Source: an uncultured Prevotellamassilia sp. (GTDB lineage Bacteria; Bacteroidota; Bacteroidia; Bacteroidales; Bacteroidaceae). From it: a DNA stretch of 64,000 nt. Location: positions 5,072 through 69,071 of the forward strand of contig CAKQOG010000011.1 in the NCBI GenBank assembly GCA_934255485.1, in the 5' to 3' direction. The notes under the pieces are model-generated. The model was not told the DNA's origin. It worked only from the letters and a program-made list of their open reading frames with translations, and ran no database searches. The translations under genes were made by a program, and so were the position numbers. How positions within the stretch are numbered: position 1 is the first letter of the stretch; each line of letters begins with the position of its first letter. This document shows positions 1-64,000 of the stretch, in pieces.

Positions 1-528
1 CTTCACGCCATTAATAGGCACTTGCTTGCTGCGACGCATACCAATGACCGATAGTAAATGGCGCGATGCCACTACAATTTTGTTTTTTATCCATTGATTG
101 CGCATCTTTAAATCGCGGAAGGGATGATAGTGAGTGATTTTGCGCAATTGGTCTTTATTTTCGGTGTTCGAGAGGTTGTATCCTGCAATAAATTCCCGGT
201 CGATGTTTCGACTAAAGAACTGGTGAATTTTCTGATTGCTCCATAGTGGATAGTCTTGTCCACTAAGGCATACCAAGTGGGTGTAGGGTTGTTTGCTTTC
301 AATAGCAGCCTTAATCAGTTCGTACTGATAAGCCACTTGTTCCCATCCTCCCCAACTTACGTAGTGGCGCTTAACAAACACTACTTTTTTAGGCAGCAAA
401 CGCTCAAATAGTCGCACATTCACATTGGCATCTACATGTACGTAGAAGTCGGCATCATAGTCGAGAGCCTCAATCAAGCGTGCCAAATGGTCGGGATCGC
501 AATAGGCTGATATAAGATAAGCTAACAT
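1..528 (-). CDS. Glycosyltransferase family 14 (core-2/I-branching type); partial, C-terminus runs off the window start
   Basis: Hand translation from ATG at 528 (minus) is open to position 1 with no in-frame stop: MLAYLISAYCDPDHLARLIEALDYDADFYVHVD...VSWGGWEQV...LSGQDYPL. This is the typical GT14 N-terminal signature. The ORF track omits it because it has no stop inside the window. Confidence 0.6.
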   Translation of the reverse strand, partial: MLAYLISAYCDPDHLARLIEALDYDADFYVHVDANVNVRLFERLLPKKVVFVKRHYVSWGGWEQVAYQYELIKAAIESKQPYTHLVCLSGQDYPLWSNQKIHQFFSRNIDREFIAGYNLSNTENKDQLRKITHYHPFRDLKMRNQWIKNKIVVASRHLLSVIGMRRSKQVPINGVK

Positions 529-546
529 AGTTGAAGCATTAACTGT

Positions 547-1743
547 TTACGCCAAAATAGAATAGTCGGCAGCCTCGATAGCCTTGCGCAATTGGTCGAT
601 ATGGGCTTGGTCGCGTGTTTCGAGTACCATGCGTAGGTTGCAAGAGTTTACGTCGGGACTCTCGCCATTGCGTTCGTGGTGGATAGAGATGATGTTGGCT
701 CCCAACTTGCATATCACTTGGCAAAGTCCTAACAACGACCCTGGGCGATCAGCCATTTCGATGAGCATTTCGGTGGTGCGTCCGCCCTTCATCAGTCCTC
801 GGTTGATAACGCGGCTCAAAATAGTTACATCGATGTTACCACCGCTCACAATACAGCACACATTTTTTCCTTTTATATCTATTTTATTAAACATTGCCGC
901 CGCCACGCTCACTGCGCCTGCACCTTCAGCAATCAACTTATGCTGTTCGATGAGTGCCAAAATTGCTGCACAAATTTCGTCTTCGGTAACACTCACAATG
1001 TCGTCTACATACTGCTGGCAAAGTTCAAAAGTGTGTTGTCCAGGCTCTTTTACTGCTATACCATCGGCTATAGTTAGCACGCTTGCAAGCGTCTCTATTT
1101 GGTTGTGGTCTACGCTATTGAGCATGCTCGGTGCACCTTGAGCTTGCACACCCACCACGCGCACTGAGGGCTTGAGCGCCTTTACTGCATAGGCCACACC
1201 GCTTGCCAAACCACCGCCACCAATAGGCACAAATATCACATCAACATCGGGATTTTCGTTGAGAATTTCCATACCCACTGTTCCTTGTCCGGCGATTACA
1301 TCTTCGTCGTCGAATGGGTGAATAAAGGTCATGTTTTTCTCTTCGTTGAGTTGCATGGCACGTGCATACGCATCGTCGTATACGCCTGGCACAAGGCATA
1401 CCTCTGCCCCCATTTCGCGTGTAGCCTCAACCTTTGAGATGGGTGCTCCTGATGGCATACATATCAATGCAGGTATGCCATAACGCTTTGCTGCCAAAGC
1501 CACACCTTGTGCATGGTTGCCAGCAGAGCAAGCTATCACGCCATGTGCCTTTTCTTCGTCGCTGAGTTGAGAGATTTTATAACCAGCGCCACGCACCTTA
1601 AACGATCCCGTCACTTGTAGGTTCTCAGGTTTCAAGAATACGTTGGCTTCGGGATTTATCTTTTGTGTTGGTATGAGTTGTGTTTTACGAATAACGCCAT
1701 TCAGTACGGTCGAGGCCTTGTATATAGAGTCGAGTGTTAGCAT
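547..1743 (-). CDS. ilvA: Threonine ammonia-lyase (PLP-dependent; short form with one C-terminal ACT-like domain)
   Basis: GSFKVRGA PLP-lysine motif, SAGNHAQG, GGGGL glycine loop; ~80-aa C-terminal regulatory domain. Confidence 0.85.
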   Translation of the reverse strand: MLTLDSIYKASTVLNGVIRKTQLIPTQKINPEANVFLKPENLQVTGSFKVRGAGYKISQLSDEEKAHGVIACSAGNHAQGVALAAKRYGIPALICMPSGAPISKVEATREMGAEVCLVPGVYDDAYARAMQLNEEKNMTFIHPFDDEDVIAGQGTVGMEILNENPDVDVIFVPIGGGGLASGVAYAVKALKPSVRVVGVQAQGAPSMLNSVDHNQIETLASVLTIADGIAVKEPGQHTFELCQQYVDDIVSVTEDEICAAILALIEQHKLIAEGAGAVSVAAAMFNKIDIKGKNVCCIVSGGNIDVTILSRVINRGLMKGGRTTEMLIEMADRPGSLLGLCQVICKLGANIISIHHERNGESPDVNSCNLRMVLETRDQAHIDQLRKAIEAADYSILA

Positions 1744-1931
1744 ATTATGTAATGGTTTTAATAGTTGTATTATAGTAGTAAATTCCTATAAGTAAGTAGA
1801 TAGAATTAAATTAGAAAGTCACGGGCTGAAAGTCCGTACTTTAATTTGCCCACCTACTTATATATAAATGGTTTTAAGCATCTACTTATATGCAAACTTA
1901 CAAAAAAAGTAAATAACCACGCTCCATGCGT

Positions 1932-3398
1932 TTATACATTCTTTTTGAGTTTTAGTCTATGATCTATGCATTGTGGCAGTTCTTCCTCATAGTGTGTCAC
2001 CATAATGAGCGTTTTTGAGGAATCTTGCATATAGCGATCTATCAATGCCTGTGCACGCAAGCGATAGTGATTGTCGAGACCATGAAAAGGCTCATCGAGA
2101 ATAAGCAAATCAGGATTTTTAACAAAAGCACGTACCAAGAGCACAAGTCGTTGTTCGCCCGATGAGAGTCGCATATAGTTGCTTTCGGCAAGGTGGGCTG
2201 CGCCAAAGGCTTGCATCCACTCTAAGCACTGCTCTCGCTCTGTTGCAGTGGGACGTTTATAAAGTCCGATGGTGTCGTGCATACCACTTGCCACTATATC
2301 AATGGCAGGCAGTGGCCGCTTGTAGGTAGAGAATATCTCGGGCGATACATAGCCAATGTGTTTCTTTATTTCCCAAATGCTCTCGCCCTGTCCGCGTTTG
2401 TTGCCAAATAGTCGGATGTCGCAAGCATAGGCTTGTGGGTTATCGGCACATACCAGCGAAAGAAGGGTTGATTTTCCAGCCCCATTTTCTCCCATAAGAG
2501 CCCAGTGTTCACCACGTTTCACGTTCCAATTAAGGTTGTGCAAAATGGTTCGTTTGCCGTATTGTATGTGGATATTTCTAAAGTCTATCACGTCGATACA
2601 GCCATTACTTTCCGTTTTTGCTTGTATGGGCAAATCTACCGCTTGTACATTGTTAGTGGCAGCTGCCGAAGCATGTGCAGACATAAATTGGCTATACGAT
2701 ACCGGCTCCTCCACCCTCTTGTCTGCTACCCACACCACACTATTTACGAACGATGGAATATCCTCTTTACGGCTCACCACAAGCACCAATGTGAGGCTTT
2801 CGGATAGCTTTTGCAACACGTGGGTTAGCATTGCACGTGCCTCCTTGTCAAGTCCTATATAGGGATTATCTACGATGAGCACTTGCGGATTAGACATGAG
2901 CATCTTAGCCAATTGCATACGCCGCAACTCACCGCTCGATAGTAAGTTGATGGGCTTTTCGATGTGTTCAAAAATACCCAATTCGTTAAGCAGTTCATGG
3001 TTGGGCAAGGCATCAACCAATGCAATATCTGCCGTGCTCCATGCCTTGAAAGCCTGTTGCAACACCTCGCCCACAGTGGGAAATGTTTGTTCGTCGGCTT
3101 GGTTCCACCGTTGTTGGTAATAGGCAGGTTCGTTGCCTCCATACACATCTCTAAAGGTAACAAGTCTGACGTTATTTGCCGCCTTATTGCCCAATGTGCC
3201 AAAATCATATTCTATGGCATCGCCCAGCAAAGGGTGCGCCCCCGTCAATATATCAACAAGGAGCGATTTGCCTCCACCATTTGGACCACAAATAGTTATG
3301 CTCTCGCCCTTGGCAAGTTGAAAATTGAGTGGGCATGCCAAACGATAATCGGGATGACGTGTCACGCCATTGGTTATCCTTATGAGTGTATTTGCCAT
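1932..3398 (-). CDS. ABC ATPase with two tandem nucleotide-binding domains and no membrane domain (ModF-like)
   Basis: Two Walker A motifs (GPNGGGKSLL, GENGAGKSTLL), two signature motifs (LSSGELRR, LSSGEQRL), two Walker B/D-loops (LIVDNP, LILDEP). 488 aa, the size of E. coli ModF. Confidence 0.8.
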   Translation of the reverse strand: MANTLIRITNGVTRHPDYRLACPLNFQLAKGESITICGPNGGGKSLLVDILTGAHPLLGDAIEYDFGTLGNKAANNVRLVTFRDVYGGNEPAYYQQRWNQADEQTFPTVGEVLQQAFKAWSTADIALVDALPNHELLNELGIFEHIEKPINLLSSGELRRMQLAKMLMSNPQVLIVDNPYIGLDKEARAMLTHVLQKLSESLTLVLVVSRKEDIPSFVNSVVWVADKRVEEPVSYSQFMSAHASAAATNNVQAVDLPIQAKTESNGCIDVIDFRNIHIQYGKRTILHNLNWNVKRGEHWALMGENGAGKSTLLSLVCADNPQAYACDIRLFGNKRGQGESIWEIKKHIGYVSPEIFSTYKRPLPAIDIVASGMHDTIGLYKRPTATEREQCLEWMQAFGAAHLAESNYMRLSSGEQRLVLLVRAFVKNPDLLILDEPFHGLDNHYRLRAQALIDRYMQDSSKTLIMVTHYEEELPQCIDHRLKLKKNV

Positions 3399-3728
3399 TT
3401 TTAGCTATTATAGTTTTCAATCTGTTAGCAAAAATAGTGTAAGGCGAACACCAAACAAAGCTTACCTTGGTTTTGCATTCGCTTTGCACTATTTTACGGC
3501 AAAATTACGCATTCTTTGTAAAAAAGCCACATTACCATGAATAAAGATGTAATAGTTATCTAACAATGCTACTTAGGGAGGCCTACCGATCCATAACCTA
3601 ATAGTTAGTTATAACCCCTAAAGTGGTAACAAATATTTACTTTTAAAACTTTCAAAATAGAATGAAATCTGTACACTTATTATCATCACACGTTATTTTT
3701 TCATCCTATTTTTTTGTGTTAGAAAACT

Positions 3729-3802
3729 AAGGATACGTATCCTTGTGAACTTAGAATACGCTTGTTAGCATGCAAGGATACGTATGCTTATGGCATAAGG
3801 AT
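3729..3802. repeat. Three copies of a 16-bp perfect palindrome AAGGATACGTATCCTT (3729-3744, 3764-3779 with C>G variant, 3787-3802), each followed by CTTGTGG-like flank
   Basis: Direct reading. The same unit recurs as a 4-copy tandem array at 58639-58744. Confidence 0.9.
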
Positions 3803-4135
3803 ACGTATCCTTGTGGTGTTATAACACGTTTATAAGGCATTAAGCACACAAATCAAGCGCAACAAACAAAGCTAAGTAACTGATTTTCAATACTATTAGC
3901 AAATCTTCTCAAAATTCTCGCAAAATGGCTCAACAGTCTTTTTGTTTCAAAACAACGAAGTTTTGAGCATTATGACAATCAAACTCCAAGAGCATTTTGT
4001 AATAACCATACAAACTTTATCAAGCTACGTCGCTCGTTACTCAATGATTGTTAATAAACCATTTTTTAATCATTTTTTTTTGCCAAATACTTGCATTGTA
4101 TTGATATTCTATCTATCTTTGCACCGTATTCAAAG

Positions 4136-4150
4136 TTGTAATGATTACAA
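4136..4150. promoter_or_regulatory. PerR/Fur-type 7-1-7 inverted repeat TTGTAAT-G-ATTACAA, 14 bp upstream of the Fur-family start codon
   Basis: Perfect 15-bp palindrome. One mismatch per half-site from the PerR-box consensus TTATAATNATTATAA. Overlaps the likely -7 region downstream of a TTTG at 4117-4120. Confidence 0.5.
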
Positions 4151-4163
4151 AATAGAAAAGAAT

Positions 4164-4607
4164 ATGGATGCAAACAATGTATTAGATTACTTATACCGAC
4201 ACGACATAAAGCCATCAATGCAGCGCATGGCGGTAATGAGCTACCTAATGGAGCATCGCACGCATCCTACGGCAGACGAGATATACAATGCACTGCACAC
4301 CGAAATGCCTACCTTGTCGAAGACCACGGTGTATAACACCCTCAAGGTTTTAACCGATAAAGGAGCTGCACTGCAACTAACCATCGACGAAAAGAACTGC
4401 TGTTTTGATGCCGATGTTACACCACACGCACATTTCTTGTGTACCCACTGCGGAAGGGTATACGATATGGCACTATCGAACAAGACACTCTGCAAAGACG
4501 CCATCATACCCAAGAATTTTAGGGTAGACGAGGCTCAACTCTACTTTAGAGGTTGCTGTCCCGAATGTGCTAAAGCCGAAAAATCACTCGATAAAACTTG
4601 CTCTTGA
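4164..4607 (+). CDS. Fur-family metalloregulator, PerR-like (peroxide/metal-responsive repressor)
   Basis: HAHFLCTHCGRV (HxH + CxxC) and CCPECAKAE (CxxC) structural-Zn/regulatory-metal motifs; winged-helix N-terminal region. The ORF-track start at 3942 is an AT-rich, low-complexity extension; the Met at 4164 (MDANNVLDYL) is the likely start. Confidence 0.8.
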   Translation: MDANNVLDYLYRHDIKPSMQRMAVMSYLMEHRTHPTADEIYNALHTEMPTLSKTTVYNTLKVLTDKGAALQLTIDEKNCCFDADVTPHAHFLCTHCGRVYDMALSNKTLCKDAIIPKNFRVDEAQLYFRGCCPECAKAEKSLDKTCS

Positions 4608-4725
4608 GTGGTGCTTTATTATAGAACAAAAGAACATAACAAACATTTGCCAACCATGCAACACAAGAACTGCATGCACGGCAATAGGACAATTATTAAC
4701 ATAACAATTTAAAACATAACTCATC

Positions 4726-5280
4726 ATGAAAAAGAAATTTATTTGCACCGTTTGCGGTTACGTTTACGAAGGTGAACACGCTCCTGAAAAATGCCCTATG
4801 TGTGGCGTACCTGCTTCGAAGTTTAAGGAAATAAGCGAAGATACTAAGCTACAGTTTGTAGCAGAACACGAAATCGGTGTGGCTAAGGGCTGCGACGACG
4901 AAATGATTAAGGACCTCAACGCTCACTTTAGCGGCGAATGCACTGAGGTTGGTATGTATCTTGCCATGAGCCGCCAAGCAGACCGCGAGGGCTATCCCGA
5001 AATTGCTGAAGCCTTTAAGCGCTACGCTTGGGAAGAGGCAGAACACGCTTCTAAGTTTGCCGAACTCCTTGGCGACCTTGTTTGGGACACTAAGACTAAC
5101 CTCGAAAAGCGCATGAACGCTGAAGCTGGTGCTTGCGAAGATAAGGCTCGCATTGCAAAGCGCGCTAAGGAACTCAACCTCGATGCTATCCACGATACCG
5201 TTCACGAAATGGCTCGCGACGAAGCTCGTCATGGTCGCGGTTTTGAGGGTCTTTACAACCGCTACTTTGCTAAAAAGTAA
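4726..5280 (+). CDS. rbr: Reverse rubrerythrin (N-terminal rubredoxin-like CxxC..CxxC domain followed by ferritin-like diiron domain)
   Basis: CTVCGY...CPMCG at the N-terminus, then two E...ExxH diiron motifs (EEAEH, DEARH). Domain order is inverted relative to classical rubrerythrin. Confidence 0.85.
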
Positions 5281-5342
5281 GTTTATATATCCCCTTTAAA
5301 ATGTGACATATTTTTGCAGCAAACATGTCATAAAACAATAAA

Positions 5343-5391
5343 TGCTTGGTTTCATAGTTTGGAATGGAACCAAGCATTTACTTTTTTAGTA
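5343..5391 (+). terminator. Rho-independent terminator after rbr
   Basis: AAATGCTTGGTTCCAT...ATGGAACCAAGCATTT hairpin followed by a TTTTTT run. Confidence 0.6.
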
Positions 5392-5422
5392 AACATAGTA
5401 ACTAAGCCTTTTTGCTTGACTA

Positions 5423-6904
5423 TCAGCCTTTTATAGGCTTAGCTGTTCTGACAAAGCAAAGAGAGCTGAAAGTGAGTAATCCGTTCAGAACAAGCAGTTC
5501 GTAGCCAAAGGTATATCCCCACCAAATAGGGGCAAAATGGTCGAGCAAACCACATACAATAGGCGATGCAATGCAAATGTATGGCACGGCTTTATCGTTT
5601 ATTCCACCCTTAGGCATAAGCAGCCCAAAAGCGTATAAGCCAAGTAGTGGACCATAGGTGTAAGAAGCCATCACATAGATGCTGTTGAGCACATTGTCGT
5701 TGCCAATAATCTTGAATGTGGTGATACACAAGGCAAATGCAATGGCTACAATAATGTGGATGCAACGGCGTTTGCGTAGTGATGATGCAGTTTGCTCCTC
5801 ACTCTCACGAATGTCCAAAAGGTCGATACAAATGGTAGTGGTGAGAGCTGTCATGGCAGAGTCGGCACTCGAAAAGGCTGCTGCCACAATGCCAATGGTG
5901 AAGGGAATGATAACCCAAGTGCCTAAAGTGCCAGAACTAACTAACCAGGGTAATAGCTCATCGCCTTGGGCTGGAGGAGTTAATCCTTGCTGAGCACATA
6001 GCGTATAGAGCAAAATACCCAATCCCAAAAATAGGGCATTGACAGGAAGAAAAGCCAATCCATAGCTACACATATCCTTTTGCGCCTCGCGCAATGTGCG
6101 ACAAGTAAGGTTTTTTTGCATCATATCTTGGTCTAATCCCGTCATGACAATAACGATGAATACACCGCTGAGAAACTGTCGCCAAAAGGCTTGTGGACTG
6201 CTATTGTCCCATTGCCAAATGTAACACATTGGGCTACGTTTGATTGTTTGAATCGTTTGCACAAAGTCCATATTCATTTTGCTTGCAGCAACAACGGCTA
6301 TGCCAATAGCTGCAATCAGCAGGCAAAGGGTTTGTAAAGCATCGGTTCTAACTATCGTCTGAATGCCTGTGCGTTGTGTGTATCCCCAAATGAGCAAAAG
6401 AACAATGCCCGTTGTGGCAATAAACGGAATTATGCCGTCGCCACAAATCGGCGTTACCACAAATTGGCAAAGCACTATACACACCAAGTAAAGGCGTGCT
6501 GCCGCTCCAGTGAGTTTGCTAAGTACAAAAAAGAGGGCTCCCACCTTGTGCGAACGTTTGCCAAATCGTGTGTCGAGATAGGCATAAATGCTTGTAAGAT
6601 GCAACTTATAGTAAAGGGGCAATAACACCAATGCCACAACAATGTAGCCAACAATAAAGCCCATACACATTTGCAGATAGGTCATGCCTGTTGAAGCCGC
6701 CCACCCCGGAACTGAAATAAATGTAACTCCCGAAATACTTGCTCCAATCATGCCAAATGCCACCATCCACCAGGGCGATTGTCGGCCAGCTCTGAAGAAT
6801 GCATTGTTACCTTGTGCCCCCTTATGACTCGACCTATGCGAGATGTAGAGCAATAACAAAAAGTAGGCAACAAGCGTTGCTAACATAAAAAATGCTGAGT
6901 TCAT
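5423..6904 (-). CDS. Sodium:solute symporter (SSS) family transporter
   Basis: ~13 predicted TM segments with SSS-like glycine-rich helices. The start was moved to MNSAFFMLATLV (6904) to remove the overlap with the upstream gene. Confidence 0.55.
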   Translation of the reverse strand: MNSAFFMLATLVAYFLLLLYISHRSSHKGAQGNNAFFRAGRQSPWWMVAFGMIGASISGVTFISVPGWAASTGMTYLQMCMGFIVGYIVVALVLLPLYYKLHLTSIYAYLDTRFGKRSHKVGALFFVLSKLTGAAARLYLVCIVLCQFVVTPICGDGIIPFIATTGIVLLLIWGYTQRTGIQTIVRTDALQTLCLLIAAIGIAVVAASKMNMDFVQTIQTIKRSPMCYIWQWDNSSPQAFWRQFLSGVFIVIVMTGLDQDMMQKNLTCRTLREAQKDMCSYGLAFLPVNALFLGLGILLYTLCAQQGLTPPAQGDELLPWLVSSGTLGTWVIIPFTIGIVAAAFSSADSAMTALTTTICIDLLDIRESEEQTASSLRKRRCIHIIVAIAFALCITTFKIIGNDNVLNSIYVMASYTYGPLLGLYAFGLLMPKGGINDKAVPYICIASPIVCGLLDHFAPIWWGYTFGYELLVLNGLLTFSSLCFVRTAKPIKG

Positions 6905-6911
6905 AATACCA

Positions 6912-7475
6912 TTACCATAATTCGTTAAATGGGATGAATACAACACTACAAACAGCACATAAAATGGCTATCACAAACCACAATAACCGTGTAAGAATGA
7001 GCAGAATAATAGAGTATTTTATCCAACGGCTGGCAGAGTTAGAAGCCAACTCAGCATCGTCGTATTGGCGTAAACGATAAAAGGTCTTTACCCTATCGGC
7101 CTTATAAATGGCCATTATTCCAGCCAACGTACCAAGGAGGGAACATCCTAAAACAAAGCTCAGTACGGTTACAATGATAGCTCCCACCATGTGGGTATCG
7201 GGACAGCCTGCTGGTAATGAATTGCGAAAAGAATTTCTGAGAGATTCGTAATCTCTTTTTAAATCATCCGATGCAAAAGGATTGGGTGGTTCGGGAGGCG
7301 TATTGGAGTTGTCAAACATAGATTTCAGTTCGACAACATCTTTTGCGCGTTGCCAATCTGACATGCCCGTACACCACACAAGAGTATTGGGTTTCACACC
7401 ATTTTCTATCAATTTATAGGATGGTACAGGTCCTTGTTGTTTGCCATTGGCATCGAGGTAGAAGTAGTTATTCAT
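6912..7475 (-). CDS. DUF4339 (GYF-like) N-terminal domain protein with C-terminal two-TM CD225/dispanin-like region
   Basis: N-terminus YFYLDANGKQQGPVPSYKLIENGVKPNTLVWCTGMSDWQRAKDV (GYF_2 pattern), Pro-rich linker, then two hydrophobic helices separated by a basic loop. Confidence 0.4.
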   Translation of the reverse strand: MNNYFYLDANGKQQGPVPSYKLIENGVKPNTLVWCTGMSDWQRAKDVVELKSMFDNSNTPPEPPNPFASDDLKRDYESLRNSFRNSLPAGCPDTHMVGAIIVTVLSFVLGCSLLGTLAGIMAIYKADRVKTFYRLRQYDDAELASNSASRWIKYSIILLILTRLLWFVIAILCAVCSVVFIPFNELW

Positions 7476-7515
7476 TAATTGGGGTGTGTATTTTTTTTAG
7501 AGGATTTATTGATTT

Positions 7516-8088
7516 CTATACTTTGTCTAACGCTGTTCGGCTATTGATTTTGCAGTTCTTAAATGCGGTGGGTGTAAGCCCTGTGTATTGTTTAAACTGG
7601 CGCGAAAGATGCGCTACGCTCGAATAGTTGGTTTGCCAAGCAATCTCCTTCATGCTTAGTTCGCCATATTGAATAAGTTCTTTAACATACTCTATGCGCT
7701 GCTGCAAATAAAACTTTTCAATACTTCGGTCTTCAACAGAAGCAAAGGTGCGGCTAAGTGTGGCATAATCGGTATGGAGTTTGTCAGCAAGCACTTGTGT
7801 TATACTTTGTGTTGTGTTTTTTTCGGAACGAACGTATGCAATAATGGTTTGCTTTATTTCCATTATCAGCTTGTCTGTAGGGGCGTCGATAACCTCAAAA
7901 CCTATGGCACTAAGTTCTGTACGCAAGGCTTGCATTTGTTGCATACTAAGCGCCTCAGCAATAGTTACATTACCCAACGACACACTTTGAGGCTCTATGC
8001 CTAATTTTACTAACGTTTGCGTAACCGCCATAATACAACGGGCACACACCATATTCTTAATCTTTAGGTTCGTCATTATCGTTTGCAT
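7516..8088 (-). CDS. AraC-family transcriptional regulator with an N-terminal heavy-metal-associated (HMA, MxCxxC) domain
   Basis: N-terminus NMVCARCIMAVTQTL...GFEVID (HMA fold with MxCxxC). C-terminus SVAHLSRQFKQYTGLTPTAFK (AraC HTH). Its 5' end overlaps the stop of the upstream TOPRIM-like gene, which suggests co-transcription. Confidence 0.7.
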   Translation of the reverse strand: MQTIMTNLKIKNMVCARCIMAVTQTLVKLGIEPQSVSLGNVTIAEALSMQQMQALRTELSAIGFEVIDAPTDKLIMEIKQTIIAYVRSEKNTTQSITQVLADKLHTDYATLSRTFASVEDRSIEKFYLQQRIEYVKELIQYGELSMKEIAWQTNYSSVAHLSRQFKQYTGLTPTAFKNCKINSRTALDKV

Positions 8089-9082
8089 CTTTGAGTTGAG
8101 TGATAAAGCTACTTATGTCGTGTTGAATTTGTTGGTATTGTGGGCAATTGGTGTAAGTGGTGTGCTTGCGCAACATTTCCTCAATGCTTCCCATGGCATT
8201 TTGATAGGCTGATAACTCGTTTTGCATTTGCACATTGTGCTCGGCAAGTCGCCTTATCTCGCGCTCACGCTCGCGCCTTAACAACTCACAAACCTCGCTA
8301 AGCAATGGCACAACTATGCCATCAAACAAGTCGTGACCACGCATGTAAAGATAGGTGGTTTGTGGTGTGATGCCCAACGATAGCAACTCTTCGCGCAAGG
8401 GTTTGTAGGTTTTCTTGCCTTCGGGAAATTGTCTCTGCAATCTGTTTATTTTTGCATTAACCAAGTGCCTAAGATGCTCAAGCGTATGTTCGGGATGATA
8501 AAGATTTATGTTGTTCAACTGAACGATGTGGTAAAAGTCGAGCATTGAGAAATGCTTGTACATGCCATAGCGATAGCACCATATATTCCATACAAATAGA
8601 GGCCAAATAATTTCGGAATATTGCTGCATGAATAGCTCAAAATCAAACAGATGGTGGTCATTAAGTGTGCACATCACACACACCATTTGCAAGGCAGGCG
8701 CATAGCACTGAAAGTTCTCAATGGCATAAACATAGGTGTGGAATACGTATGGATTGCCACAAACCTCTTTCGACGCAGGCGTTGTTCCTTGCATCAAAAA
8801 GTCGTAGTCGGCATCAACACATGCTATCATGCATTGTCCTAAACGACTGCCTAAATCATTGGCAAGTACTATTTTCTTGCCCTTGCATAACGAGGTACGC
8901 GAAGGCAACATCACCTCAAAGAAATAGTGGTCTGTTTCGAGGGGACGTAACAGATTGCTCCAAAAAAACACGTCATCGTAGCTTTCAACATATGCCACAA
9001 TGCGCTGGCGAGCATGGCGTCCGTTAAGACGATTCATCGCACTAATGTACGATGAATTAAGATGGTCGTTCAGCCTTTTCAT
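8057..9082 (-). CDS. TOPRIM-like (DUF4435-type) protein; candidate nuclease partner of the adjacent ATPase
   Basis: YVESYDDVFFW (TOPRIM Glu motif, vEGxxD-like) and CVDADYDFL (DxD motif); remainder alpha-helical and unassigned. The size, 341 aa, is typical of AriB/DUF4435 proteins. Confidence 0.5.
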   Translation of the reverse strand: MKRLNDHLNSSYISAMNRLNGRHARQRIVAYVESYDDVFFWSNLLRPLETDHYFFEVMLPSRTSLCKGKKIVLANDLGSRLGQCMIACVDADYDFLMQGTTPASKEVCGNPYVFHTYVYAIENFQCYAPALQMVCVMCTLNDHHLFDFELFMQQYSEIIWPLFVWNIWCYRYGMYKHFSMLDFYHIVQLNNINLYHPEHTLEHLRHLVNAKINRLQRQFPEGKKTYKPLREELLSLGITPQTTYLYMRGHDLFDGIVVPLLSEVCELLRREREREIRRLAEHNVQMQNELSAYQNAMGSIEEMLRKHTTYTNCPQYQQIQHDISSFITQLKDANDNDEPKD

Positions 9083-9204
9083 AGCTTATTCCCTCCTAAG
9101 AGTAAGTAGTTAAATGTACCCTTTGCTTGTAAGTAGATATTCAAAATAACATGATCATGTTCTACACTCATTGATATGAATTTTGAACACTTACTTATGC
9201 TCAA

Positions 9205-10080
9205 TCATTTCATTGTAATATCTCCAACTTCGGTTACTGCATCTTCCCATCCATCCATGATGAGAGCTGGAGAGTGGGTGGTAAGTATGATTTGTGCATT
9301 GGGATTTAACTCGCGAACCAATGAAATAAGGTTCTTTTGCCATTCGAAATGCAAACTTGCTTCAGGCTCATCCATAAAGAGTACAAAATGCTGTTGGTCC
9401 TCAGTAAGAGCGGTTAGCAAAATGAGCAAAATTTGTTTTTCACCACTTGAGAGTAGATATGGCGAAAGCTTTTCATCGTATTGTACAAAGCTCAGTTCAT
9501 TGCTCTGACGATCGATTTTTTTGCCTGTTTCAGCAAAGAGTTCGTCTACAATATCAAGAAATCTCGTCTTCAAGTTTGCAGCCTTTGTTGCTTTTTCGCG
9601 TGCTTCGGGGTCGCCGCTTGTAAGCATTGCTATCATGCGGTTGCCAACATTAACTTGATAGTCAAGATAGCGCCGCTGAATAAGGTAGAGTTGCCAATCA
9701 AGTTCGGTAACAATGCGTGCATCGTTGAGCGCCCCTACAGGTTCGGAAGCTATAATCTTGCGGTCAAAGCTTCTTATCACATCATAGTGTATGCCTGTGG
9801 CATCGCTTGGAGCAAATTCTATTTTGACACCCAATCTGCCAAAAGGCTGAATATCACCCGACGAAGGTATAGAATGAAGATGCTGAATTAAACGGTTTAA
9901 GATAGTACTTTTGCCAGCTCCATTATGTCCGCTAAGCACATTTACATCTGGATTGAGGTCCCATACTATATGTTTATGCCCACTCCACAGACTTGATATT
10001 TCAATGCGACGTATGTAGTTTGCAAATTTAATCATAATGTATAAAGGTTTTAAGTAGGTTGCTGAATAAATGGCTTTCAC
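9205..10080 (-). CDS. Minimal ABC-type (AAA_15/AAA_21-like) ATPase; candidate AriA/OLD-N-like partner
   Basis: Walker A GHNGAGKST, ABC-signature-like LSSGEKQ, Walker B/D-loop VLFMDEPEASLH, H-loop TTHSP. ~291 aa with no coiled-coil insert; the true start may be MIKFANY at ~10035. Confidence 0.7.
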   Translation of the reverse strand: MKAIYSATYLKPLYIMIKFANYIRRIEISSLWSGHKHIVWDLNPDVNVLSGHNGAGKSTILNRLIQHLHSIPSSGDIQPFGRLGVKIEFAPSDATGIHYDVIRSFDRKIIASEPVGALNDARIVTELDWQLYLIQRRYLDYQVNVGNRMIAMLTSGDPEAREKATKAANLKTRFLDIVDELFAETGKKIDRQSNELSFVQYDEKLSPYLLSSGEKQILLILLTALTEDQQHFVLFMDEPEASLHFEWQKNLISLVRELNPNAQIILTTHSPALIMDGWEDAVTEVGDITMK

Positions 10081-10328
10081 GCATCATTATCCATACAACA
10101 AAGTTAAATACAAATAGTTTACTATGCAATTTTCGTTTCTTCTTTCGTCTATAAAATTGGATAGTTTATCGATTTTTAGTAAAAAAGTAAGACTATGCAT
10201 TAAACAATAAACGTAATTTTGTGTCAGAAAAATAGTGAGTGCACAAAAGTGTTGAAGATAAAAACGTTGGTCTGCAACCTTTTAAAAACACTCAATACGC
10301 AATATGAAATATTAAATTAACTACATAT

Positions 10329-13300
10329 ATGAAACGTATATTTTTGCTTTTCATCCTTTCGTTTGTGCTTGCCGCAGGTGCGATGGCGCAAAAGTTTGTG
10401 GTGACAGGAAGCGCTATTGAATCGAAGTCGAAAAAGCCTGTAGACTTTGCATCGGTTGTGCTGCTACGAGCTGATAGTACAGCAGTTGTAGCTGGTACTA
10501 CAGACGAAGATGGCAAGTTTAAACTAACTGTTGGCGCAGCAGGAAAGTACATTGTTAAGGTGTCTTTTGTTGGCTTTACCCCATTAACTAAGAATGTAGA
10601 ACTAACTGCAGAAAACGACTCTTTGTCGCTTGGTGCGTTGCTGATGACTTCGAGCGAAAAGGTGCTTGGCATAGCAACAGTTACTGCAACCGCATCGCGT
10701 GTAGAGCAAAAAGGTGACACTACAATGTTTAGTGCTGCAGCCTATCGAGTGCCTACTGGTTCAACACTCGAAGCACTTGTTAAACAATTGCCTGGCGTTG
10801 AAGTAAGCGACGATGGCACTATCAAATGGAATGGTAAAACCGTGCAGGAGTTTTTAATTAACGGTAAAGACTTCTTTAAAGGTGATACAAAAACAGCCAT
10901 GAAAAATTTACCCACAGAGTTGGTAAGTAAGATAAAGGCTTATGACAAGAAAAGCGATTACACAGAACAAACAGGTATAGACGATGGAGAAGAAACTACC
11001 GTGTTAGATATATCAACCAAACGCGAACTCAATGAGTCGTGGATTACAAACATAGACTTGGCTTATGGTAATCACGACCGTTATTCAACACGCTTCTTTG
11101 GTACACGCTTTACCGACCGAACACGTGTATCTGCATTTGGCTCAATGAACAATACTAATGACCTAGGTTTTGGCGGTCCACGTGGTTTTGGTGGAGGAGG
11201 CTCGGGCTTAACCGCAAAGAAGAACGTGGGACTTGACTTTTCTTGGGAAAACGGAAAACAAAAGCGTGAGGCAGGTCGTTTGGAATTAGGCGGATTTATG
11301 CTATACAGCCATACGAGCAACGATGCTGTAACAACAAGCAACTCTGAAACTTTCTTAAACTCAGGCAATAATAGCTCGTTCAGCAATAGTAGAAGTATTA
11401 GCGGGTCGCATAGTACGAATGTGATGACACGCTTGCGTTTGGAATGGAATCCGGACTCGATGACAAACGTAAACTTTCAACCTCGTTATAGCTATAGCGA
11501 GTCGAACAACACGGGTAACTCGCTTTCGGCAACATTCAATAGTAACCCATACGACATAGAAAACATGATAAGCCCGCTTGATAGCATCTTTGCAAGTAAT
11601 GCTGCTGCAAGCAACCCCGAACTTTATGCCATGATGGTAAATACCAATAGCCGTTTATCGATGGGCGATAGCAAGTCGCATAATATAAGTGCAAACTTGA
11701 ACCTTGTACGCCGTTTGTCGTCAAATGGACGCAACATATCTTTGCGGGCTTCAGGTGGATATAGCAAGAGTGAAAACCATAACTATAGCATATCTAACAT
11801 AGCATACAATGCTTCGAGCAACAGAAAAGGAAGTTTCTTGAACCAATATTCTACAATGCCAAGCAAGAACTACAATGTTAGTGCACGTGTAGGATATGTT
11901 GAGCCATTAGGCCATAACTGGTTTGCAGAGGCACGTTATCAATATAGCTATAAATACTCACAGGGCGACCGTTCACGCTACAATCTCGACTCATTATACT
12001 ACAAAAAGAGTTTATACCCTGATATAACAGATTTTGATGCAAGTTTTGGCAACGCTGATACTTATCCTGCATTGGGTATGTTGCCAACAACCGACCAAGT
12101 GCTCAACTATGTTCGCGATTTGAACAATTCTCAGTATGCTACATATAAGTACTTTGACCATACGGCTACCATTGGTATCCGCTATAACACTTCTACCATC
12201 AAATTTAATGCTGGTGTAGAATTCAATCCTGAACGCACAAAATTGGCATACAATCGTCCGGGACAAAACATCGATACGCTTATTACACGCAAGGTAACAA
12301 ACATCTCTCCACAAGTGCGTTTGCGCTACAACTTTTCAAAGACCAATCGCCTTGAGATTTCATACCGCGGTTCGTCTTCTCAACCCTCAATGACAGACCT
12401 TATTGCAGTGGTAGACGACTCTAACCCTCTGAGTATATCAATGGGTAATCCTGGATTAAAGCCATCTTGGAATAACAGTCTGCGCTTAAACTATAATGGT
12501 TATAACGTAACCTATCAACGCGGTATAATGGTGGGAGCAGATGCAACGTTTATACGCAATTCTATCTCAAACCGCATGGTATATGACGAGAGCACAGGTG
12601 TGAGATATATGCGCCCCGACAATATCAATGGTAATTGGAATGGTAGAGGTATGTTTATGTTCAATACAGCTCTTGGTGCTCAAAAGCTATTCAACATCAA
12701 CACCTTTACAAGCCTAAGCTACCAAAATGCAGTGGGATACGTAAGCAGCATGCCTAATACTTCGGCCTCAACACGTTCTGCTGACAACTCTCTAATGGAA
12801 ATAGAAGCATCCGCAAAAACTGCTAACAACCATTCATATAACTACTACAACGATATATTTAATAAGGCTACATCGCAGAAAAATACTACACGCACTGTTG
12901 GCGTAGACGAAAATCTTAACCTGTCTTATCGCTCAACATGGTTTGATGTAGGTATATTGGGCAAGTTGGGCTATCAGCACGCACGTGCCACTGTGCAAGA
13001 TAATGCCAACATGGACACATGGAACTTTGCTTATGGTGCTAATGCCAACGTTAATACCAACTTTGGTTTGAGCATTTCTACTGATATTCGCATGAGTTCT
13101 CGTCGTGGTTATTCGGATGCTACAATGAACACCAACGAACTTCTTTGGAACGCACAAATAGCTCAATCATTCTTGAAAAACAAGGCTGCTACTATCAGCA
13201 TTCAGTTCTATGATATTTTAAAGAAGCAAAGCAATGTGAGCCGTATGCTATCGGCAACGCAACGCACAGACTCTTGGAACAATGCCATTAACTCGTATTT

Positions 13301-13457
13301 TATGGTTCACTTTATCTACAAGTTGAACATCTTCCCTGGCGGTAGTAAGGGTGGAAACAAGGATGGCGAACGCCAAGGTCCTCCTGATATGCGTGGTCCT
13401 GGTGGTATGCCTATGCGCCCTATGGGTATGCCAATGGGAGGCGGACACAGAATGTAA
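10329..13457 (+). CDS. TonB-dependent receptor family outer-membrane protein (CarboxypepD_reg N-domain + plug + beta-barrel) with unusual Gly/Pro/Met-rich C-terminal tail
   Basis: Signal peptide; KFVVTGSAIESKSKKPVDFASVVLL...DEDGKFKL (CarboxypepD_reg); plug-like ALVKQLPGVEV...INGKDF; long Asn/Ser/Tyr-rich barrel. The barrel ends ...FIYKLNIF, then a 38-aa tail PGGSKGGNKDGERQGPPDMRGPGGMPMRPMGMPMGGGHRM. Confidence 0.7.
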   Translation: MKRIFLLFILSFVLAAGAMAQKFVVTGSAIESKSKKPVDFASVVLLRADSTAVVAGTTDEDGKFKLTVGAAGKYIVKVSFVGFTPLTKNVELTAENDSLSLGALLMTSSEKVLGIATVTATASRVEQKGDTTMFSAAAYRVPTGSTLEALVKQLPGVEVSDDGTIKWNGKTVQEFLINGKDFFKGDTKTAMKNLPTELVSKIKAYDKKSDYTEQTGIDDGEETTVLDISTKRELNESWITNIDLAYGNHDRYSTRFFGTRFTDRTRVSAFGSMNNTNDLGFGGPRGFGGGGSGLTAKKNVGLDFSWENGKQKREAGRLELGGFMLYSHTSNDAVTTSNSETFLNSGNNSSFSNSRSISGSHSTNVMTRLRLEWNPDSMTNVNFQPRYSYSESNNTGNSLSATFNSNPYDIENMISPLDSIFASNAAASNPELYAMMVNTNSRLSMGDSKSHNISANLNLVRRLSSNGRNISLRASGGYSKSENHNYSISNIAYNASSNRKGSFLNQYSTMPSKNYNVSARVGYVEPLGHNWFAEARYQYSYKYSQGDRSRYNLDSLYYKKSLYPDITDFDASFGNADTYPALGMLPTTDQVLNYVRDLNNSQYATYKYFDHTATIGIRYNTSTIKFNAGVEFNPERTKLAYNRPGQNIDTLITRKVTNISPQVRLRYNFSKTNRLEISYRGSSSQPSMTDLIAVVDDSNPLSISMGNPGLKPSWNNSLRLNYNGYNVTYQRGIMVGADATFIRNSISNRMVYDESTGVRYMRPDNINGNWNGRGMFMFNTALGAQKLFNINTFTSLSYQNAVGYVSSMPNTSASTRSADNSLMEIEASAKTANNHSYNYYNDIFNKATSQKNTTRTVGVDENLNLSYRSTWFDVGILGKLGYQHARATVQDNANMDTWNFAYGANANVNTNFGLSISTDIRMSSRRGYSDATMNTNELLWNAQIAQSFLKNKAATISIQFYDILKKQSNVSRMLSATQRTDSWNNAINSYFMVHFIYKLNIFPGGSKGGNKDGERQGPPDMRGPGGMPMRPMGMPMGGGHRM

Positions 13458-13483
13458 TGCACAAATAAAATTTGCTTAGATAT

Positions 13484-13540
13484 AAAGCCTTGTGAAGCAC
13501 AACTATTTAAATAGGCACTGCTTCATAGGGCTTTATTATA
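13484..13540. terminator. Hairpin between convergent OMP (+) and pepD (-) genes
   Basis: AAAGCCTTGTGAAGCA ... TGCTTCATAGGGCTTT imperfect inverted repeat with T/A-rich flanks. Confidence 0.4.
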
Positions 13541-13655
13541 TTACCATTTGGTAAATAAAATAAACGTTTGCATACAAACTAATAATCGCGGCATAAAGCT
13601 TTTGTTGTATAACTTTATGTCGCGATTGCTTGTTTAGAATATCTAACGAATAATC

Positions 13656-15116
13656 TTATTTCTTTTCAGGAACACGTTCGAGAATTGTCTTTACAAAGGT
13701 CCAATATTTATCTACACTTGGGATATAGCAACGTTCGTTAGGGGTGTGAGGTGAACGAAGGGTTGGGCCGAAGCTTACCAAATCCATGTGAGGACGGAGA
13801 GCACCAATCACACAACATTCAAGACCTGCGTGTACCACTTGAACAAGGCTATCCTCATTAAACAATTCGTGATAAATGCCCTTCATTAGTTCAACTATCT
13901 CGCTGTGTGGGTTAGGTTGCCATGCGGGATATTCACCACTAAGTTCCACCTTCATGCCTGCCATAGCAAAGGCACTTTCGAGAGTTTCAGCACAACATTC
14001 GCGCATGCTATCACGTGAAGATCGGATGAGAATTAAAAACTCTGCCTTACCCTCACCAATGTTTACAATAGCAAGGTTAGACGACGTTTCTACAATGTTG
14101 GGAACCTCAGGAATCATGCGGAATACGCCATTGTGTACAGCGCATAGTGCATCAACAAGGTTGTCTTGTATTTCTGCAGGAACAATGTGCTTTGGCAATT
14201 CAACGTCCTCTACATCGAGTTCAAGTGTTTTCTCGATAGGTTCGTATTCGTCTTTAAATGTCTGACGCCATTCGGCAACAACTTCTTTAAAAGCCTCTAC
14301 ATTTTCTTTAGGCAAGGTTAAGATAACCTCAGCCGATGATGGGATAGCATTGCGCATATTGCCACCTCTCCACTCAGAAAGACATGCTGCAAAGTTTGCA
14401 ATAGCATCTTGTACCAAACGTGCCATTGCCTTATTAGCATTGCAACGTCCTTCGTTGATTTCAAGACCTGAGTGCCCACCAAAGAGTTTGTGCAACGTTA
14501 CCTTTACTGCTACATCGTTAGCATCTGTTTCTTGGGGCTTATATTCGAGTGAGGCTGACATATTCACGCCACCAGCAGAGCCAATAATCATTTCGCCCTC
14601 GGTTTCATCGTCAAGATTAAGCAAAATGTCACCTTCGAGCGTTTCGCCCTTCATGTGGTTTACACCATACATGGTGGTCTCTTCGTCTGCTGTAATGAAG
14701 CCTTCAATGGGGCCGTGTTTCAATGTATTGTCTTCCATTACAGCCATGATAGTAGCTACAGCCATACCATCGTCAGAACCCAGTGTTGTGCCTTTAGCCT
14801 TTACCCAATCGCCATCTATGTAAGTCTCTATAGGGTCGGTCTCAAAGTTGTGGGTAGAGCCTTTAACAGCTTGAGGCACCATATCCATGTGTCCTTGTAG
14901 AGTTACATATTTGCGGTTTTCCATTCCTGCAGAAGCTGGCTTGCGCATGATGATGTTGCCTGCTTCGTCTTTAAAAGCCTCAACTCCTTTGCTTTTAGCC
15001 CAGTCGAGTAAGAACTTCTGCACCTTTTCGAGATGACCAGATGGACGTGGAACTTGTGTAAGCAAATCAAAGTTTTTCCAAATAGCTTGAGGTTGTAATT
15101 TTGCAATTTCGCTCAT
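13656..15116 (-). CDS. pepD: Aminoacyl-histidine (Xaa-His) dipeptidase, M20 family
   Basis: N-terminus MSEIAKLQPQAIWKNFDLLTQVPRPSGHLEK parallels the PepD N-terminus; M20 metal-ligand regions (HMDMV, ADEETT); 486 aa. Confidence 0.8.
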   Translation of the reverse strand: MSEIAKLQPQAIWKNFDLLTQVPRPSGHLEKVQKFLLDWAKSKGVEAFKDEAGNIIMRKPASAGMENRKYVTLQGHMDMVPQAVKGSTHNFETDPIETYIDGDWVKAKGTTLGSDDGMAVATIMAVMEDNTLKHGPIEGFITADEETTMYGVNHMKGETLEGDILLNLDDETEGEMIIGSAGGVNMSASLEYKPQETDANDVAVKVTLHKLFGGHSGLEINEGRCNANKAMARLVQDAIANFAACLSEWRGGNMRNAIPSSAEVILTLPKENVEAFKEVVAEWRQTFKDEYEPIEKTLELDVEDVELPKHIVPAEIQDNLVDALCAVHNGVFRMIPEVPNIVETSSNLAIVNIGEGKAEFLILIRSSRDSMRECCAETLESAFAMAGMKVELSGEYPAWQPNPHSEIVELMKGIYHELFNEDSLVQVVHAGLECCVIGALRPHMDLVSFGPTLRSPHTPNERCYIPSVDKYWTFVKTILERVPEKK

Positions 15117-15199
15117 ATCTGTATGTTTTTTTACTATGTTTACTTAGTGTGCTAAAAGGAAACATAGCGTTGTTTTGAATATACTTAATGAATATGTGC

Positions 15200-16213
15200 T
15201 TAAGCCATATCTGTAAGTTTTTCTTTATGCTGCTTAATTGGTTTACGAGCATTGACACGTGCCCAACCAAAAGCACCTAAAACCACAACTAATGCGGTTT
15301 GAATAGTATGTATAGTTAATGCAAACATAATGGCATTAGGCTCTGTTACACCATATAGCACCAACATTGTTTTTACCGCAAAGTGCCAAGGACCTGCTCC
15401 ATTGGGAGTTGGTACTAATACGGCAAATGTGCCCACACAGAAGATTAAGAATGCTGCAGATAGGTTGATGGAGGATGTAAAGTCAAAGCAAAAAAAGGCA
15501 ATGTAGAAATGTAAAAAGTAACCGCCCCATATCAGCAAGCTATATAAAAGATAGAGCGGTAGGTTTTTAACCTTTCGCAATGACAATATTCCATCCCACA
15601 CATTATTGAGCATATCTTTACCCTTCTGAAAGATAGATAGCTTTTTTACCATAACTACCAAGGCAACCAAGGTCGCAATGATACATATAATGGTAACAAG
15701 GTAGCCAGTGCCCGTAAATCTATGTATGATGCTTTCAAAGTTTGTACCAGTTTCTTTAAGAAAAGCCAAAAACACAGGCAACTGCGAAAGAAATGCAATG
15801 CCTGTAAAGAGTAGCATTAGGATAGAATCGACCAATCTTTCGGTAACAACAGTACCTAATGATTTGGTAAAAGATATATCGTCGCTCTTCTTAAGCGTTC
15901 CACATCGTGTGATTTCACCTACGCGTGGTACCACCAAACTTGCAGCATACGACATAAAGATGGCGTCGGTGCATGAAGTGCGGCGTGCATGTTCGCCAAG
16001 AGGTTCGAGTGCCATTTTCCATCGCCATGCCCTTGCCATTTGTGGCAATATACCAAAGGCAAGTGATAGCAACATCCACCACCAATTCATCTGATTGAGC
16101 ACAGCATTTATAAAACTATGCCAATCTGTACCTCTGTACATCCACCATAAAATGCCCAAACCAAGCACAAAAGGTAGACTTATTTGCAATATGACCTTTA
16201 TTAGTTGTTTCAA
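15200..16213 (-). CDS. Lysylphosphatidylglycerol-synthase-TM-like (UPF0104/flippase-like) integral membrane protein
   Basis: ~8 TM helices, conserved WRW...L motif near the N-terminus, no soluble synthase domain. Confidence 0.5.
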   Translation of the reverse strand: MKQLIKVILQISLPFVLGLGILWWMYRGTDWHSFINAVLNQMNWWWMLLSLAFGILPQMARAWRWKMALEPLGEHARRTSCTDAIFMSYAASLVVPRVGEITRCGTLKKSDDISFTKSLGTVVTERLVDSILMLLFTGIAFLSQLPVFLAFLKETGTNFESIIHRFTGTGYLVTIICIIATLVALVVMVKKLSIFQKGKDMLNNVWDGILSLRKVKNLPLYLLYSLLIWGGYFLHFYIAFFCFDFTSSINLSAAFLIFCVGTFAVLVPTPNGAGPWHFAVKTMLVLYGVTEPNAIMFALTIHTIQTALVVVLGAFGWARVNARKPIKQHKEKLTDMA

Positions 16214-16333
16214 CTTTCGATATTTCTATGTTGCTTAAAATAAAAATGCTTACCTTTGCAGCAAATTGCTTGCATTGAAAGAGTTAATATCTTCGTAATG
16301 AAAGCATAAGCAAAAGTAGAAAAAATAACTCAG

Positions 16334-17152
16334 ATGAAGTCTGTACGCCCTAAAAAATTTCTTGGTCAGCATTTCTTGACCCATTTGCCAACAGCACAAG
16401 CCATTGCAGATACTGTGGATGCTTGCGCCGACATACCTATTCTTGAAGTGGGACCAGGCATGGGAGTGATGACACAATTCCTTCTTAAGAAAAATCGCGA
16501 GTTCAAGGTTGTTGAGATAGACTTTGAAAGTGTGGCATATCTTAAAGAGCATTATCCCGAATTAAGAGATAATATCATTGAAGATGATTTTCTTAAGATG
16601 CCACTCGACAAAGTATTCGGTGGACGCTCATTTGTCTTAACTGGCAATTATCCCTACAACATAAGTAGTCAGATATTCTTTAAAATGCTCGAATACAAGC
16701 ACCTTATCCCTTGTTGTACAGGTATGATACAAAAAGAGGTGGCAGAGCGTTTAGCGGCTAAACCATGTTGCAAGGCCTACGGCATATTGAGCGTATTGGT
16801 ACAATTATACTATCATGTGGAATACTTGTTTACTGTGGAACCTGGTGTTTTCAACCCTCCTCCCAAGGTGCGCAGTGCAGTTATCCGCATGGTGCGTAAC
16901 GATGTAACCCATGTAGGATGCAATGAAACTCTTTTGCGTCGTGTAGTAAAAACCACATTCAACCAACGACGGAAAATGATGCGTGGTTCTATAAAACCAT
17001 TGCTTCATGAGTTAGACCAAAAGTGCGGTACTACTCCTCCCGACCATACTACGTTCTTGGCACAACCATTGTTTACGCGTCGTCCAGAGCAGTTGTCGGT
17101 ACAAGAGTTTATAGACCTTACCAACATGGTCGAACGGCATTATGCTATATAA
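16334..17152 (+). CDS. rsmA: 16S rRNA (adenine1518/1519-N6)-dimethyltransferase
   Basis: KKFLGQHFL motif, SAM-binding LEVGPGMG, 272 aa. Confidence 0.9.
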   Translation: MKSVRPKKFLGQHFLTHLPTAQAIADTVDACADIPILEVGPGMGVMTQFLLKKNREFKVVEIDFESVAYLKEHYPELRDNIIEDDFLKMPLDKVFGGRSFVLTGNYPYNISSQIFFKMLEYKHLIPCCTGMIQKEVAERLAAKPCCKAYGILSVLVQLYYHVEYLFTVEPGVFNPPPKVRSAVIRMVRNDVTHVGCNETLLRRVVKTTFNQRRKMMRGSIKPLLHELDQKCGTTPPDHTTFLAQPLFTRRPEQLSVQEFIDLTNMVERHYAI

Positions 17153-17241
17153 CATTTCAGCATTTTAAACACAATATAAAGGATAGCATTCCGTTTTAGT
17201 TTATATAAAATCAAAAAATAGAACATTATATAAGAAAGTAT

Positions 17242-18384
17242 ATGAAAACATATTTAGTCACAGGAGCTGCAGGCTTCATCGGTGCTAATTATTTGAAGTA
17301 CATCCTTGCCAAGTACGACGACATCCGCGTTGTAGTGCTCGACTTGCTTACCTATGCGGGTTATCTTGGCACCATTGCCAACGATATAGACAATGAACGT
17401 TGCTACTTTGTAAAAGGTGATATTTGCGATCGTGGTTTGCTCGATAGTTTGTTTGCAGAATATCGTTTTGATGTTGTTGTAAACTTTGCAGCCGAAAGCC
17501 ATGTAGACCGTAGTATTGAAAATCCACAACTGTTTTTACAAACCAACATACTTGGTACTCAAAACTTGCTTGATGCAGCACGCACAGCTTGGGTTAATGG
17601 ACGCAATGAACAAGGCTATCCCACATGGCGTCAGGGGGTACGTTTCCACCAAGTATCTACCGACGAAGTATATGGTTCTTTAGGTGCAGAGGGCTTCTTT
17701 ACAGAGCAAACTCCTCTCAACCCACATAGCCCATATAGCGCATCTAAGACATCGGCCGACCACATTGTATGTGCCTATCGCGACACCTACCACATGCCCG
17801 TGAGCATTACTCGTTGTTCAAACAACTATGGTCCCTACCAATTCCCCGAGAAACTTATACCATTAGTTATTAACAACATACTTCAAGGCAAGCATCTTCC
17901 TGTTTATGGCAAAGGCGAAAATATTCGCGACTGGCTCTATGTAGAGGATCACTGCAAGGCTATTGATATGGTTATTAACCAAGCAAAAGATGGTAGCATC
18001 TATAACGTAGGTGGTCATAATGAACGTCAGAACATACAGATTGTTAAGATTATCATTCGCACAATCCACGACATTATGGAGAAAGAGCCTCAGTTCCGCA
18101 CCTTGCTTAAAAAACAAACGCTCAACGATAAAGGCGAAATCAGCATTGATTGGATCAACAACGACCTTATCACCTTTGTGAAAGACCGCCTTGGCCACGA
18201 TCAACGTTACGGCATAGATCCCTCAAAGATTAAGGCAGATTTAGGTTGGTATCCAGAAACAACTTTCGAGGTTGGTATTGTTAAAACAATACGTTGGAAT
18301 CTTGAACATCACGATTGGATTGAGGCTGTTAGTGGTGATGATTATCAGCAATATTACGAGAAAATGTACGCCCCCAAGCGCTAA
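17242..18384 (+). CDS. rfbB: dTDP-glucose 4,6-dehydratase (extended SDR)
   Basis: YLVTGAAGFIG Rossmann motif, YSASK catalytic motif, HVDRSI. Confidence 0.85.
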   Translation: MKTYLVTGAAGFIGANYLKYILAKYDDIRVVVLDLLTYAGYLGTIANDIDNERCYFVKGDICDRGLLDSLFAEYRFDVVVNFAAESHVDRSIENPQLFLQTNILGTQNLLDAARTAWVNGRNEQGYPTWRQGVRFHQVSTDEVYGSLGAEGFFTEQTPLNPHSPYSASKTSADHIVCAYRDTYHMPVSITRCSNNYGPYQFPEKLIPLVINNILQGKHLPVYGKGENIRDWLYVEDHCKAIDMVINQAKDGSIYNVGGHNERQNIQIVKIIIRTIHDIMEKEPQFRTLLKKQTLNDKGEISIDWINNDLITFVKDRLGHDQRYGIDPSKIKADLGWYPETTFEVGIVKTIRWNLEHHDWIEAVSGDDYQQYYEKMYAPKR

Positions 18385-18428
18385 TTGCCATTAAATGTCT
18401 GATTTTTACGTTCAAAACACATAAAACG

Positions 18429-18460
18429 TTTGTTTCGTAATCAAAAAAGATGTAATTTTG
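18429..18460 (+). promoter_or_regulatory. Candidate Bacteroidota sigma-A promoter for rplS (TTTG at 18429-18432, 20-nt spacer, TAATTTTG at 18453-18460)
   Basis: Matches the Bacteroides -33 TTTG / -7 TAnnTTTG architecture. It leaves a ~90-nt structured 5' UTR (ACTCAGC...GCTGAGT stem) before the rplS start. Confidence 0.4.
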
Positions 18461-18553
18461 CATCGCTTTTCCACTCAGCCGCTGTCGGGATGCAGAGTTC
18501 CCCGTTAAGCTGAGTTGGGACGGACAACAATCATTTAATTACCCATCAAAGAA

Positions 18554-18922
18554 ATGGCAGATTTAATTAAAATTGCTGAAGAAGCTTTTGCTACTGGCAA
18601 GCAGTTCCCTAAATTCAAAGCAGGTGACACTATCACAGTGGCATACAAAATCGTCGAAGGTAACAAAGAGCGTATCCAGCTATACCGCGGTGTTGTTATC
18701 AAAATCAATGGTCACCAAGACAAGAAGCGCTTTACAGTGCGCAAAATGTCTGGTACTGTAGGTGTAGAGCGTATCTTCCCTATCGAATCACCTAACATCG
18801 AGAGCATCGAGGTTAATAAGATTGGTAAGGTACGTCGTGCTAAGCTTTACTACTTGCGTGCACTCACTGGTAAGAAAGCACGTATTAAGGAAAAGCGTAC
18901 AGCTATTGCTCAAAACGACTAA
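18554..18922 (+). CDS. rplS: 50S ribosomal protein L19
   Basis: Characteristic L19 sequence ([30 protein letters not shown]...). Confidence 0.95.
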
Positions 18923-18968
18923 GCTTTGCACAACATTTCTATGGCATCTTTCTGAAAGATTCCACTAT

Positions 18969-19006
18969 AAAAAGAGATTTCCTATTACGGTGGGAAATCT
19001 CTTTTT
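18969..19006 (+). terminator. Rho-independent terminator after rplS
   Basis: AAAAAGAGATTTCC-loop-GGAAATCTCTTTTT. Confidence 0.65.
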
Positions 19007-19047
19007 AAGTAAATATAAGTCTCATCTTACCACCGTACACAACTTGG

Positions 19048-19097
19048 TTGCTGTTTGTTGCTGTTTGTTGCTGTTTGTTGCTGTTTGTTGCTGTTTG
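19048..19097. repeat. Tandem repeat of 10-bp unit CTGTTTGTTG (4 full copies + partial)
   Basis: Direct reading at 19051-19097, in the 5' region of the radical SAM gene. Confidence 0.9.
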
Positions 19098-19158
19098 CAC
19101 AAGAAAAGAACATTATCAGCACTAACAATGTAGCGAGAATAATTAATGTAAAGAGAAC

Positions 19159-19962
19159 ATGAATGGATATCCAGAAAATAAAGAACATAAGGGGATAGTT
19201 TATCCTTCGCCCATATTTGGCCCCATACATAGCCGCAGATTAGGCATATCTTTAGGCATAAACCTTATGCCAGCCGATGGCAAAGTGTGCACATTCGATT
19301 GCGTATATTGCGAGTGTGGTTTCAATAAAGATCATCACCCACATCAGGCACGTCCCACCCGTCAAGAGGTTAGCAAGGCGTTAGAGCTCCAATTGCAAAA
19401 GATGCAAGCAGAGGGCATAACTCCCGATGTATTCACATTTGCTGGTAATGGTGAACCCACTGCCCACCCCGAATTTGCAGCAATCATAGACGACACTGTT
19501 CGCTTGCGCAATCAGTACTTCCCCAACGCTAAGGTAAGCGTGCTGAGCAATAGCACTATGAGCTTGCGTGCCGAAGTACACGATGCACTGATGAAGGTAG
19601 ACAACAACATCCTTAAACTCGATACCGTAGATGCCGATTACATATCTCGAGTAGACCGCCCCACGGGTTGTTATGATGTTGATAAAATCATCAATTCGCT
19701 CATATCATTCAATGGCCATGTCATTGTGCAATCTATGTTTATGAAAGGCTTTAGCGAGGGCAAAAGCGTAGATAATACAAGCGATGCCTATGTGCTACCA
19801 TGGCTCGAAGCCGTAAAACGCATACACCCGCAACAAGTAATGGTATACACCATAGATCGCGAGACCCCCGATCCCGACCTTCGTAAGGCCACTCATCAAG
19901 AGCTCGACCGCATAGCACAACTTGTAAGGGAGGCTGGTATTGACGTTGAAGTAGCTTATTAA
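19159..19962 (+). CDS. Radical SAM domain protein (CxxxCxxC; subfamily unassigned)
   Basis: CTFDCVYCECG cluster, FAGNGEPT glycine-rich SAM motif; 267 aa. Confidence 0.6.
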   Translation: MNGYPENKEHKGIVYPSPIFGPIHSRRLGISLGINLMPADGKVCTFDCVYCECGFNKDHHPHQARPTRQEVSKALELQLQKMQAEGITPDVFTFAGNGEPTAHPEFAAIIDDTVRLRNQYFPNAKVSVLSNSTMSLRAEVHDALMKVDNNILKLDTVDADYISRVDRPTGCYDVDKIINSLISFNGHVIVQSMFMKGFSEGKSVDNTSDAYVLPWLEAVKRIHPQQVMVYTIDRETPDPDLRKATHQELDRIAQLVREAGIDVEVAY

Positions 19963-19991
19963 AATAAATGTCTGTATAAAACATTAACCCA

Positions 19992-21302
19992 ATGGCTAAA
20001 TATGTAGTAGCATTGTCGGGAGGAGCCGACTCTGTGTGCCTATTGCTCAAGTTGCTCGAGCGCAACGAAGTTGCAATTGCAGCTCATTGCAATTTTCATT
20101 TACGTGGCGAAGAGAGCAATCGCGACGAGATGTTTGTGCGTTCACTTTGCCGTGAACGCGGAGTAGAACTTTTAGTTAAACATTTCGACACGCGCAAAAT
20201 AGTTGCCCAGAGCAGCGAAAGCATTGAAATGGTAGCTCGACGATTACGCTACGAATGGTTCACCCAACTTGTAGAACAATATGCATGTAATGGCGTGGCT
20301 GTAGGGCATCACCAAGAGGATAATGCAGAAACCTTATTACTTAACATTGCACGTGGGACAGGGCTACATGGACTTGTGGGCATGCAGTGCCATGGTTATA
20401 TGGGCAAATTGGTCATTTACCGTCCGCTACTTGTCTATTCAAAGGCACAAATCCTCAGCTATTTGCAGACAAAAGGTCAATCTTTTGTTACTGATAGCAC
20501 CAATGCCGACGTACACTACAAGCGCAACCGCATACGCCAACACATTATACCAGAGTTTCAGCAACTCAATCCGCAATTTGTGCGCACCATCAATTCTATG
20601 TCTCAGCATTTGCAGTCTGCCCTGGCACTTTACCAACTCAAAGTGAACGAAATTGCTCTTTCGTGTGGTCTATCAGCAGTAGATAATGCTCCGCAATATC
20701 AGCAATTAAACATTGAGCAATTACTGCAAAAACCGCAACCATTTAGCATCTTACACGAGCTTTTGTCGCCATTAGGCTTCACCACCTCGCAGGTGCAGAG
20801 CATTCTTACTATGAAAACGGGCGGAATTGTTAGTTCTGCACTGGGCATTGCCACTCGTAATGAGAAAATGCTTATCTTTGGTCCACCTATCGCAATGGTA
20901 GAGAATATACAATTAAATATGCCCACCACCATTGGCGAAACACTCACTACCACATTGCCCAACCACAACATCGAAGCAACGCTTCTATGTCGCAAAGATG
21001 TAGCCTCTTTGCGTTGCCAACCATCTGAAACGCTCATAGATGCCGCAACTATAAAAGGGCAGTTAATGTTGCGCAATGTTGCCATAGCCGATCGTTTCAA
21101 ACCTTTTGGTATGAAAGGCAATAGCCAATTATTGAGCGACTACATGACCAACCATCACCTTTCGCGCGTTGAGAAAGCATTATCAGTGGTGCTGGCAGAC
21201 GATTGTGGCATCGTATGGCTTGTAGGTCAGCGAGCCGACGAGCGAGTGCGCATAACCGAACATACTACCCAAATATTGCGTCTTAAACAATTGAAAGCAT
21301 GA
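19992..21302 (+). CDS. tilS: tRNA(Ile)-lysidine synthetase
   Basis: PP-loop ALSGGADS; 436 aa; C-terminal TilS domain. Confidence 0.85.
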   Translation: MAKYVVALSGGADSVCLLLKLLERNEVAIAAHCNFHLRGEESNRDEMFVRSLCRERGVELLVKHFDTRKIVAQSSESIEMVARRLRYEWFTQLVEQYACNGVAVGHHQEDNAETLLLNIARGTGLHGLVGMQCHGYMGKLVIYRPLLVYSKAQILSYLQTKGQSFVTDSTNADVHYKRNRIRQHIIPEFQQLNPQFVRTINSMSQHLQSALALYQLKVNEIALSCGLSAVDNAPQYQQLNIEQLLQKPQPFSILHELLSPLGFTTSQVQSILTMKTGGIVSSALGIATRNEKMLIFGPPIAMVENIQLNMPTTIGETLTTTLPNHNIEATLLCRKDVASLRCQPSETLIDAATIKGQLMLRNVAIADRFKPFGMKGNSQLLSDYMTNHHLSRVEKALSVVLADDCGIVWLVGQRADERVRITEHTTQILRLKQLKA

Positions 21303-21664
21303 AAACACTACCTATTTTTTTCACAATATGTATGTCAGCCCTTAGCATCTTGTTTTTGTCATGTGGCGAAGACCGTAGTGGCGAGCAGCCTTTTGCCCCA
21401 ATCGTGCAAACGGGAACAGCAGAGCAAGTAGCCGACTCAGTGTTACTTACTGGGGCTGTCACAGCTTCACCCAATAGCCGTTTGTTGGAGTGTGGTTTTG
21501 AATATGGCAACGACACCTTGCGTACCAAGGTTGTGGCCGACACGCTAACCACCTTCTCTGCTTTTACTGACTCGCTTGGCAAGGGCAACTATTATGCAGT
21601 AGCTTATGCCCGTAATGGCGTTGGAACAGGACACGGCGACACCATTCACTTTAGCGTTAAATAA
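21299..21664 (+). CDS. Small hypothetical lipoprotein (ATGA overlap with tilS stop)
   Basis: Signal peptide plus lipobox LFLSCG; no recognisable domain. Confidence 0.4.
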   Translation: MKTLPIFFTICMSALSILFLSCGEDRSGEQPFAPIVQTGTAEQVADSVLLTGAVTASPNSRLLECGFEYGNDTLRTKVVADTLTTFSAFTDSLGKGNYYAVAYARNGVGTGHGDTIHFSVK

Positions 21665-21681
21665 ATGGTGTATCTTTACAA

Positions 21682-21730
21682 AATGCAGAGGGCATATACA
21701 CAAACAGAATGTGTATATGCGCTCTGCATT
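21682..21730. terminator. Long perfect hairpin (bidirectional terminator-like)
   Basis: AATGCAGAGGGCATATACACA-AACAGAA-TGTGTATATGCGCTCTGCATT. Confidence 0.5.
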
Positions 21731-22049
21731 AATGCTATATTCAGCCTTTAACCCTCATCGTTAGTCCATTCAGGATTATCCCATCCTGAACGTTCGTTAG
21801 AGAGTTTATCCTCGCCACCAATATTGTCGAGGTCGAAAAGTGAGAAACCACCCAACTGTGCTGCATTGAGTATAGCGGGCAATGCAAGGAAAGCCTTACC
21901 ACCTTTGTTAATAACGCGAGTTATAAATACGATTATTACGCTTCTCTATTCTTATTTTCTCATCACTATATACGCAAAAAAGTCTCAACCCTTCACAAAG
22001 AGTTGAGACTTTAGTTTGATTTGTATCAAAAAAGCTGAGTAAGCAAGTA

Positions 22050-22355
22050 CTATACCTTGATTTCAACTTCAACACCACAAGGCAATTCAAGCTTCATCAA
22101 TGCATCAACAGTCTTAGTAGTTGAGCTGTAGATGTCGATGAGACGCTTGTAAGTAGAAATCTCGAACTGCTCACGGCTCTTCTTATTAACGAAAGTTGAG
22201 CGGTTTACAGTGATGATACGCTTGCGTGTAGGAAGGGGGATAGGACCGCTAACAACGGCACCTGTAGCCTTCACATTCTTTACGATCTTCTCAGCTGACT
22301 TTTCAACGAGAGTGTGATCGTAGCTCTTGAGCTTGATACGAATTTTTTGACTCAT
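22050..22355 (-). CDS. rpsJ: 30S ribosomal protein S10
   Basis: [14 protein letters not shown]...STYKRLIDI; canonical S10. Confidence 0.95.
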
Positions 22356-22385
22356 TTTATTTTTGTTTGTTTTGTTTATGAAACG

Positions 22386-22448
22386 CCTTGTAAGGCAACA
22401 GGATAAGAGTCATTCGTTATCCTGTTCCTTTTCAAGGCAAAAAGTAAG
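22386..22448 (-). promoter_or_regulatory. Structured intercistronic element between fusA and rpsJ (nested hairpins)
   Basis: CCTTGTAAGGCAACAGGATAA ... TTATCCTGTTCCTTTTCAAGG forms a 9-bp inner stem plus an outer stem inside the 126-bp fusA-rpsJ gap. Confidence 0.35.
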
Positions 22449-22481
22449 TTATTCTTAATCAGATTTGCTATTGCTCTCAGA

Positions 22482-24602
22482 TTACTTTACGAGGTCTACA
22501 CGACCCTTAATTTCTTCGAGCACGGCACGTGCAATGCTTGAAGATACAGGAGCGTGGTGATCGTATTGCATAGAGCTTGATGCACGACCTGAAGTGATGG
22601 TACGGAGAGCTGTTACGTAACCGAACATCTCTGCCAATGGAACCATTGCCTTAACGACACGAGCACCGCTGCGGCTTGTTTCCATACCTTCAACTTGGCC
22701 ACGACGCTTATTCAAGTCACCGATAACGTCACCCATGTTCTCCTCAGGAGTTACAACTTCGAGTTTCATGATAGGCTCCATCAATACAGGACCTGCTTGA
22801 GCGCAAGCGTTCTTATAAGCTTGGAGAGCTGCAATTTCGAATGACAATTGGTCTGAGTCCACTGGGTGGAAAGAACCATCGAGGAGCTCTACCTTGAGGC
22901 TATCCAATGGGAAGCCACCGAGCACACCGCTCTTCATTGCATTCTCAAAACCCTTTTGTACAGAAGGGATGAATTCCTTAGGAATGTTACCACCAGTTAC
23001 CTTGTTGATAAACTGCAAGCCACCTTCCTTGAAGTCTTCGTCTACAGGACCAACGTTTACGATGATGTCTGCAAACTTACCACGACCACCTGACTGCTTC
23101 TTGTAAACCTCACGAAGATTAACTGTCTTAGTAATAGCTTCCTTGTAGTTTACTTGTGGTTTACCTTGGTTACATTCAACCTTGAATTCACGTTTCAAAC
23201 GGTCGATAATGATATCCAAGTGAAGCTCACCCATACCAGAGATGACAGTCTGACCAGTTTGTTCGTCAGTCTTTACAGTAAAGGTTGGGTCTTCTTCTGC
23301 CAACTTAGCAAGACCTTGTGATAGTTTGTCGAGGTCTTTCTGAGTCTTAGGTTCTACTGCGATACCAATTACTGGATCGGGGAAGTCCATAGATTCGAGT
23401 ACGATTGGAGCATCCTCATCGCAGAGAGTATCACCAGTGTGGATATCCTTAAAACCTACACCTGCACCAATATCACCAGCTGAGATAACTTCTACTGGGT
23501 TCTGGTGGTTTGAGTGCATTTGGAACAAACGTGATACACGTTCCTTCTTGCGTGAACGAGTGTTGTAGATATATGAACCTGCTTCGATCTTACCAGAGTA
23601 AACACGGAAGAATGTCAAACGGCCTACATAGGGGTCGGTTGCAATCTTAAATGCAAGAGCTGCAGTGTGTTCGTCTTCGCTTGGCTTGCGGTCTTCTTCT
23701 TCGCCTGTATCGGGGTTTGTACCTACGATGTTAGGAGTATCGAGAGGAGAAGGAAGGAACATACATACGTAGTCAAGCAATGTTTGTACACCCTTGTTCT
23801 TGAATGAAGAACCTTGAGTCATAGGTACGATATCCATTGCAAGTGTACCCTTACGGATAGCTGCAATGATTTCTTCTTCGGTGATTGAAGAAGGATCTTC
23901 GAAGAATTTCTCCATCAAAGCTTCGTCGCACTCAGCAGCAGTTTCAACCATCTTGTCGTGCCACTCTTGTGCTTCGTCTTGAAGTTCAGCGGGGATATCA
24001 TCGATTTCGTATTCAGCACCCATTGTTTCGTCGTGCCAGAAGATAGCCTTCATTTTGATAAGGTCTACGATACCTTTGAAGTTTTCTTCTGCACCAATAG
24101 GAATTGAAATTACACAAGGATGTGCACCTAAGATAGCCTTCATTTGGCGTACGACTTCAAAGAAGTCGGCACCTGAACGGTCCATCTTGTTTACGTAACC
24201 AATACGTGGTACGTTGTACTTGTCAGCTTGACGCCATACTGTTTCAGACTGTGGTTCTACACCACCTACTGCACAATATGTTGCCACAGCGCCATCGAGC
24301 ACACGGAGTGAACGTTCAACCTCAGCGGTAAAGTCAACGTGTCCCGGAGTATCAATCAAGTTGATTTTGTAAATTTGGTTATTCCAGTGCCATTGGCAGG
24401 TTGTAGCTGCTGATGTAATGGTTATACCACGCTCTTGTTCCTGAGCCATCCAGTCCATCGTTGCACCACCATCGTGAACCTCACCGATCTTGTGAGTTTT
24501 ACCTGTATAGAACAGAATACGCTCAGAAGTAGTGGTCTTACCGGCATCGATGTGAGCCATGATACCGATGTTACGAGTCAAATGTAAATCGTGCTTTGCC
24601 AT
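22482..24602 (-). CDS. fusA: Translation elongation factor G
   Basis: [10 protein letters not shown]1 motif, DTPGH, NKMD; 706 aa. Confidence 0.97.
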
Positions 24603-24628
24603 CGTTTAATGTATACTCAATGTTAAAT

Positions 24629-25105
24629 TTAGAATCTGAAGTGAGCGAATGCACGGTTAGCCTCAGCCATACGATGCATATCTTCTTTACGCTTGAATGC
24701 GCCACCTTGTTCGTTGTAAGCGTCCATAATCTCTGCAGCGAGTTTGTCTGCCATAGTCTTACCGCCGCGCTTACGAGCGAAAGCAATCATGTTCTTCATT
24801 GAAACAGACTCCTTACGATCGGGACGGATTTCTGTAGGAACTTGGAATGTTGCACCACCGATACGACGGCTCTTAACCTCTACTTGAGGAGTGATCTTAT
24901 CGAGGGCTGCCTTCCAAATTTCGAGTGCGCTCTTTTCTTGATCTTTCATCTTTTCACCTACAATGTTCAATGCGTTGTAGAAGATTTCGTATGAGATAGT
25001 TTTCTTACCATCATACATCAAGTGGTTTACGAACTTTGAAACTTTTTGGTCGCCGAACACGGGATCTGGAAGAATCACGCGCTTCTTTGGTTTTGCCTTT
25101 CTCAT
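24629..25105 (-). CDS. rpsG: 30S ribosomal protein S7
   Basis: Canonical S7 sequence, 158 aa. Confidence 0.95.
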
Positions 25106-25410
25106 TGTGAGTTAAAATGGTTTTGTTAGGGCTGCATATGGGTTCTTCAATTCCTCATTTGGATATTTACTCAACCTCTGCAAACCAATTTATTAAATAA
25201 AATATTGATTATTATTAGCACTCTTCTTTGGGGGAGAATGCTGTTATCTTTTCTGTATTTACAGAAATGTTTTAGGGGAGCAAGTGTATCAAAATCAATA
25301 ACTAAATGTTCATCTTCAACACTTTATCAACAAAAGCTAAAGCACAGCATCGACAAATACGATGCACGTTTTGGCTTAATTTATTTCTTCCCCAATATTT
25401 CATTGGATTT

Positions 25411-25448
25411 GCGTGTGTGATGTTTTTTATAAGCTCATCACACACGCT
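25411..25448 (-). promoter_or_regulatory. 13-bp-stem hairpin immediately downstream of rpsL, inside an unusually long (~360 bp) rpsL-rpsG spacer
   Basis: GCGTGTGTGATG ... CATCACACACGC with no clear U-tract; it could be a processing, attenuation or S7-binding structure. Confidence 0.3.
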
Positions 25449-25465
25449 TATCCATGAAATTGTTT

Positions 25466-25849
25466 TTACTTCTTAGCGGCCTTTGGACGCTTAGCACCGT
25501 ACTTAGAACGACGTTGAGTACGGTTTGCTACACCAGCTGTATCGAGTGTACCGCGAACGATGTGGTAACGTACACCAGGAAGGTCCTTAACACGACCGCC
25601 ACGTACCAATACGATGCTATGTTCTTGCAAGTTGTGGCCTTCTCCTGGGATGTAAGAGTTTACCTCCTTTGAGTTTGTCAAACGTACACGAGCTACCTTA
25701 CGCATTGCTGAGTTAGGTTTCTTAGGTGTGGTGGTATACACACGCACACAAACGCCACGGCGCTGAGGACATGAATCGAGTGCAGGCGACTTACTTTTGT
25801 CTGCAGCTACGCTTCTGCCCTTTCTTACCAATTGTTGAATAGTAGGCAT
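25466..25849 (-). CDS. rpsL: 30S ribosomal protein S12
   Basis: [12 protein letters not shown]...PKKPNSA; canonical S12. Confidence 0.95.
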
Positions 25850-26319
25850 TGTCTTTTATTTTTATTATTATATATTGTTTTATTTTTTTCGGATATTTAG
25901 AGATGAATGATTACACTACACCATTCGGACTGCAAAGTTACTAACTTTTATCGGAACCACAAATAAAAACTCCGTCTTATTGTACATGTTTTTTACGCTT
26001 TTCTGTTTCGTTGGCTTTCAGTAATCGGCATAGAACTACTTCAAGACGCATTTACGGGCCAAAGGTTGTTTACATTGGTTTCTTTGTCTTCTGAAAGACT
26101 TACAAGGTATTGCAAAAACGATAGGCAAACACCAATTGTGCACATTTTACAATCATACTTTTTAAGCTTAATGTAAGGGGGATGGATACATGTTATGGTT
26201 ATTTTATTTACTGCTATGATTAGTTGTGATATTGTGTTGGAAGATTTGCATAAAATAGCTAATTTTGAAGTCCAAAAAAGTAACATTATCAACCCCTATT
26301 TGAAGTTCAAATATCAGAC

Positions 26320-27579
26320 ATGAATATTCGCCATACCATTGCCCTCTCAGTTCTTTTTGCGAGTCTTTGTGGTGCATCTCCGTGTGTTGCACAAGTAGAC
26401 TCTTTGGTGTTTAATACCGAAGATGCACACATTGCACCAACCGAAAAGAACGAACTTAGATTTAACTTACAAGCTCTGGCATTTTTTAAGGACAATGAGT
26501 TCAATAGCAAGGATGTGGTGAAGGGATACACGCTTCCGGGCATGTGGATTTCCCCAAGCATAAGCTATCAACCACTGCACAACTTGACGGTTGAAGTGGG
26601 GGCACACATGCTTCATTATTGGGGAGCAGACCGCTATCCAACGACAAATATTGGCGACTTAACGCACAACAATGATGACAAAACTACCAAGGCTTTTCAT
26701 TGCGTGCCGCTTTTTAGAGCCAACTTACAACTATCCAACAAGGTGAACATCGTACTGGGTTCAATCTATGGCAAAGCCTTTCATCAACTCACCGAACCGC
26801 TCTATAACAGCGAAAGATGCCTAACAGCCGACCCCGAAACTGGGGTGCAACTGATATGGAATAACCATTGGTTACACTTTGACACATGGGTGGATTGGCA
26901 AAAATTTATTTATAAGAGAGACAATAAGCAGGAGGAATTTACCTACGGCTTGTCGGCTCGGTTACTTGCTAATCCCAAGACAAAAGCTACGCAAGTATAC
27001 TTTCCGCTACAAGTATTGATGCACCACATAGGGGGCGAAATCAACACCGAGGCGCAAGAACGAAGCATTAAAACATGGCTGAATGCAGCTACTGGTGTGG
27101 GCATAAACATACCACTTAACACGCGTATACCGACAAGCATTAATAGCGAAGTAACCGCTCATTACTATAGCCAGCAAAAGGGCACTGCCCTACCCTATAA
27201 AAATGGTACAGGCATATTTGCTAAGGTGCAAGCCAAGGTATGGAACTTTTGTGCCACTGCAAGCTATTGGTATAGCAACAAGTTTATCAGCATTTATGGC
27301 AACCCATTATTCAATGCTATAGGCAACACCGACGAGGTTAATTTGATGTCGAAACCCCGCATGTTTATACTACAAGCTGAGTATGCTCAGCAAATTGGAC
27401 ACGGCTTTTCGTGGGGAGTGAGCATTGCTTATGACATTCATAACCAAAAGAGCATTTACCACACCGAGACCTCAACTTGGGACAAAGGAAAAGCAACCTC
27501 CGACCTTGGCGCAGGGATATATTTAAGGCTCAACCCAAGTTTTTTGATAAAGAAATTCAAAACTGAACAAACACACTGA
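26320..27579 (+). CDS. Hypothetical secreted/outer-membrane protein (signal peptide, beta-rich)
   Basis: N-terminal signal peptide ending CVAQ; alternating aromatic/polar pattern. No recognised catalytic motif. Confidence 0.35.
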   Translation: MNIRHTIALSVLFASLCGASPCVAQVDSLVFNTEDAHIAPTEKNELRFNLQALAFFKDNEFNSKDVVKGYTLPGMWISPSISYQPLHNLTVEVGAHMLHYWGADRYPTTNIGDLTHNNDDKTTKAFHCVPLFRANLQLSNKVNIVLGSIYGKAFHQLTEPLYNSERCLTADPETGVQLIWNNHWLHFDTWVDWQKFIYKRDNKQEEFTYGLSARLLANPKTKATQVYFPLQVLMHHIGGEINTEAQERSIKTWLNAATGVGINIPLNTRIPTSINSEVTAHYYSQQKGTALPYKNGTGIFAKVQAKVWNFCATASYWYSNKFISIYGNPLFNAIGNTDEVNLMSKPRMFILQAEYAQQIGHGFSWGVSIAYDIHNQKSIYHTETSTWDKGKATSDLGAGIYLRLNPSFLIKKFKTEQTH

Positions 27580-27720
27580 TAACAAGGATGCGCTGACTTA
27601 CATCTGTAAGTTTCGATTTATATTCTTTTTTATTATTCCCTACTTAAAAGCTTTGGGAATAGCGCACATACTAAAAAGTTTTTATTAACTTCGCATAAAA
27701 TTTCTACAACTATAAAAACA

Positions 27721-27969
27721 ATGAACACAAACAATACTAACAAAACACACGAGGGAATGGCACAAGGCATGTCTAACATCTACGATGAAGTAAACACATC
27801 GGTAGCCTCAGCCATCAAGCAAGATTTGGTAGCACATTTTGGTAAAGGCTTATACTATCACCTTAAGAATGGTGAAAAGCCCATCAATGCAGAGCAACAG
27901 GCTTTTATTGCCGAAACATTTGTAAAGCATGGTGTTTCTACTCCACCCGTATACGATAAAGTGTTGTAA
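27721..27969 (+). CDS. Small hypothetical protein
   Basis: Only the ORF and its context; weak call. Confidence 0.2.
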   Translation: MNTNNTNKTHEGMAQGMSNIYDEVNTSVASAIKQDLVAHFGKGLYYHLKNGEKPINAEQQAFIAETFVKHGVSTPPVYDKVL

Positions 27970-27996
27970 AAGAATATATATAAATTCTATAGTAAG

Positions 27997-28042
27997 AATG
28001 AGCAACGATTGCCTATTTAAAAGACAGTCGTTGCTCATTTTT
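27997..28042. terminator. Bidirectional terminator-like hairpin between convergent genes
   Basis: AATGAGCAACGATTG ... CAGTCGTTGCTCATTTTT. Confidence 0.45.
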
Positions 28043-28063
28043 CCTTGTATTAAAAGTGTTGTT

Positions 28064-28981
28064 TCACACCACCTTCTGGGGCTTGCGCTCATTTCTTTGA
28101 GCAAATAGTTCGTCGATAATACCATCTGCCAAGCCTATCACTGGCACATGAATATAGGCTGCATGAACAATGTGGGCTATGCGCAAAAATATCTCGGCAG
28201 CTGGTATGATAACATCGGCACGGTCGGCTTTAAGTGCAAAGCGTTCCATGCGTTGCTCTATGGTTAAGGGGCGCAATTGGTCGTAGATGGCTTGTACTGA
28301 GTAGATAGGCATACGCTGAAGTTCTTTGTCTTTAACAGCTGTCATGCGGTATATCTTGTTGATGTTTCCACCCGAACCTATGATGTTGATGTGGTCGGTG
28401 CTTGTCATCATTGCTTGCAAGTCGGCTTCAAGGCGTTGCCACTCTGTGGGTTTAACTTTTTCTGTAAGCAAACGCACAGTACCAATGTTGTACGACACAG
28501 AACTTTGCAGTTCACCATTCATCAGGAAATTTATTTCGGTAGAACCACCACCCACATCTACATAGATATACGCCCCCGTTCGGTCGGCCATACATTCTAT
28601 GTGATTGCTATACACGATATGCGCCTCTTCCTTGCCATCGATGATTTCGATATTCAAGCCTGTTTCCTTATATATCTTCTTAATCACATCAATTCCGTTG
28701 CTGGCATCTCGCATAGCAGATGTGGCGCATGCACGATAATCGTACACATCATATATCTTCATGATTTGACGATAGGCCTTCATCAGTCGGCGCAACTTCT
28801 CGGCTTTTTTATCAGAAAGCGCACCATTCTTAAAGATGTCGAAACCTAAACGCAAAGGCACACGCATCAACTGCATTTTCTTGAATTTCTCCTTATCATC
28901 GGCATCGCTGTCAATACTCTTGATAAGCAAGCGAACGGCATTTGAACCTATATCGATAGCAGCATAATTTAGAGTTGGCAT
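28064..28981 (-). CDS. ppx: Ppx/GppA-family phosphatase (exopolyphosphatase, short form)
   Basis: N-terminus AAIDIGSNAVRLLI (actin-like ATPase fold motif of Ppx/GppA); 305 aa. Confidence 0.8.
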   Translation of the reverse strand: MPTLNYAAIDIGSNAVRLLIKSIDSDADDKEKFKKMQLMRVPLRLGFDIFKNGALSDKKAEKLRRLMKAYRQIMKIYDVYDYRACATSAMRDASNGIDVIKKIYKETGLNIEIIDGKEEAHIVYSNHIECMADRTGAYIYVDVGGGSTEINFLMNGELQSSVSYNIGTVRLLTEKVKPTEWQRLEADLQAMMTSTDHINIIGSGGNINKIYRMTAVKDKELQRMPIYSVQAIYDQLRPLTIEQRMERFALKADRADVIIPAAEIFLRIAHIVHAAYIHVPVIGLADGIIDELFAQRNERKPQKVV

Positions 28982-28992
28982 ATAGCAATATG

Positions 28993-29461
28993 TTATTCGG
29001 TTTTATAACTATTATAGATAGCCTCTTGCGAGCGGAAAGGTGTAGGTCCGTCGGTTTGCCACGGAAGGTTTGCCCCTGTGCCGTCTACCATACGCCCCTG
29101 CATGTTGTCTGACAAGGCATAATCTATCACCTTTTTAAGGTCTTCTGTCACTTTGTGTATGGCATGCTCATACTCTTTGGCATAGCTTGCATTCAGTTTG
29201 TTGATAACCTTAAGCGTTTCTACAGCCTCTTGTCTGTCGTTTTTTGTTTCCTTATCATCGCATTCGGCTATGCGGTTGAGCAATGCCACACGCACACGAA
29301 AGAACTCATCAAGATTGTTTTGAGTATATACCTAAAAAGCCCAAACGTTCGAGCAATGGAACATTTTTTTTTTCGGCTTCTTGCAATATACGATAGTTAA
29401 AAAACATCCAACTTACATCGCGTGGAACATACTCTTTATAGCTTTTTTCGCTCTTCTTCAT
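28993..29461 (-). pseudogene. ppk: Polyphosphate kinase 1 N-terminal-domain remnant, frameshifted (ppk1 fragment)
   Basis: From ATG at 29461: MKKSEKSYKEYVPRDVSWMFFNYRILQEAEKKNVPLLERLGFLGIYS (PPK_N signature: SWL.FN.RVLEEA...PLLERL.FL.I.SSNLDEFF). The frame breaks in an A4 run near 29317. The next frame continues NLDEFFRVRVALLNRIAE... to a stop at 28993, ~156 codons in total. The ~550-aa catalytic remainder of PPK1 is absent. The fragment also carries a 10-T homopolymer at 29362-29371. Confidence 0.55.
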
Positions 29462-29680
29462 TGTCAATAGATTTTGCTTATTTTTCTATTGGCAAAAGTA
29501 CAATGTTGGTATGTTAAAGATGTTACAGCCGCATTACAAAAGTGTGAAGGTAAAAGTTGTGGTTCTACACACTATAGGCAACGTAAGTTCTTTAATAATC
29601 AATCAAAATAAGCCACAAAGAGATGTAATGAACACACTCTTTGCGGCTTAATTATGAGATTAAATCTACTTATGCACGCA

Positions 29681-31858
29681 TCAATATTGCATGGAGAAGG
29701 TTATGCCTCTGCGCATCATGTCCTTGAGTACAGGCGATAAGCGACCTACAAAGTCGTCCCACGAGCGTTTGTCACCTGGTGTCCAACCCACTTCGGCCAA
29801 TGCTATGGCACGTGGATAGGCTTGATAGTATATGCGTTCGGGAGTATTGATACATTCGCTCCATAGGGTGCCTGCCACACCAAAGAGGTTGTTCTTTTCA
29901 AACTCTTTGCCCATACCCCATGAGGGGTCGAGCTCGTAAGATTTCTTAAGCGGAATAATGGGCATACCCCAATTCACTTCGGGCATATCGCCCTTTGCCA
30001 TCGGGTAGTCTAAATAGCAATGTTCACCTGGACAAAGCATTATTTTGGCATTGTTTTCAACCGCAGCTTGTAAGGCTCTTTTGGTTAAGCCATGACGCCA
30101 CGAAAAGGTTACACACCCTGGTTGAATTTTCTTAAAGTCTGTTTCGTACCAAAACATAGGGGTCTTATCATATTTGGTACGCAACGTGTCTATCATGCGG
30201 TTAAACATATACTCTTGTAGACGCCAATTCTCAGAGCGGTCGGTTGTTGTTATGCCCAATTTCTTTTTCAATGCTTGGCAATTAGGGCAATTGGTCCAAC
30301 AATTGAGTGCAGGATTGCCTGCTTCGTCGCCTCCTAAGTGGATATAGGGTGAGGGAAATATGTCGGCAAGTTCCTTAAACACATTGCCTAAGAAAGTATA
30401 GGTAAACTCGCTTCCTGGGCAAAGCAACTCGTTAGACACACCGCAAGTGGTGCGTATGGGCACTTGTTTGGCACCACACGTGAGTTGCGGAAATACGTGG
30501 ATAGCAGCTACTTCGTGTCCTGGCATTTCAATCTCTGGTACCACCTGTATGTGGTACTTAGCTGCATAGGCTACAAACTCTCGCATCTGTGCTTGGGTAT
30601 AGAAGCCAGAGATAGGCACTTGCATATCGTCCATGCCCACACGCGAAGAGGCTTTGGCTGTTAGTTCGGGATATTTCTTTATCTCAATACGCCATGCTTG
30701 GTCATCAGTGAGATGCAAGTGTATGGTGTTATACTTGTAGCGTGCCATCTCGGGCACAAATGCCTTTAAGTCTTCAAAGGGGATAAATGTGCGACATGGG
30801 TCGAGCATCAACTCGCGTATATGCGTACGGGGCTTATCTGTAATGCTGAGTTGTGGAATTTTTTCACAACACTTTGAAGTACCATCACCACGCAGCAGTT
30901 GGTCAAAAGTCATTAAACCGTAGAACACCGCCGCTGGGGTCTTACCCTTTATCTCCACAGTTTTATCAGACACACAGAGGGTATATGCTTCATCGTCGTC
31001 AAGCGAAGGGTCGATAGCCAAAGTGAGTGTTGCGGTTTCAACAAGTTTGGGAGTTTTGAGTTTAGGCAAACGCTCGTTGAGCACGCGCGTAGCTTGTTGT
31101 TTCTCATTAGCAAGTGCTTCAGTTGCCACAATCTTCCATTTCTTGTTTACCGACAAAGCTGGTAACGAGGTTTCTACTTGCAAAGATGCAGGAAGCGGAA
31201 CAAGTACCTTTTGTGGATTGCAAAGCTTGTTTTCGTTTGTAGGTTTACTGAAAAAAACGCTCCATCCCTCAGCTTTGCGATATTTCCACTCGCTTCCTTT
31301 AGGCACAATGAGCTTTACTTTCTTGCGGTCTATACCGTCGAAGGTAGAGGCACAAGCCACAGGTGGGGTGGCAGAAGTTACACGTAGTGTGCGCAATCCG
31401 GCTAAGCGTGCAAAGGCAAATTCGCCCAATGAGGGCGTGCCGTCAATAGTTATTGACTTTAAGTGCTCGCACGACGAGAAAGCTGCATCGCCCACACGCG
31501 TTAATGACTTAGGCAAGTTTACCTGCGTGAGTGCTTTGCAAGCAAAGAATGCTTGCGAACCAATGGTGCGCAAGTTCTCAGGAAGTAACACTTTCTCTAA
31601 CACTTTGCGCGAGTGGAAAGCATTATTAGGTATAGCCTCGCAGTCGGCCCCACTCAAATCAATAGTGCGTAGTTGATAGCATAGGTCGCGCATCTGTCTA
31701 AAGTCTGAATTACCCGTAGTAGATAATTTGCCCGTAAGCTTTAGGCATATAGCATCAGCCTTTTCTTGGGGCTTTAAATCGCTCATTCTGCTCACCGTTT
31801 GTGCCTGCAACATTTGCGCTCCCATGGCAATACAAAGCGACAAAAGTATATGTTTCAT
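29681..31858 (-). CDS. Beta-N-acetylhexosaminidase (GH20) with N-terminal BspA-type leucine-rich-repeat domain
   Basis: Signal peptide; N-terminal repeated L..L..I...AF..C..L LRR units; C-terminal GH20 catalytic region (HLGGDE catalytic motif); 725 aa. Confidence 0.75.
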   Translation of the reverse strand: MKHILLSLCIAMGAQMLQAQTVSRMSDLKPQEKADAICLKLTGKLSTTGNSDFRQMRDLCYQLRTIDLSGADCEAIPNNAFHSRKVLEKVLLPENLRTIGSQAFFACKALTQVNLPKSLTRVGDAAFSSCEHLKSITIDGTPSLGEFAFARLAGLRTLRVTSATPPVACASTFDGIDRKKVKLIVPKGSEWKYRKAEGWSVFFSKPTNENKLCNPQKVLVPLPASLQVETSLPALSVNKKWKIVATEALANEKQQATRVLNERLPKLKTPKLVETATLTLAIDPSLDDDEAYTLCVSDKTVEIKGKTPAAVFYGLMTFDQLLRGDGTSKCCEKIPQLSITDKPRTHIRELMLDPCRTFIPFEDLKAFVPEMARYKYNTIHLHLTDDQAWRIEIKKYPELTAKASSRVGMDDMQVPISGFYTQAQMREFVAYAAKYHIQVVPEIEMPGHEVAAIHVFPQLTCGAKQVPIRTTCGVSNELLCPGSEFTYTFLGNVFKELADIFPSPYIHLGGDEAGNPALNCWTNCPNCQALKKKLGITTTDRSENWRLQEYMFNRMIDTLRTKYDKTPMFWYETDFKKIQPGCVTFSWRHGLTKRALQAAVENNAKIMLCPGEHCYLDYPMAKGDMPEVNWGMPIIPLKKSYELDPSWGMGKEFEKNNLFGVAGTLWSECINTPERIYYQAYPRAIALAEVGWTPGDKRSWDDFVGRLSPVLKDMMRRGITFSMQY

Positions 31859-31917
31859 TTTATTTTCAGAAATAGTCTTAAAAGGTTGTTATTCTCTTAT
31901 CGGCAACTATATAGTTC

Positions 31918-32331
31918 TCAGAACTTTACGCTACGACTGCCGTCCTCATTCTCTTCGATAGTCACCTTTACGGCATCGCCAGGCAAGAGTTCTTCAATTA
32001 GTTCGGGCCACTCAATAAGGCACACTGCCCCCGAATAAAAGTAGTCTTCGTACCCCATGTCATACACCTCTTCAAGTTTCTTTATACGATAAAAATCAAA
32101 GTGGTATATTAGTTCGCCCGTAGTGTCTGAACGGTATTCGTTTACAATGCTAAAGGTGGGAGAATTTACTACCTCGGTCACGCCCAAAGCCTCACATATG
32201 GCTTTGATAAACGTTGTTTTTCCTGCTCCCATTTTTCCATAAAAGGCAAATACCGTGTTCTGGTCCATTGCCTCAATAAAGGTTTTTGCTGCAGCATCAA
32301 TGTCTGCAAGCGAGTTTATTTTTATTTCCAT
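31918..32331 (-). CDS. tsaE: tRNA threonylcarbamoyladenosine biosynthesis ATPase TsaE
   Basis: [12 protein letters not shown] Walker A; 137 aa. Confidence 0.85.
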
Positions 32332-32353
32332 ATAGCGTTATCTAATGTTTGTT

Positions 32354-32953
32354 TTAATCTTTAATATCCAACAAATGCAACAGACTATTTACGCATTCTT
32401 CCACACTCAAGCGCGAAGTGTCTAAACTCAAAGCTGGATGCTGAGGAGCTTCAAAGGGGGCAGAAATGCCTGTAAAGTTCTTAACCTCGCCCTTACGAGC
32501 ACGGGCATAAAGTCCTTTTACATCGCGTCGTTCGCACTCTTCGATAGGGGTTGAAATGTATATCTCTTTAAAATCGGCTTGTCCGATAATGCGCTCTGCT
32601 ATATTGCGCAACTCCTCCGTAGGACTTACAAATGCGGCAATCGTAATGATACCTGTATCAACAAAGAGCTTTGCCACCTCTGCCACACGGCGGATGTTCT
32701 CGCAACGATCTTCGGCAGAAAAGCCTAAGTTAGCATTGATGCCTGTTCGGATATTATCTCCATCGAGTATGCGACAAAGCAAACCACGCTTGTGCAATTC
32801 GCGTTCTAAGGCAATGGCTATGGTACTCTTGCCACTTCCACTCAAGCCCGTAAACCATAGCATGGTGCCACGCTGTCCGAGCAACTGTTCTTTGTCTTTA
32901 CGCGACAGCATTTTGTCGAAAATTGGATATATATTGTTTTCTGAATTATTCAT
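32354..32953 (-). CDS. cysC: Adenylyl-sulfate (APS) kinase
   Basis: WFTGLSGSGKSTIA P-loop; 199 aa. Confidence 0.85.
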   Translation of the reverse strand: MNNSENNIYPIFDKMLSRKDKEQLLGQRGTMLWFTGLSGSGKSTIAIALERELHKRGLLCRILDGDNIRTGINANLGFSAEDRCENIRRVAEVAKLFVDTGIITIAAFVSPTEELRNIAERIIGQADFKEIYISTPIEECERRDVKGLYARARKGEVKNFTGISAPFEAPQHPALSLDTSRLSVEECVNSLLHLLDIKD

Positions 32954-33034
32954 AATGCAAAGCTAAGCATTTTTATTATTTTCTGCCATTTAGTAGCATT
33001 TTATTTAAGGATAATGCGATGTATTTGGGAGAAG

Positions 33035-33988
33035 TTATCTCCACCTAATTTTCTTAATCATTAAACGACCTTTTTTTACTACCATTGTGTTGCTCAATAC
33101 TCCACGCATCTTTGCGTCAAGTATGATAAACATTACGGCTATCAATATAAACACTATGCCTACACTGATGCGCAGCGTTATACTCTCGCCTAATAGTAAC
33201 ATGCCTAACACAATAGAGGTTACTGGCTCTAAAGCTCCCATCACGGCTGTTGAAGTAGAACCAATGCACTTTATAGCCATGGCCATAAACACTAAGGATA
33301 TGACTGTTGGCACTAATCCCAAGGTTATGGCGCAAGTCCATTGTTCTGTTCCGTGCAATAGTTGCAATTCGCCTGTTGGTGTGAGTAAGGCATAAGCCAC
33401 AATGCAAACCCAGCAAACTGCCATTGCATAGAATGTTAGTTTTACGCTCGACATTACTATGCCACTCTTGTTGATGATGATAATATAAAGCGCATAAGCC
33501 AAAGCCGAAAGCAGTATAAGCACAATGCCTGGGGTAGCAATAGGACGGCCCGAATCGTCTTTATAAAGCAACAATATACCTATAATGGTAAGCGCAATGG
33601 CAGAGATTGAAGGCCACTTAAGCCGCTCCTTAAAGAAGATGGCCATCAGCACTGCCACAAAAACAGGGTATGCAAATACGAGCGTTGCAGCTACACCTGC
33701 GCTCATATAGTGAAAGCTTAAGAAATAGGTTAATGACGATATGGAAAACACACACCCAAGGAGCGTAAGCACATAAGTTTCCTTGCGCGTTAGCGAAAAA
33801 CTGCGTCTGCCTAAAAGCATAAACAAGGCTAAGAGCAATGTGCCTATCATAAATCTGTAGCACAATACGGAGTTGCAATTTATGCCATCTTTATAGAGCA
33901 ACTTTGCGCAAAGTGGATTTACGCCATAGCTAATAGCTGCTATGCATCCATATATGCAGCCTTTTATTTGATTGCTTACCTTCATCAT
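33035..33988 (-). CDS. DMT-superfamily (EamA-like) transporter
   Basis: 10 TM helices in two EamA-like halves. Confidence 0.65.
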   Translation of the reverse strand: MMKVSNQIKGCIYGCIAAISYGVNPLCAKLLYKDGINCNSVLCYRFMIGTLLLALFMLLGRRSFSLTRKETYVLTLLGCVFSISSLTYFLSFHYMSAGVAATLVFAYPVFVAVLMAIFFKERLKWPSISAIALTIIGILLLYKDDSGRPIATPGIVLILLSALAYALYIIIINKSGIVMSSVKLTFYAMAVCWVCIVAYALLTPTGELQLLHGTEQWTCAITLGLVPTVISLVFMAMAIKCIGSTSTAVMGALEPVTSIVLGMLLLGESITLRISVGIVFILIAVMFIILDAKMRGVLSNTMVVKKGRLMIKKIRWR

Positions 33989-34444
33989 TCTGCCATTACT
34001 ATTTGTTTTACCTTACAAAGATAATTTAATAATTAGCAATACAGACAATACAGGATAATTAAATCAAGTTATCACATTTTATTTAGCTGTGTTATCCCTA
34101 AATGATTGTCTATACTTTAGCCTTATTAGGCAATTCAACTGCAATTAACTAAAAGCAACAGAAAACAGATACTACACACACAATTAACTATTGATTATCA
34201 ATGTATTCACAAATTTACATGTACAAGAATATACCATTTTGTGTATTCTATGTATATAGATTTTACAACAGATATACTGCCTTATACACGCTTTATAAAT
34301 AAAAAAACAAAAACAGAATGGGCGCTTGATTATCGCACATGTTTCATCGCTTTTCTGCAAAATGACATGCTATCGTTATCTACTCAAACTACACTACTTG
34401 TCTTTAAAGAATACGAATAACGTTGATTAAAAACACGCTTTAAG

Positions 34445-34560
34445 TTTGCTCACTCCGACCGCAATGAATGCTCATTCCGACCGCAATGAGTGTTCACTCC
34501 GACCGCAATGAGTGCTCACTTCGACCGCAATGAGTGCTCACTCCGACCGCAATGAGCAAA
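34445..34560. repeat. Five tandem copies of a 22-bp unit (CCGACCGCAATGAGTGCTCACT consensus), flanked by the short inverted repeat TTTGCTCA / TGAGCAAA
   Basis: CCGACC recurs at 34455, 34477, 34499, 34521(TCGACC) and 34543, an exact 22-bp period. It lies within an ORF-free 1.1-kb AT-rich spacer. Confidence 0.9.
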
Positions 34561-35000
34561 CTATAGAGCGTATGCTTACATAACTTATGTACACTTTATT
34601 GTAGAACTTCCCTATAATTATTACGCTACATAACAAGATTTGTAGCGTATGGCATAAAAGTGAGAAACATATTATAAGAGTTATTATTATCCGCTAAAAC
34701 ATTCAAACTCTATTTGACTTTTCGTATCAACTGACAGCAAGTATAATGGATGTGAAGAGACTCTTATTGTAGATAAGGTTCTTTAGAACTGCTATAAACG
34801 ATAGATTAAGATGACATTTATTCCAATGAATAACACCACGGAAAGAGAACATTTTTATCAAACAGTCAATACTAAATAAGTGTACAAACTTACTTATCAT
34901 TTAAACAGGGGCTTGCCAATGCATAAATCAGATAGATAAACTATGTACTTTTAGCGGATAGTAATATATAAGAATGCTTCCTTAGAGGATATAAGCACAT

Positions 35001-35046
35001 AAAAAAGCGCATTCTGAATGCCTTTTACAGCTATCAAAATGCGCTT
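35001..35046 (-). terminator. Rho-independent terminator of nifJ (minus strand)
   Basis: On the minus strand, AAGCGCATT...AATGCGCTT stem followed by TTTTTT (plus-strand A-run at 35001-35006), ~40 bp past the nifJ stop. Confidence 0.55.
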
Positions 35047-35081
35047 GTTAGTTATTTAAATCTCAGAAAAGAGATTTGCTA

Positions 35082-38000
35082 TTAGATTTGTTCTGACCAA
35101 TCTTCTTTAGTCTTGCGAACATAAGAAGCATAACGGCGTTGTGCAGCACGCTTAGTCTCATCGTAGAGCTCTTGTGCTTGCTCAGGAAGTGCTTTCTTAA
35201 GTGAAAGGAAGCGAACTTCGTGGTCGAGGTAGTCTTGGAACTTATCCCAATCTGGTTCCTTAGAGTCGAGAGTGAATGGGTTCTTACCTTGCTCAGCCAA
35301 CGCTGGGTTGTAACGCCACAAGTGCCAGTAACCACATGCTACTGCACGTCCTTCTTCGGCTTGGCTACGACCCATACCGCCCTTAATCTTCAAACCATGG
35401 TTGATACATGGAGCGTATGCAATGATGAGTGAAGGTCCGTGGTATGCTTCGGCTTCCTTAATTGCCTTTAAGCATTGTGCTTGGTCTGCACCCATTGCAA
35501 CTTGAGCTACATAGATGTAACCATAAGTAGTTTGCATCAAACCAAGATCCTTCTTAGTGACACGCTTACCTGCTGCAGCAAATTGTGCAATAGCACCTAC
35601 TGGAGTAGACTTTGAAGCCTGACCACCGGTGTTAGAATAAACCTCTGTATCGAGCACGAGGATGTTTACATCTTCGCCACTTGCAAGTACGTGATCAAGA
35701 CCGCCGTAACCTATATCGTAAGAGGCACCATCACCACCAATAATCCATTGGCTACGCTTAGTGAGGAAGTGGCTCAACTCTGCTAATTGCTTGCATGTTG
35801 CGCAACCCTTCTCAGCACCTGCCTTAATCATAGGCTCAAGCTTCAAGGCTGCTGCGCGACTTGCTTCAGCATCGTTTTGACCTTCGATCCACTCTTGTGC
35901 AGCTGCTTTGTATTCTGCAGGAGCCTCATCGGTAGCGATAACCTCTTGCAACAATGATTGGATGCGTGCACGCATCTTCTTGTTGGCAAGGATCATACCC
36001 ATACCAAACTCACAGAAGTCTTCGAACAAAGAGTTTGCCCATGCAGGACCTTGACCCTTTTCGTTTGTTGTGTAAGGAGTTGATGGAATTGAACCTGAGT
36101 AGATTGAAGAGCAACCCGTTGCATTTGCAATCATCTGACGATCACCAAAGAGTTGGCTAACGAGCTTAACGTATGGAGTTTCGCCACAACCAGAGCATGC
36201 ACCAGAGAACTCGAAGAGTGGAGTTGCAAACTGAGAGTTCTTTGGATTGAGCTTGATGTCTACCAAATGTTGCTTGCTTGTTACGTGCTTAGTGCAGTAA
36301 TCCCAATTGCTTGCTTCGGCTTCTTGGCCTTCGAGTGGAACCATCTCGAGTGCTTTGTTACCCTTCAAACCAGGACATACATCAACACAGTTACCGCAAC
36401 CAAGGCAGTCCATAACGTCGACTTGCTGAACGAAGTGCATACCCTTCATTGCTGCAGGAGCCTTCATTTCAATAGTTTCACCCTTAAAGTCTTTCAACTC
36501 TTCGTCTGTGAGAACGAATGGACGAATTGCAGCGTGAGGACATACAAAGTCGCACTTGTTACATTGTATACAGTTTTCTTTGTGCCATACAGGAACGAAA
36601 GCTGCAACACCACGCTTTTCGTAAGCTGCAGTGCCTTGATGCCAAGTACCATCTTCTGAAACCTTGTATGCACTTACAGGAAGGAGGTCGCCGTTTTGTG
36701 CGTTAATAGGACGAACAAGGTCTGAAATGTAAGCAGGTTCGTCGCGCTCAACCTTAGCGTCTTCGGGGAGAGTAGCCCATGTTGGATCAACAGTAAGTTG
36801 CTTGTACTCACCACCACGATCAACAGCTTGGTAGTTTTTGTCTACGATATCTTGTCCCTTCTTGCTGTATGACTTAACGATGAACTTCTTCATTTGTTCA
36901 ACAGCGAGGTCTACAGGGATTACACCTGTGATACGGAAGAATGCAGACTGAAGGATAGTGTTGGTACGGTTGCCAAGGCCAATTTCCTGCGCAATCTTAG
37001 TAGCGTTGATATAGTAAACAGTGATATTGTGCTCTGCAAAGTAACGTTTTGCATTGTTTGGCAAGTTCTTTACCAACTCATCGCCTTCCCAAATAGTGTT
37101 GAGGAGGAATGTACCATTGTCGCGCAATCCACGAAGTACATCATACATGTGAAGGTATGCTTGTACGTGGCATGCTACGAAGTTAGGAGTCTTAATTTGA
37201 TAAGTAGAACGGATGGGGTGATCACCAAAACGGAGGTGTGAACAAGTGAAACCACCCGACTTCTTAGAGTCATAAGAGAAGTATGCTTGGCAATACTTAT
37301 CTGTGTTGTCACCAATAATCTTGATTGAGTTCTTGTTAGCACCTACAGTACCATCTGCACCCAAACCATAGAACTTAGCCTCGAAGATGCCTTCGCCACC
37401 AAGTGCCATTTCTTTTTCAAGAGGAAGTGACTTGAATGTTACATCGTCTACGATACCAAGAGTGAAGTGATCTTTTGGTTCGGGAAGAGCCAAGTTATCG
37501 TAAACTGAGATAATCATAGTAGGAGTTGTGTCGCATGAACCCAAACCATAACGACCACCTACGATGAGTGGACGATTTTCTACATCGTAGAATGCATCCT
37601 TAACATCGAGGTAAAGAGGTTCGCCATTTGCGCCTGGTTCCTTAGTGCGATCGAGCACTGCAATCTTCTTGCAAGTCTTAGGCACTGCAGCCAAAAGGTG
37701 CTTAACTGAGAATGGACGATAGAGGTGAACGCTTACCATACCTACCTTTTCGCCCTTAGCGTTGAGGTAGTCGATTGCCTCACGAGCAGCCTCTGTAACA
37801 GAACCCATGCAGATAATTACGCGCTCTGCATCGTCGGCACCATAGTAGCTAAAGAGTTTGTATTCACGACCTGTAATCTTTGAAATCTCGGCCATGTATT
37901 TTTCTACTACAGCTGGTACTGACTCGTAGTAAGGGTTGCAAACTTCACGATGAGCGAAGAATGTTTCAGGGTTCTCGGCCATACCGCGAGCTACTGGATG

Positions 38001-38636
38001 CTCTGGAGTAAGTGCACGACTACGGAACTCTGCAACCTTATCCATTGGAACGAGAGGGCGGATGTCTTCTTGATCCATTACCTCGATCTTCTGATACTCG
38101 TGTGATGTGCGGAAGCCATCAAAGAAGTTGATGAATGGAACACGTGTTTCGAGCGTTGTGAGGTGAGCAACAGCCGAGAGGTCCATAACTTCTTGTACTG
38201 AGCCTTCGCACAACATAGCAAAGCCTGTTTGACGGCATGCCATTACGTCAGAGTGGTCGCCAAAGATACAAAGAGAGTGAGTGGCAAGTGTACGAGCAGA
38301 TACATGGAATACGCATGGGAGCAACTCACCAGCAATCTTGTACATATTAGGTATCATCAGGAGCAAGCCCTGTGATGCAGTGAAAGTAGTGGTTAATGCA
38401 CCTGCTTGGAGCGAGCCGTGAACTGCACCTGCTGCACCACCTTCGCTTTGCATTTCTTGAACCTTTACGGTGTCACCGAAAAGGTTGATACGACCTTGAG
38501 CAGACCATTCATCCACGTGCTCTGCCATTGGAGACGACGGAGTGATTGGGTAAATGGCAGCAACCTCAGAAAACATGTACGCAATGTGCGCAGCGGCTTG
38601 GTTACCGTCACAAGTAATGAATTTCTTGTTTGCCAT
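35082..38636 (-). CDS. nifJ: Pyruvate:ferredoxin (flavodoxin) oxidoreductase
   Basis: 1184 aa; two CxxCxxCxxxCP ferredoxin motifs; TPP-binding GDG motif; the start was set at MANKKFITCDGNQAAA. Confidence 0.95.
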   Translation of the reverse strand: MANKKFITCDGNQAAAHIAYMFSEVAAIYPITPSSPMAEHVDEWSAQGRINLFGDTVKVQEMQSEGGAAGAVHGSLQAGALTTTFTASQGLLLMIPNMYKIAGELLPCVFHVSARTLATHSLCIFGDHSDVMACRQTGFAMLCEGSVQEVMDLSAVAHLTTLETRVPFINFFDGFRTSHEYQKIEVMDQEDIRPLVPMDKVAEFRSRALTPEHPVARGMAENPETFFAHREVCNPYYESVPAVVEKYMAEISKITGREYKLFSYYGADDAERVIICMGSVTEAAREAIDYLNAKGEKVGMVSVHLYRPFSVKHLLAAVPKTCKKIAVLDRTKEPGANGEPLYLDVKDAFYDVENRPLIVGGRYGLGSCDTTPTMIISVYDNLALPEPKDHFTLGIVDDVTFKSLPLEKEMALGGEGIFEAKFYGLGADGTVGANKNSIKIIGDNTDKYCQAYFSYDSKKSGGFTCSHLRFGDHPIRSTYQIKTPNFVACHVQAYLHMYDVLRGLRDNGTFLLNTIWEGDELVKNLPNNAKRYFAEHNITVYYINATKIAQEIGLGNRTNTILQSAFFRITGVIPVDLAVEQMKKFIVKSYSKKGQDIVDKNYQAVDRGGEYKQLTVDPTWATLPEDAKVERDEPAYISDLVRPINAQNGDLLPVSAYKVSEDGTWHQGTAAYEKRGVAAFVPVWHKENCIQCNKCDFVCPHAAIRPFVLTDEELKDFKGETIEMKAPAAMKGMHFVQQVDVMDCLGCGNCVDVCPGLKGNKALEMVPLEGQEAEASNWDYCTKHVTSKQHLVDIKLNPKNSQFATPLFEFSGACSGCGETPYVKLVSQLFGDRQMIANATGCSSIYSGSIPSTPYTTNEKGQGPAWANSLFEDFCEFGMGMILANKKMRARIQSLLQEVIATDEAPAEYKAAAQEWIEGQNDAEASRAAALKLEPMIKAGAEKGCATCKQLAELSHFLTKRSQWIIGGDGASYDIGYGGLDHVLASGEDVNILVLDTEVYSNTGGQASKSTPVGAIAQFAAAGKRVTKKDLGLMQTTYGYIYVAQVAMGADQAQCLKAIKEAEAYHGPSLIIAYAPCINHGLKIKGGMGRSQAEEGRAVACGYWHLWRYNPALAEQGKNPFTLDSKEPDWDKFQDYLDHEVRFLSLKKALPEQAQELYDETKRAAQRRYASYVRKTKEDWSEQI

Positions 38637-38804
38637 AATTGTTGAATTGGAAGTGTTTGACCGAACATTTAATCTTGTTACGATATGCACCGACTATATG
38701 TTATGCCCTACACTGCCTTTATTTTTAAATAGTACTTTATTTGTTATGTTTCTGCTAAGAGATTTCTGTTTTAGGAAGATTGATATGGCTGTATTTCAGC
38801 AATA

Positions 38805-39989
38805 TCAATACAAGAACCCGAACAACCAAAGTGGTATTTCGTTTTCACGACCTACATCTGTATTATACTTCACATAAATGGTGTTGGCTACAGTGCGCAC
38901 TCTGCGCGATCTGTCGCACACGCAAATATTTGTTGTATTGTTTATACGGAACATACCCAATCGCTTGCCTTTATTAACGGTGTGATGACGCCATAGGCAA
39001 TTAACAAAATAGGTTTCCATGATGGTTTGCTCAGTCATGCAACTTTCGTAAAGTGCATTCATTAAGTTAGCATCGTGCAGATAGATAGCTGCTGGTTTTT
39101 TGGGGAATGTCTCACCCTCATGGTGTACCATATTGATAAGACGTGTTTCCTCAAGATACTTTAGATAGTTCATCACTGTTGCACGCGACGTGCCTATCTC
39201 TTGCGCCAATTTGCTTACGTTGGGAGCAGAAGGGTCGCCTATTGCCAACAGATAGAGCAATTTTTTTATTCTCGAAAGGTACTTGAGTTCAATCTGCTTG
39301 TTTAGCAACAAGTCTACCTCTATCATATTGTTCATGGCCTTGAGCAAAGCCTCTGTGAAATTGTGATTTTCGAGGAAGAATGGGTAATATCCGTGTTGCA
39401 GATAATCTTGAAAATAGTGCCATGGATGCACCTTGGGCAAGATTGTCTTTAATATCTGCTCATGATTAGAGAGAAGCTGGTCGAAAGTGTATGCGCCAAA
39501 ATTCTCGTTAGTTTCAAGATTGATGTACTCGCGAAATGAGAAGCCATGGAGAACATAAGTACGACTAATTGAAGACAATTCTGTACTATCTTCGCCATCG
39601 TCGGCATTAACCGAAGTTGTGGTGTAAACTATGCGCAAATAGGGATATTTGTGATAGCATTCGCATAGTTGCTCACGCCAATTGGGTAGTTTAAATGCTT
39701 GGTCTATAAGCAATACTTGTCCACCTTCGGCCATAAAGCGCCCAGCAAAATCAACGATGCCATGCGCTTGAAAATAGAAACTATTAAGGTTTATGTATAG
39801 GCACTGACGAAGCCGTACGTCAAAGTTTTCTTTGGCATACTGCAATAAGAAAGAAGTACGTCCCACGCCACGTGGACCTTTTATACCTATCATGCGGTAG
39901 CTCCAATCTATCGTATCCATTAAAGACCGACGAACGGGAGCATTGAAATGTTCCATTAGATAGGCGTGCGATTTAAAAAACGTCTCCAT
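38805..39989 (-). CDS. AAA-domain ATP-binding protein with C-terminal DUF4143-like region
   Basis: P-loop GIKGPRGVGRTSF; 394 aa; this is a widespread stand-alone Bacteroidota family. Confidence 0.55.
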   Translation of the reverse strand: METFFKSHAYLMEHFNAPVRRSLMDTIDWSYRMIGIKGPRGVGRTSFLLQYAKENFDVRLRQCLYINLNSFYFQAHGIVDFAGRFMAEGGQVLLIDQAFKLPNWREQLCECYHKYPYLRIVYTTTSVNADDGEDSTELSSISRTYVLHGFSFREYINLETNENFGAYTFDQLLSNHEQILKTILPKVHPWHYFQDYLQHGYYPFFLENHNFTEALLKAMNNMIEVDLLLNKQIELKYLSRIKKLLYLLAIGDPSAPNVSKLAQEIGTSRATVMNYLKYLEETRLINMVHHEGETFPKKPAAIYLHDANLMNALYESCMTEQTIMETYFVNCLWRHHTVNKGKRLGMFRINNTTNICVCDRSRRVRTVANTIYVKYNTDVGRENEIPLWLFGFLY

Positions 39990-40330
39990 TTGTAATCTGG
40001 TTTCTATAAATTCAAGGCAAAGTTACAAAGTTGTCGTGGAACTTGCAAAGCAAACATGACATTTTTTTAAAGCTTTTTATGATACGAAGCACTCGCTATT
40101 AATGGGTATTTTTTCTTTGTAAAAAAGGTTTTAAACTCGCATTTTAATATAGTTAATATTTTTTATTTATCTTCGCATAAAAATTACGACAAAAGCACAT
40201 CGTTAGCTTTATATAAAATATACTATGTTCAGCACCACATGACTATCAAACATGATACAATTATAAACGGATGTATTCGGGCACAGCACGTACATTCGTA
40301 TAACAACCCCTAATCACTAAAATAAATAAA

Positions 40331-41230
40331 ATGAAAAAAATTCGCGCTGCGATAGTTGGCTATGGTAACATTGGCCACTACACACTACAGGCTCTTGAAG
40401 CTGCTCCCGACTTTGAAGTAGCTGGTATCGTTCGCCGCAAAGGTAATGAGAATTGCCCTAATGAACTCCAAAAATACAATGTTGTAAAACACATCAGCGA
40501 ACTCACCGATGTTGATGTTGCTATTCTTGCCACTCCTACTCGTAGCGTTGAAAGCTATGCTAAGGAATGCTTGAGCCAAGGCATCAACACTGTGGATAGC
40601 TTTGACATCCACACTAAGATTGTAGACTTGCGTCGTTCGCTCAACGCCGTGGCTGAAGAACACAAAGTTGTAAGCATTATTTCGGCAGGTTGGGACCCAG
40701 GTTCTGACTCAGTAGTTCGCACTTTACTGCAAGCCATTGCGCCTAAGGGCATTACATACACCAACTTTGGTCCTGGTATGTCGATGGGACACACCGTGGC
40801 TGTTAAAGCTATTGAAGGCGTAAAGAAAGCACTCTCGATGACTATCCCAACTGGTACTGGCATTCACCGCCGTATGGTATATGTTGAGATTGAAGATGGT
40901 TATGACTTCGACAAGATCGCAACTGCTATCAAGCAAGATCCATATTTTGCTTCAGACGAAACACACGTTAATCTTGTGCCTTCAGTAGACGATGTTATCG
41001 ATATGGGACATGGCGTGAACCTTACTCGCAAGGGTGTAAGCGGCATCACTCAGAACCAACTCTTTGAGTTTAATATGCGCATTAACAATCCTGCTCTTAC
41101 GGGCCAAGTATTAGTATGCGTGGCACGCGCTTCTATGAAGCAACGCCCTGGTTGCTACACCATGATAGAAATCCCCGTTATCGACCTATTGCCAGGCGAC
41201 CGTGAGGATAACATCCGCCACTTGGTATAA
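40331..41230 (+). CDS. ddh: meso-Diaminopimelate D-dehydrogenase
   Basis: KIRAAIVGYGNIG Rossmann motif; 299 aa. Confidence 0.8.
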   Translation: MKKIRAAIVGYGNIGHYTLQALEAAPDFEVAGIVRRKGNENCPNELQKYNVVKHISELTDVDVAILATPTRSVESYAKECLSQGINTVDSFDIHTKIVDLRRSLNAVAEEHKVVSIISAGWDPGSDSVVRTLLQAIAPKGITYTNFGPGMSMGHTVAVKAIEGVKKALSMTIPTGTGIHRRMVYVEIEDGYDFDKIATAIKQDPYFASDETHVNLVPSVDDVIDMGHGVNLTRKGVSGITQNQLFEFNMRINNPALTGQVLVCVARASMKQRPGCYTMIEIPVIDLLPGDREDNIRHLV

Positions 41231-41251
41231 AAAAATCAGTAAGCACAATAT

Positions 41252-41294
41252 AAAATCGGTTGGTACATGCTATATGTGCCAACCGATTTTATTT
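41252..41294 (+). terminator. Rho-independent terminator after ddh
   Basis: AAAATCGGTTGGTACATG...CATGTGCCAACCGATTTTATTT. Confidence 0.65.
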
Positions 41295-41410
41295 GTAGAT
41301 GATTTTAAAAATTACTAATTCACAACGTCACCTCTTGCATGCAATAGCATTATGCCTTACCTTTGCCCCAAGAGATTATTCTGCATAAGTATCAACTAAA
41401 TTTATTGATT

Positions 41411-42118
41411 ATGAAAAACTATCGAATTGAAGCCATTATTCTAACCATTGGCTTATCACTTATGGGCTTATTTATCTATTTTGGTCTTGCTTCTTTTTCG
41501 GCTAAAGACCGTGTTGTGAGTGTTAGAGGACTTGCTGAACGCGAGATGAAAGCCGATCGTGTGAATTGGCCCGTTGTATACAAAACTACAGGCAACGACC
41601 TACAAACCATCTACACACAGCTAAACAACGTAAATAACGGCATTGTTAAGTTCCTTGTTTCAAATGGCATTCCACAAGCAGACATAAGTATTAACGCACC
41701 ATCAATAGTAGACTTAAAAGCAGACCGATACGCCTCTGAAACAGACCGCACACGCGACCGATACAATGTGACAAGCATTATTATGGTCACTTCGTCACAC
41801 GTTGAAGAAGCACGTAAACTTATGCCCAGAATGGGCGAGCTACTAAAGCAAGGCATAGCTATCTCTGCGGGCGACTACGATAGTAAAGTTCAATATGAAT
41901 TTACGAGTTTAAACAAAGTAAAACCACAAATGATTGAAGAGGCCACCAAGAATGCAAGAGAAGCTGCAATCAAATTTTCAAACGATTCGAATAGTAAAAT
42001 CGGCAAAATCAAGACTGCCTCACAAGGATTATTTACAATTGAAGATCGCGATCAATACACACCTTATATAAAGAAGGTGAGAGTTGTTACTTCAATAGAC
42101 TATTTTGTGGAAAACTAA
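41411..42118 (+). CDS. SIMPL (DUF541) domain protein, secreted or periplasmic
   Basis: N-terminal TM/signal, SIMPL-like length and pattern; the start was set at MKNYRIEAI. Confidence 0.5.
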   Translation: MKNYRIEAIILTIGLSLMGLFIYFGLASFSAKDRVVSVRGLAEREMKADRVNWPVVYKTTGNDLQTIYTQLNNVNNGIVKFLVSNGIPQADISINAPSIVDLKADRYASETDRTRDRYNVTSIIMVTSSHVEEARKLMPRMGELLKQGIAISAGDYDSKVQYEFTSLNKVKPQMIEEATKNAREAAIKFSNDSNSKIGKIKTASQGLFTIEDRDQYTPYIKKVRVVTSIDYFVEN

Positions 42119-42184
42119 AGGCTTGTTTTTCAGAAGAAATACAGGGAATGTTGGATACATTATTTGAGAGTTTAATCATAAAAA

Positions 42185-42219
42185 TTAATGGAGGCGTCGT
42201 CTCTACGAGCCTCCATTAA
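42185..42219. terminator. Bidirectional hairpin between the SIMPL gene (+) and aroC (-)
   Basis: TTAATGGAGGC...GCCTCCATTAA; the minus-strand side is followed by a TTTTT run. Confidence 0.5.
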
Positions 42220-42359
42220 CCAACACAAAAACTAAACTAGACTTAACTAAACTATTTAATAGCGTTATCATCACGACAACTTGATACTGCAAATATATAA
42301 TAATGTTATTTACAAACCAAGAATTTGCAAAGAAAAGTTTGCAAAATTTTAGTTTTTCT

Positions 42360-43433
42360 TTATTTTATCGTTTTATCTAACATTATATTGTCGAGAATAA
42401 CCATGGCCGCCATTGCTTCTACAATAGGCACCGCTCGTGGCAACACGCATGGATCGTGACGTCCACGAGCTTTTAATATTGTTGGATTTCCGTTTTTATC
42501 AACAGTTTGTTGCTCTCGCAAAAGCGTTGCTACAGGCTTAAATGCCACACGAAAATAAATATCCTGACCATTACTAAGCCCTCCTTGAATACCTCCACTA
42601 TGGTTGGTGCGAGTGGTTATGCCACCATTACCATCGGGTATGAAAATATCATTTTGTTCACTACCTCTTGCCGTAACTCCAGCAAAGCCCTCGCCATACT
42701 CAAAACCTTTTACTGCATTGATGCTAAGCATAGCCGCACCTAGTTGTGCATGCAGTTTGCCAAATACAGGGTCGCCCAAACCTACAGGGCATCCTTTAAT
42801 AACAGCGGTTATCACCCCTCCTATTGTATCACCATCAGCCTTGACATCAGCTATAAGCTGCGCCATTTTCTCAGCAGTTTCCTTGTCTGGACAGCGCACG
42901 GGGTTTTTCTCTATATTATTGAAATCATAGTCTTTATAATCTCCACTAAGTGCTATATTACCTACTTGAGAGGTATATGCTATGATTTGAATACCTTTAT
43001 CGCGTAAGGCCATTTTAGCAAATGCACCTCCAACAACACGCGCAATTGTTTCGCGTGCAGATGTTCGTCCTCCCCCTCTGTGGTCGCGTATGCCATATTT
43101 GCATTGGTAAGTAAAATCGGCATGCGACGGACGGAACACATCGCGCATATTGTCATAATCGTTTGAATGTTGGTTTTCGTTGGGCACAAAAAAACCTATG
43201 GGGCAACCAGTTGTAATCCCCTCGAATATGCCCGAGAGTATTTGCACTTTATCGCTTTCTTTACGCGCAGTGGTCAAGTTGCTTTGTCCTGGCTTGCGTC
43301 GGTCGAGTTCAAATTGCAAGAAATCTAAATCCACCTTTACTCCTGCGGGCATACCATCTATCACACCCCCGATGCCAGCTCCATGACTCTCACCAAAAGT
43401 TGTCAAACGAAATATATTGCCAAATGTGTTCAT
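42360..43433 (-). CDS. aroC: Chorismate synthase
   Basis: [19 protein letters not shown]-terminus, plus the GRHDPC motif. Confidence 0.9.
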
Positions 43434-43544
43434 TATTATCAGTTTGTTTCTAATATTGCTATGTGTTGATGTTTTATGGTCGTAAATAGTAAATAGGTAT
43501 TCAAACAAACATTTTGAATACCTATTTGCTTACTCTTTTAGAGA

Positions 43545-44168
43545 TTAGTGATTGTGGCAGCAACCTTCACCATGTTCATGGTGATGACCACCGCAACATC
43601 CGCCTTCGCCATGTTCATGGCAGTCGCCGTGGCATCCACCTTCGCCACCACAGCCACTGCAACCGCCCTCGCCACTCATCATGTTGGCAAGTTCTTTAAT
43701 CTCGTCGTCAGTGGCATCACGCATTACTACAACATGTCCCTTAAAGTGGAGGTCCTTGCCTGAAAGTGGGTGATTAAGGTCTATTATTATGGTGTTATCT
43801 TTCACCTCAAGCACCAATCCGTTAAAACGTATACCGTCTGCATTAACCAATGGGAGCACTGCACCAGGATATACCATATCTTTGTCGAACTTACCATTTA
43901 TGCTGAAAGTTTCCTTTGGAAGTTCTATTACATGATCTTGTTCGTAAGGACCATAAGCCTCATCTTGTTTCAACACAAAATCAAAGTTCTCACCTTCGGC
44001 TAAAGCAAGTATTTTATCCTCGAAACTATCGAGTGTAAAGCCCATACCAGAAATAAACTGAAAAGGATGTTCTGCGGGAGCTTTTTCTACAAGTTCGTGA
44101 ATACCTTTTTCATTATCTGCAAAGAGTTCGTATGCTACGGTTACATACTTGTGTGGAGTTTGTTCCAT
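43545..44168 (-). CDS. slyD: FKBP-type peptidyl-prolyl isomerase SlyD-like with Cys/His-rich metal-binding tail
   Basis: FKBP + IF (insert-in-flap) domain; C-terminal GGCSGCGGEGGCHGDCHEHGEGGCCGGHHHEHGEGCCHNH. Confidence 0.8.
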   Translation of the reverse strand: MEQTPHKYVTVAYELFADNEKGIHELVEKAPAEHPFQFISGMGFTLDSFEDKILALAEGENFDFVLKQDEAYGPYEQDHVIELPKETFSINGKFDKDMVYPGAVLPLVNADGIRFNGLVLEVKDNTIIIDLNHPLSGKDLHFKGHVVVMRDATDDEIKELANMMSGEGGCSGCGGEGGCHGDCHEHGEGGCCGGHHHEHGEGCCHNH

Positions 44169-44232
44169 GTACTTATATATATTTTAATTGTCTGTATTTA
44201 GGGTTGCTTATAAAGTTATGTTTCGTTTGTTC

Positions 44233-46107
44233 TTATGCCAACTCAAGGTCGAGTTCCTTACGAAGCATTTCAAGTTCGGGCGAACGCTTCAGCATATCTT
44301 TATATTGTTCCAAACGGCTAAATGCTCTGTGTGAAGAGTTATTGGCCACAATATTTATTTGCAAAGCAATATAATCGTTTCGCAACTGCGTACGTAGGTA
44401 GCTAATCAAAGCCACTTGCTCTTTGTGCAAATAATCAGCAACCATATCGTTCTCAACATCTACACTTACCCTCCAAGTTGTTGTATCAACAATTGGATGC
44501 ATGGCCTTCATGCGTTCGCTCATAGCTCTTTTAGTTGCAGGCAATTGCTGCGCATATCTAAACCAATAATAAGTAAGTCGGTCGTTATCAAACAGATTTT
44601 GCTCTCGTTGTCCTTGTGCCAATGATGTACTGGTTTGTTGCATATTGTTGCTCTGCAACCTTGTTGAACCCTCACTCTGAGCATTTGGTGCAGAGGCATG
44701 AAGTTGCTGCTGAAGACTTCGCAACGAAATGGTTTGAGCAGGACGTCCGTGATACTTGGTAGAGGCTGATGCCGCAGCCGAAAGTGCAGCATACGTAGAC
44801 TGTGGCGAAGCGTTTGATGCACCTTGTTGTTGTGGTGCTTGTGCTGCAGATACATTACCCTTTTGCGCCATTGAGTTAGTACGGATGCCCCTTGTGGCAT
44901 TATTAGCCGCATTTGCCGCACTGATTGGTTGCTGCGGTGCTGCAACAACATTTTTAAATATGGGTTTTAGTCGTCGTATAGGGCGACGCCCACAACCCAC
45001 ATCTTCATCCTCGCCCGTTGCTGCTTGCGCCACTTCGATAAGCGTAAGTTCAACAAGCAACCGCTTGTTTTGCGAGGAATTATAGTGCATATCGCAATTG
45101 CTACACAACTTAAGAGCACGATAGAGCAGTTTAGGGTTGCATTGCATAGCTTGTTGGTGATAGCGTTGGCGAACTTGGTCGCTTACATCCAATAGCGGAA
45201 GCGTTTGTTCGTCACGACTCATCAGCAGATTGCGGAAATGAGATGCCAAACCACCTATAAAATAGTTCCCTTCAAATCCTTTAGCCAAAATATCATTGAG
45301 CGTAGTCATTGCTTTAGGGATATCACCTTTTATCAATGTGTCTGTCATGCTGAAATAGGTATCATAGTCAAGCACATTGAGGTCTTCTATTACCTTTTTA
45401 TAAGTGATGTTACCTTCGCAATAACTTGCCACTTGGTCGAATATAGATAGCGCATCGCGCATACCTCCATCGGCCTTTTCTGCAATCACGTGCAAGGCCT
45501 CAGGTTCATATTTAATGCCCTCTTTGCCTGCCACATATTCAAGGTGCTTAATCGTATCCTTCAATGTAATACGAGCAAAATCAAATATTTGGCAACGACT
45601 TAATATCGTAGGCAATATTGCGTGCTTCTCTGTTGTAGCAAGCACAAATATGGCATGAGCTGGTGGTTCTTCGAGTGTTTTAAGGAAAGCATTGAATGCT
45701 GCTGTTGAGAGCATATGCACCTCATCGATAATAAACACCTTGTAGCGTCCTACCTGAGGGGGTATCTGCACCTGCTCTATCAGTCCTCTTACATCTTCTA
45801 CACCATTATTCGATGCTGCATCAAGCTCATGGATATTAAATGAGCGTTGCTCATTAAATGCTTTGCAACTTTCGCATTCATTGCAAGCCTCGCCATCGGG
45901 AGTAGGCGACATGCAGTTGATGGTTTTAGCAAATATACGTGCACATGTGGTTTTTCCCACACCACGTGGTCCACAAAACAAATAGGCGTGAGCCAACTTG
46001 CCTTGTGCTATCGCATTTTTTAGCGTAGTGGTCAGAGCATGCTGTCCCACTACACTATCAAACGTCATCGGACGATATTTTCGTGCAGATACAATGTAGT
46101 TTTCCAT
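44233..46107 (-). CDS. dnaX: DNA polymerase III subunit gamma/tau
   Basis: GPRGVGKTTCARIFAK Walker A, clamp-loader motifs, low-complexity Gln/Ala/Ser linker. Confidence 0.9.
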   Translation of the reverse strand: MENYIVSARKYRPMTFDSVVGQHALTTTLKNAIAQGKLAHAYLFCGPRGVGKTTCARIFAKTINCMSPTPDGEACNECESCKAFNEQRSFNIHELDAASNNGVEDVRGLIEQVQIPPQVGRYKVFIIDEVHMLSTAAFNAFLKTLEEPPAHAIFVLATTEKHAILPTILSRCQIFDFARITLKDTIKHLEYVAGKEGIKYEPEALHVIAEKADGGMRDALSIFDQVASYCEGNITYKKVIEDLNVLDYDTYFSMTDTLIKGDIPKAMTTLNDILAKGFEGNYFIGGLASHFRNLLMSRDEQTLPLLDVSDQVRQRYHQQAMQCNPKLLYRALKLCSNCDMHYNSSQNKRLLVELTLIEVAQAATGEDEDVGCGRRPIRRLKPIFKNVVAAPQQPISAANAANNATRGIRTNSMAQKGNVSAAQAPQQQGASNASPQSTYAALSAAASASTKYHGRPAQTISLRSLQQQLHASAPNAQSEGSTRLQSNNMQQTSTSLAQGQREQNLFDNDRLTYYWFRYAQQLPATKRAMSERMKAMHPIVDTTTWRVSVDVENDMVADYLHKEQVALISYLRTQLRNDYIALQINIVANNSSHRAFSRLEQYKDMLKRSPELEMLRKELDLELA

Positions 46108-46390
46108 TTCCTAAAAACAATGATGTAGCAAAGGTAATGTTTTTTTTGTATTTATCGCACGAAGTCCTTGGCATTTCAGCATAAGTGTTTTGCTTTCAAA
46201 GGGTTGATAAATGACAATAGTTCGTCTTATACATGACAAATTTGCCTTTTTATCGTCAATTTGGCCACTACCACACATCGATAAGCATTGGCACATAAGT
46301 TGCGAAAAACAAGGGTGAAAGTCAAAGTCAATAAGACAATGGCAATAAACGATAATAATTAAATTCAAATATAATTGGAGGTTTAACACT

Positions 46391-46846
46391 ATGTTGATAG
46401 TTCGCAGAAATAATTACAACAATTGGTTGAATAACTTATTTAATGACGCATTCTTCAACACCGACATTGCACCACAAGTTCAAGTTACAGCTCCAGCCAT
46501 TAACGTGAAAGAGACGCATCACGAATACGTAATGGAAATGGCTGTGCCTGGTTTGAAAAAAGAATGGGTTCGTGTTAATATCACCGATGATGGCTTGCTC
46601 CATGTAGCCATTGAAAATAAGATGGAACATAAAGAAGAAAAGAAATCTAACCCAGAGGAACACCACGAGCACTACTTGCGTCGTGAGTTTTCATACGGCA
46701 ACTACGAACAAAGTTACACATTGCCCGATGATGTTAATCGTGATAAAGTAAGTGCAAGCATTGCCGACGGCATACTCACCATTGTTATGCCTAAAAATGC
46801 TCCAGAGCAAGAAACTAAAGTATTGAAGAATATTGAAATAAAATAG
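46391..46846 (+). CDS. Hsp20/alpha-crystallin small heat-shock protein
   Basis: Alpha-crystallin domain ending LTIVMPK with C-terminal I-x-I-like motif; 151 aa. Confidence 0.85.
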   Translation: MLIVRRNNYNNWLNNLFNDAFFNTDIAPQVQVTAPAINVKETHHEYVMEMAVPGLKKEWVRVNITDDGLLHVAIENKMEHKEEKKSNPEEHHEHYLRREFSYGNYEQSYTLPDDVNRDKVSASIADGILTIVMPKNAPEQETKVLKNIEIK

Positions 46847-46879
46847 TTGGCATACAACAAGCAACTATTTATAGCACTT

Positions 46880-46927
46880 AAAAGGTTGGTAACAAGCATA
46901 TAATAGGTTTGTTACCAACCTTTTTTG
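46880..46927 (+). terminator. Rho-independent terminator after hsp20
   Basis: AAAAGGTTGGTAACAA...TTGTTACCAACCTTTTTTG. Confidence 0.65.
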
Positions 46928-46966
46928 TTATACAATTTTTATATCTGCATGCAAAAACAACGTTAA

Positions 46967-51457
<4,491 letters not shown>

Positions 51458-51494
51458 ACTAAAGCCGTGCTTAAGCACGCAGAAATGTACGACA

Positions 51495-51535
51495 AAGATC
51501 CCTGTTCACGCATGTGTGAATAGGGATCTTTTATT
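51495..51535 (+). terminator. Rho-independent terminator after the GH2 gene
   Basis: AAAGATCCCT...AGGGATCTTTTATT. Confidence 0.6.
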
Positions 51536-51692
51536 GGTGAATAGTCCTATAAATATGTTGGACAACTTACTTAAGCCACGCTTATTAACTCTCATATATA
51601 CACAAAGAAGAGGCAATCTATCCTTTTACGATAAATTGTCTCTTCATTATATTACTAACCATGTGCAAGCACAAGTTAGTTATTCTCTATTG

Positions 51693-52838
51693 TTATTCAG
51701 CATTCTGAATAGTGCAGATGCTTACACGGTTCCAATCGTTCTCAGAGAACATATTGCCAACGCCTTGACCCTCAGCAAAGATGCGGCTTGAAGCAATGCC
51801 ATACTTATTAACAAGGATGGTCTTAACTGCCTCTGCACGAGCAAGTGCTATCTTAGCATTAATTTCGGCGCTACCCTCTGGCGAAGCGTACCCCTTAATT
51901 GATACAGTACTCTTCTTGTGGTTCTTCAAGAAGGTAGCAATGCGTTCTACGTTAGGAAGTTGTGATGCATCAACAGTGCTCTTGCCTTGACGGAAGGTAA
52001 CAGTTTGTTCCAAGCTATTAGTACTACGTGTGATAGTCTTAATAATCTCGTTAGGCTTTTGATTACGTGCATCGTTGAGTTGTTGTTGCAAATCACGAGC
52101 ATTGGCAGCAAGTTTAGCTATCTGTGCATCTTTATCGTTCACTTGTGAACGGAGGTCGTTTACTTTTGCATTCAAGCCATCAACCTCTGCTTGGTCATAA
52201 ACCTTAACAAAAGTCATGTAATGCTTGCCATTGCTGTGGTTCTTAAAGTGGTAAGTTACACCTGCAAGCATCTCAATAGCGCTTTGGTTCACGTTGTAAC
52301 CAAGCTCCTTATTAGCGTGCTTATTCATGTTGTAAACGATAGCAGGCTTCAACGAAACTGTCCATGCCTTGAGTTGGCCCAAGTTAAAGTTTAAATTTAA
52401 GCCATACTTAGAGGTGAGATAGCTAACATCGAGGCCCATTGAGCTATTATAGTAATCGTGTCCCCAACCTGCACCGATAGCAGCTTCAACTTCGAACAAG
52501 CGAGGCTTACCCTTATAGCCACATATAGCGTTTGAAAGGTTTACTCTTGCTATCAAAGATAAGTTTGTAGCATCAACAACATTGGCACTTGGTGTTACCT
52601 TGGCAGCAGCTGTAAGCTGACCAGTAAAGCCTAAGATTGGAGTAACTTGCTTGCTGAGTTCAACACCTGCTACAGGCTTTATGCCTTTAAAAAACTTGGT
52701 GTGGCTTGTTTTTAGAATACCTCCACCCACTACACCTACCGACCAATTGTCGAAAAATCGAGAACCTTGAACTGACTTTTGAGCTCCAGCAGTGAGTACC
52801 GCTGCGCTCATAGCTGCAATAGTTATAATTCTTTTCAT
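51693..52838 (-). CDS. OmpA-family outer-membrane protein (N-terminal barrel, coiled-coil linker, C-terminal OmpA peptidoglycan-binding domain)
   Basis: Signal peptide; an Ala/Gln-rich coiled coil; C-terminus ...IKGYASPEGSAEINAKIALARAEAV... (OmpA_C-like). Confidence 0.7.
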   Translation of the reverse strand: MKRIITIAAMSAAVLTAGAQKSVQGSRFFDNWSVGVVGGGILKTSHTKFFKGIKPVAGVELSKQVTPILGFTGQLTAAAKVTPSANVVDATNLSLIARVNLSNAICGYKGKPRLFEVEAAIGAGWGHDYYNSSMGLDVSYLTSKYGLNLNFNLGQLKAWTVSLKPAIVYNMNKHANKELGYNVNQSAIEMLAGVTYHFKNHSNGKHYMTFVKVYDQAEVDGLNAKVNDLRSQVNDKDAQIAKLAANARDLQQQLNDARNQKPNEIIKTITRSTNSLEQTVTFRQGKSTVDASQLPNVERIATFLKNHKKSTVSIKGYASPEGSAEINAKIALARAEAVKTILVNKYGIASSRIFAEGQGVGNMFSENDWNRVSICTIQNAE

Positions 52839-53157
52839 TGTGAATGATATAATAATAAATAATTGTTTTAAAGTACATCTCTATTAATTGCACTGCAAAG
52901 AATATGCCATCATGTATAATATTCTTATACAATCTTTAAAAACTTGAATATGCAAAAGTAAGCAAAAATTTCTCATTCTATCTCAAAAAACGTTCTTCTG
53001 GTGTAAAAAAAAGTCATAAAATAACAATAAAACATAGCCTTGCTTTGCCAATCCAAAGCATTCTTTTATATTTGCGTTACGAATGAAAAATACTTGTCAA
53101 TAGGTGTTTTACATACGTATAAACATATTCATTAAACAAAATAAAAAGCATTATCCC

Positions 53158-53490
53158 ATGGAAAATCAAGAACAGAACGACGGTCAGTTGAAGATTGAAC
53201 TTACTCCTGAAGTAGCAGAAGGCATCTACGCAAACCTTGCTATCATCACTCACTCAAGCGCTGAAGTAGTTATGGACTTTATCCGTGTGCTTCCTGGTGT
53301 ACCCAAGGCTAACGTTAAGAGCCGTATCATCCTTGCACCCGAACATGCAAAGCGTTTGCTCTTTGCTCTTCAAGACAACATTGTAAAATATGAAAAGGCA
53401 TTTGGCACTATCAACCTTCCTGGTGCAGAAGCTGCTCCTCAAGGTGGTCGCACTGCCACTCCTTTCGGTGTACCCGAGGGGAACGCTTAA
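53158..53490 (+). CDS. DUF3467-like small protein
   Basis: KIELTPEVAEGIYANLAIITHSSAEVVMDF pattern; the start was set at MENQEQ. Confidence 0.4.
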   Translation: MENQEQNDGQLKIELTPEVAEGIYANLAIITHSSAEVVMDFIRVLPGVPKANVKSRIILAPEHAKRLLFALQDNIVKYEKAFGTINLPGAEAAPQGGRTATPFGVPEGNA

Positions 53491-53526
53491 TCTGTAGCTG
53501 ACCCAACATTCATTTTCGATAAAATA

Positions 53527-53565
53527 AAGCCGTATGAGTCCAAACGCTTATACGGCTATTTTTGT
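53527..53565 (+). terminator. Rho-independent terminator
   Basis: AAGCCGTATGAG...CTTATACGGCTATTTTTG. Confidence 0.6.
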
Positions 53566-53793
53566 TGTTCTACCCCTTGTTTTATTCCACATAGTATACA
53601 TATGAAGCATTTTATACAATCTTATCGCTTTGATATATAAATACATATCAAAATAATCTGTATATTTGCCAAGTAAGCATATCATAATGCATTATCTAAA
53701 AATCTAAAGGCTCATTCTCATGCCAATATTTAATGATGTTTAGCCTTTATTGTCAGAATCTTTATAAACCTTAATTATTAACACTTCATTGTC

Positions 53794-55173
53794 ATGAAAA
53801 AACATTTTATTTACCTCTTAGTTGCCAGTATGACATTGGCAGGCACATCTACTTTATTCACCTCGTGTGGCGATGATGACCCTACTCCTGAGGCACCCTC
53901 AACCCCCGACGACCCAGGTAACACACCTACACCAAGCAATCCCGAAGGCAATAAAAAGCTCAATAGTGTAGAGCAAAAACAAAAGCTTGAGAGCATTGCC
54001 AAAGCCTTTATGGGTGAAGTTAAAGCCAACAACTTTACACAACTAACAGACTTGGCAAACTATTGTTATGACCATTATATCGACAACGATGACTTCGACA
54101 ATGATGTTGTCACAACATGGTTTAACGATGCGCTTAATGCTTCAAGTAGCTTGGTTAAGAGTAATATAACAACAGAGAAGGGCTCTTGGTATACTTCGGT
54201 TTACAACTACAAGTACTACAACCGCGTAATATTGCTTTCAAACTTTACCGGAAAGTTCACTGCACAAAAGCAATCTTGGAAAAAAGAGAAGGCCGACAAC
54301 TTGCAATTTAATTTTACTGACCAAGACGGAAAGGCATGCAACATTACGGTAACATCTTTAGGCAATACAAAGAAGGCTCATATCACAGACTCTGAAGATT
54401 GGGATAGTGACTATGATGATGCAAACAACATCTACAATCAGTACATTGATGAATATAAGGAGTACCTCATGGTGCCCGAGCAGATTGTTATTACACTCAC
54501 GCAAGGCGGTGTTAAACAAGTAGAAACCATTGTAAACATTGACCATAGTGCATTTACTGGTCCCGAGGTAGACCTATCTAAAGATGGGTTGGTAACAAAC
54601 GCTACCGTCAAAATAGCAAACTTTACGTGGTGTGTACAACGCGCCGAATACTCTGCTAAAAACCATAAGGCAAGTGTCAGTGGCTACATGAAGAAAGGCG
54701 ATACCACCCTATTTACGTTTGCTGCCGATGCCAATGGTGTTGATGCTACAAACGAGTCGCTCAACAATGCGGGTGCGGCATCTGTTAACTTCGACCTCTT
54801 GGGACAAATGCAAATTAAAGGCACTTGTTCTAACGTGAAAGCCTATTCCGACCTTATAAATAAGGCTGATGATAACGACAAAAACGAGACCTTGTTTAAG
54901 AGTTACATTAACCAAGCTAATGAGCTATTAGACGTTAATGTGTTCTACGACAAAGGCTCTGTGCGTCAAGCAAACATGAAACTCATGGCATTCGAGGAGA
55001 AAAATCCATGGAATTCTGCTTACAATTATTGGTATGCTGAACCTGTTATCAACTTTGACGATGGAACCTCTTATTCTACCTTCAATGCCTATTTCAACGA
55101 GAGTGATTTCCGCTCTGTTATCGACCTATTTAATAGTTTGATTGAAGGGTACGAAAACCTTTTTGACAAATAG
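53794..55173 (+). CDS. Hypothetical lipoprotein (Asp/Asn-rich, 459 aa)
   Basis: Signal + lipobox LFTSCGDDDPTPEAP and a Pro-rich linker. No catalytic motif recognised. Confidence 0.4.
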   Translation: MKKHFIYLLVASMTLAGTSTLFTSCGDDDPTPEAPSTPDDPGNTPTPSNPEGNKKLNSVEQKQKLESIAKAFMGEVKANNFTQLTDLANYCYDHYIDNDDFDNDVVTTWFNDALNASSSLVKSNITTEKGSWYTSVYNYKYYNRVILLSNFTGKFTAQKQSWKKEKADNLQFNFTDQDGKACNITVTSLGNTKKAHITDSEDWDSDYDDANNIYNQYIDEYKEYLMVPEQIVITLTQGGVKQVETIVNIDHSAFTGPEVDLSKDGLVTNATVKIANFTWCVQRAEYSAKNHKASVSGYMKKGDTTLFTFAADANGVDATNESLNNAGAASVNFDLLGQMQIKGTCSNVKAYSDLINKADDNDKNETLFKSYINQANELLDVNVFYDKGSVRQANMKLMAFEEKNPWNSAYNYWYAEPVINFDDGTSYSTFNAYFNESDFRSVIDLFNSLIEGYENLFDK

Positions 55174-55282
55174 TTAAACCTCCTATTATCGCATACAATC
55201 TGCATAAATAGGTGTTTAAAATCAAATAAAAGTAAGTAAGTGAACAAATTAAATTAGAAAAGAATAAGGTTTACGACCTGTG

Positions 55283-55417
55283 CCTTTCTATTTTAATTTT
55301 GTCCACTTACTTAAACCATTTTAGAACTATTGTGAAATACTTGAAGATATTTTTATTACTTATTTTTGCATGGCTTACATTTGGAGCTTTTGCTTAAAAA
55401 TTTTGTCCACATACTTA
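55283..55417. repeat. Direct repeat pair AATTTTGTCCACWTACTTAA (55283, 55395) bracketing a degenerate copy of the downstream gene's 5' end
   Basis: 55318-55395 would translate as ...RTIVKYLKIFLLLIFAWLTFGAFA*. This resembles the true N-terminus MLRIFFTYMLLLFAWLSPFACLA of the 55533 gene. Confidence 0.6.
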
Positions 55418-55532
55418 ATCTCTATTTTTATCTAAAATAAAATCATTAGCTACTTAGCAAGTTTTGCAAGAGAAGGATACCCCTTTGCAAAACTTGTGTT
55501 TTTTCATCAACAACTTACCAACCTAAAGCCTC

Positions 55533-57578
55533 ATGCTTCGCATTTTTTTTACATATATGCTACTCCTCTTTGCATGGCTATCGCCATTCGCTTGTCTTGC
55601 GCAGACCGATAGCACCAAGCACATAGACATTGAGCACGAGGCATCAGTAGTGGCATGGAAAAGCCGTAACATGCTTAAGCATTCTGAGGCAGGGCACACC
55701 CACTGGCAAATGGAGCATTTGCAACTATTACCACAAATATTGGGCAATGCCGACCCTATGCGATACACGCAATCGCTGCCCACTGTGCAAACATCAGACG
55801 AGGTGGATGCTGGACTACACGTACAAGGATGCGCTTCGGGACAAAATGCAGTGTTGCTCGATGATGCCGTTATTTACAATCCCTCGCACCTATTGGGCAT
55901 ATTTTCGACCTTCAATGCCAACCATTTTAGCCAACTCGATTTTTCTACACTTTCTATGCCCCAAACGCCCAATCGTGTGGGCGGAACGCTCAAGATGTTG
56001 CTACCCGAACTGCCCACAATTGCGCCCCATAAAAAAGCTAAAGCCGACATTAGCATAGGCCCCATGTCGGCGCAAGGCACATTGCGTTTGATGTTATCGC
56101 CCAAACTGCAAGTGGTTATGTCGGCGCGCCAAGCCTACATGAATTTGCTCTATAAAAAGTGGCTAACCTTTGATGGCAACGAAGTGCAATATAGCTTTAG
56201 CGACTACAACCTTACGCTCACTTATAAGCCTCGCCCCCAAGATGTAATTACAATCAATGCTTATTTTGGCAACGACAATGCGCACTATTTTGCCGATAGC
56301 CACCAGATGCTAACAAGGCTAAAATGGAGCAACTATGCCGCAGAGTGTTCGTGGATGCACACCGCTCATAGGCAATGGTGCATAAGGCAAAGCGTATTTT
56401 CGTCGGGATACACCAATAAATTTTCGATGGAAGAAGAGGCTTTTAACTTCCGCCTACCCTCGCACATACGCACGCATGGCTACCACCTTAATGCCGAAAA
56501 CCACCATTGGAGTCTCGGCACCGAATATTTGGCACACCAAGTGCTACCCCAATCACCCCAAATGACCAATAGCTACTATGCTGCTACAAACCCCATTAAC
56601 GCAACTCTCAATCACGAACTTTCGATTTATACCCAATACGTTACGACGTTTGCTCACGATGCACTTCGTTTGTCGGTTGGCACAAGGGTTTGCTATTTCC
56701 ATAGCCCCGATGGACAGAGCTATTTGCGCCCCGCACCCCAAGCCAAACTTGCTTGGAGGCTCAATAGCGAACAAAAACTCACCATTCATCTAAGCCTCAG
56801 CAACCAGTTTATCCACCAAACGGGTTTCTCGTCGTTAGGCCTACCAACAGAATTTTGGTTTGCCTCTTCGCGTAACCAAGAGCCGCAATTAAGCCAAAAT
56901 CTGTCGGTGCTTTACGACTTTACCCCCACATCTTCGGCTTTCAGCCTTACTGCCGAGGCATACGTTAAGCGGCTTTCTAACCAAAAGGAATACAACGACA
57001 ACGTGTTTTCGCTGCTGCAATCAGACTATTCGTTGCAGCATGTGTTGCTATCGGGCAAAGGCATAAACTATGGCATTGGCTTGCAACTTACCAAGCAGCG
57101 CGGACGCTTAACAGGCTGGTTGAGCTATGCCTTTGGCCGCTCGTTGCGCAAGTTTGATGAACTTGACACTAACCAATATTACCCATCAAACTATGAGCGT
57201 CTGCATGAACTGAACCTTGTGGTCAACTTGCGCTTGTCGGCCCGCACAACGCTGAGCATGGTGGGCATTGCCGCCTCGGGCACTCCCTTTACGGCTGCAC
57301 GCGACCTCTACCTAATTAATGGTTACATCGTTGCTGAGTATGGCGAGCACAATGCTTGCCGACTACCATGGTACAAGCGCATTGACCTAAGTGCCGATGT
57401 ACAGTTTAAGCCTCATGGCAGCTTTAAACACGGCTTAAACATCTCACTGCTCAACGCTTTTGGCTTTCACAACAAGCAATTCTATCGTTTGAGTTTCAAG
57501 AAAAACAAACTTAAATACCGCCCTGTAAGTTTCCTTAAAATACCATTACCATCGGTTAGCTATTACCTAAAGTTCTAA
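55533..57578 (+). CDS. TonB-dependent receptor (plug + 22-strand-type barrel), compact 681-aa form
   Basis: Signal peptide; plug motifs DPMRYTQSLPTVQ and GCASGQNAVLLDDAVIYNP; C-terminal ...VSYYLKF aromatic terminus. Confidence 0.6.
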   Translation: MLRIFFTYMLLLFAWLSPFACLAQTDSTKHIDIEHEASVVAWKSRNMLKHSEAGHTHWQMEHLQLLPQILGNADPMRYTQSLPTVQTSDEVDAGLHVQGCASGQNAVLLDDAVIYNPSHLLGIFSTFNANHFSQLDFSTLSMPQTPNRVGGTLKMLLPELPTIAPHKKAKADISIGPMSAQGTLRLMLSPKLQVVMSARQAYMNLLYKKWLTFDGNEVQYSFSDYNLTLTYKPRPQDVITINAYFGNDNAHYFADSHQMLTRLKWSNYAAECSWMHTAHRQWCIRQSVFSSGYTNKFSMEEEAFNFRLPSHIRTHGYHLNAENHHWSLGTEYLAHQVLPQSPQMTNSYYAATNPINATLNHELSIYTQYVTTFAHDALRLSVGTRVCYFHSPDGQSYLRPAPQAKLAWRLNSEQKLTIHLSLSNQFIHQTGFSSLGLPTEFWFASSRNQEPQLSQNLSVLYDFTPTSSAFSLTAEAYVKRLSNQKEYNDNVFSLLQSDYSLQHVLLSGKGINYGIGLQLTKQRGRLTGWLSYAFGRSLRKFDELDTNQYYPSNYERLHELNLVVNLRLSARTTLSMVGIAASGTPFTAARDLYLINGYIVAEYGEHNACRLPWYKRIDLSADVQFKPHGSFKHGLNISLLNAFGFHNKQFYRLSFKKNKLKYRPVSFLKIPLPSVSYYLKF

Positions 57579-57589
57579 ACATCTGCATC

Positions 57590-58450
57590 ATGAAGTCATT
57601 GTTTGCTTTTATATTAACAATAGGCCTTTTAGCCTCGTGTAGCGAGGAGCCAAGCATATCGCAAGAGCCTCGATTGGTTGTTGAGGGGTGGATAGATAGT
57701 GATGGCTATCCCATGGTGTTTGTTACCACGTCGATGACGGTTGACGGGTCTGACAACCTTTCGTCTGACCTCACAGAACACTTGATCAAATGGGCAAAAG
57801 TAACTGTAAGCGATGGTACAACCAAGGTGGTGCTAACAGGCAAGTACATGAAAAACTACTATCCACCCTATGGGTTTACCACCACCGAGCTAAAGGGTAA
57901 ATGTGGCAACACCTACCATCTAACGGTAGACTATCCGCCCTATCATGCCGAAGCTACCACCACCATTCCGCCCCGCCCCTTGATTGACTCTATAATGGTG
58001 GCCCCACTCTCGCCTTCAGATACGCTATATGGCGTAAAACTACACATTTCTGAGAATGCCATGCACCAAGGTGGCTACAAACTATTTGCCATGCGCAAAC
58101 ACAAAGATAGCTATCCGCTCTCGTGCTACATGGGTACATACCAGTCCTCTAAGCTCAACTTGCCATCTCAACTGCCCGTATACAATGTACACAAGATGGA
58201 TAACAAGGACTTTACGCCCTACTTCTCACCTACTGACACGCTGGTCATTAAAGCAGCTGTGGTAGACGATGATGCGCTGCAATTTTGGAATGCCTTTGAG
58301 AGCAATGTGTCGCTCTCTAAAAGTCCGTTCTTAGCTCCTAACGAAAACATTAAGGGCAACATTACGGGCGCACTTGGCTATTGGTTTGGTTATGGCTGTA
58401 ACTACTACTTGGTTTATCCACCTCAAACACTCCATGCCGAGAATCCCTAA
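57590..58450 (+). CDS. DUF4249-like lipoprotein, the common partner of this TonB-dependent receptor subfamily
   Basis: Lipobox LLASCSEEP; 12-bp gap to the receptor gene. Confidence 0.45.
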   Translation: MKSLFAFILTIGLLASCSEEPSISQEPRLVVEGWIDSDGYPMVFVTTSMTVDGSDNLSSDLTEHLIKWAKVTVSDGTTKVVLTGKYMKNYYPPYGFTTTELKGKCGNTYHLTVDYPPYHAEATTTIPPRPLIDSIMVAPLSPSDTLYGVKLHISENAMHQGGYKLFAMRKHKDSYPLSCYMGTYQSSKLNLPSQLPVYNVHKMDNKDFTPYFSPTDTLVIKAAVVDDDALQFWNAFESNVSLSKSPFLAPNENIKGNITGALGYWFGYGCNYYLVYPPQTLHAENP

Positions 58451-58638
58451 ATTGTTCTATTTTTCCGTTTTTGGCGATTTTTCACCTCTCATATTTGCTT
58501 TGTTTTTGACAACGCAAAATAAATTCTGAACGAGCGCATTTTTGGACAAATCTGGTAAGTCATTGATTATCAATATCTTACAAATTTCACAATCAATAAA
58601 TTCGGAATTGCCACCCCTAAAAAGGCTTTGTTACACCC

Positions 58639-58744
58639 TAAGGATACGTATCCTTAGCTCACAAGGATACGTATGCTTGTGGTATAAGGATACGTATGCT
58701 TATACCCTAAGGATACGTGTTCTTGTGGTAAAAGCATACGCATT
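58639..58744. repeat. Tandem array (period 23-24 bp) of four copies of the AAGGATACGTATCCTT palindrome family plus a degenerate fifth
   Basis: Copies at 58639, 58662, 58685 and 58708, each followed by a variable 7-8-bp spacer with CTTGTGG-like flank; AAAGCATACGCATTT at 58730. Confidence 0.9.
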
Positions 58745-59004
58745 TAAGCAAAAAGTGAGTGCATTTTTACTTTATTCAAGGTTAAAAATGCCTTTTCAAG
58801 CACTTTTTGAGAGCTATTTTACGCTAAAATCTGTACAAAAAATATTGTTCTATTTTTCCTTTCAATGCTTCACTGCCAATAGTATTTTTGCCACAAAATG
58901 TGGCTTAAATATGCCCTATCTAACAACTAAGCGCACATACAGATGTGTTTACTTATAGCATCTGCTTGCGCGCTTTTATGGAAAAAACAAGTGCTTAGGG
59001 CAAA

Positions 59005-59529
59005 CTATAATAATAGCTCAAAATCTGCTACATCGAGCATACGCCCAAACTTATAACCCACATTCTTGAAATGCGACACTTGCTCAAAACCCATCGAACG
59101 ATGAAAATGTATGCTATGCTTATTCTCCTCGGTGATGCAGGCAATTAAGGCTTTAGCCCCTATTTCACGACTATCATCAATGAGCCTTTGCAGCATTTGT
59201 CGGCCAACTCCATAACCTTGTACCAATGGTGCAAGATAAATTGTTACCTCAAGTGTATGACTATATGCCATGCGCTCTTTCCACGGATGAACATAACAAT
59301 AACCACACACTTGCCCCTCTATCTCACATACATAATAGGGATAGTGTGCCGAAATCTGCTCTATGCGCTGAAGCATTTGGGCGGGAGTAAGAGGCTCTGT
59401 CTCGAACGATACGGTGGTATCAGTTATAAACGGATTGTATATGGCTGTGATGGCTGTTGCATCAGAGGGACGAACCTTGCGTATATCGATTGCTTGGGAC
59501 ATAATGTAAATGTATATAGGTTTGAACAC
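59005..59529 (-). CDS. GNAT-family N-acetyltransferase (phosphinothricin-acetyltransferase-like)
   Basis: Acetyl-CoA-binding motif GYGVGRQMLQRLI; 174 aa. Confidence 0.8.
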   Translation of the reverse strand: MFKPIYIYIMSQAIDIRKVRPSDATAITAIYNPFITDTTVSFETEPLTPAQMLQRIEQISAHYPYYVCEIEGQVCGYCYVHPWKERMAYSHTLEVTIYLAPLVQGYGVGRQMLQRLIDDSREIGAKALIACITEENKHSIHFHRSMGFEQVSHFKNVGYKFGRMLDVADFELLL

Positions 59530-59677
59530 ACAAAGTTACAAAATTTAGTATTCACATGGTTTATCATTTGTATTTTTAGCTTTTGACTTTCGATGGTCGT
59601 TTATTTTGACTGATATATAGTAACTTTGCATTTCAGTCATTTTACTTACAAAACATTAATCATTACGCAACACCTAC

Positions 59678-60493
59678 ATGAAACGATTAATACACTTGCT
59701 GATAATCACAACATTGTGCATACTACCACTTGCCTGCAAACACCACAACAAACACGCTGATGATGGGGAAGAAAGCGACTCTACCTTTATCAGCGACGCT
59801 TCGATGCCTACCGAAGAAGAGATAGGCGACATTATGGACACTGCTAAGCAAGAAAAGAAACCCGAAATAAGAGAGGAACTGAAAGGACTGCACATCTATG
59901 TGTCGAAAACCACCATGCACCTTTATGTGCTCGATGCTAACGATAGTGTATTGTTTACGTGCGGCATTGCATGCGGACTGCGACGCGGCAACAAGCAAGC
60001 TTATGGCGACTACAAAACACCTGAGGGCGACTTTCATATATCGGGCATGTTTAATAGTACAGATTGGATTCACCGCACCAAAGACGGACGAGCAGTGAAA
60101 GGCTGCTATGGCCCGCACTTTTTGCGACTATCAACAGGACGCTTTGGCGGCATAGGCATTCACGGCACCAACTCGCCCCGTAGCATTGGTCACCGGGCAT
60201 CAGAAGGTTGCATACGCGTGCAAAGCAACAATATCATTACGCTTTTCAACAACTATGCTTACAACGGCATGCCCGTTACCGTATCGGCCGAAGGTGCCCC
60301 CCTACCCCCATTTAAGGGCATGGTAAAAAAAGAAGAAAACGCTGACAAAAAAGAGCAAAAGGACTCTATGGAGGTTGAAAAACAACACGCTGTTCCACAC
60401 AACAACGACCATCATGAACCCGATGCTCCACACCATAAAGATACGCATACAAGCAAGAAACAACACTACGATGTAGACTCACTCTTTAACTAA
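59678..60493 (+). CDS. L,D-transpeptidase (YkuD) family protein with His/Asp-rich C-terminal tail
   Basis: Catalytic HGTNSP...SEGCIRV motif, with a signal/lipoprotein N-terminus. Confidence 0.8.
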   Translation: MKRLIHLLIITTLCILPLACKHHNKHADDGEESDSTFISDASMPTEEEIGDIMDTAKQEKKPEIREELKGLHIYVSKTTMHLYVLDANDSVLFTCGIACGLRRGNKQAYGDYKTPEGDFHISGMFNSTDWIHRTKDGRAVKGCYGPHFLRLSTGRFGGIGIHGTNSPRSIGHRASEGCIRVQSNNIITLFNNYAYNGMPVTVSAEGAPLPPFKGMVKKEENADKKEQKDSMEVEKQHAVPHNNDHHEPDAPHHKDTHTSKKQHYDVDSLFN

Positions 60494-60716
60494 AAACTAT
60501 AACATCAAATAGATGCACATAATAGTTTGAGGTGTGCAAAAATCTTGTTAAAGCACATAAAACATCTTAAAAAGACATGGAACGATTTGGTTTTCAAGCA
60601 AAAAATATGTATATTTGCGAATGTAAATTTTAAGAAGGAATGAATTATACGTTAGGCTGAAGAAGGAAAGTACGCAGCCCTCATTCCTAACCGAGACTGA
60701 AAACCTTATTAATCCA

Positions 60717-61316
60717 ATGATATTAAAGCTAAAAAAATATGCTGCTTGTCTGGCACTGGGAATGATGTCTGTTGTTTCGGCTAACGCACAAGATGTTTTG
60801 CCCGAAGGACTCCCCTCAAGACCAAGAGCAGAGAGAATAGTAAAAGAAGTACAGCCTGTAGCAAGTATGCAACAAGCACAAAACGCTGAAAAAACTGAAA
60901 GCGCAGTTCCCTACAACGCCAACTTTGGCGAAACCGTAGTACAAACAGCTTTGCAGTATTTAGGTGCAAGCTATCGTTCAGGTATGTCAGGGCCTTATGC
61001 CTTTGATTGCTCTGGATTTACAAGCTACATCTATCGCCAACAAAACGTTTCAATACTTCGCTCCTCACGTTCACAATTTACACAAGGCACTCCTATTGCA
61101 CGCATATCCGATCTTAAGAAAGGCGACCTCGTATTCTTTGGTGGTCGCGGTAGCTCACGCTCAGTGGGTCATGTGGGCATAGTTACAGATGTAGACCCAT
61201 CGGGCAACAACTTCTCTTTTGTTCACGCTGCAAGCGGAGGCGTTAAAGTGTCTGACTCTAACGAAGCATATTATAGCCGCCGATACATTGGTGCAAGACG
61301 CATTGTAGAAAACTAA
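60717..61316 (+). CDS. NlpC/P60 (C40) peptidoglycan endopeptidase
   Basis: YAFDCSGFTSYIY catalytic Cys region and ...GHVGIV His. Confidence 0.8.
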   Translation: MILKLKKYAACLALGMMSVVSANAQDVLPEGLPSRPRAERIVKEVQPVASMQQAQNAEKTESAVPYNANFGETVVQTALQYLGASYRSGMSGPYAFDCSGFTSYIYRQQNVSILRSSRSQFTQGTPIARISDLKKGDLVFFGGRGSSRSVGHVGIVTDVDPSGNNFSFVHAASGGVKVSDSNEAYYSRRYIGARRIVEN

Positions 61317-61349
61317 GTCGAAACAAAACGCATTACACACATATATCAA

Positions 61350-61384
61350 AAGTCGCCCCTTACGCAAAAGAGGCGACTTTTTTA
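61350..61384 (+). terminator. Rho-independent terminator
   Basis: AAAAGTCGCCCC...GGCGACTTTTTT. Confidence 0.65.
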
Positions 61385-61422
61385 GGCTTTATGCCACACT
61401 AACATCTCACAGAAAAATACCT

Positions 61423-62307
61423 ATGCTTACACTACTCAACAGCCTACCCAAGGTGGTGGACAAAACGATTAACGAAATTAATGTTTCGCGCATCGACAGT
61501 CTACTCGACAAACTGCTAGACCTATCAATTGCTGGAGGCAAACGCATATTGTTTGCACTACTCATCTACATTGTAGGGCGCTATGCTATCAAACTTATCA
61601 ACCATATTGTAGCCTCAATGCTCAACCGCCAACACGTAGACGTAGGGGTACAGAGTTTTCTAAAAAGTTTGGTGCGCATACTACTTACCATATTGTTGGC
61701 CATTTCGGTTATTGGCGCTTTGGGCATAAACACCACATCGTTTGCTGCATTACTGGCCTCGGCAGGTGTAGCTATTGGCATGGCACTATCTGGCAACCTT
61801 CAAAACTTTGCAGGCGGATTAATGATTTTACTCTTTAAACCATACCGCGTTGGCGACCTCATTGAAGCACAAGGTATACTCGGCATAGTAAAGGAAATTC
61901 AAATATTTCATACCATACTAACCACTTACGACAACAAAGTGGTGTATATACCAAATGGCTCGCTAAGCACATCGGTAGTGATTAATCACTCGCGCGAAGA
62001 CACACGACGCATACAATGGATCATAGGCATTGACTATGGCGAGGATGTGGACAAAGTGAGAGATTGCATCATAAACCTCTTTAAGCAAGATACGCGTGTG
62101 CTGCAAGAACCCGATGCTAAAAAACCCTTTGTAGGACTTGAGCAACTGGCTGATAGCAACGTAAACCTCGTAGTGAGAGTGTGGGTTAAAACACCCGACT
62201 ATTGGCCCATGTTTTACCAAGGACAACAAATGATTTATGACACCTTCCGTGCACACAATATCAACATTCCATACCCACAAATGGTAATACATACTGATAA
62301 AAAATAA
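61423..62307 (+). CDS. Small-conductance mechanosensitive channel (MscS) family protein
   Basis: Three N-terminal TM helices with the Gly/Ala-rich pore helix (ALLASAGVAIGMALSG), followed by the beta-domain. Confidence 0.8.
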   Translation: MLTLLNSLPKVVDKTINEINVSRIDSLLDKLLDLSIAGGKRILFALLIYIVGRYAIKLINHIVASMLNRQHVDVGVQSFLKSLVRILLTILLAISVIGALGINTTSFAALLASAGVAIGMALSGNLQNFAGGLMILLFKPYRVGDLIEAQGILGIVKEIQIFHTILTTYDNKVVYIPNGSLSTSVVINHSREDTRRIQWIIGIDYGEDVDKVRDCIINLFKQDTRVLQEPDAKKPFVGLEQLADSNVNLVVRVWVKTPDYWPMFYQGQQMIYDTFRAHNINIPYPQMVIHTDKK

Positions 62308-62365
62308 AGTTAAACAAAAGGGATACACAAAGCACATTGAAAATGTGTAAAAATCAAAACAAATG

Positions 62366-62397
62366 CTTGTGTGTAATGAAATAATTGCGTACTTTTG
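62366..62397 (+). promoter_or_regulatory. Candidate promoter for rpsU (CTTG -33-like, 20-nt spacer, TACTTTTG -7 box)
   Basis: TAnnTTTG match at 62390-62397; the upstream element is a weaker CTTG. Confidence 0.3.
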
Positions 62398-62483
62398 CAT
62401 CTCGCAAGGGGTATACTAAACAGACAGTACTCCGCTACTTACAATAAGCAATTAAGTAATAACAAAAAATACAAAATCCTAAA

Positions 62484-62675
62484 ATGATCGTAGTACAGGT
62501 TAAAGAAGGCGAAAACATTGAACGCGCCTTGAAGAAATTCAAAAGAAAGTTTGAAAAGACTGGTGTTGTTAAAGAACTCCGCGCTCGTCAACAATTTGAC
62601 AAGCCCAGCGTATTGAAGCGTTTGGCTATGGAGCACGCTGTATACGTACAGAAACTTCACCGCAACGAAGACTAA
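62484..62675 (+). CDS. rpsU: 30S ribosomal protein S21
   Basis: Canonical S21, 63 aa. Confidence 0.9.
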   Translation: MIVVQVKEGENIERALKKFKRKFEKTGVVKELRARQQFDKPSVLKRLAMEHAVYVQKLHRNED

Positions 62676-62769
62676 TCTTTATCTGCTTTATACTTAATAA
62701 GTTTAAAGATTTTCTATAGTCAAGTTGTTAAAAATAATGCCGGTAAGTTTTAAGTACTGACACCAATAA

Positions 62770-62826
62770 AAGAGCTATGCAAAGAAGGCCTGTAAGCCAT
62801 CATTTCTTGCATAGCTCTTTTTTTTG
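62770..62826 (+). terminator. Rho-independent terminator after rpsU
   Basis: AAGAGCTATGCAA...TTGCATAGCTCTTTTTTTT. Confidence 0.6.
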
Positions 62827-63135
62827 TACAATATAGCACACCTTGTAGGACTTTTCACTAAGCATTGCAGGACATGACGCATAAGCATATTGCATAAGGC
62901 CAACAAAAAGGCTTGGTGAGCAATGCTCACCAAGCCTCACACTAAATAATTAATAGTTTATAATCTCTCAATCGCTTGGACTATCTACCTTCGCAAGCCG
63001 ATGCCAAACGATGCGTACAACTGTTCTTAAATGTTAGGATATAGCACATGCTTCAAGAAATATGACACACTTTCTGCAATAATCTCATACATCTAAAACA
63101 GTTCAATACCATGTCGTATTACAATAAGACAATGC

Positions 63136-63432
63136 TTACTTGCTTTGACGTTCCTTATACTTCTCAATCTGACGAAGTAGTGAGTCGATGCAAAGGTCTA
63201 CACCCTCTTCGAAAGTGTCGCATACCTTTTCAGCATGCAAATCGGTACCAGGAAGTGAAACGTTTAAAGCAGTTTCCTTGTTCTTTGCGGTTTCTGGCTT
63301 AACCACCTTAAGGATGAATTCTGCCTTGATTATATTTTCGCATGTTTTTGCGAGTTTGCTTGCTTTTTTGTCAATAAAAGCATTCAACTTTTCAGTAGCG
63401 TCGAAGTGAATAGCTTGAATCTTGAGTTCCAT
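63136..63432 (-). CDS. hpf: Ribosome hibernation-promoting factor (short HPF/RaiA)
   Basis: MELKIQAIHFDATEKL...; 98 aa. Confidence 0.85.
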   Translation of the reverse strand: MELKIQAIHFDATEKLNAFIDKKASKLAKTCENIIKAEFILKVVKPETAKNKETALNVSLPGTDLHAEKVCDTFEEGVDLCIDSLLRQIEKYKERQSK

Positions 63433-63444
63433 AATAAATCAGAT

Positions 63445-64000
63445 TTATGCCCTTGGATGGGCAAGTTTATATTCCTTTTTAAGGTCTGCAAACGTGTTAT
63501 GCGTATATATCTCTGTTGTTGTTATGCTCTCATGTCCCAATAGCTCTTTTATAGCTTCGAGGTCGGCACCATTGTTAAGCATTGCCGTAGCAAAGGTATG
63601 ACGCAACACATGCGGACTCTTTTTCTTTTGCATTGTTACAAGCGAAAGATAGTGATTAACGATAGTGCGTATCTGAGAGATGGTAATGCGCTTTAGCGTG
63701 CGTCCCAAAAACATAGCCTTACTATCTGCTACATCTGTAAGCGCTTGTCGCGATGAGAGGTAAGTGACCAATGTATCCTTCAACTCTATGCCGTAAGGTA
63801 CAACTCTCTGCTTATTACGCTTGCCCGTTACCTTCAATTCACAACGCTCGATATTGACATCTGCTATGTTTAGACCTATCAATTCTGAAAGGCGAATGCC
63901 CGTATGATAAAACGTTTGCAATATTGTATAGTCCAGCAAGCCTTTAAAGCCATCAGGGTATATCACCTTATCAAAGAGAGCGTCTATCTCATTCTTTCGT
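63445..64000 (-). CDS. Tyrosine recombinase XerC/XerD-like (C-terminal catalytic domain; N-terminus beyond window end)
   Basis: R...HVLRHTFATAMLNNGADLEAIKELLGHESITTTEIYTH (catalytic His-x-x-Arg ... Tyr box). Confidence 0.8.
   Translation of the reverse strand, partial: RKNEIDALFDKVIYPDGFKGLLDYTILQTFYHTGIRLSELIGLNIADVNIERCELKVTGKRNKQRVVPYGIELKDTLVTYLSSRQALTDVADSKAMFLGRTLKRITISQIRTIVNHYLSLVTMQKKKSPHVLRHTFATAMLNNGADLEAIKELLGHESITTTEIYTHNTFADLKKEYKLAHPRA

Follow-up and report, generated by a model that had tools for sequence, protein, structure and literature searches.

The 64-kb stretch of DNA analysed here (the window) carries two arrays of short palindromes, each in a long gap between genes. 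Site 1 occupies part of the 765 bp that separate a divergent ABC-ATPase gene (1932-3398, − strand) from a Fur-family gene (4164-4607, + strand), and site 2 part of the 554 bp from the DUF4249 gene to a GNAT gene convergent with it. The 16-bp palindrome AAGGATACGTATCCTT has seven matches in the window at up to three mismatches against 0.19 expected, a number reached in 0 of 100 shuffles, with three matches at site 1 and four at site 2 (Table 1). The three perfect or near-perfect palindromes that the original prediction placed upstream of the Fur-family gene are thus real, but the third ends at 3812 rather than at 3802, and the start-to-start spacings are 45 and 23 bp rather than 34-44 bp. The tight tandem array that it reported 55 kb away is site 2, for which Tandem Repeats Finder returns 4.4 copies at a 23-bp period. 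Site 1 likewise consists of five 23-bp slots, the 45-bp gap being filled by a degenerate unit, and the CTTGTGG sequence described earlier as a flank of each copy is present but belongs to the 23-bp unit itself, as its G-rich spacer of 5-7 nt. The description of the sites was therefore real but incomplete, as both are five-unit arrays inside a composite element of ~0.4 kb, located at ~3598-3994 (+ strand) and ~58442-58887 (− strand).

Table 1 Features of the two composite elements in the window
Feature	Position	Strand	Basis and remarks
Site 1 left flank module, degenerate, contains TTTCAAAATAGAA	3598-3688	+	nhmmer E=5.7e-3; aligned with other copies
Site 1 unit 1, perfect palindrome AAGGATACGTATCCTT	3729-3744		Identical to the orthologous UBA5903 unit
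Site 1 unit 2, degenerate TAGAATACGCTTGTTA, in 23-bp register	3752-3767		UBA5903 slot holds the alternative palindrome ATAACACGTTTATAAG
Site 1 unit 3, AAGGATACGTATGCTT, one mismatch	3774-3789		G variant also in the orthologous UBA5903 unit
Site 1 unit 4, perfect palindrome	3797-3812		Motif matches and UBA5903 comparison
Site 1 unit 5, alternative palindrome TATAACACGTTTATAAG, ACGT-centred, in register	3820-3836		16/17 identical to UBA5903
Site 1 right flank module, with degenerate M1 TGATTTTCA at 3881-3889	3860-3994	+	nhmmer E=2.5e-10 and alignments
Site 2 right flank module, with M1 centred on TTGATTATCAA (58563-58573)	58442-58604	−	nhmmer E=4.7e-12
Site 2, four units starting at 58640, 58663, 58686 and 58709 (0, 1, 1 and 2 mismatches)	58640-58724		Motif matches, Tandem Repeats Finder
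Site 2 fifth unit, degenerate AAGCATACGCATTTAA, in register	58732-58747		Repeat comparison
Site 2 left flank module, type 2, contains GGAAAAATAGAACAATATTTTTTGTACA	58786-58887	−	nhmmer E=2.2e-6

Each array unit comprises an 18-bp palindrome, with half-sites TAAGGATAC and GTATCCTTA, and a 5-nt spacer, either G-rich (GGGTG type) or C-rich (CACCC type) and found in both orientations, giving the period of 23 bp. Frequent unit variants alter only one half-site (for example, AAGAACACGTATCCTT). The non-coding element as a whole is ordered as a left module, the array, ~50 variable nt, a motif that we call M1, and an AT-rich right module. M1 is a bipartite palindrome, TAA-N5-TGATWATCA-N5-TTA, centred on TTGATWATCAA. 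Similarity among non-orthologous copies starts sharply ~125 bp to the left of the array, where the left module begins with GTGAACTATTTTTGACATTTTGAACTTTCAAAATAGAA (type 1) or CCGAAAAATAGAACAATATTTTTTGTACA (type 2), and the right module ends ~175 bp from the array. In type-2 copies GGAAAAATAGAACAAT is repeated at the right end. At site 2 this terminal repeat lies at 58451-58469, in a right module that adjoins the DUF4249 stop codon, and recurs in the left module at 58844-58862. Conserved motifs sit at fixed offsets from the array, and the flank alignments agree. Profile HMMs of the flanks, built from copies in the Prevotellaceae bacterium UBA5903 alone, match both window sites and nowhere else in the 64 kb (nhmmer); no flank module without an array was found in ~230 kb of UBA5903 sequence, and none was found in the loci of other genera. 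The site 1 element is an older, degenerate copy.

The sister species UBA5903 entered the analysis through a scan in which each species was represented by a single genome and the pattern was a pair of adjacent cores (GGATACGTAT-N11-14-GGATACGT); it returned ~30 loci from this single MAG and scattered matches elsewhere. Together with its metagenome (sample ERZ808240), UBA5903 contains at least 35 distinct arrays, and three type-1 left ends occur in one 44.9-kb contig; by extrapolation, a genome would carry tens to ~100 arrays, or, judged from local density, arrays at ~50-150 intergenic positions. Five slots are the commonest size (17 of 30 complete arrays; range 2-6), and in many copies the array is inverted relative to the flanks, so that both orientations occur. 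None of 33 arrays overlaps an ORF of at least 80 aa, each lying at least 114 bp from the nearest one. The neighbouring genes show every arrangement (++ in 7, −+ in 7, −− in 7 and +− in 5), and element orientation relative to them is unbiased (15:11 and 16:14). These data bear out the dispersed REP/MITE-like reading of the original prediction, at the level of an array in its ~0.4-kb scaffold. Viral contigs scanned with the 16-mer gave single chance-level matches and no arrays, and a phage origin was set aside. A metagenome scan with a left-module pattern gave chance matches and the UBA5903 species only (ERZ808240), with no new lineages and no autonomous parent element.

Several UBA5903 contigs end in arrays (the end of L034 and start of L108; the start of L037; L-numbers are our labels for fetched loci), and a gap of Ns lies inside an array at L042 285-449. 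A better assembly of the UBA5903 organism (ERZ808240) spans array breakpoints. The arrays are thus points at which short-read MAGs of this lineage break.

The window derives from a congener of UBA5903, not from the same genome, and the two are 77-89% identical around both sites. Both elements have counterparts at orthologous positions in UBA5903 (L084 for site 1; L034 and L108 for site 2). At site 1 the three strong cores are identical between the species at 48 of 48 positions, whereas the three spacers agree at only 9 of 21 (Fisher p=3e-8), and the adjoining genes are ~77% identical. The private G variant of unit 3 is common to both species, which argues against recent gene conversion. Concerted evolution rather than selection could account for part of the core conservation. 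The site-2 cores of UBA5903 are less perfectly conserved than those of site 1. Within the species, no length change was seen at site 1 across eight strains, and at site 2 strain L135 carries an exact 46-bp (two-unit) deletion, the one case among the distinct strain contigs compared; unit number changes occasionally, by whole units. Among arrays of UBA5903 and its metagenome, terminal units are perfect in 21 of 28 and the central unit in 0 of 14. Units that are best conserved at the array edges are the opposite of the usual pattern of minisatellite decay.

More distant relatives keep the scaffold with other palindromes. L129 (Fur-family protein 75% identical) has a full element at site 1 with five TTAGAAACGTGTTCTAA-type units, while at site 2 L121 (DUF4249 protein 65% identical) has M1 and CTTGGTTGAGCAACCAAG units arrayed every 23 bp, again with GGGTG/CACCC spacers, and L124 (58% identical) has GTGATACGCACGTATCAC units. 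This comparison shows that the scaffold is old, as are its 23-bp period and its palindromic character, and that each lineage has a palindrome sequence of its own. In L127, which comes from the sample that also yielded L121, the DNA upstream of the Fur-family gene carries another gene and no element. The element is a repeat specific to this lineage, present in many copies, confined to intergenic DNA and inherited at orthologous positions.

The other possibility raised by the original prediction was an operator array for a dimeric regulator, which at site 1 would control the Fur-family/rubrerythrin operon. In-phase perfect palindromes 350-435 bp upstream of the gene, with cores kept in the sister species, would suit such an operator, but the same array occupies dozens of unrelated intergenic sites, including those between convergent genes such as site 2, and shows no orientation bias. 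The prediction had itself allowed that many copies at unrelated intergenic positions would speak against a locus-specific role, and this is essentially what the genomes contain. The units also differ in sequence from a Fur/PerR operator (TTATAAT-N-ATTATAA type, near the promoter) and lie 350-435 bp away, whereas the gene has a conserved box of its own near its start. This box, the separate PerR-type site noted earlier, exists as a 7-1-7 inverted repeat, TTGTAAT-G-ATTACAA (TTGTAATGATTACAA), at 4136-4150, with the Fur-family start codon 14 bp downstream. Four relatives conserve it, namely L127, L129, L131 and, with a single base changed, UBA5903. It is most likely the Fur/PerR-type autoregulatory box of the gene. 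L127, whose Fur-family protein is 77% identical and whose upstream region is rearranged, lacks the element yet keeps the box. Control of the operon through site 1 is extremely improbable; the site 1 array is not the operator of this locus, and such arrays should not be mistaken for regulators of adjoining genes.

The element might instead act as RNA, as a multi-copy small-RNA gene or RNA element whose transcript would run from the left module through five hairpins and serve as a protein sponge, stabiliser or terminator. In type-1 left modules a box, TATTTTTG (TAnnTTTG), faces the array; we take it to be a perfect Bacteroidetes-type −7 box, so that transcription of the element is possible. The site-2 element folds far better than shuffles (z=−4.7), and per-copy folding gives a long right-module hairpin that is strong in about a third of copies (~9 of 28). 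However, the opposite strand folds equally well (z=−5.7). Across 126 units read on the flank-defined strand, non-Watson-Crick positions comprise 37 G·T versus 50 A·C pairs, with no strand bias, and for the right module RNAalifold returns zero conserved pairs. M1 is conserved in sequence at positions 1-4 and 10-12 from its centre on both arms, while at positions 5-9 pairing is no commoner than for independent columns and covariation is absent, a pattern that is that of a protein-contacted duplex site and not of a hairpin. Rfam 15 has no gathering-threshold match in the window, and its E-value mode returns only generic hairpin/miRNA models far below gathering scores. Sigma-70-type promoters and intrinsic terminators are no more frequent than in shuffles, in a scan that does not extend to Bacteroidetes promoters. 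With the array inverted against its flanks in many copies and the element unbiased in orientation relative to genes, an RNA product seems decidedly unlikely.

REPINs offer a formal parallel, being short palindromes that are high-copy, extragenic, species-specific and persistent at orthologous sites (PMC3116915; bioRxiv 10.1101/2022.05.22.493013). The arrays share all of these properties, and relatives carry different palindromes. In a REP/REPIN-type system the palindromes would be single-strand hairpin substrates of a cognate RAYT (REP-associated tyrosine transposase), and a RAYT-like gene is indeed present at the orthologous site 2 of L121. That gene, however, has GC-rich REPs of its own on either side, which carry a GTAG head and are unrelated to the arrays. 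A REP is a 20-40-nt imperfect palindrome with a 5′ GTAG-type head, whereas the units here read CTAAGGATACGTATCCTTAG and have no such head; they are tandem and in phase, not inverted doublets, and their commonest variants break the hairpin on one arm. No RAYT homologue was found by tblastn in the window or in the UBA5903 loci searched (~260 kb), with the L121 protein as query. We consider a REPIN-type origin very unlikely.

The L121 gene itself (3928-4596, within 3824-4706) encodes a RAYT-like Y1 transposase with a score of 75 bits for NCBIfam REP_Tyr_transpos (cut-off 80). Inverted GTAG-head REPs (GTAGGAGGGCGGG...CCCGCC) and 24-bp direct repeats flank the gene, which has the DUF4249 stop codon on one side of its insertion and the composite element on the other. 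A link between this gene and the arrays was rejected, given its unrelated REPs and the lack of a homologue in the searched sequence, in favour of an independent insertion.

Whether the element is no more than MITE-like DNA, selfish or in decay, that has no function for the host and whose core identity reflects recent spread or gene conversion among copies, is a more serious question. High copy number, strictly intergenic placement, the breaking of short-read assemblies, unit-number polymorphism and the occurrence of the array in both orientations relative to its flanks all fit this account, for which BrickBuilt of Porphyromonas gingivalis provides a precedent (PMC4596501). The hallmarks of a generic MITE were nevertheless not found: the aligned element boundaries have no terminal inverted repeats; a 17-19-bp direct repeat at type-2 ends, considered as a target-site duplication, has the same sequence in all copies and is thus part of the element; and relatives offer no clean empty site, the window having only the same two shared sites opposite the UBA5903 elements. 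Solo M2 end motifs were also considered as empty target sites, but the other window matches (17214 and 25874) are chance A-rich sequences just upstream of gene starts. Mobility is thus deduced from copy number only. Against a purely selfish element, moreover, the two window copies have been retained at orthologous sites in different species, the contrast between cores and spacers and the retained private variant make gene conversion unlikely, and conservation is best at the array edges, contrary to ordinary minisatellite decay. Selfish DNA without function is accordingly an unlikely, if respectable, account of the element.

The explanation that we favour, and regard as probable, is that the palindromes form the core array of a dispersed composite element and likely act as duplex sites for a putative dimeric protein. 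A dimeric protein, already suggested in the original prediction, remains the best reading of core conservation, but on a genome-wide rather than a local scale. The 18-bp palindromes and M1 would be recognition sites in duplex DNA for a putative trans-acting, sequence-specific dimer, which may be a protein of nucleoid or insulator type or else the factor responsible for the past spread of the element. With their 23-bp phasing, five sites would cover 115 bp, or ~11 helical turns, and the dimers bound to them would wind around the helix once. WATCAA-N4-TTA, the sequence of the right M1 arm, presumably matches the IHF consensus of E. coli (WATCAANNNNTTR), although that consensus comes from E. coli and the host is a member of the Bacteroidota. 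M1 could thereby add a bend beside the array, and the strongest (perfect) sites at the array ends, with the adjoining IHF-consensus-like site, may assemble into one nucleoprotein complex. Site specificity would drift between species together with the putative reader protein. A narrower version, in which the sites are selected by the host and a hypothetical Prevotellaceae protein binds the five palindromes and IHF-like bend cooperatively for chromosome organisation or transcriptional insulation, is speculative and, on balance, doubtful. If it is true, co-evolution of protein and site would explain why the 23-bp scaffold is kept at the same locus with different palindromes.

Comparison with described repeats places the element outside known families. 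In BrickBuilt of P. gingivalis a leader and a tail, both conserved, enclose a 23-nt minisatellite; it has 19 intergenic copies and varies by whole units among strains (Klein et al. 2015, PMC4596501). The two share the order Bacteroidales, tandem 23-nt units without separate spacers between non-repetitive conserved flanks, tens of copies that are always intergenic, loci conserved between strains, and gain or loss of whole units. This likeness is one of architecture only. The BrickBuilt consensus AGAYCATARTATCCTCTCRTRTG matches the unit at 10 of 23 positions in the best cyclic ungapped alignment, below the shuffle mean of 11.8, and its IS5-like 12-bp terminal inverted repeats (GAGACCTTTGCA and TGCAAAGGTCTC) do not occur at or near either window element, their window matches at up to two mismatches lying at 1084, 24069, 28498, 31529 and 63189. 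Its leader and tail are called non-homologous to the flanks described here on a comparison by description, not alignment. Unlike BrickBuilt, the arrays have perfect 18-bp palindromes as units, a unit number near five (2-6, versus 1-22.8), and cores under cross-species constraint. With both unit sequence and terminal inverted repeats failing to match, membership in BrickBuilt was rejected.

Among proteobacterial repeats, RIP-RIB elements (BIME-1) are REP pairs flanking an IHF site. The E. coli BIME-1/RIP-RIB elements resemble the present element as intergenic mosaics of short palindromic units and linker motifs found in all gene arrangements, and in the match to the IHF consensus (WATCAANNNNTTR) beside the palindromes, here an E. 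coli consensus applied to an element from the Bacteroidota. They differ in that their REPs are ~35-nt imperfect palindromes with a GTAG head, alternating in orientation and linked to RAYTs, while the palindromes of the arrays measure 18 bp, follow one another in tandem at a strict 23-bp phase and lack a GTAG head, and no cognate RAYT was found for them. Protein-binding arrays are also known: sopC of the F plasmid is made up of tandem repeats that each contain a SopB palindrome of 16 bp, and parS, matS and Noc/SlmA sites are palindromes dispersed over chromosomes. The likeness to these systems lies in palindromes of 16-18 bp suited to a dimer, tandem phasing, conservation without covariation and many chromosomal sites, but to our knowledge nothing like tens to ~100 five-site arrays per genome has been described among them. 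The element is therefore a new lineage-specific dispersed mosaic repeat that resembles BIMEs and BrickBuilt in architecture and is a member of neither. Literature searches returned no Prevotellaceae or Bacteroides family of such a repeat, and BrickBuilt was the only comparable Bacteroidales case found in the searchable literature.

Dispersed intergenic repeats such as REP, BIME and REPIN are well studied in Proteobacteria and barely so in Bacteroidales. The present element is a cleaner system, with few phased perfect palindromes of fixed number in a defined scaffold, and with copies that are orthologous across several gut species and cores that are measurably constrained while spacers drift. 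What reads these repeats is consequently a directly testable question in a common human-gut lineage, and interest in the element will rise if the conserved cores prove to be read by a dedicated protein.

Other repeats were observed in the window and in relatives. A 30-nt inverted repeat at 3431-3495, whose arms are 80% complementary around a 5-nt loop, is found immediately upstream of the ABC-ATPase start and outside the composite element. An unrelated array at 34447-34556, comprising 5.0 copies of the 22-bp unit TGCTCACTCCGACCGCAATGAG with 92% matches, sits in an unusually long 1.1-kb intergenic gap (33989-35081), with an TTGATTATCAA motif 250 bp upstream (34191). It gives no match to the element flank profiles and its unit is missing from every fetched locus; it may represent a sister family of five-unit arrays. 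A perfect 10-bp tandem repeat, GTTGCTGTTT, is present in 5.1 copies at 19047-19097, in a 236-bp gap between two + strand ORFs. In an Alloprevotella MAG, a 4.4-copy array of a near-identical 23-bp unit (TAAGGATACGTATTCTTA+CCACC) occurs without flank modules (L103 2213-2313), and MAGs of other Bacteroidales and of termite-gut Treponema contain 21-22-bp arrays of 3-17 copies with ATACGTAT-type palindromes, an enrichment that is partly a product of the search pattern (side arrays of this kind, in addition to L103: L023, L052, L055, L072, L082, L083, L090, L057 and L065). Upstream of the Fur-family gene of L131 (protein 70% identical), different short repeats of GTGTAGACAAGTGCAGAC type with a period of ~20 occupy 1725-2330, beside two M1-like motifs, TGATAATCAAT and TGAATATCAAT.

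Follow-up and report, generated by a model that had tools for sequence, protein, structure and literature searches.

Sequence and structure comparisons point to a PARIS-family gene pair with an unusually short ATPase at a fixed chromosomal site in Prevotellamassilia

The window analyzed here, a 64,000-nucleotide stretch of a contig from an uncultured Prevotellamassilia sp., carries two co-directional open reading frames on its minus strand, 9205..10080 (291 aa, GTG start) and 8057..9082 (341 aa), and both lie where the initial annotation had placed them. The start of the upstream gene, an ATPase, was revised: gene callers select the ATG at 10035 and not the GTG at 10080, most orthologs are 274-279 aa long (n = 43), and the alignment to the PADLOC AriA model starts only at residue 21 of the 291-aa form. 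For these reasons the actual ATPase is most likely the 276-aa product of 9205..10035 (minus strand). The two genes and the adjoining intergenic regions are as follows:

9205..10035, minus strand: putative compact AriA-like ABC ATPase, 276 aa (291 aa if started at GTG 10080); from Pfam, PADLOC, profile and Foldseek comparisons, and ortholog lengths
8057..9082, minus strand: AriB-like DUF4435/TOPRIM nuclease (predicted), 341 aa
9083..9204, minus strand: spacer between the ATPase and AriB genes, 122 nt, with AGGAGG directly 5' of the AriB ATG; from the sequence
10036..10328, no strand assigned: AT-rich divergent intergenic region between the ATPase gene and an outer-membrane protein (OMP) gene, the presumed promoter region of both; from GC content and conserved arrangement

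No minus-strand terminator was found in the 122-nt spacer, and its fold is not significant (z = -1.0). Related species have spacers of between 15 and 503 nt, and in distant relatives the two genes overlap or lie ~10 nt apart. Upstream of the ATPase, positions 10001-10500, which cover the intergenic region shared with the OMP gene, have a GC content of 0.34, and the divergent ATPase/OMP arrangement recurs in 44 of 45 related loci with a gap of usually about 190-500 nt; the promoter scan of the window used a sigma-70 model, and Bacteroidota promoters fall outside its coverage. The flanking genes encode an outer-membrane beta-barrel protein, an AraC-type regulator, a GYF/CD225 protein, an SSF transporter, and PepD, all ordinary chromosomal genes. 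The neighborhood of the pair holds no further defense genes and no mobile-element genes, and the whole window has no Rfam match at the gathering threshold. A functional tie of the pair to the adjoining OMP or AraC-type regulator is not supported, because the pairs of distant relatives have wholly different neighbors.

The ATPase matches the Pfam families AAA_21 (2e-22, 81 bits) and AAA_15 (3e-19, 70.2 bits), and its partner matches DUF4435 (1.3e-50, 172.8 bits), the match on which the initial annotation had made its reading depend. The published rule for PARIS specifies an adjacent AAA_15 (at least 32 bits) or AAA_21 (at least 27 bits) ATPase and a DUF4435 protein (at least 27 bits) (Rousset 2022, PMC9122126); the genes described here are adjacent, co-directional, and 122 nt apart, with all scores over threshold. 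Among the PADLOC models, AriA (PDLC04164) matches the ATPase across positions 4-251 of 253 (1.1e-53, 180 bits), non-AriA models score ≤82 bits, and the partner matches AriB models only (PDLC02983, the general DUF4435-derived AriB model, 4.8e-59; PDLC04165, 5.8e-30). A profile of the ATPase family, searched against PDB profiles, matched the solved AriA chain 8ux9_B (1.3e-31, 113 bits), with PtuA, Rad50, and SMC at ≤59 bits, and AriA chains were all of the top ten matches in a Foldseek search of the PDB. Specific closeness to AriA among ABC ATPases is thus seen by PADLOC, PDB profile, and Foldseek alike, and the closest solved structures to the pair are AriA and AriB. The partner has the AriB fold (TOPRIM within DUF4435) with acidic metal-binding residues, which in AriB of strain B185 are E26, D30, D88, E90, and E122. 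The division into an ATPase and a TOPRIM protein also corresponds to class 4 (split ATPase and TOPRIM) of the OLD family, as that class is assigned in PMC11464382. No NCBIfam family scored over its cut-off for either protein; an ABC transporter subunit (e.g., an NCBIfam score of 41.6 against a cut-off of 254.85, with no permease nearby) and a RecF/SMC protein (TIGR00611 RecF, 26.2 bits against a cut-off of 172, with a DUF4435 partner) were both considered and rejected. These comparisons point to a real PARIS-family gene pair with an unusually short ATPase, which bears out the PARIS-like pairing first proposed, and the labels given to these genes in public records (EcfA2, excinuclease subunit, generic AAA ATPase) mislead.

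Six features were delineated in the ATPase, the four motifs being read from the translation:

9904..9930, minus strand: Walker A/P-loop GHNGAGKST, residues 36-44 of the 276-aa form
9433..9453, minus strand: ABC signature LSSGEKQ, residues 195-201
9349..9378, minus strand: Walker B and D-loop FMDEPEASLH, residues 220-229
9268..9282, minus strand: H-loop TTHSP, residues 252-256
9718..9759, minus strand: hypervariable, low-confidence loop, residues 93-106, a candidate ligand-sensing loop; from entropy, pLDDT, and profile alignment
9526..9705, minus strand: two-helix hairpin, residues 111-170, the sole remnant of the AriA coiled-coil/insertion region; from the AF2 model and profile alignment

Across an alignment of 56 sequences (A2), G36, G39, K42, S43, and T44 of the Walker A motif are invariant, as are L195, S196, G198, E199, and K200 of the signature, D222 and P224 of the Walker B/D-loop (E223 and E225 nearly so), and T253 and P256 of the H-loop (H254 nearly so). 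The FMDEPEASLH stretch aligns with the AriA block that holds E393. All of the motifs first quoted for this pair, these four together with YVESYDD and CVDADYD of the partner, are present in the translations, and the family matches are far beyond chance. The protein is a Rad50-like ABC ATPase whose closest relative is AriA, and judged by these residues it is catalytically intact.

This ultra-conserved core is interrupted by three hypervariable segments, at residues 55-69, 93-106, and the hairpin tip at 140-156. Column entropy in the loop at 93-106 reaches 1.7-1.8 bits, versus about 0.3 in the ATPase core, and pLDDT falls below 50 at residues 97-100 of the AF2 model. In the profile alignment this loop lies opposite residues 105-121 of E. 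coli AriA, which contain R116 and R119, residues whose mutation impairs Ocr binding (PMC11464382); the loop may therefore be equivalent to the R116/R119 trigger loop of AriA. The AF2 model (pLDDT 86, pTM 0.86) places two helices, 111-139 and 145-170, between the two ATPase lobes, and the profile alignment skips AriA residues ~137-275. About 140 residues of AriA insertions and coiled coil are accordingly missing, and the protein is indeed much shorter than AriA, as had been noted when it was called minimal.

The AriB-like partner carries three acidic motifs:

8972..8992, minus strand: TOPRIM Glu motif YVESYDD (E33, D37) and the beginning of the first helix (FFW..LL); from invariance
8801..8821, minus strand: TOPRIM DxD motif CVDADYD (D90, D92, D94); from invariance and hhalign
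8711..8725, minus strand: third acidic motif AIENF (E122, N123); from invariance

All 44 family members in alignment A1 keep E33 and D37, and these residues are likewise invariant in alignment A3, which takes in the validated AriB of E. coli O42; the same holds in A1 and A3 for D90 and D92, and for E122 and N123, the last two being identical to YAIEN in O42 AriB. The hhalign comparison of the shallow AriB profile with O42 AriB aligned CVDADYD to VDQDY, covering only the core from DxD to AIEN at low probability, and A3, a broader MAFFT alignment, was used in its place. By motif spacing only, E33 and D37 correspond to E26 and D30 of B185 AriB, and E122 to its E122. In the first helix, F40, W41, L44, and L45 are invariant in the 44 family members; in E. 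coli, AriB docks into the interface of the AriA heads by way of this helix (Deep 2024, PMC10802264). The protein also bears a conserved basic C-terminal helical extension. The partner, a DUF4435/TOPRIM protein of the AriB fold, thus retains every one of the acidic metal-binding residues.

The pair shares with PARIS of E. coli B185 and O42 the order of ATPase followed by DUF4435/TOPRIM gene (Rousset 2022, PMC9122126; Burman 2024, PMC11464382; Deep 2024, PMC10802264), a Rad50-like ABC ATPase for which AriA is the best profile and structural match, and a conserved hydrophobic first helix after the catalytic Glu of AriB. It differs in ATPase length (276 aa, against 464 for AriA), in that the pair is not on a P4/P2-type element and is chromosomally fixed with housekeeping-like evolution, and in the partner, to which solved AriB is only about 10% identical and which has the basic C-terminal extension. 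The AriA region without a counterpart here (~137-275) takes in the greater part of both IS1 (122-180) and IS2 (242-289), along with some of the coiled coil. In E. coli AriA, these three elements make up a four-helix bundle, the coiled-coil interface within the hexamer, and the cleft that binds Ocr (PMC11464382, PMC10802264). Of this hexamer and Ocr-cleft feature (four-helix bundle, IS1, IS2), documented solely in the E. coli B185 system that has been studied, only the two-helix hairpin at residues 111-170 was found. Carriage on prophages, satellites, or defense hotspots and patchy occurrence, which are typical of PARIS and not defining for it, were likewise not observed for the pair here.

Septu/retron PtuA, Gabija GajA, AbiL, and MADS MAD3 have ABC heads of the same superfamily and form a second tier of sequence and structure matches, but score far lower than AriA (PADLOC, ≤82 bits; PDB profile search, ≤59 bits); Septu, Gabija, and AbiL were rejected on these scores. 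Their partners differ as well, being the HNH protein PtuB in Septu and a fused TOPRIM with the GajB helicase in Gabija, as opposed to the AriB-type partner here. The likeness to RecF/RecR and to Rad50 heads (Rad50 is among the PDB profile matches of the ATPase family) is conceptual only, consisting of a Rad50-like ATPase whose coiled coil is small or missing and a TOPRIM partner, which here has the DUF4435/AriB fold and is not RecR.

The compact form had initially been considered a possible undescribed variant, and this stands in part. The literature search (PARIS in Prevotella or Bacteroides; short AriA) found no paper that characterizes the short form or deals with its structure, trigger, or phenotype, and the supplements of Rousset 2022 do not mention Bacteroidota. 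On the other hand, PADLOC-DB v2.0.0 already holds the 253-position AriA profile PDLC04164, which the ATPase and its distant relatives match end to end and which is also the best match (138-205 bits) for ten distant short ATPases that are 32-58% identical; PADLOC thus already lists the compact subtype under PARIS. The partner matches the corresponding AriB profile, PDLC04165 (289 positions), although PDLC02983 scores higher. The library carries no description or source for PDLC04164 or PDLC04165.

The locus was at first thought to be AT-richer than its surroundings and to represent an inserted island, and neither claim was supported. The GC content of the pair is 0.417, versus 0.422 +/- 0.022 for 2-kb windows of the whole window (42nd percentile), and synteny and co-divergence with the neighbors extend across dozens of species. 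Synteny extends to 45 of the 63 species that could be assessed: the pair is present in all 22 evaluable close species and missing from the same site in 18 of the 41 more distant relatives that could be evaluated, where tBLASTn of the loci found no remnants and both genes are cleanly absent. No strain without the pair was found in the strain-level comparison, and copies in related loci are intact for 44/45 ATPase and 45/45 AriB genes. The pair co-diverges with its flanking genes (Spearman 0.89 against the radical-SAM-like gene), and the mean pairwise identity of the ATPase (75.9%) is close to that of the radical-SAM-like gene (73.3%), with TilS at 49.5%. Omega is 0.01-0.03 for the ATPase, the lowest among the five genes compared, and 0.03-0.12 for the AriB-like gene, and the dS of the ATPase is broadly similar to that of its neighbors; both genes are under strong purifying selection. 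The pair is not on a mobile element here and is fixed and vertically inherited at one chromosomal site in the Prevotellamassilia/Alloprevotella group of gut Prevotellaceae. The initial annotation had also envisaged that the genes might prove to be core genes at this position with a housekeeping role such as SMC/RecF-like repair; the position is largely conserved in relatives, but neither a housekeeping annotation nor an SMC/RecF identity was found.

The short-AriA family at large comprises several hundred 50%-identity clusters that are patchy across phyla, and two scans of 2.9 million viral contigs, one queried with a single protein and the other with an alignment, turned up no relative. A DUF4435 gene directly follows the short ATPase in 7 of 8 other contexts sampled across phyla, and one relative has the ATPase without any DUF4435. 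In Methylovulum, the pair occurs in a region rich in ORFans that contains an S24 repressor, and several other lineages have housekeeping neighbors, two of which share an oxaloacetate-decarboxylase neighborhood. No conserved functional partner gene recurs across the lineages sampled.

We consider it fairly probable that the genes constitute a compact PARIS-type (class 4 OLD-family) two-gene immune module that has become a fixed chromosomal resident. A trigger, most likely a phage protein, would perturb the ATPase and set AriB free; the freed AriB would dimerize and carry out metal-dependent cutting of host tRNA or another RNA, whereupon translation would halt and the infection abort. The E. coli mechanism is not transferable wholesale, since the trigger-binding, hexamer-building region is absent. 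With the region of the Ocr-binding cleft missing, any sensing must rest on something else, for which the hypervariable segments 55-69, 93-106, and 140-156 are candidates, and with IS1 and IS2 largely gone and the coiled coil partly missing, the compact ATPase probably does not form the A6B3 propeller.

Several observations speak for an immune module, namely the family identity, the invariant catalytic residues of both proteins, the obligate ATPase-DUF4435 pairing, the patchy wider family, the accessory context in Methylovulum, and a sensor-like mosaic of conserved core and three hypervariable loops, one of them aligned to the R116/R119 loop. Housekeeping-grade conservation speaks against it and is atypical of defense genes, as are the wide synteny, the native GC, and the want of strain-level absence or viral copies. 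Also against it count the lack of other defense or mobile-element genes in the neighborhood and the one relative whose ATPase has no DUF4435 gene with it.

Its retention in the manner of a housekeeping gene would be accounted for if the pair were derived from PARIS and domesticated to a non-antiviral role, for example in host tRNA/rRNA cleavage or maturation or as a stress-induced translational brake, a possibility that we hold to be unlikely. It fits the co-divergence with the flanks (Spearman 0.89), an ATPase conserved like the radical-SAM-like gene with the lowest omega of five (0.01-0.03) and dS near that of its neighbors, the presence of the pair in 22/22 close species with 44/45 ATPase and 45/45 AriB copies intact, the native GC without strain-level absence or viral copies, the housekeeping neighbors in several lineages (twice in an oxaloacetate-decarboxylase context), the loss of the coiled-coil trigger-binding cleft, and the likeness of the AriB catalytic site to that of RNase M5, an rRNA-maturation enzyme (PMC12409363). 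Yet 18 of 41 evaluable distant relatives lack the pair at the site without remnants, which shows that the wider clade can do without it; the short-AriA family has a scattered distribution over unrelated phyla and looks accessory in Methylovulum, no functional partner gene recurs across lineages, and hypervariable surface loops suit an arms race better than a fixed host substrate. The broader proposal that the pair, minus the hexamer/Ocr coiled-coil region, serves the host either in RNA cleavage or maturation or as a constitutive core innate sensor acting through the head-proximal variable loops is given a similarly low likelihood.

Persistence at one site without mobile-element genes would also be compatible with a selfish, toxin-antitoxin-like addiction module, in which AriB is the toxin and the ATPase the antitoxin, and loss of the ATPase alone is lethal without any host benefit. 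AriA has been described as an antitoxin that sequesters the toxin AriB (Deep et al., PMC10802264), and the Pfam label of AAA_21 is a "putative AbiEii toxin, Type IV TA system" domain. We find this account improbable: deletion of ariA or ariB in E. coli is non-toxic, which excluded a simple TA system there (Rousset et al., PMC9122126), and addiction alone does not maintain a toxin, as inactivation of AriB would be neutral and decay of both genes would be expected to follow. In contrast, AriB is intact in 45/45 copies with invariant catalytic residues and an omega of 0.03-0.12, and sites without the pair cleanly lack both genes. That the ATPase is instead an orphan ABC-transporter ATPase or a RecF/SMC-like repair ATPase beside an unrelated gene is scarcely credible and effectively already refuted. 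The source annotations (EcfA2, "ABC-type transport ATPase," "excinuclease ATPase subunit"), weak ABC_tran and SMC_N Pfam matches, and NCBIfam transporter models at 1e-10 or worse lean that way, but every NCBIfam match is far under its curated cut-off, no permease or substrate-binding gene adjoins the ATPase, AriA leads in PADLOC (180 bits versus ≤82) and comes first in the PDB whether sequence profiles or structures are compared, and in different phyla the ATPase is repeatedly accompanied by a DUF4435 partner.

What is understood of PARIS comes from one E. coli system, whose hexameric AriA propeller detects Ocr, a DNA mimic, in a cleft of the coiled coil. The compact form retains the ATPase heads and the AriB nuclease and is without the Ocr cleft; if it still defends, infection must be sensed otherwise and the assembly is probably different, and the pair would then show the minimal signaling core of PARIS. 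Residence at one chromosomal site, co-divergence with the neighbors, and an omega of about 0.02 are unusual for an abortive-infection system, and they raise the question of whether, in abundant gut bacteria, some "defense" modules turn into core genes or are recruited to the metabolism of host RNA.

Both of the minus-strand open reading frames that the initial annotation proposed between 8057 and 10080 were recovered, and all of the motifs quoted for them are present in their translations:

9205..10080, minus strand: ATPase open reading frame, 291 aa from a GTG start
8057..9082, minus strand: AriB-like open reading frame, 341 aa

The true ATPase is most likely a 276-aa protein with an ATG start at 10035, because this start is used by gene callers on identical contigs, its 43 orthologues are mostly 274–279 aa, and the best-matching HMM aligns from residue 21 of the 291-aa form onward. 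The 122-nt spacer between the genes (9083–9204) contains no terminator and no significant structure or stable fold, and a scan of the whole 64-kb window (1–64000) gave no Rfam hit at or above the gathering score. Across the lineage (related loci L002–L080) this spacer ranges from 15 to 503 nt; in more distant relatives, the ATPase and AriB genes either overlap or are separated by ∼10 nt. Immediately 5′ of the AriB ATG is an AGGAGG sequence, which is unusual in Bacteroidota.

The ATPase matches Pfam AAA_21 (2e-22) and AAA_15 (3e-19), and its partner matches DUF4435 over the full length (1.3e-50), so that the pair falls under the published detection rule for PARIS, the AriA/AriB anti-phage system (Rousset et al., PMC9122126). 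PADLOC labels the ATPase as AriA and the partner as AriB; its AriA model PDLC04164 (253 positions) matches the ATPase end to end (1.1e-53). This model is also the best one for ten distant short ATPases (32–58% identical to that of the window), by a margin of about 70–130 bits, and a compact-subtype profile is therefore already present in PADLOC-DB v2.0.0. NCBIfam gave nothing above cut-offs for either protein, and public annotations of these genes are generic or wrong. In a search with a 56-sequence profile of the ATPase family, the solved AriA was the best match (1.3e-31, 113 bits), with PtuA, Rad50, and SMC at ≤59 bits. Transporter and RecF-like identities of the ATPase are excluded by PADLOC, NCBIfam, and this search. 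The PARIS-like reading of the initial annotation is borne out by the Pfam, PADLOC, and profile matches, and since existing pipelines would call the locus PARIS, that label is not itself new.

The profile aligns to AriA in two blocks (profile 5–128 with AriA 3–136, and profile 118–278 with AriA 276–440), which leaves AriA residues ∼137–275 with no counterpart in the compact ATPase. In AriA, this region overlaps two insertions: IS1 (122–180), implicated in trigger recognition, and IS2 (242–289), a coiled-coil expansion that enables the hexamer (Burman et al., PMC11464382). The coiled-coil four-helix bundle of AriA binds Ocr and provides the CC interface of its hexamer, and AriB docks at the AriA head-head interface (Deep et al., PMC10802264). 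In an AF2 model (pLDDT 86, pTM 0.86), the two ABC lobes of the window ATPase are linked only via a two-helix hairpin (residues 111–139 and 145–170), and the top ten hits of a Foldseek PDB search with this model are AriA chains. The fold is thus that of AriA, whereas the coiled-coil and insertion region that supplies the hexamer interface and Ocr cleft in E. coli is absent, as expected from the earlier view of an ATPase shorter than AriA and free of any long insertion. Of the suggestion that it is an undescribed minimal variant, "minimal" holds; "undescribed" must allow for the PADLOC profile, although the searched literature contains no characterization of a compact AriA architecture lacking this mechanistically central feature.

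Both proteins look enzymatically competent, given their invariant catalytic residues. The ATPase shows no variation in its Walker A, signature, Walker B, and H-loop residues. In the AriB-like protein, E33, D37, D90, D92, and E122 are invariant in 44 family members, and they stay so when the alignment is extended to DUF4435 proteins paired with short ATPases in other phyla and to AriB of E. coli O42, which has been validated experimentally (sequence from the supplement of PMC9122126). By spacing only, these five acidic residues correspond to E26, D30, D88, E90, and E122 of B185 AriB (PMC11464382). By analogy with E. coli PARIS, ATP-bound ATPase head dimers would sequester monomeric AriB via its conserved hydrophobic first helix, in which F40, W41, L44, and L45 are invariant; a trigger would release AriB, which could then dimerize and cleave tRNA or another RNA. 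Without the Ocr-binding cleft and hexamer interface, an A6B3 assembly is improbable, and sensing must work differently from that of E. coli PARIS. The ATPase is a mosaic that combines a core with hardly any variation and three hypervariable segments (55–69, 93–106, and the hairpin tip, 140–156). Two of these are low-pLDDT loops, and segment 93–106 aligns opposite AriA 105–121, which contains the R116 and R119 needed for Ocr interaction (PMC11464382); on these grounds we infer that the hypervariable loops are the best candidates for ligand sensing.

When one genome per species was scanned with the flanking outer membrane protein (OMP) gene as the anchor, the pair was directly upstream of this gene in 45 of 63 evaluable loci.

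Presence of the pair according to OMP identity
At least 67%: present 22, absent 0, undetermined 6
55–67%: present 15, absent 9, undetermined 6
Below 55%: present 8, absent 9, undetermined 5

On the proposed check for variable presence, the pair is present in all evaluable close species (22/22) and absent from 18 evaluable, more distant loci, where no remnants were found. At the 45 pair-bearing loci, the ATPase gene is intact in 44 and the AriB gene in all. The one non-intact ATPase (L040:1440–2416) is split into two overlapping HSPs, as either a frameshifted pseudogene or an assembly artifact. In three related species (L018, L047, L050), the ATPase and OMP genes are separated by ∼1.9 kb of additional DNA.

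Identity of the pair correlates with that of OMP (r = 0.91), and the ATPase is the more conserved in 45/45 loci. For ten species in which tilS and a radical-SAM-like gene are also close by, pairwise identity averages 75.9% for the ATPase, 68.3% for AriB, 64.2% for OMP, 73.3% for the radical-SAM-like protein, and 49.5% for TilS, and divergence of the ATPase tracks that of the radical-SAM-like gene (Spearman 0.89). Purifying selection is strong (dN/dS 0.01–0.03 for the ATPase and 0.03–0.12 for AriB; 0.03–0.08 for OMP and 0.09–0.14 for tilS), and dS is broadly alike between the pair and its neighbors. The flanks are housekeeping, as first described, with rplS, tilS, thymidine kinase, and prephenate dehydrogenase recurrent, and no mobile-element or defense genes among the recurrent neighbor clusters inspected. 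Within the species, one neighborhood including the pair is common to all contigs with exact AriB (23/23), OMP (22/22), or AraC-type neighbor (23/23) matches, and a search of 2.9 million viral contigs turned up no relative. Together, these observations identify the pair as a vertically inherited, resident chromosomal module. The inserted island inferred in the initial annotation is contradicted, as is its AT-richer composition: GC is 0.417, against 0.422 ± 0.022 for equal-sized windows over the 64 kb.

The OMP gene (10329–13457, plus strand) encodes 1042 aa with CarboxypepD_reg and OMP_b-brl_3 domains and a low-complexity, Gly/Pro/Met-rich C-terminal tail. It is the sole constant neighbor in the 45 species, still adjacent at L068, where the pair is inverted; a functional link is unsupported, as OMP is absent beside distant relatives of the pair. 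On the other side, an AraC/HTH_18 regulator (7516–8088, minus strand) has an N-terminal MVCARC (heavy-metal-associated-like) motif, and its start overlaps the AriB stop codon or lies 4 nt past it, which suggests co-transcription with AriB. AraC-like genes follow AriB in 20 of the 45 loci (37–82% identity to that of the window). Downstream on the same strand, 6912–7475 encodes a 187-aa protein with GYF_2 and CD225 (interferon-induced transmembrane protein-like) domains.

Co-option of the pair for a host RNA function is a serious, if rather improbable, alternative to defense: its housekeeping-grade conservation and missing trigger cleft would fit such domestication, but the pair is cleanly absent from many more distant relatives, the wider compact family is patchy, and the ATPase retains variable loops. 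Pure toxin-antitoxin addiction is unlikely, as the AriB nuclease is itself kept under selection and deletion of ariA is non-toxic in E. coli (PMC9122126).

At E ≤ 1e-30, 293 clusters (50% clustering) match the ATPase, and the best 150 of these are mostly 270–350 aa. A DUF4435 gene directly follows the short ATPase in 7/8 other contexts sampled, which is read as obligate pairing; neighbors there are usually housekeeping and differ per lineage. A solo 289-aa relative (43% identical) in a Rikenellaceae contig (L085:4054–4923) sits between PNP_UDP_1 and a ROK kinase, with no DUF4435 gene or tBLASTn remnant in that contig. In two other Bacteroidales lineages (L087–L089 and L082), whose ATPases are 57% and 45% identical by tBLASTn, genes for oxaloacetate decarboxylase subunits lie immediately downstream of the pair. 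This is a second instance in which position has been conserved over the long term, here at another site in the chromosome. Two distinct short AriA-like ATPases (P0578 and P0586; 320 and 310 aa) are attributed to Methylovulum psychrotolerans, and the locus of one of them (L094), among ORFans near a Peptidase_S24 repressor, is accessory or prophage-like, unlike the Prevotellaceae loci. With this setting and the scattering of a ∼340-aa size class across Gammaproteobacteria, Deltaproteobacteria, Bacteroidota, and Patescibacteria, the compact family overall behaves like a horizontally spread defense system. Its Prevotellaceae branch (∼275 aa), in contrast, is now fixed; no characterization of such a core-like evolutionary mode was found in the searched literature, where this mode and the compact architecture both appear uncharacterized.

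What the first reader, a model, noticed from the sequence alone, without database searches (positions are those of the whole stretch)
58639..58744. Tandem array (period 23-24 bp) of the same 16-bp palindrome between convergent gene ends
Four copies (AAGGATACGTATCCTT, two AAGGATACGTATGCTT, AAGGATACGTGTTCTT) run with a strict 23-24-bp period, followed by a degenerate half-copy. The array lies in a 550-bp ORF-poor gap between the 3' ends of the DUF4249 lipoprotein gene and the GNAT gene. The period is about two helical turns, so all palindromes sit on one DNA face, as expected for cooperative protein binding. The architecture superficially recalls a mini-CRISPR, but the units are far too short. 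No ordinary gene-regulation model explains its position between convergent genes. It could be a nucleoid-protein loading site, a recombination/partition-like site, or the template of a structured small RNA.
Basis: seen in the sequence. Interest (0 to 1): 0.6.

Follow-up and report, generated by a model that had tools for sequence, protein, structure and literature searches.

The report
Palindrome array inside a dispersed intergenic module
The array is real, and it is the core of one copy of a many-copy, about 400-bp non-coding module in a small group of Prevotellaceae gut bacteria; its palindromes have stayed almost unchanged while the rest of the module has diverged greatly, which suggests a protein reads them.

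Summary
Four 16-bp palindromes start at 58640, 58663, 58686 and 58709, exactly 23 bp apart, followed by a degenerate fifth. A second array lies at 3729-3835.

The array is not a stand-alone feature of a convergent gene pair. It is the middle of a conserved composite spanning 58451-58862 on the minus strand. The order is leader, about five in-register palindromes, a bipartite palindrome (ATAAC-N4-TTGAT-W-ATCAA-N4-GTTAT), then a long hairpin. At least 36 non-redundant copies were found in Prevotellaceae UBA5903-like metagenome contigs, beside unrelated genes in every orientation.

Leader and tail copies are only about 50% identical. The palindromes are 91.5% identical and the spacers 60%. The period is 23 bp in 148 of 159 intervals, and 21 of 34 arrays have five slots. 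Variants change one half-site without compensation and show no strand bias.

This pattern fits sequence-specific recognition of duplex DNA, probably by a dimeric protein. It fits an RNA hairpin, a CRISPR-like array or a RAYT/REP system less well.

The closest known architecture is the BrickBuilt element of Porphyromonas gingivalis (23-nt minisatellite plus leader and tail). This family has neither its terminal inverted repeats nor its repeat sequence. Function remains inferred.

The parts
58451..58862 (-). Whole composite module (leader, array, tail), read leader-to-tail on the minus strand. It abuts the DUF4249 stop codon at 58450.
   Evidence: Profiles built only from copies in other genomes hit the tail at 58587-58451 (-, E=5e-8) and the leader at 58858-58814 (-, E=1.5e-4).
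58814..58862 (-). Leader module, type B (GGAAAAATAGAACAATATTTTTTGTACAGATTTTAGCGTAAAATAGCTC). It is the best-conserved block in the comparison with the L110 species.
58844..58862 (.). Leader-side copy of the 19-bp direct repeat ATTGTTCTATTTTTCCKTT that bounds the module.
   Evidence: family D3, 95% identity to 58451-58469. The same motif ends the tail in many other copies.
58451..58469 (.). Tail-end copy of the same 19-bp direct repeat, immediately after the DUF4249 stop codon.
58732..58747 (.). Degenerate fifth in-register unit, AAGCATACGCATTTAA.
58709..58724 (.). Unit 4, AAGGATACGTGTTCTT: one consensus half-site and one B-type half-site.
58686..58701 (.). Unit 3, AAGGATACGTATGCTT.
58663..58678 (.). 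Unit 2, AAGGATACGTATGCTT.
   Evidence: Units 2 and 3 (46 bp) are absent in strain contig L002.
58640..58655 (.). Unit 1, the perfect palindrome AAGGATACGTATCCTT.
58617..58632 (.). Degenerate cap palindrome in register (CTAAAAAGGCTTTGTT). It is the counterpart of TTATAAAGGCTTTATAA in other copies and in L110.
58555..58581 (.). Bipartite palindrome of the tail: GTAAG-tc-ATTGATTATCAAT-at-CTTAC.
   Evidence: The family consensus is ATAAC-N4-TTGAT-W-ATCAA-N4-GTTAT.
58494..58518 (.). Tail hairpin: TTTGCTTTGT / TTTTG / ACAACGCAAA. The arms are perfectly complementary in L110.
3623..3974 (+). Second copy of the composite in the window, read on the plus strand. Leader 3623-3686. Units at 3729, 3752 (degenerate), 3774 and 3797. 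Cap TTATAACACGTTTATAA at 3819-3835. Tail 3872-3974 with CTGATTTTCAAT at 3880-3891.
   Evidence: Its length is constant to within 1 bp in 10 strain contigs.

Best explanation
The array is the central block of one copy of a lineage-specific, multi-copy, non-coding intergenic module. Its parts, in order, are:
- a leader (conserved blocks such as TTGACA or TTGTACA, then AAATAGAA);
- about five in-register 18-bp palindromes at a fixed 23-bp spacing, often capped by a second palindrome type (TTATAAAGGCTTTATAA or TATAACACGTTTATAA);
- a bipartite palindrome;
- a long hairpin.

Shown: the module exists in at least 36 non-redundant copies next to unrelated genes. Its parts are always linked and in the same order. 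The copies are old, with leader and tail about 50% identical. The palindromes are nevertheless held at about 92% identity with invariant spacing.

Inferred: the palindromes are phased recognition sites for a sequence-specific, probably dimeric, protein acting on duplex DNA. Because 23 bp is 2.19 turns, five sites make about one full turn around the helix. This would fit a wrapped or spiral nucleoprotein complex of about 115 bp. Unit number changes in steps of 23 or 46 bp by slippage or recombination between units. Spacers can invert between the flanking inverted half-sites.

What the complex does (boundary or insulator, chromosome organisation, or handling by a mobilising enzyme) is not established.
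For: Family and linkage:
- Arrays with the same unit occur in Prevotellaceae bacterium UBA5903 (12 loci) and in 36 metagenome loci.
- 148 of 159 unit-to-unit distances are exactly 23 bp.
- Leader and tail flank the array in a fixed order.
- In 372,650 bp of non-redundant array-bearing loci, all 42 tail hits and all 35 leader hits lie within 450 bp of an array, and none lies elsewhere.
- Profiles built without the window find exactly two modules in the window.

Constraint on sequence:
- Leader and tail copies have mean pairwise identity 0.51 and 0.48. The maxima are 0.79 and 0.67, and no pair exceeds 0.8.
- Units are 0.915 identical and spacers 0.60.
- At the orthologous site in L110 the palindromes are more conserved than the spacers.

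Duplex DNA rather than hairpin:
- Unit classes are AA 60, AB 21, BA 24 and BB 1.
- Variants therefore keep one consensus half-site, double variants are depleted, and there is no strand bias relative to leader-to-tail orientation.
- The bipartite palindrome has conserved inner and outer blocks separated by positions that do not pair.
- Pairing in the tail is no better than shuffled controls: 69.4% against 67.7%, with 35 of 500 shuffles as high.

Grammar and size:
- Terminal units are perfect in 46 of 71 cases and internal units in 14 of 69 (Fisher p = 9e-8).
- 21 of 34 arrays have five in-register palindromes.
- Leader-to-palindrome distances are quantised in steps of about 22 bp, with a mode at 247 bp.

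Turnover of the unit with the architecture kept:
- The orthologous gaps in L112 and L153 carry 23-bp and 22-bp arrays of different 18-bp palindromes.
- L155 has an empty 83-bp gap.

Copy-number change:
- L002 lacks exactly two units.
Against: - No binding protein was identified, and no gene is consistently associated with the arrays.
- Conservation of the palindromes could also come from gene conversion among dispersed copies, or from recognition by a mobilising enzyme rather than a host chromosomal protein.
- The upper limit on array size may be an artefact of short-read assembly. One array is interrupted by Ns (L086).
- The five-slot mode, the helical-geometry argument and any cellular role are inference.
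- The leader has promoter-like blocks and the tail has terminator-like A-run, hairpin and T-run segments, so transcription through the array is not excluded.
- Strain-level SNPs are no rarer inside array 1 than in its flanks.
- The leader and tail profiles were built from those same loci, so only the lack of hits elsewhere is informative.
Confidence: 0.45

Rival explanations
1. A selfish, non-autonomous BrickBuilt-like or MITE-like element carrying an internal minisatellite. It spread in the past by a transposase acting in trans. The palindromes have no host function, and the regularities are by-products of tandem duplication and gene conversion.
For: The architecture matches BrickBuilt of P. 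gingivalis: 23-nt tandem repeats, a leader and tail, about 19 intergenic copies, and copy-number differences between strains (PMC4596501). The module is multi-copy and sits beside unrelated genes in any orientation. An empty orthologous site exists in L155. A copy-number polymorphism is seen.
Against: IS5-type terminal inverted repeats are absent: 3 of 40 weak hits at inconsistent positions. No inverted repeat relates the two ends, and no copy-specific target duplication was found. No two copies have leader or tail more than 80% identical, so there has been no recent spread. Yet the units stay 91.5% identical, the spacing never drifts, and array size peaks at five. BrickBuilt, by contrast, ranges from 1 to 22.8 repeats.
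Confidence: 0.22
2. A family of small-RNA genes. The leader is a promoter, the array is transcribed into a multi-hairpin RNA (for example a protein sponge), and the tail hairpin terminates transcription.
For: The leader has conserved blocks, some matching the Bacteroidetes -7 box TAnnTTTG (TATTTTTG), and the tail has A-run, hairpin and T-run segments. The array folds far better than shuffles, with z = -6.8 and -7.1. One BrickBuilt locus overlapped a putative sRNA in P. gingivalis.
Against: Wobble-compatible (AB) and mismatch-creating (BA) variants are equally frequent relative to leader-to-tail direction, 21 against 24, and compensatory double changes are depleted, 1 observed. RNAalifold finds no consensus structure in the tail, and my imposed structure does not beat shuffles. 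Both strands fold equally well. Rfam has no match at gathering score, and only spurious miRNA-hairpin matches at a relaxed threshold. The -7-like box is not conserved across copies.
Confidence: 0.12
3. A REP/BIME-type cluster maintained by a RAYT (REP-associated Y1 transposase).
For: The units are short extragenic palindromes in clusters, with spacers in either orientation and copy-number variation. A Y1_Tnp gene sits in the orthologous gap of a related species (L112 3928-4596).
Against: That Y1 gene is flanked by a different, GC-rich hairpin (GGCGGGTTGAAAACCCGCC), which is absent from the window. No Y1_Tnp homologue occurs in any array-bearing locus. The palindromes never occur outside the leader-tail module, whereas REPs and REPINs are dispersed with unique flanks. 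No GTAG or CGTC tag is present: flanks are T...A with G/C-rich pentamers.
Confidence: 0.07
4. Structural punctuation of transcription: a bidirectional terminator, or a hairpin stack that protects mRNA 3' ends between convergent genes.
For: In the window it lies between two 3' ends. Hairpin potential is strong on both strands.
Against: The terminator scan found no site in the gap. The units lack T-runs. Only 3 of the 14 arrays checked are between convergent genes, and others lie upstream of divergent genes. Generic hairpins would not need 92% sequence identity or one intact half-site.
Confidence: 0.06

Closest known systems
BrickBuilt MITE of Porphyromonas gingivalis (Klein et al. 2015, PMC4596501)
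   Same: It occurs in a Bacteroidales host. It has an internal tandem repeat with a 23-nt period, and the unit contains a short dyad (TCTCATATGAGA across the unit junction, read). It has non-repetitive conserved 'leader' and 'tail' flanks, tens of strictly intergenic copies, repeat-number differences between strains, a narrow host range and no Rfam match.
   Different: BrickBuilt has IS5-type terminal inverted repeats (GAGACCTTTGCA), which are absent here. Its unit AGACCATAGTATCCTCTCATATG shows only chance-level similarity, 10 of 23 positions. Its repeat number ranges from 1 to 22.8, against a sharp mode of five slots here. Here each unit is a near-perfect 16-18-bp palindrome with a variable spacer, and leader and tail copies are very old. 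BrickBuilt leader and tail sequences could not be compared, because I had no access to the P. gingivalis genome.
REP clusters (BIMEs) of Escherichia coli and REPIN/RAYT systems (own knowledge; PMC3116915 and PMC3733652 listed)
   Same: Both are extragenic imperfect palindromes arranged in clusters with alternating orientation. Cluster size varies between strains. A most-frequent 'master' sequence is surrounded by close variants.
   Different: REPs are dispersed with unique flanks, carry GTAG or CGTC tags, and have a cognate Y1 transposase flanked by the same repeat. None of these was found here.
BOX elements of Streptococcus pneumoniae (own knowledge)
   Same: Both are modular dispersed intergenic repeats: terminal modules (boxA, boxC) enclose a variable number of a tandem internal module (boxB).
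   Different: The BOX internal module is 45 bp and not a simple palindrome. There is no sequence relation, and the host phylum differs.
Tandem palindromic operator or centromere arrays, such as ARG boxes (18-bp palindromes about 21 bp apart), NrdR boxes, F-plasmid sopC and plasmid iterons (own knowledge)
   Same: This is a resemblance in how it may work: several copies of a 16-18-bp palindrome at a fixed centre-to-centre distance of about two helical turns, and tolerance of one weak half-site per unit.
   Different: Those arrays sit beside the genes they control or partition, in one or a few places per replicon. Here there are tens of dispersed copies with no associated gene. No binding protein is known.

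Membership tests
BrickBuilt-type minisatellite MITE | Internal tandem repeat of 23 nt | tested here: met
   Period 23 in 148 of 159 intervals. TRF reports period 23 in the window. BrickBuilt period.
BrickBuilt-type minisatellite MITE | Conserved, non-repetitive leader and tail on the two sides of the repeat | tested here: met
BrickBuilt-type minisatellite MITE | IS5-like terminal inverted repeats (GAGACCTTTGCA / TGCAAAGGTCTC) | tested here: not met
   Only 3 of 40 composites have a hit with up to 2 mismatches, at inconsistent positions. No inverted repeat relates the module ends.
BrickBuilt-type minisatellite MITE | Sequence similarity of the repeat unit | tested here: not met
   The best circular match is 10 of 23 positions. 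Most of the 2000 shuffles reach 10 or more.
BrickBuilt-type minisatellite MITE | Sequence similarity of leader and tail | not testable with these tools
BrickBuilt-type minisatellite MITE | Multiple strictly intergenic copies per genome | tested here: met
   36 non-redundant arrays. All 14 examined in detail are intergenic.
REP/BIME with RAYT | A Y1 (RAYT) transposase gene flanked by the same palindrome | tested here: inconclusive
   There is none in the window or in any array-bearing locus. The one Y1 gene seen (L112) is flanked by a different hairpin. No whole genome was available.
REP/BIME with RAYT | Palindromes dispersed singly or as doublets with unique flanks | tested here: not met
   The palindromes occur only inside the leader-tail module.
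REP/BIME with RAYT | Conserved GTAG or CGTC tag next to the palindrome | tested here: not met
   The flanks are T and A, with a G/C-rich pentamer between units.
CRISPR array | Repeats of about 23-47 bp separated by unique spacers of about 26-72 bp, with cas genes or a leader nearby | tested here: not met
   The repeat is 16-18 bp and the spacers are 5-7 nt, drawn from a small recurring set. Neighbouring genes are housekeeping genes.
Any Rfam RNA family | Match at the family's gathering score | tested here: not met
   0 matches in the whole window. Only sub-threshold miRNA-hairpin matches appear at E up to 10.
Plasmid or phage centromere or iteron array | Adjacent partition (parA/parB) or replication initiator gene | tested here: not met
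   Flanking genes are unrelated housekeeping genes. No arrays occur in viral contigs.

The most novel reading that the evidence does not exclude
These modules could be a so-far undescribed kind of chromosomal nucleoprotein element. Tens of dispersed cassettes per genome would each present about five phased 18-bp palindromes, plus a bipartite palindrome, to a lineage-specific DNA-binding protein. The recognition sequence would co-evolve with that protein, which would explain the different palindromes with the same 22-23-bp architecture at the orthologous site in related species. The assembled complex would cover about 115 bp and mark intergenic DNA, for example as domain boundaries or insulators, or as condensin or nucleoid organising sites.
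Probability: 0.2. Interest if true: 0.8.

Novelty: new variant of a known kind. Interest (0 to 1): 0.55.

Why it matters
Dispersed intergenic repeats in Bacteroidales are barely characterised. BrickBuilt was reported as specific to P. gingivalis and P. gulae.

This family shows that the same layout, a 22-23-bp minisatellite between a leader and a tail, exists in Prevotellaceae. Here its properties are hard to reconcile with a decaying mobile element:
- the copies are very old;
- the spacing is invariant;
- array size is preferentially five units;
- the end units are perfect;
- the palindromes are strongly conserved.

If a cognate protein exists, the arrays give a ready-made, testable binding site and a set of natural half-site mutants. 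The family would then be a tractable entry point into chromosome organisation or transcriptional insulation in an abundant but genetically poorly known gut lineage.

Practically, the arrays are strain-variable markers and a likely cause of contig breaks in short-read assemblies.

Tried and rejected
- Rfam, whole window at gathering score and the gap at E up to 10: nothing real.
- tRNA and tmRNA scan: none.
- Sigma-70 promoter and intrinsic terminator scans of both loci: no more than in shuffles.
- Canonical Bacteroidetes -33/-7 promoter in the leader: checked by eye. The -7-like TATTTTTG is present in only some copies, and there is no conserved -33.
- Y1 transposase association: tblastn against all loci hit only the L112 locus and its two duplicate contigs (L113, L114). 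That gene has its own, different hairpins.
- IS5 terminal repeats and BrickBuilt unit similarity: negative.
- RNA covariation in the tail: RNAalifold gave no structure, and my imposed structure did not beat shuffles.
- Association between half-site type and spacer orientation: not significant, p = 0.23.
- Orthologous presence or absence between UBA5903 loci and the window: no shared genes, so not testable.
- Viral contigs: no arrays.
- The third array in the window (34447-34556) was tested for membership. Only the palindrome core at 34190 matched weakly (E = 0.35), so it is not claimed as a member.
- Literature searches for a described Prevotella equivalent found none.
- A Fur-box reading of TTGATWATCAA was considered. 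Only the 9-bp core TGATAATCA is shared with the classical Fur box (own knowledge), and the motif occurs in tens of copies beside unrelated genes, so I did not pursue it.

Full report
**1. The observation**

The sequence shows AAGGATACGTATCCTT at 58640. One-mismatch copies lie at 58663 and 58686, a two-mismatch copy at 58709, and a degenerate unit at 58732. Each starts exactly 23 bp after the last. Tandem Repeats Finder reports the array with periods 23 and 46.

With up to three mismatches the palindrome occurs seven times in the window, against 0.19 expected. No shuffle reaches seven. The other three copies form a second array at 3729-3812. That array also has a degenerate in-register unit at 3752 and a different palindrome (TTATAACACGTTTATAA) in register at 3819-3835.

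The gap 58451-59004 lies between the 3' ends of a DUF4249 gene and a GNAT gene. The period is exactly 23 bp.

**2. The array is part of a larger, repeated module**

A scan of one genome per species found tandem copies of the palindrome in only one other genome, Prevotellaceae bacterium UBA5903 (12 loci). All other hits were chance singletons. A tandem-unit pattern found 36 more loci in metagenome contigs, mostly from one assembly that overlaps UBA5903.

Over 57 arrays, 148 of 159 unit-to-unit distances are exactly 23 bp. Nine are 45 bp, where an intervening unit is degenerate or of another type.

Aligning the flanks showed the same neighbours in the same order every time.
- On one side is a 'leader'. 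Type A reads GTGAAC-TATTTTTG-ACATTTTGAAC...AAATAGAA-..GAAATGTTAAT. Type B reads GGAAAAATAGAACAATATTTTTTGTACAG...AAAATAG.
- On the other side is a 'tail'. It has a bipartite palindrome with consensus ATAAC-N4-TTGAT-W-ATCAA-N4-GTTAT.
- The tail continues with a long inverted repeat, GCTCATnAATC...GATTnATGAGC, enclosing A-runs, a variable hairpin and T-runs.
- The tail often ends with a second copy of the leader's first motif.

In the window these terminal motifs are the 19-bp direct repeats at 58451-58469 and 58844-58862.

Profiles built only from copies in other genomes find exactly two modules in the 64-kb window. One is at 3623-3974 (+) and one at 58451-58862 (-). In 372,650 bp of non-redundant array-bearing loci, all 42 tail hits and all 35 leader hits are within 450 bp of an array, and none is elsewhere. 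The profiles were built from these loci, so only the absence elsewhere is informative.

Flanking genes are unrelated housekeeping genes, including uvrB, htpG, relA/spoT, cysN and sufC. They occur in convergent, tandem and divergent arrangements. The convergent setting in the window is therefore incidental.

A threonine ammonia-lyase of the window clusters at 90% identity or more with an Alloprevotella sp. protein. The host is thus an Alloprevotella-like member of the Prevotellaceae.

**3. Anatomy and grammar of the array**

The base before each unit is usually T and the base after is usually A. The unit is therefore effectively an 18-bp palindrome followed by a G/C-rich pentamer (GGGTR, GGTGC, GGGGG, or their complements). 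The pentamer occurs in either orientation.

Of 140 units in 36 non-redundant arrays, 60 are the perfect consensus. The main variant changes one half-site from AAGGATAC to AAGAAYAC. Unit classes are AA 60, AB 21, BA 24 and BB 1. Three things follow:
- a unit almost always keeps one consensus half-site;
- compensatory double changes are depleted rather than enriched;
- the variant half is as often on one side as on the other relative to the leader-to-tail direction.

Terminal units are perfect far more often than internal ones: 46 of 71 against 14 of 69, p = 9e-8. This is the reverse of what edge decay of a tandem array would give.

Counting caps, 21 of 34 arrays have five in-register palindromes. 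Distances from leader to array and from array to the bipartite palindrome fall in classes about 22 bp apart. The commonest leader-to-palindrome distance is 246-247 bp, in 8 of 27 copies. The upper size limit may be biased by short-read assembly, since one array is broken by Ns. The scarcity of short arrays is not so biased.

**4. Age and constraint**

Leader and tail copies are very divergent. Mean pairwise identity is 0.51 for leaders and 0.48 for tails. The maxima are 0.79 and 0.67, and no pair exceeds 0.8. Units from different arrays are 0.915 identical and spacers 0.60.

The copies are therefore old, with no sign of recent spread. The palindromes and their spacing are nevertheless held constant. 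This is the strongest single result. It calls for sequence-specific constraint (a reader) or for continual homogenisation.

**5. The same site in relatives**

- Strain contigs of the same species carry the same gap, except L002, which lacks exactly 46 bp (two units).
- Array 1 has constant length, to within 1 bp, in ten strain contigs. Its SNPs are no rarer inside the array than outside.
- In a species whose DUF4249 protein is 86% identical (L110), the module is present with four units. The palindromes are better conserved than the spacers, and the leader is the best-conserved block.
- In a 65%-identical relative (L112), leader and tail are recognisable. The array, however, is a 23-bp repeat of a different 18-bp palindrome, CTTGGTTG-AG-CAACCAAG. 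A Y1 transposase with its own GC-rich hairpins has been inserted next to it.
- In a 58%-identical relative (L153), the gap holds a 22-bp repeat of GTGATACG-CA-CGTATCAC plus a 4-nt spacer.
- In a 64%-identical relative (L155), the GNAT gene is in the other orientation and the gap is 83 bp with no module.

The architecture of an 18-bp palindrome plus a 4-5-nt spacer is therefore kept while the palindrome itself is replaced between lineages.

**6. Mechanism**

Several results argue against an RNA-level or ssDNA-hairpin role:
- variants show no strand bias;
- double changes are depleted, not compensatory;
- RNAalifold finds no consensus structure in the tail;
- my imposed pairing does not beat shuffled controls, 69.4% against 67.7%;
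- both strands fold equally well, z = -6.8 and -7.1;
- the bipartite palindrome has non-pairing positions between its conserved blocks;
- Rfam has no match.

These same features fit recognition of duplex DNA by a dimeric, sequence-specific protein. They are a palindrome with one obligatory strong half-site, invariant centre-to-centre spacing, and indifference to unit orientation.

Because 23 bp is about 2.19 turns (B-DNA at 10.5 bp per turn, established knowledge), successive sites are rotated by about 69 degrees. Five sites make about one full rotation. That would suit a spiral or wrapped complex of about 115 bp, but this step is inference.

Unit gain and loss in 23-bp or 46-bp steps is shown by L002. 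Spacer inversion between the flanking inverted half-sites is inferred from spacers occurring in both orientations. No reader protein, and no cellular role, was identified.

**7. Comparison with known systems**

The closest described element is BrickBuilt of Porphyromonas gingivalis. It has a 23-nt minisatellite between a leader and a tail, 19 intergenic copies, strain-variable repeat number and no Rfam match (PMC4596501).

The present family shares that layout. It fails two defining tests, IS5-type terminal inverted repeats and unit similarity. It also differs in its narrow size distribution, strictly palindromic units and very old copies. It is an architectural relative, not a demonstrated member.

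REP/BIME-RAYT systems share the extragenic palindrome clusters. They fail on flanks, tags and transposase association. CRISPR is excluded by unit and spacer size and by gene context. Tandem operator or centromere arrays (ARG boxes, NrdR boxes, sopC, iterons; own knowledge) are the best analogy for how the array may work, but not for what it is.

**8. Verdict**

The finding is real and turned out to be larger than reported. It is one copy of a lineage-specific composite intergenic repeat family, with unusually strict internal rules. I rate it a new variant of a known kind (modular intergenic repeats with an internal minisatellite) and of moderate interest.

The protein-binding mechanism is my best-supported reading, at about 0.45. 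A functionless BrickBuilt-like or MITE-like relic is the main rival, at about 0.22.

Noticed in passing
window 34447-34556 (context 33989-35081): A different tandem array: TGCTCACTCCGACCGCAATGAG, 22 bp x 5.0 copies, 92% matches. It lies in a 1.1-kb gene-free gap. Each unit reads as an imperfect 18-bp palindrome (GCAATGAG-TG-CTCACTCC) plus the 4-nt spacer GACC, the same layout as the L153 array. ATTGATTATCAAT at 34190 and TTATACACGCTTTATAA at 34282 lie nearby. The tail profile matches only weakly (E = 0.35), so family membership is unproven.
   Followed up: partly
window 19047-19097: A perfect 10-bp tandem repeat, GTTGCTGTTT x 5.1 (100% matches). It lies just upstream of the ORF starting at 19159 and overlaps a weak 103-aa TTG ORF.
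   Followed up: no
L112 3870-4705: A 222-aa Y1 (IS200/IS605-type, PF01797) transposase is inserted in the orthologous DUF4249-GNAT gap of a related species. It is flanked by GGGGCGGTTGAAAACC and GGCGGGTTGAAAACCCGCC hairpins, so it looks like a RAYT with its own REP. The left hairpin appears to interrupt the ATTGTT... motif that follows the stop codon.
   Followed up: partly
L155 3374-3456: In a 64%-identical relative the GNAT gene is on the same strand as DUF4249, with only an 83-bp gap and an ordinary TAnnTTTG promoter. The GNAT gene is therefore inverted in the window's lineage, and the module occupies the resulting gap.
   Followed up: partly
window 58451-58469 and 58844-58862: A 19-bp direct repeat, ATTGTTCTATTTTTCCKTT, bounds the module. 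The first copy starts at the base after the DUF4249 stop codon. The same motif ends the tail and begins the type-B leader in many other copies, so it belongs to the element and is not a copy-specific target duplication.
   Followed up: partly
L086 324-387 (UBA5903 contig DJEH01000030.1): A run of Ns interrupts an array. The same locus is assembled with five units in L148. These arrays seem to break or gap short-read assemblies, so published MAGs probably under-report their length and number.
   Followed up: no
window 4113-4120: An ordinary promoter in this organism fits the Bacteroidetes -7 box TAnnTTTG (TATCTTTG before the Fur-family gene at 4164). It lies outside the module's tail. The Fur-family gene is followed by a rubrerythrin gene.
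   Followed up: no
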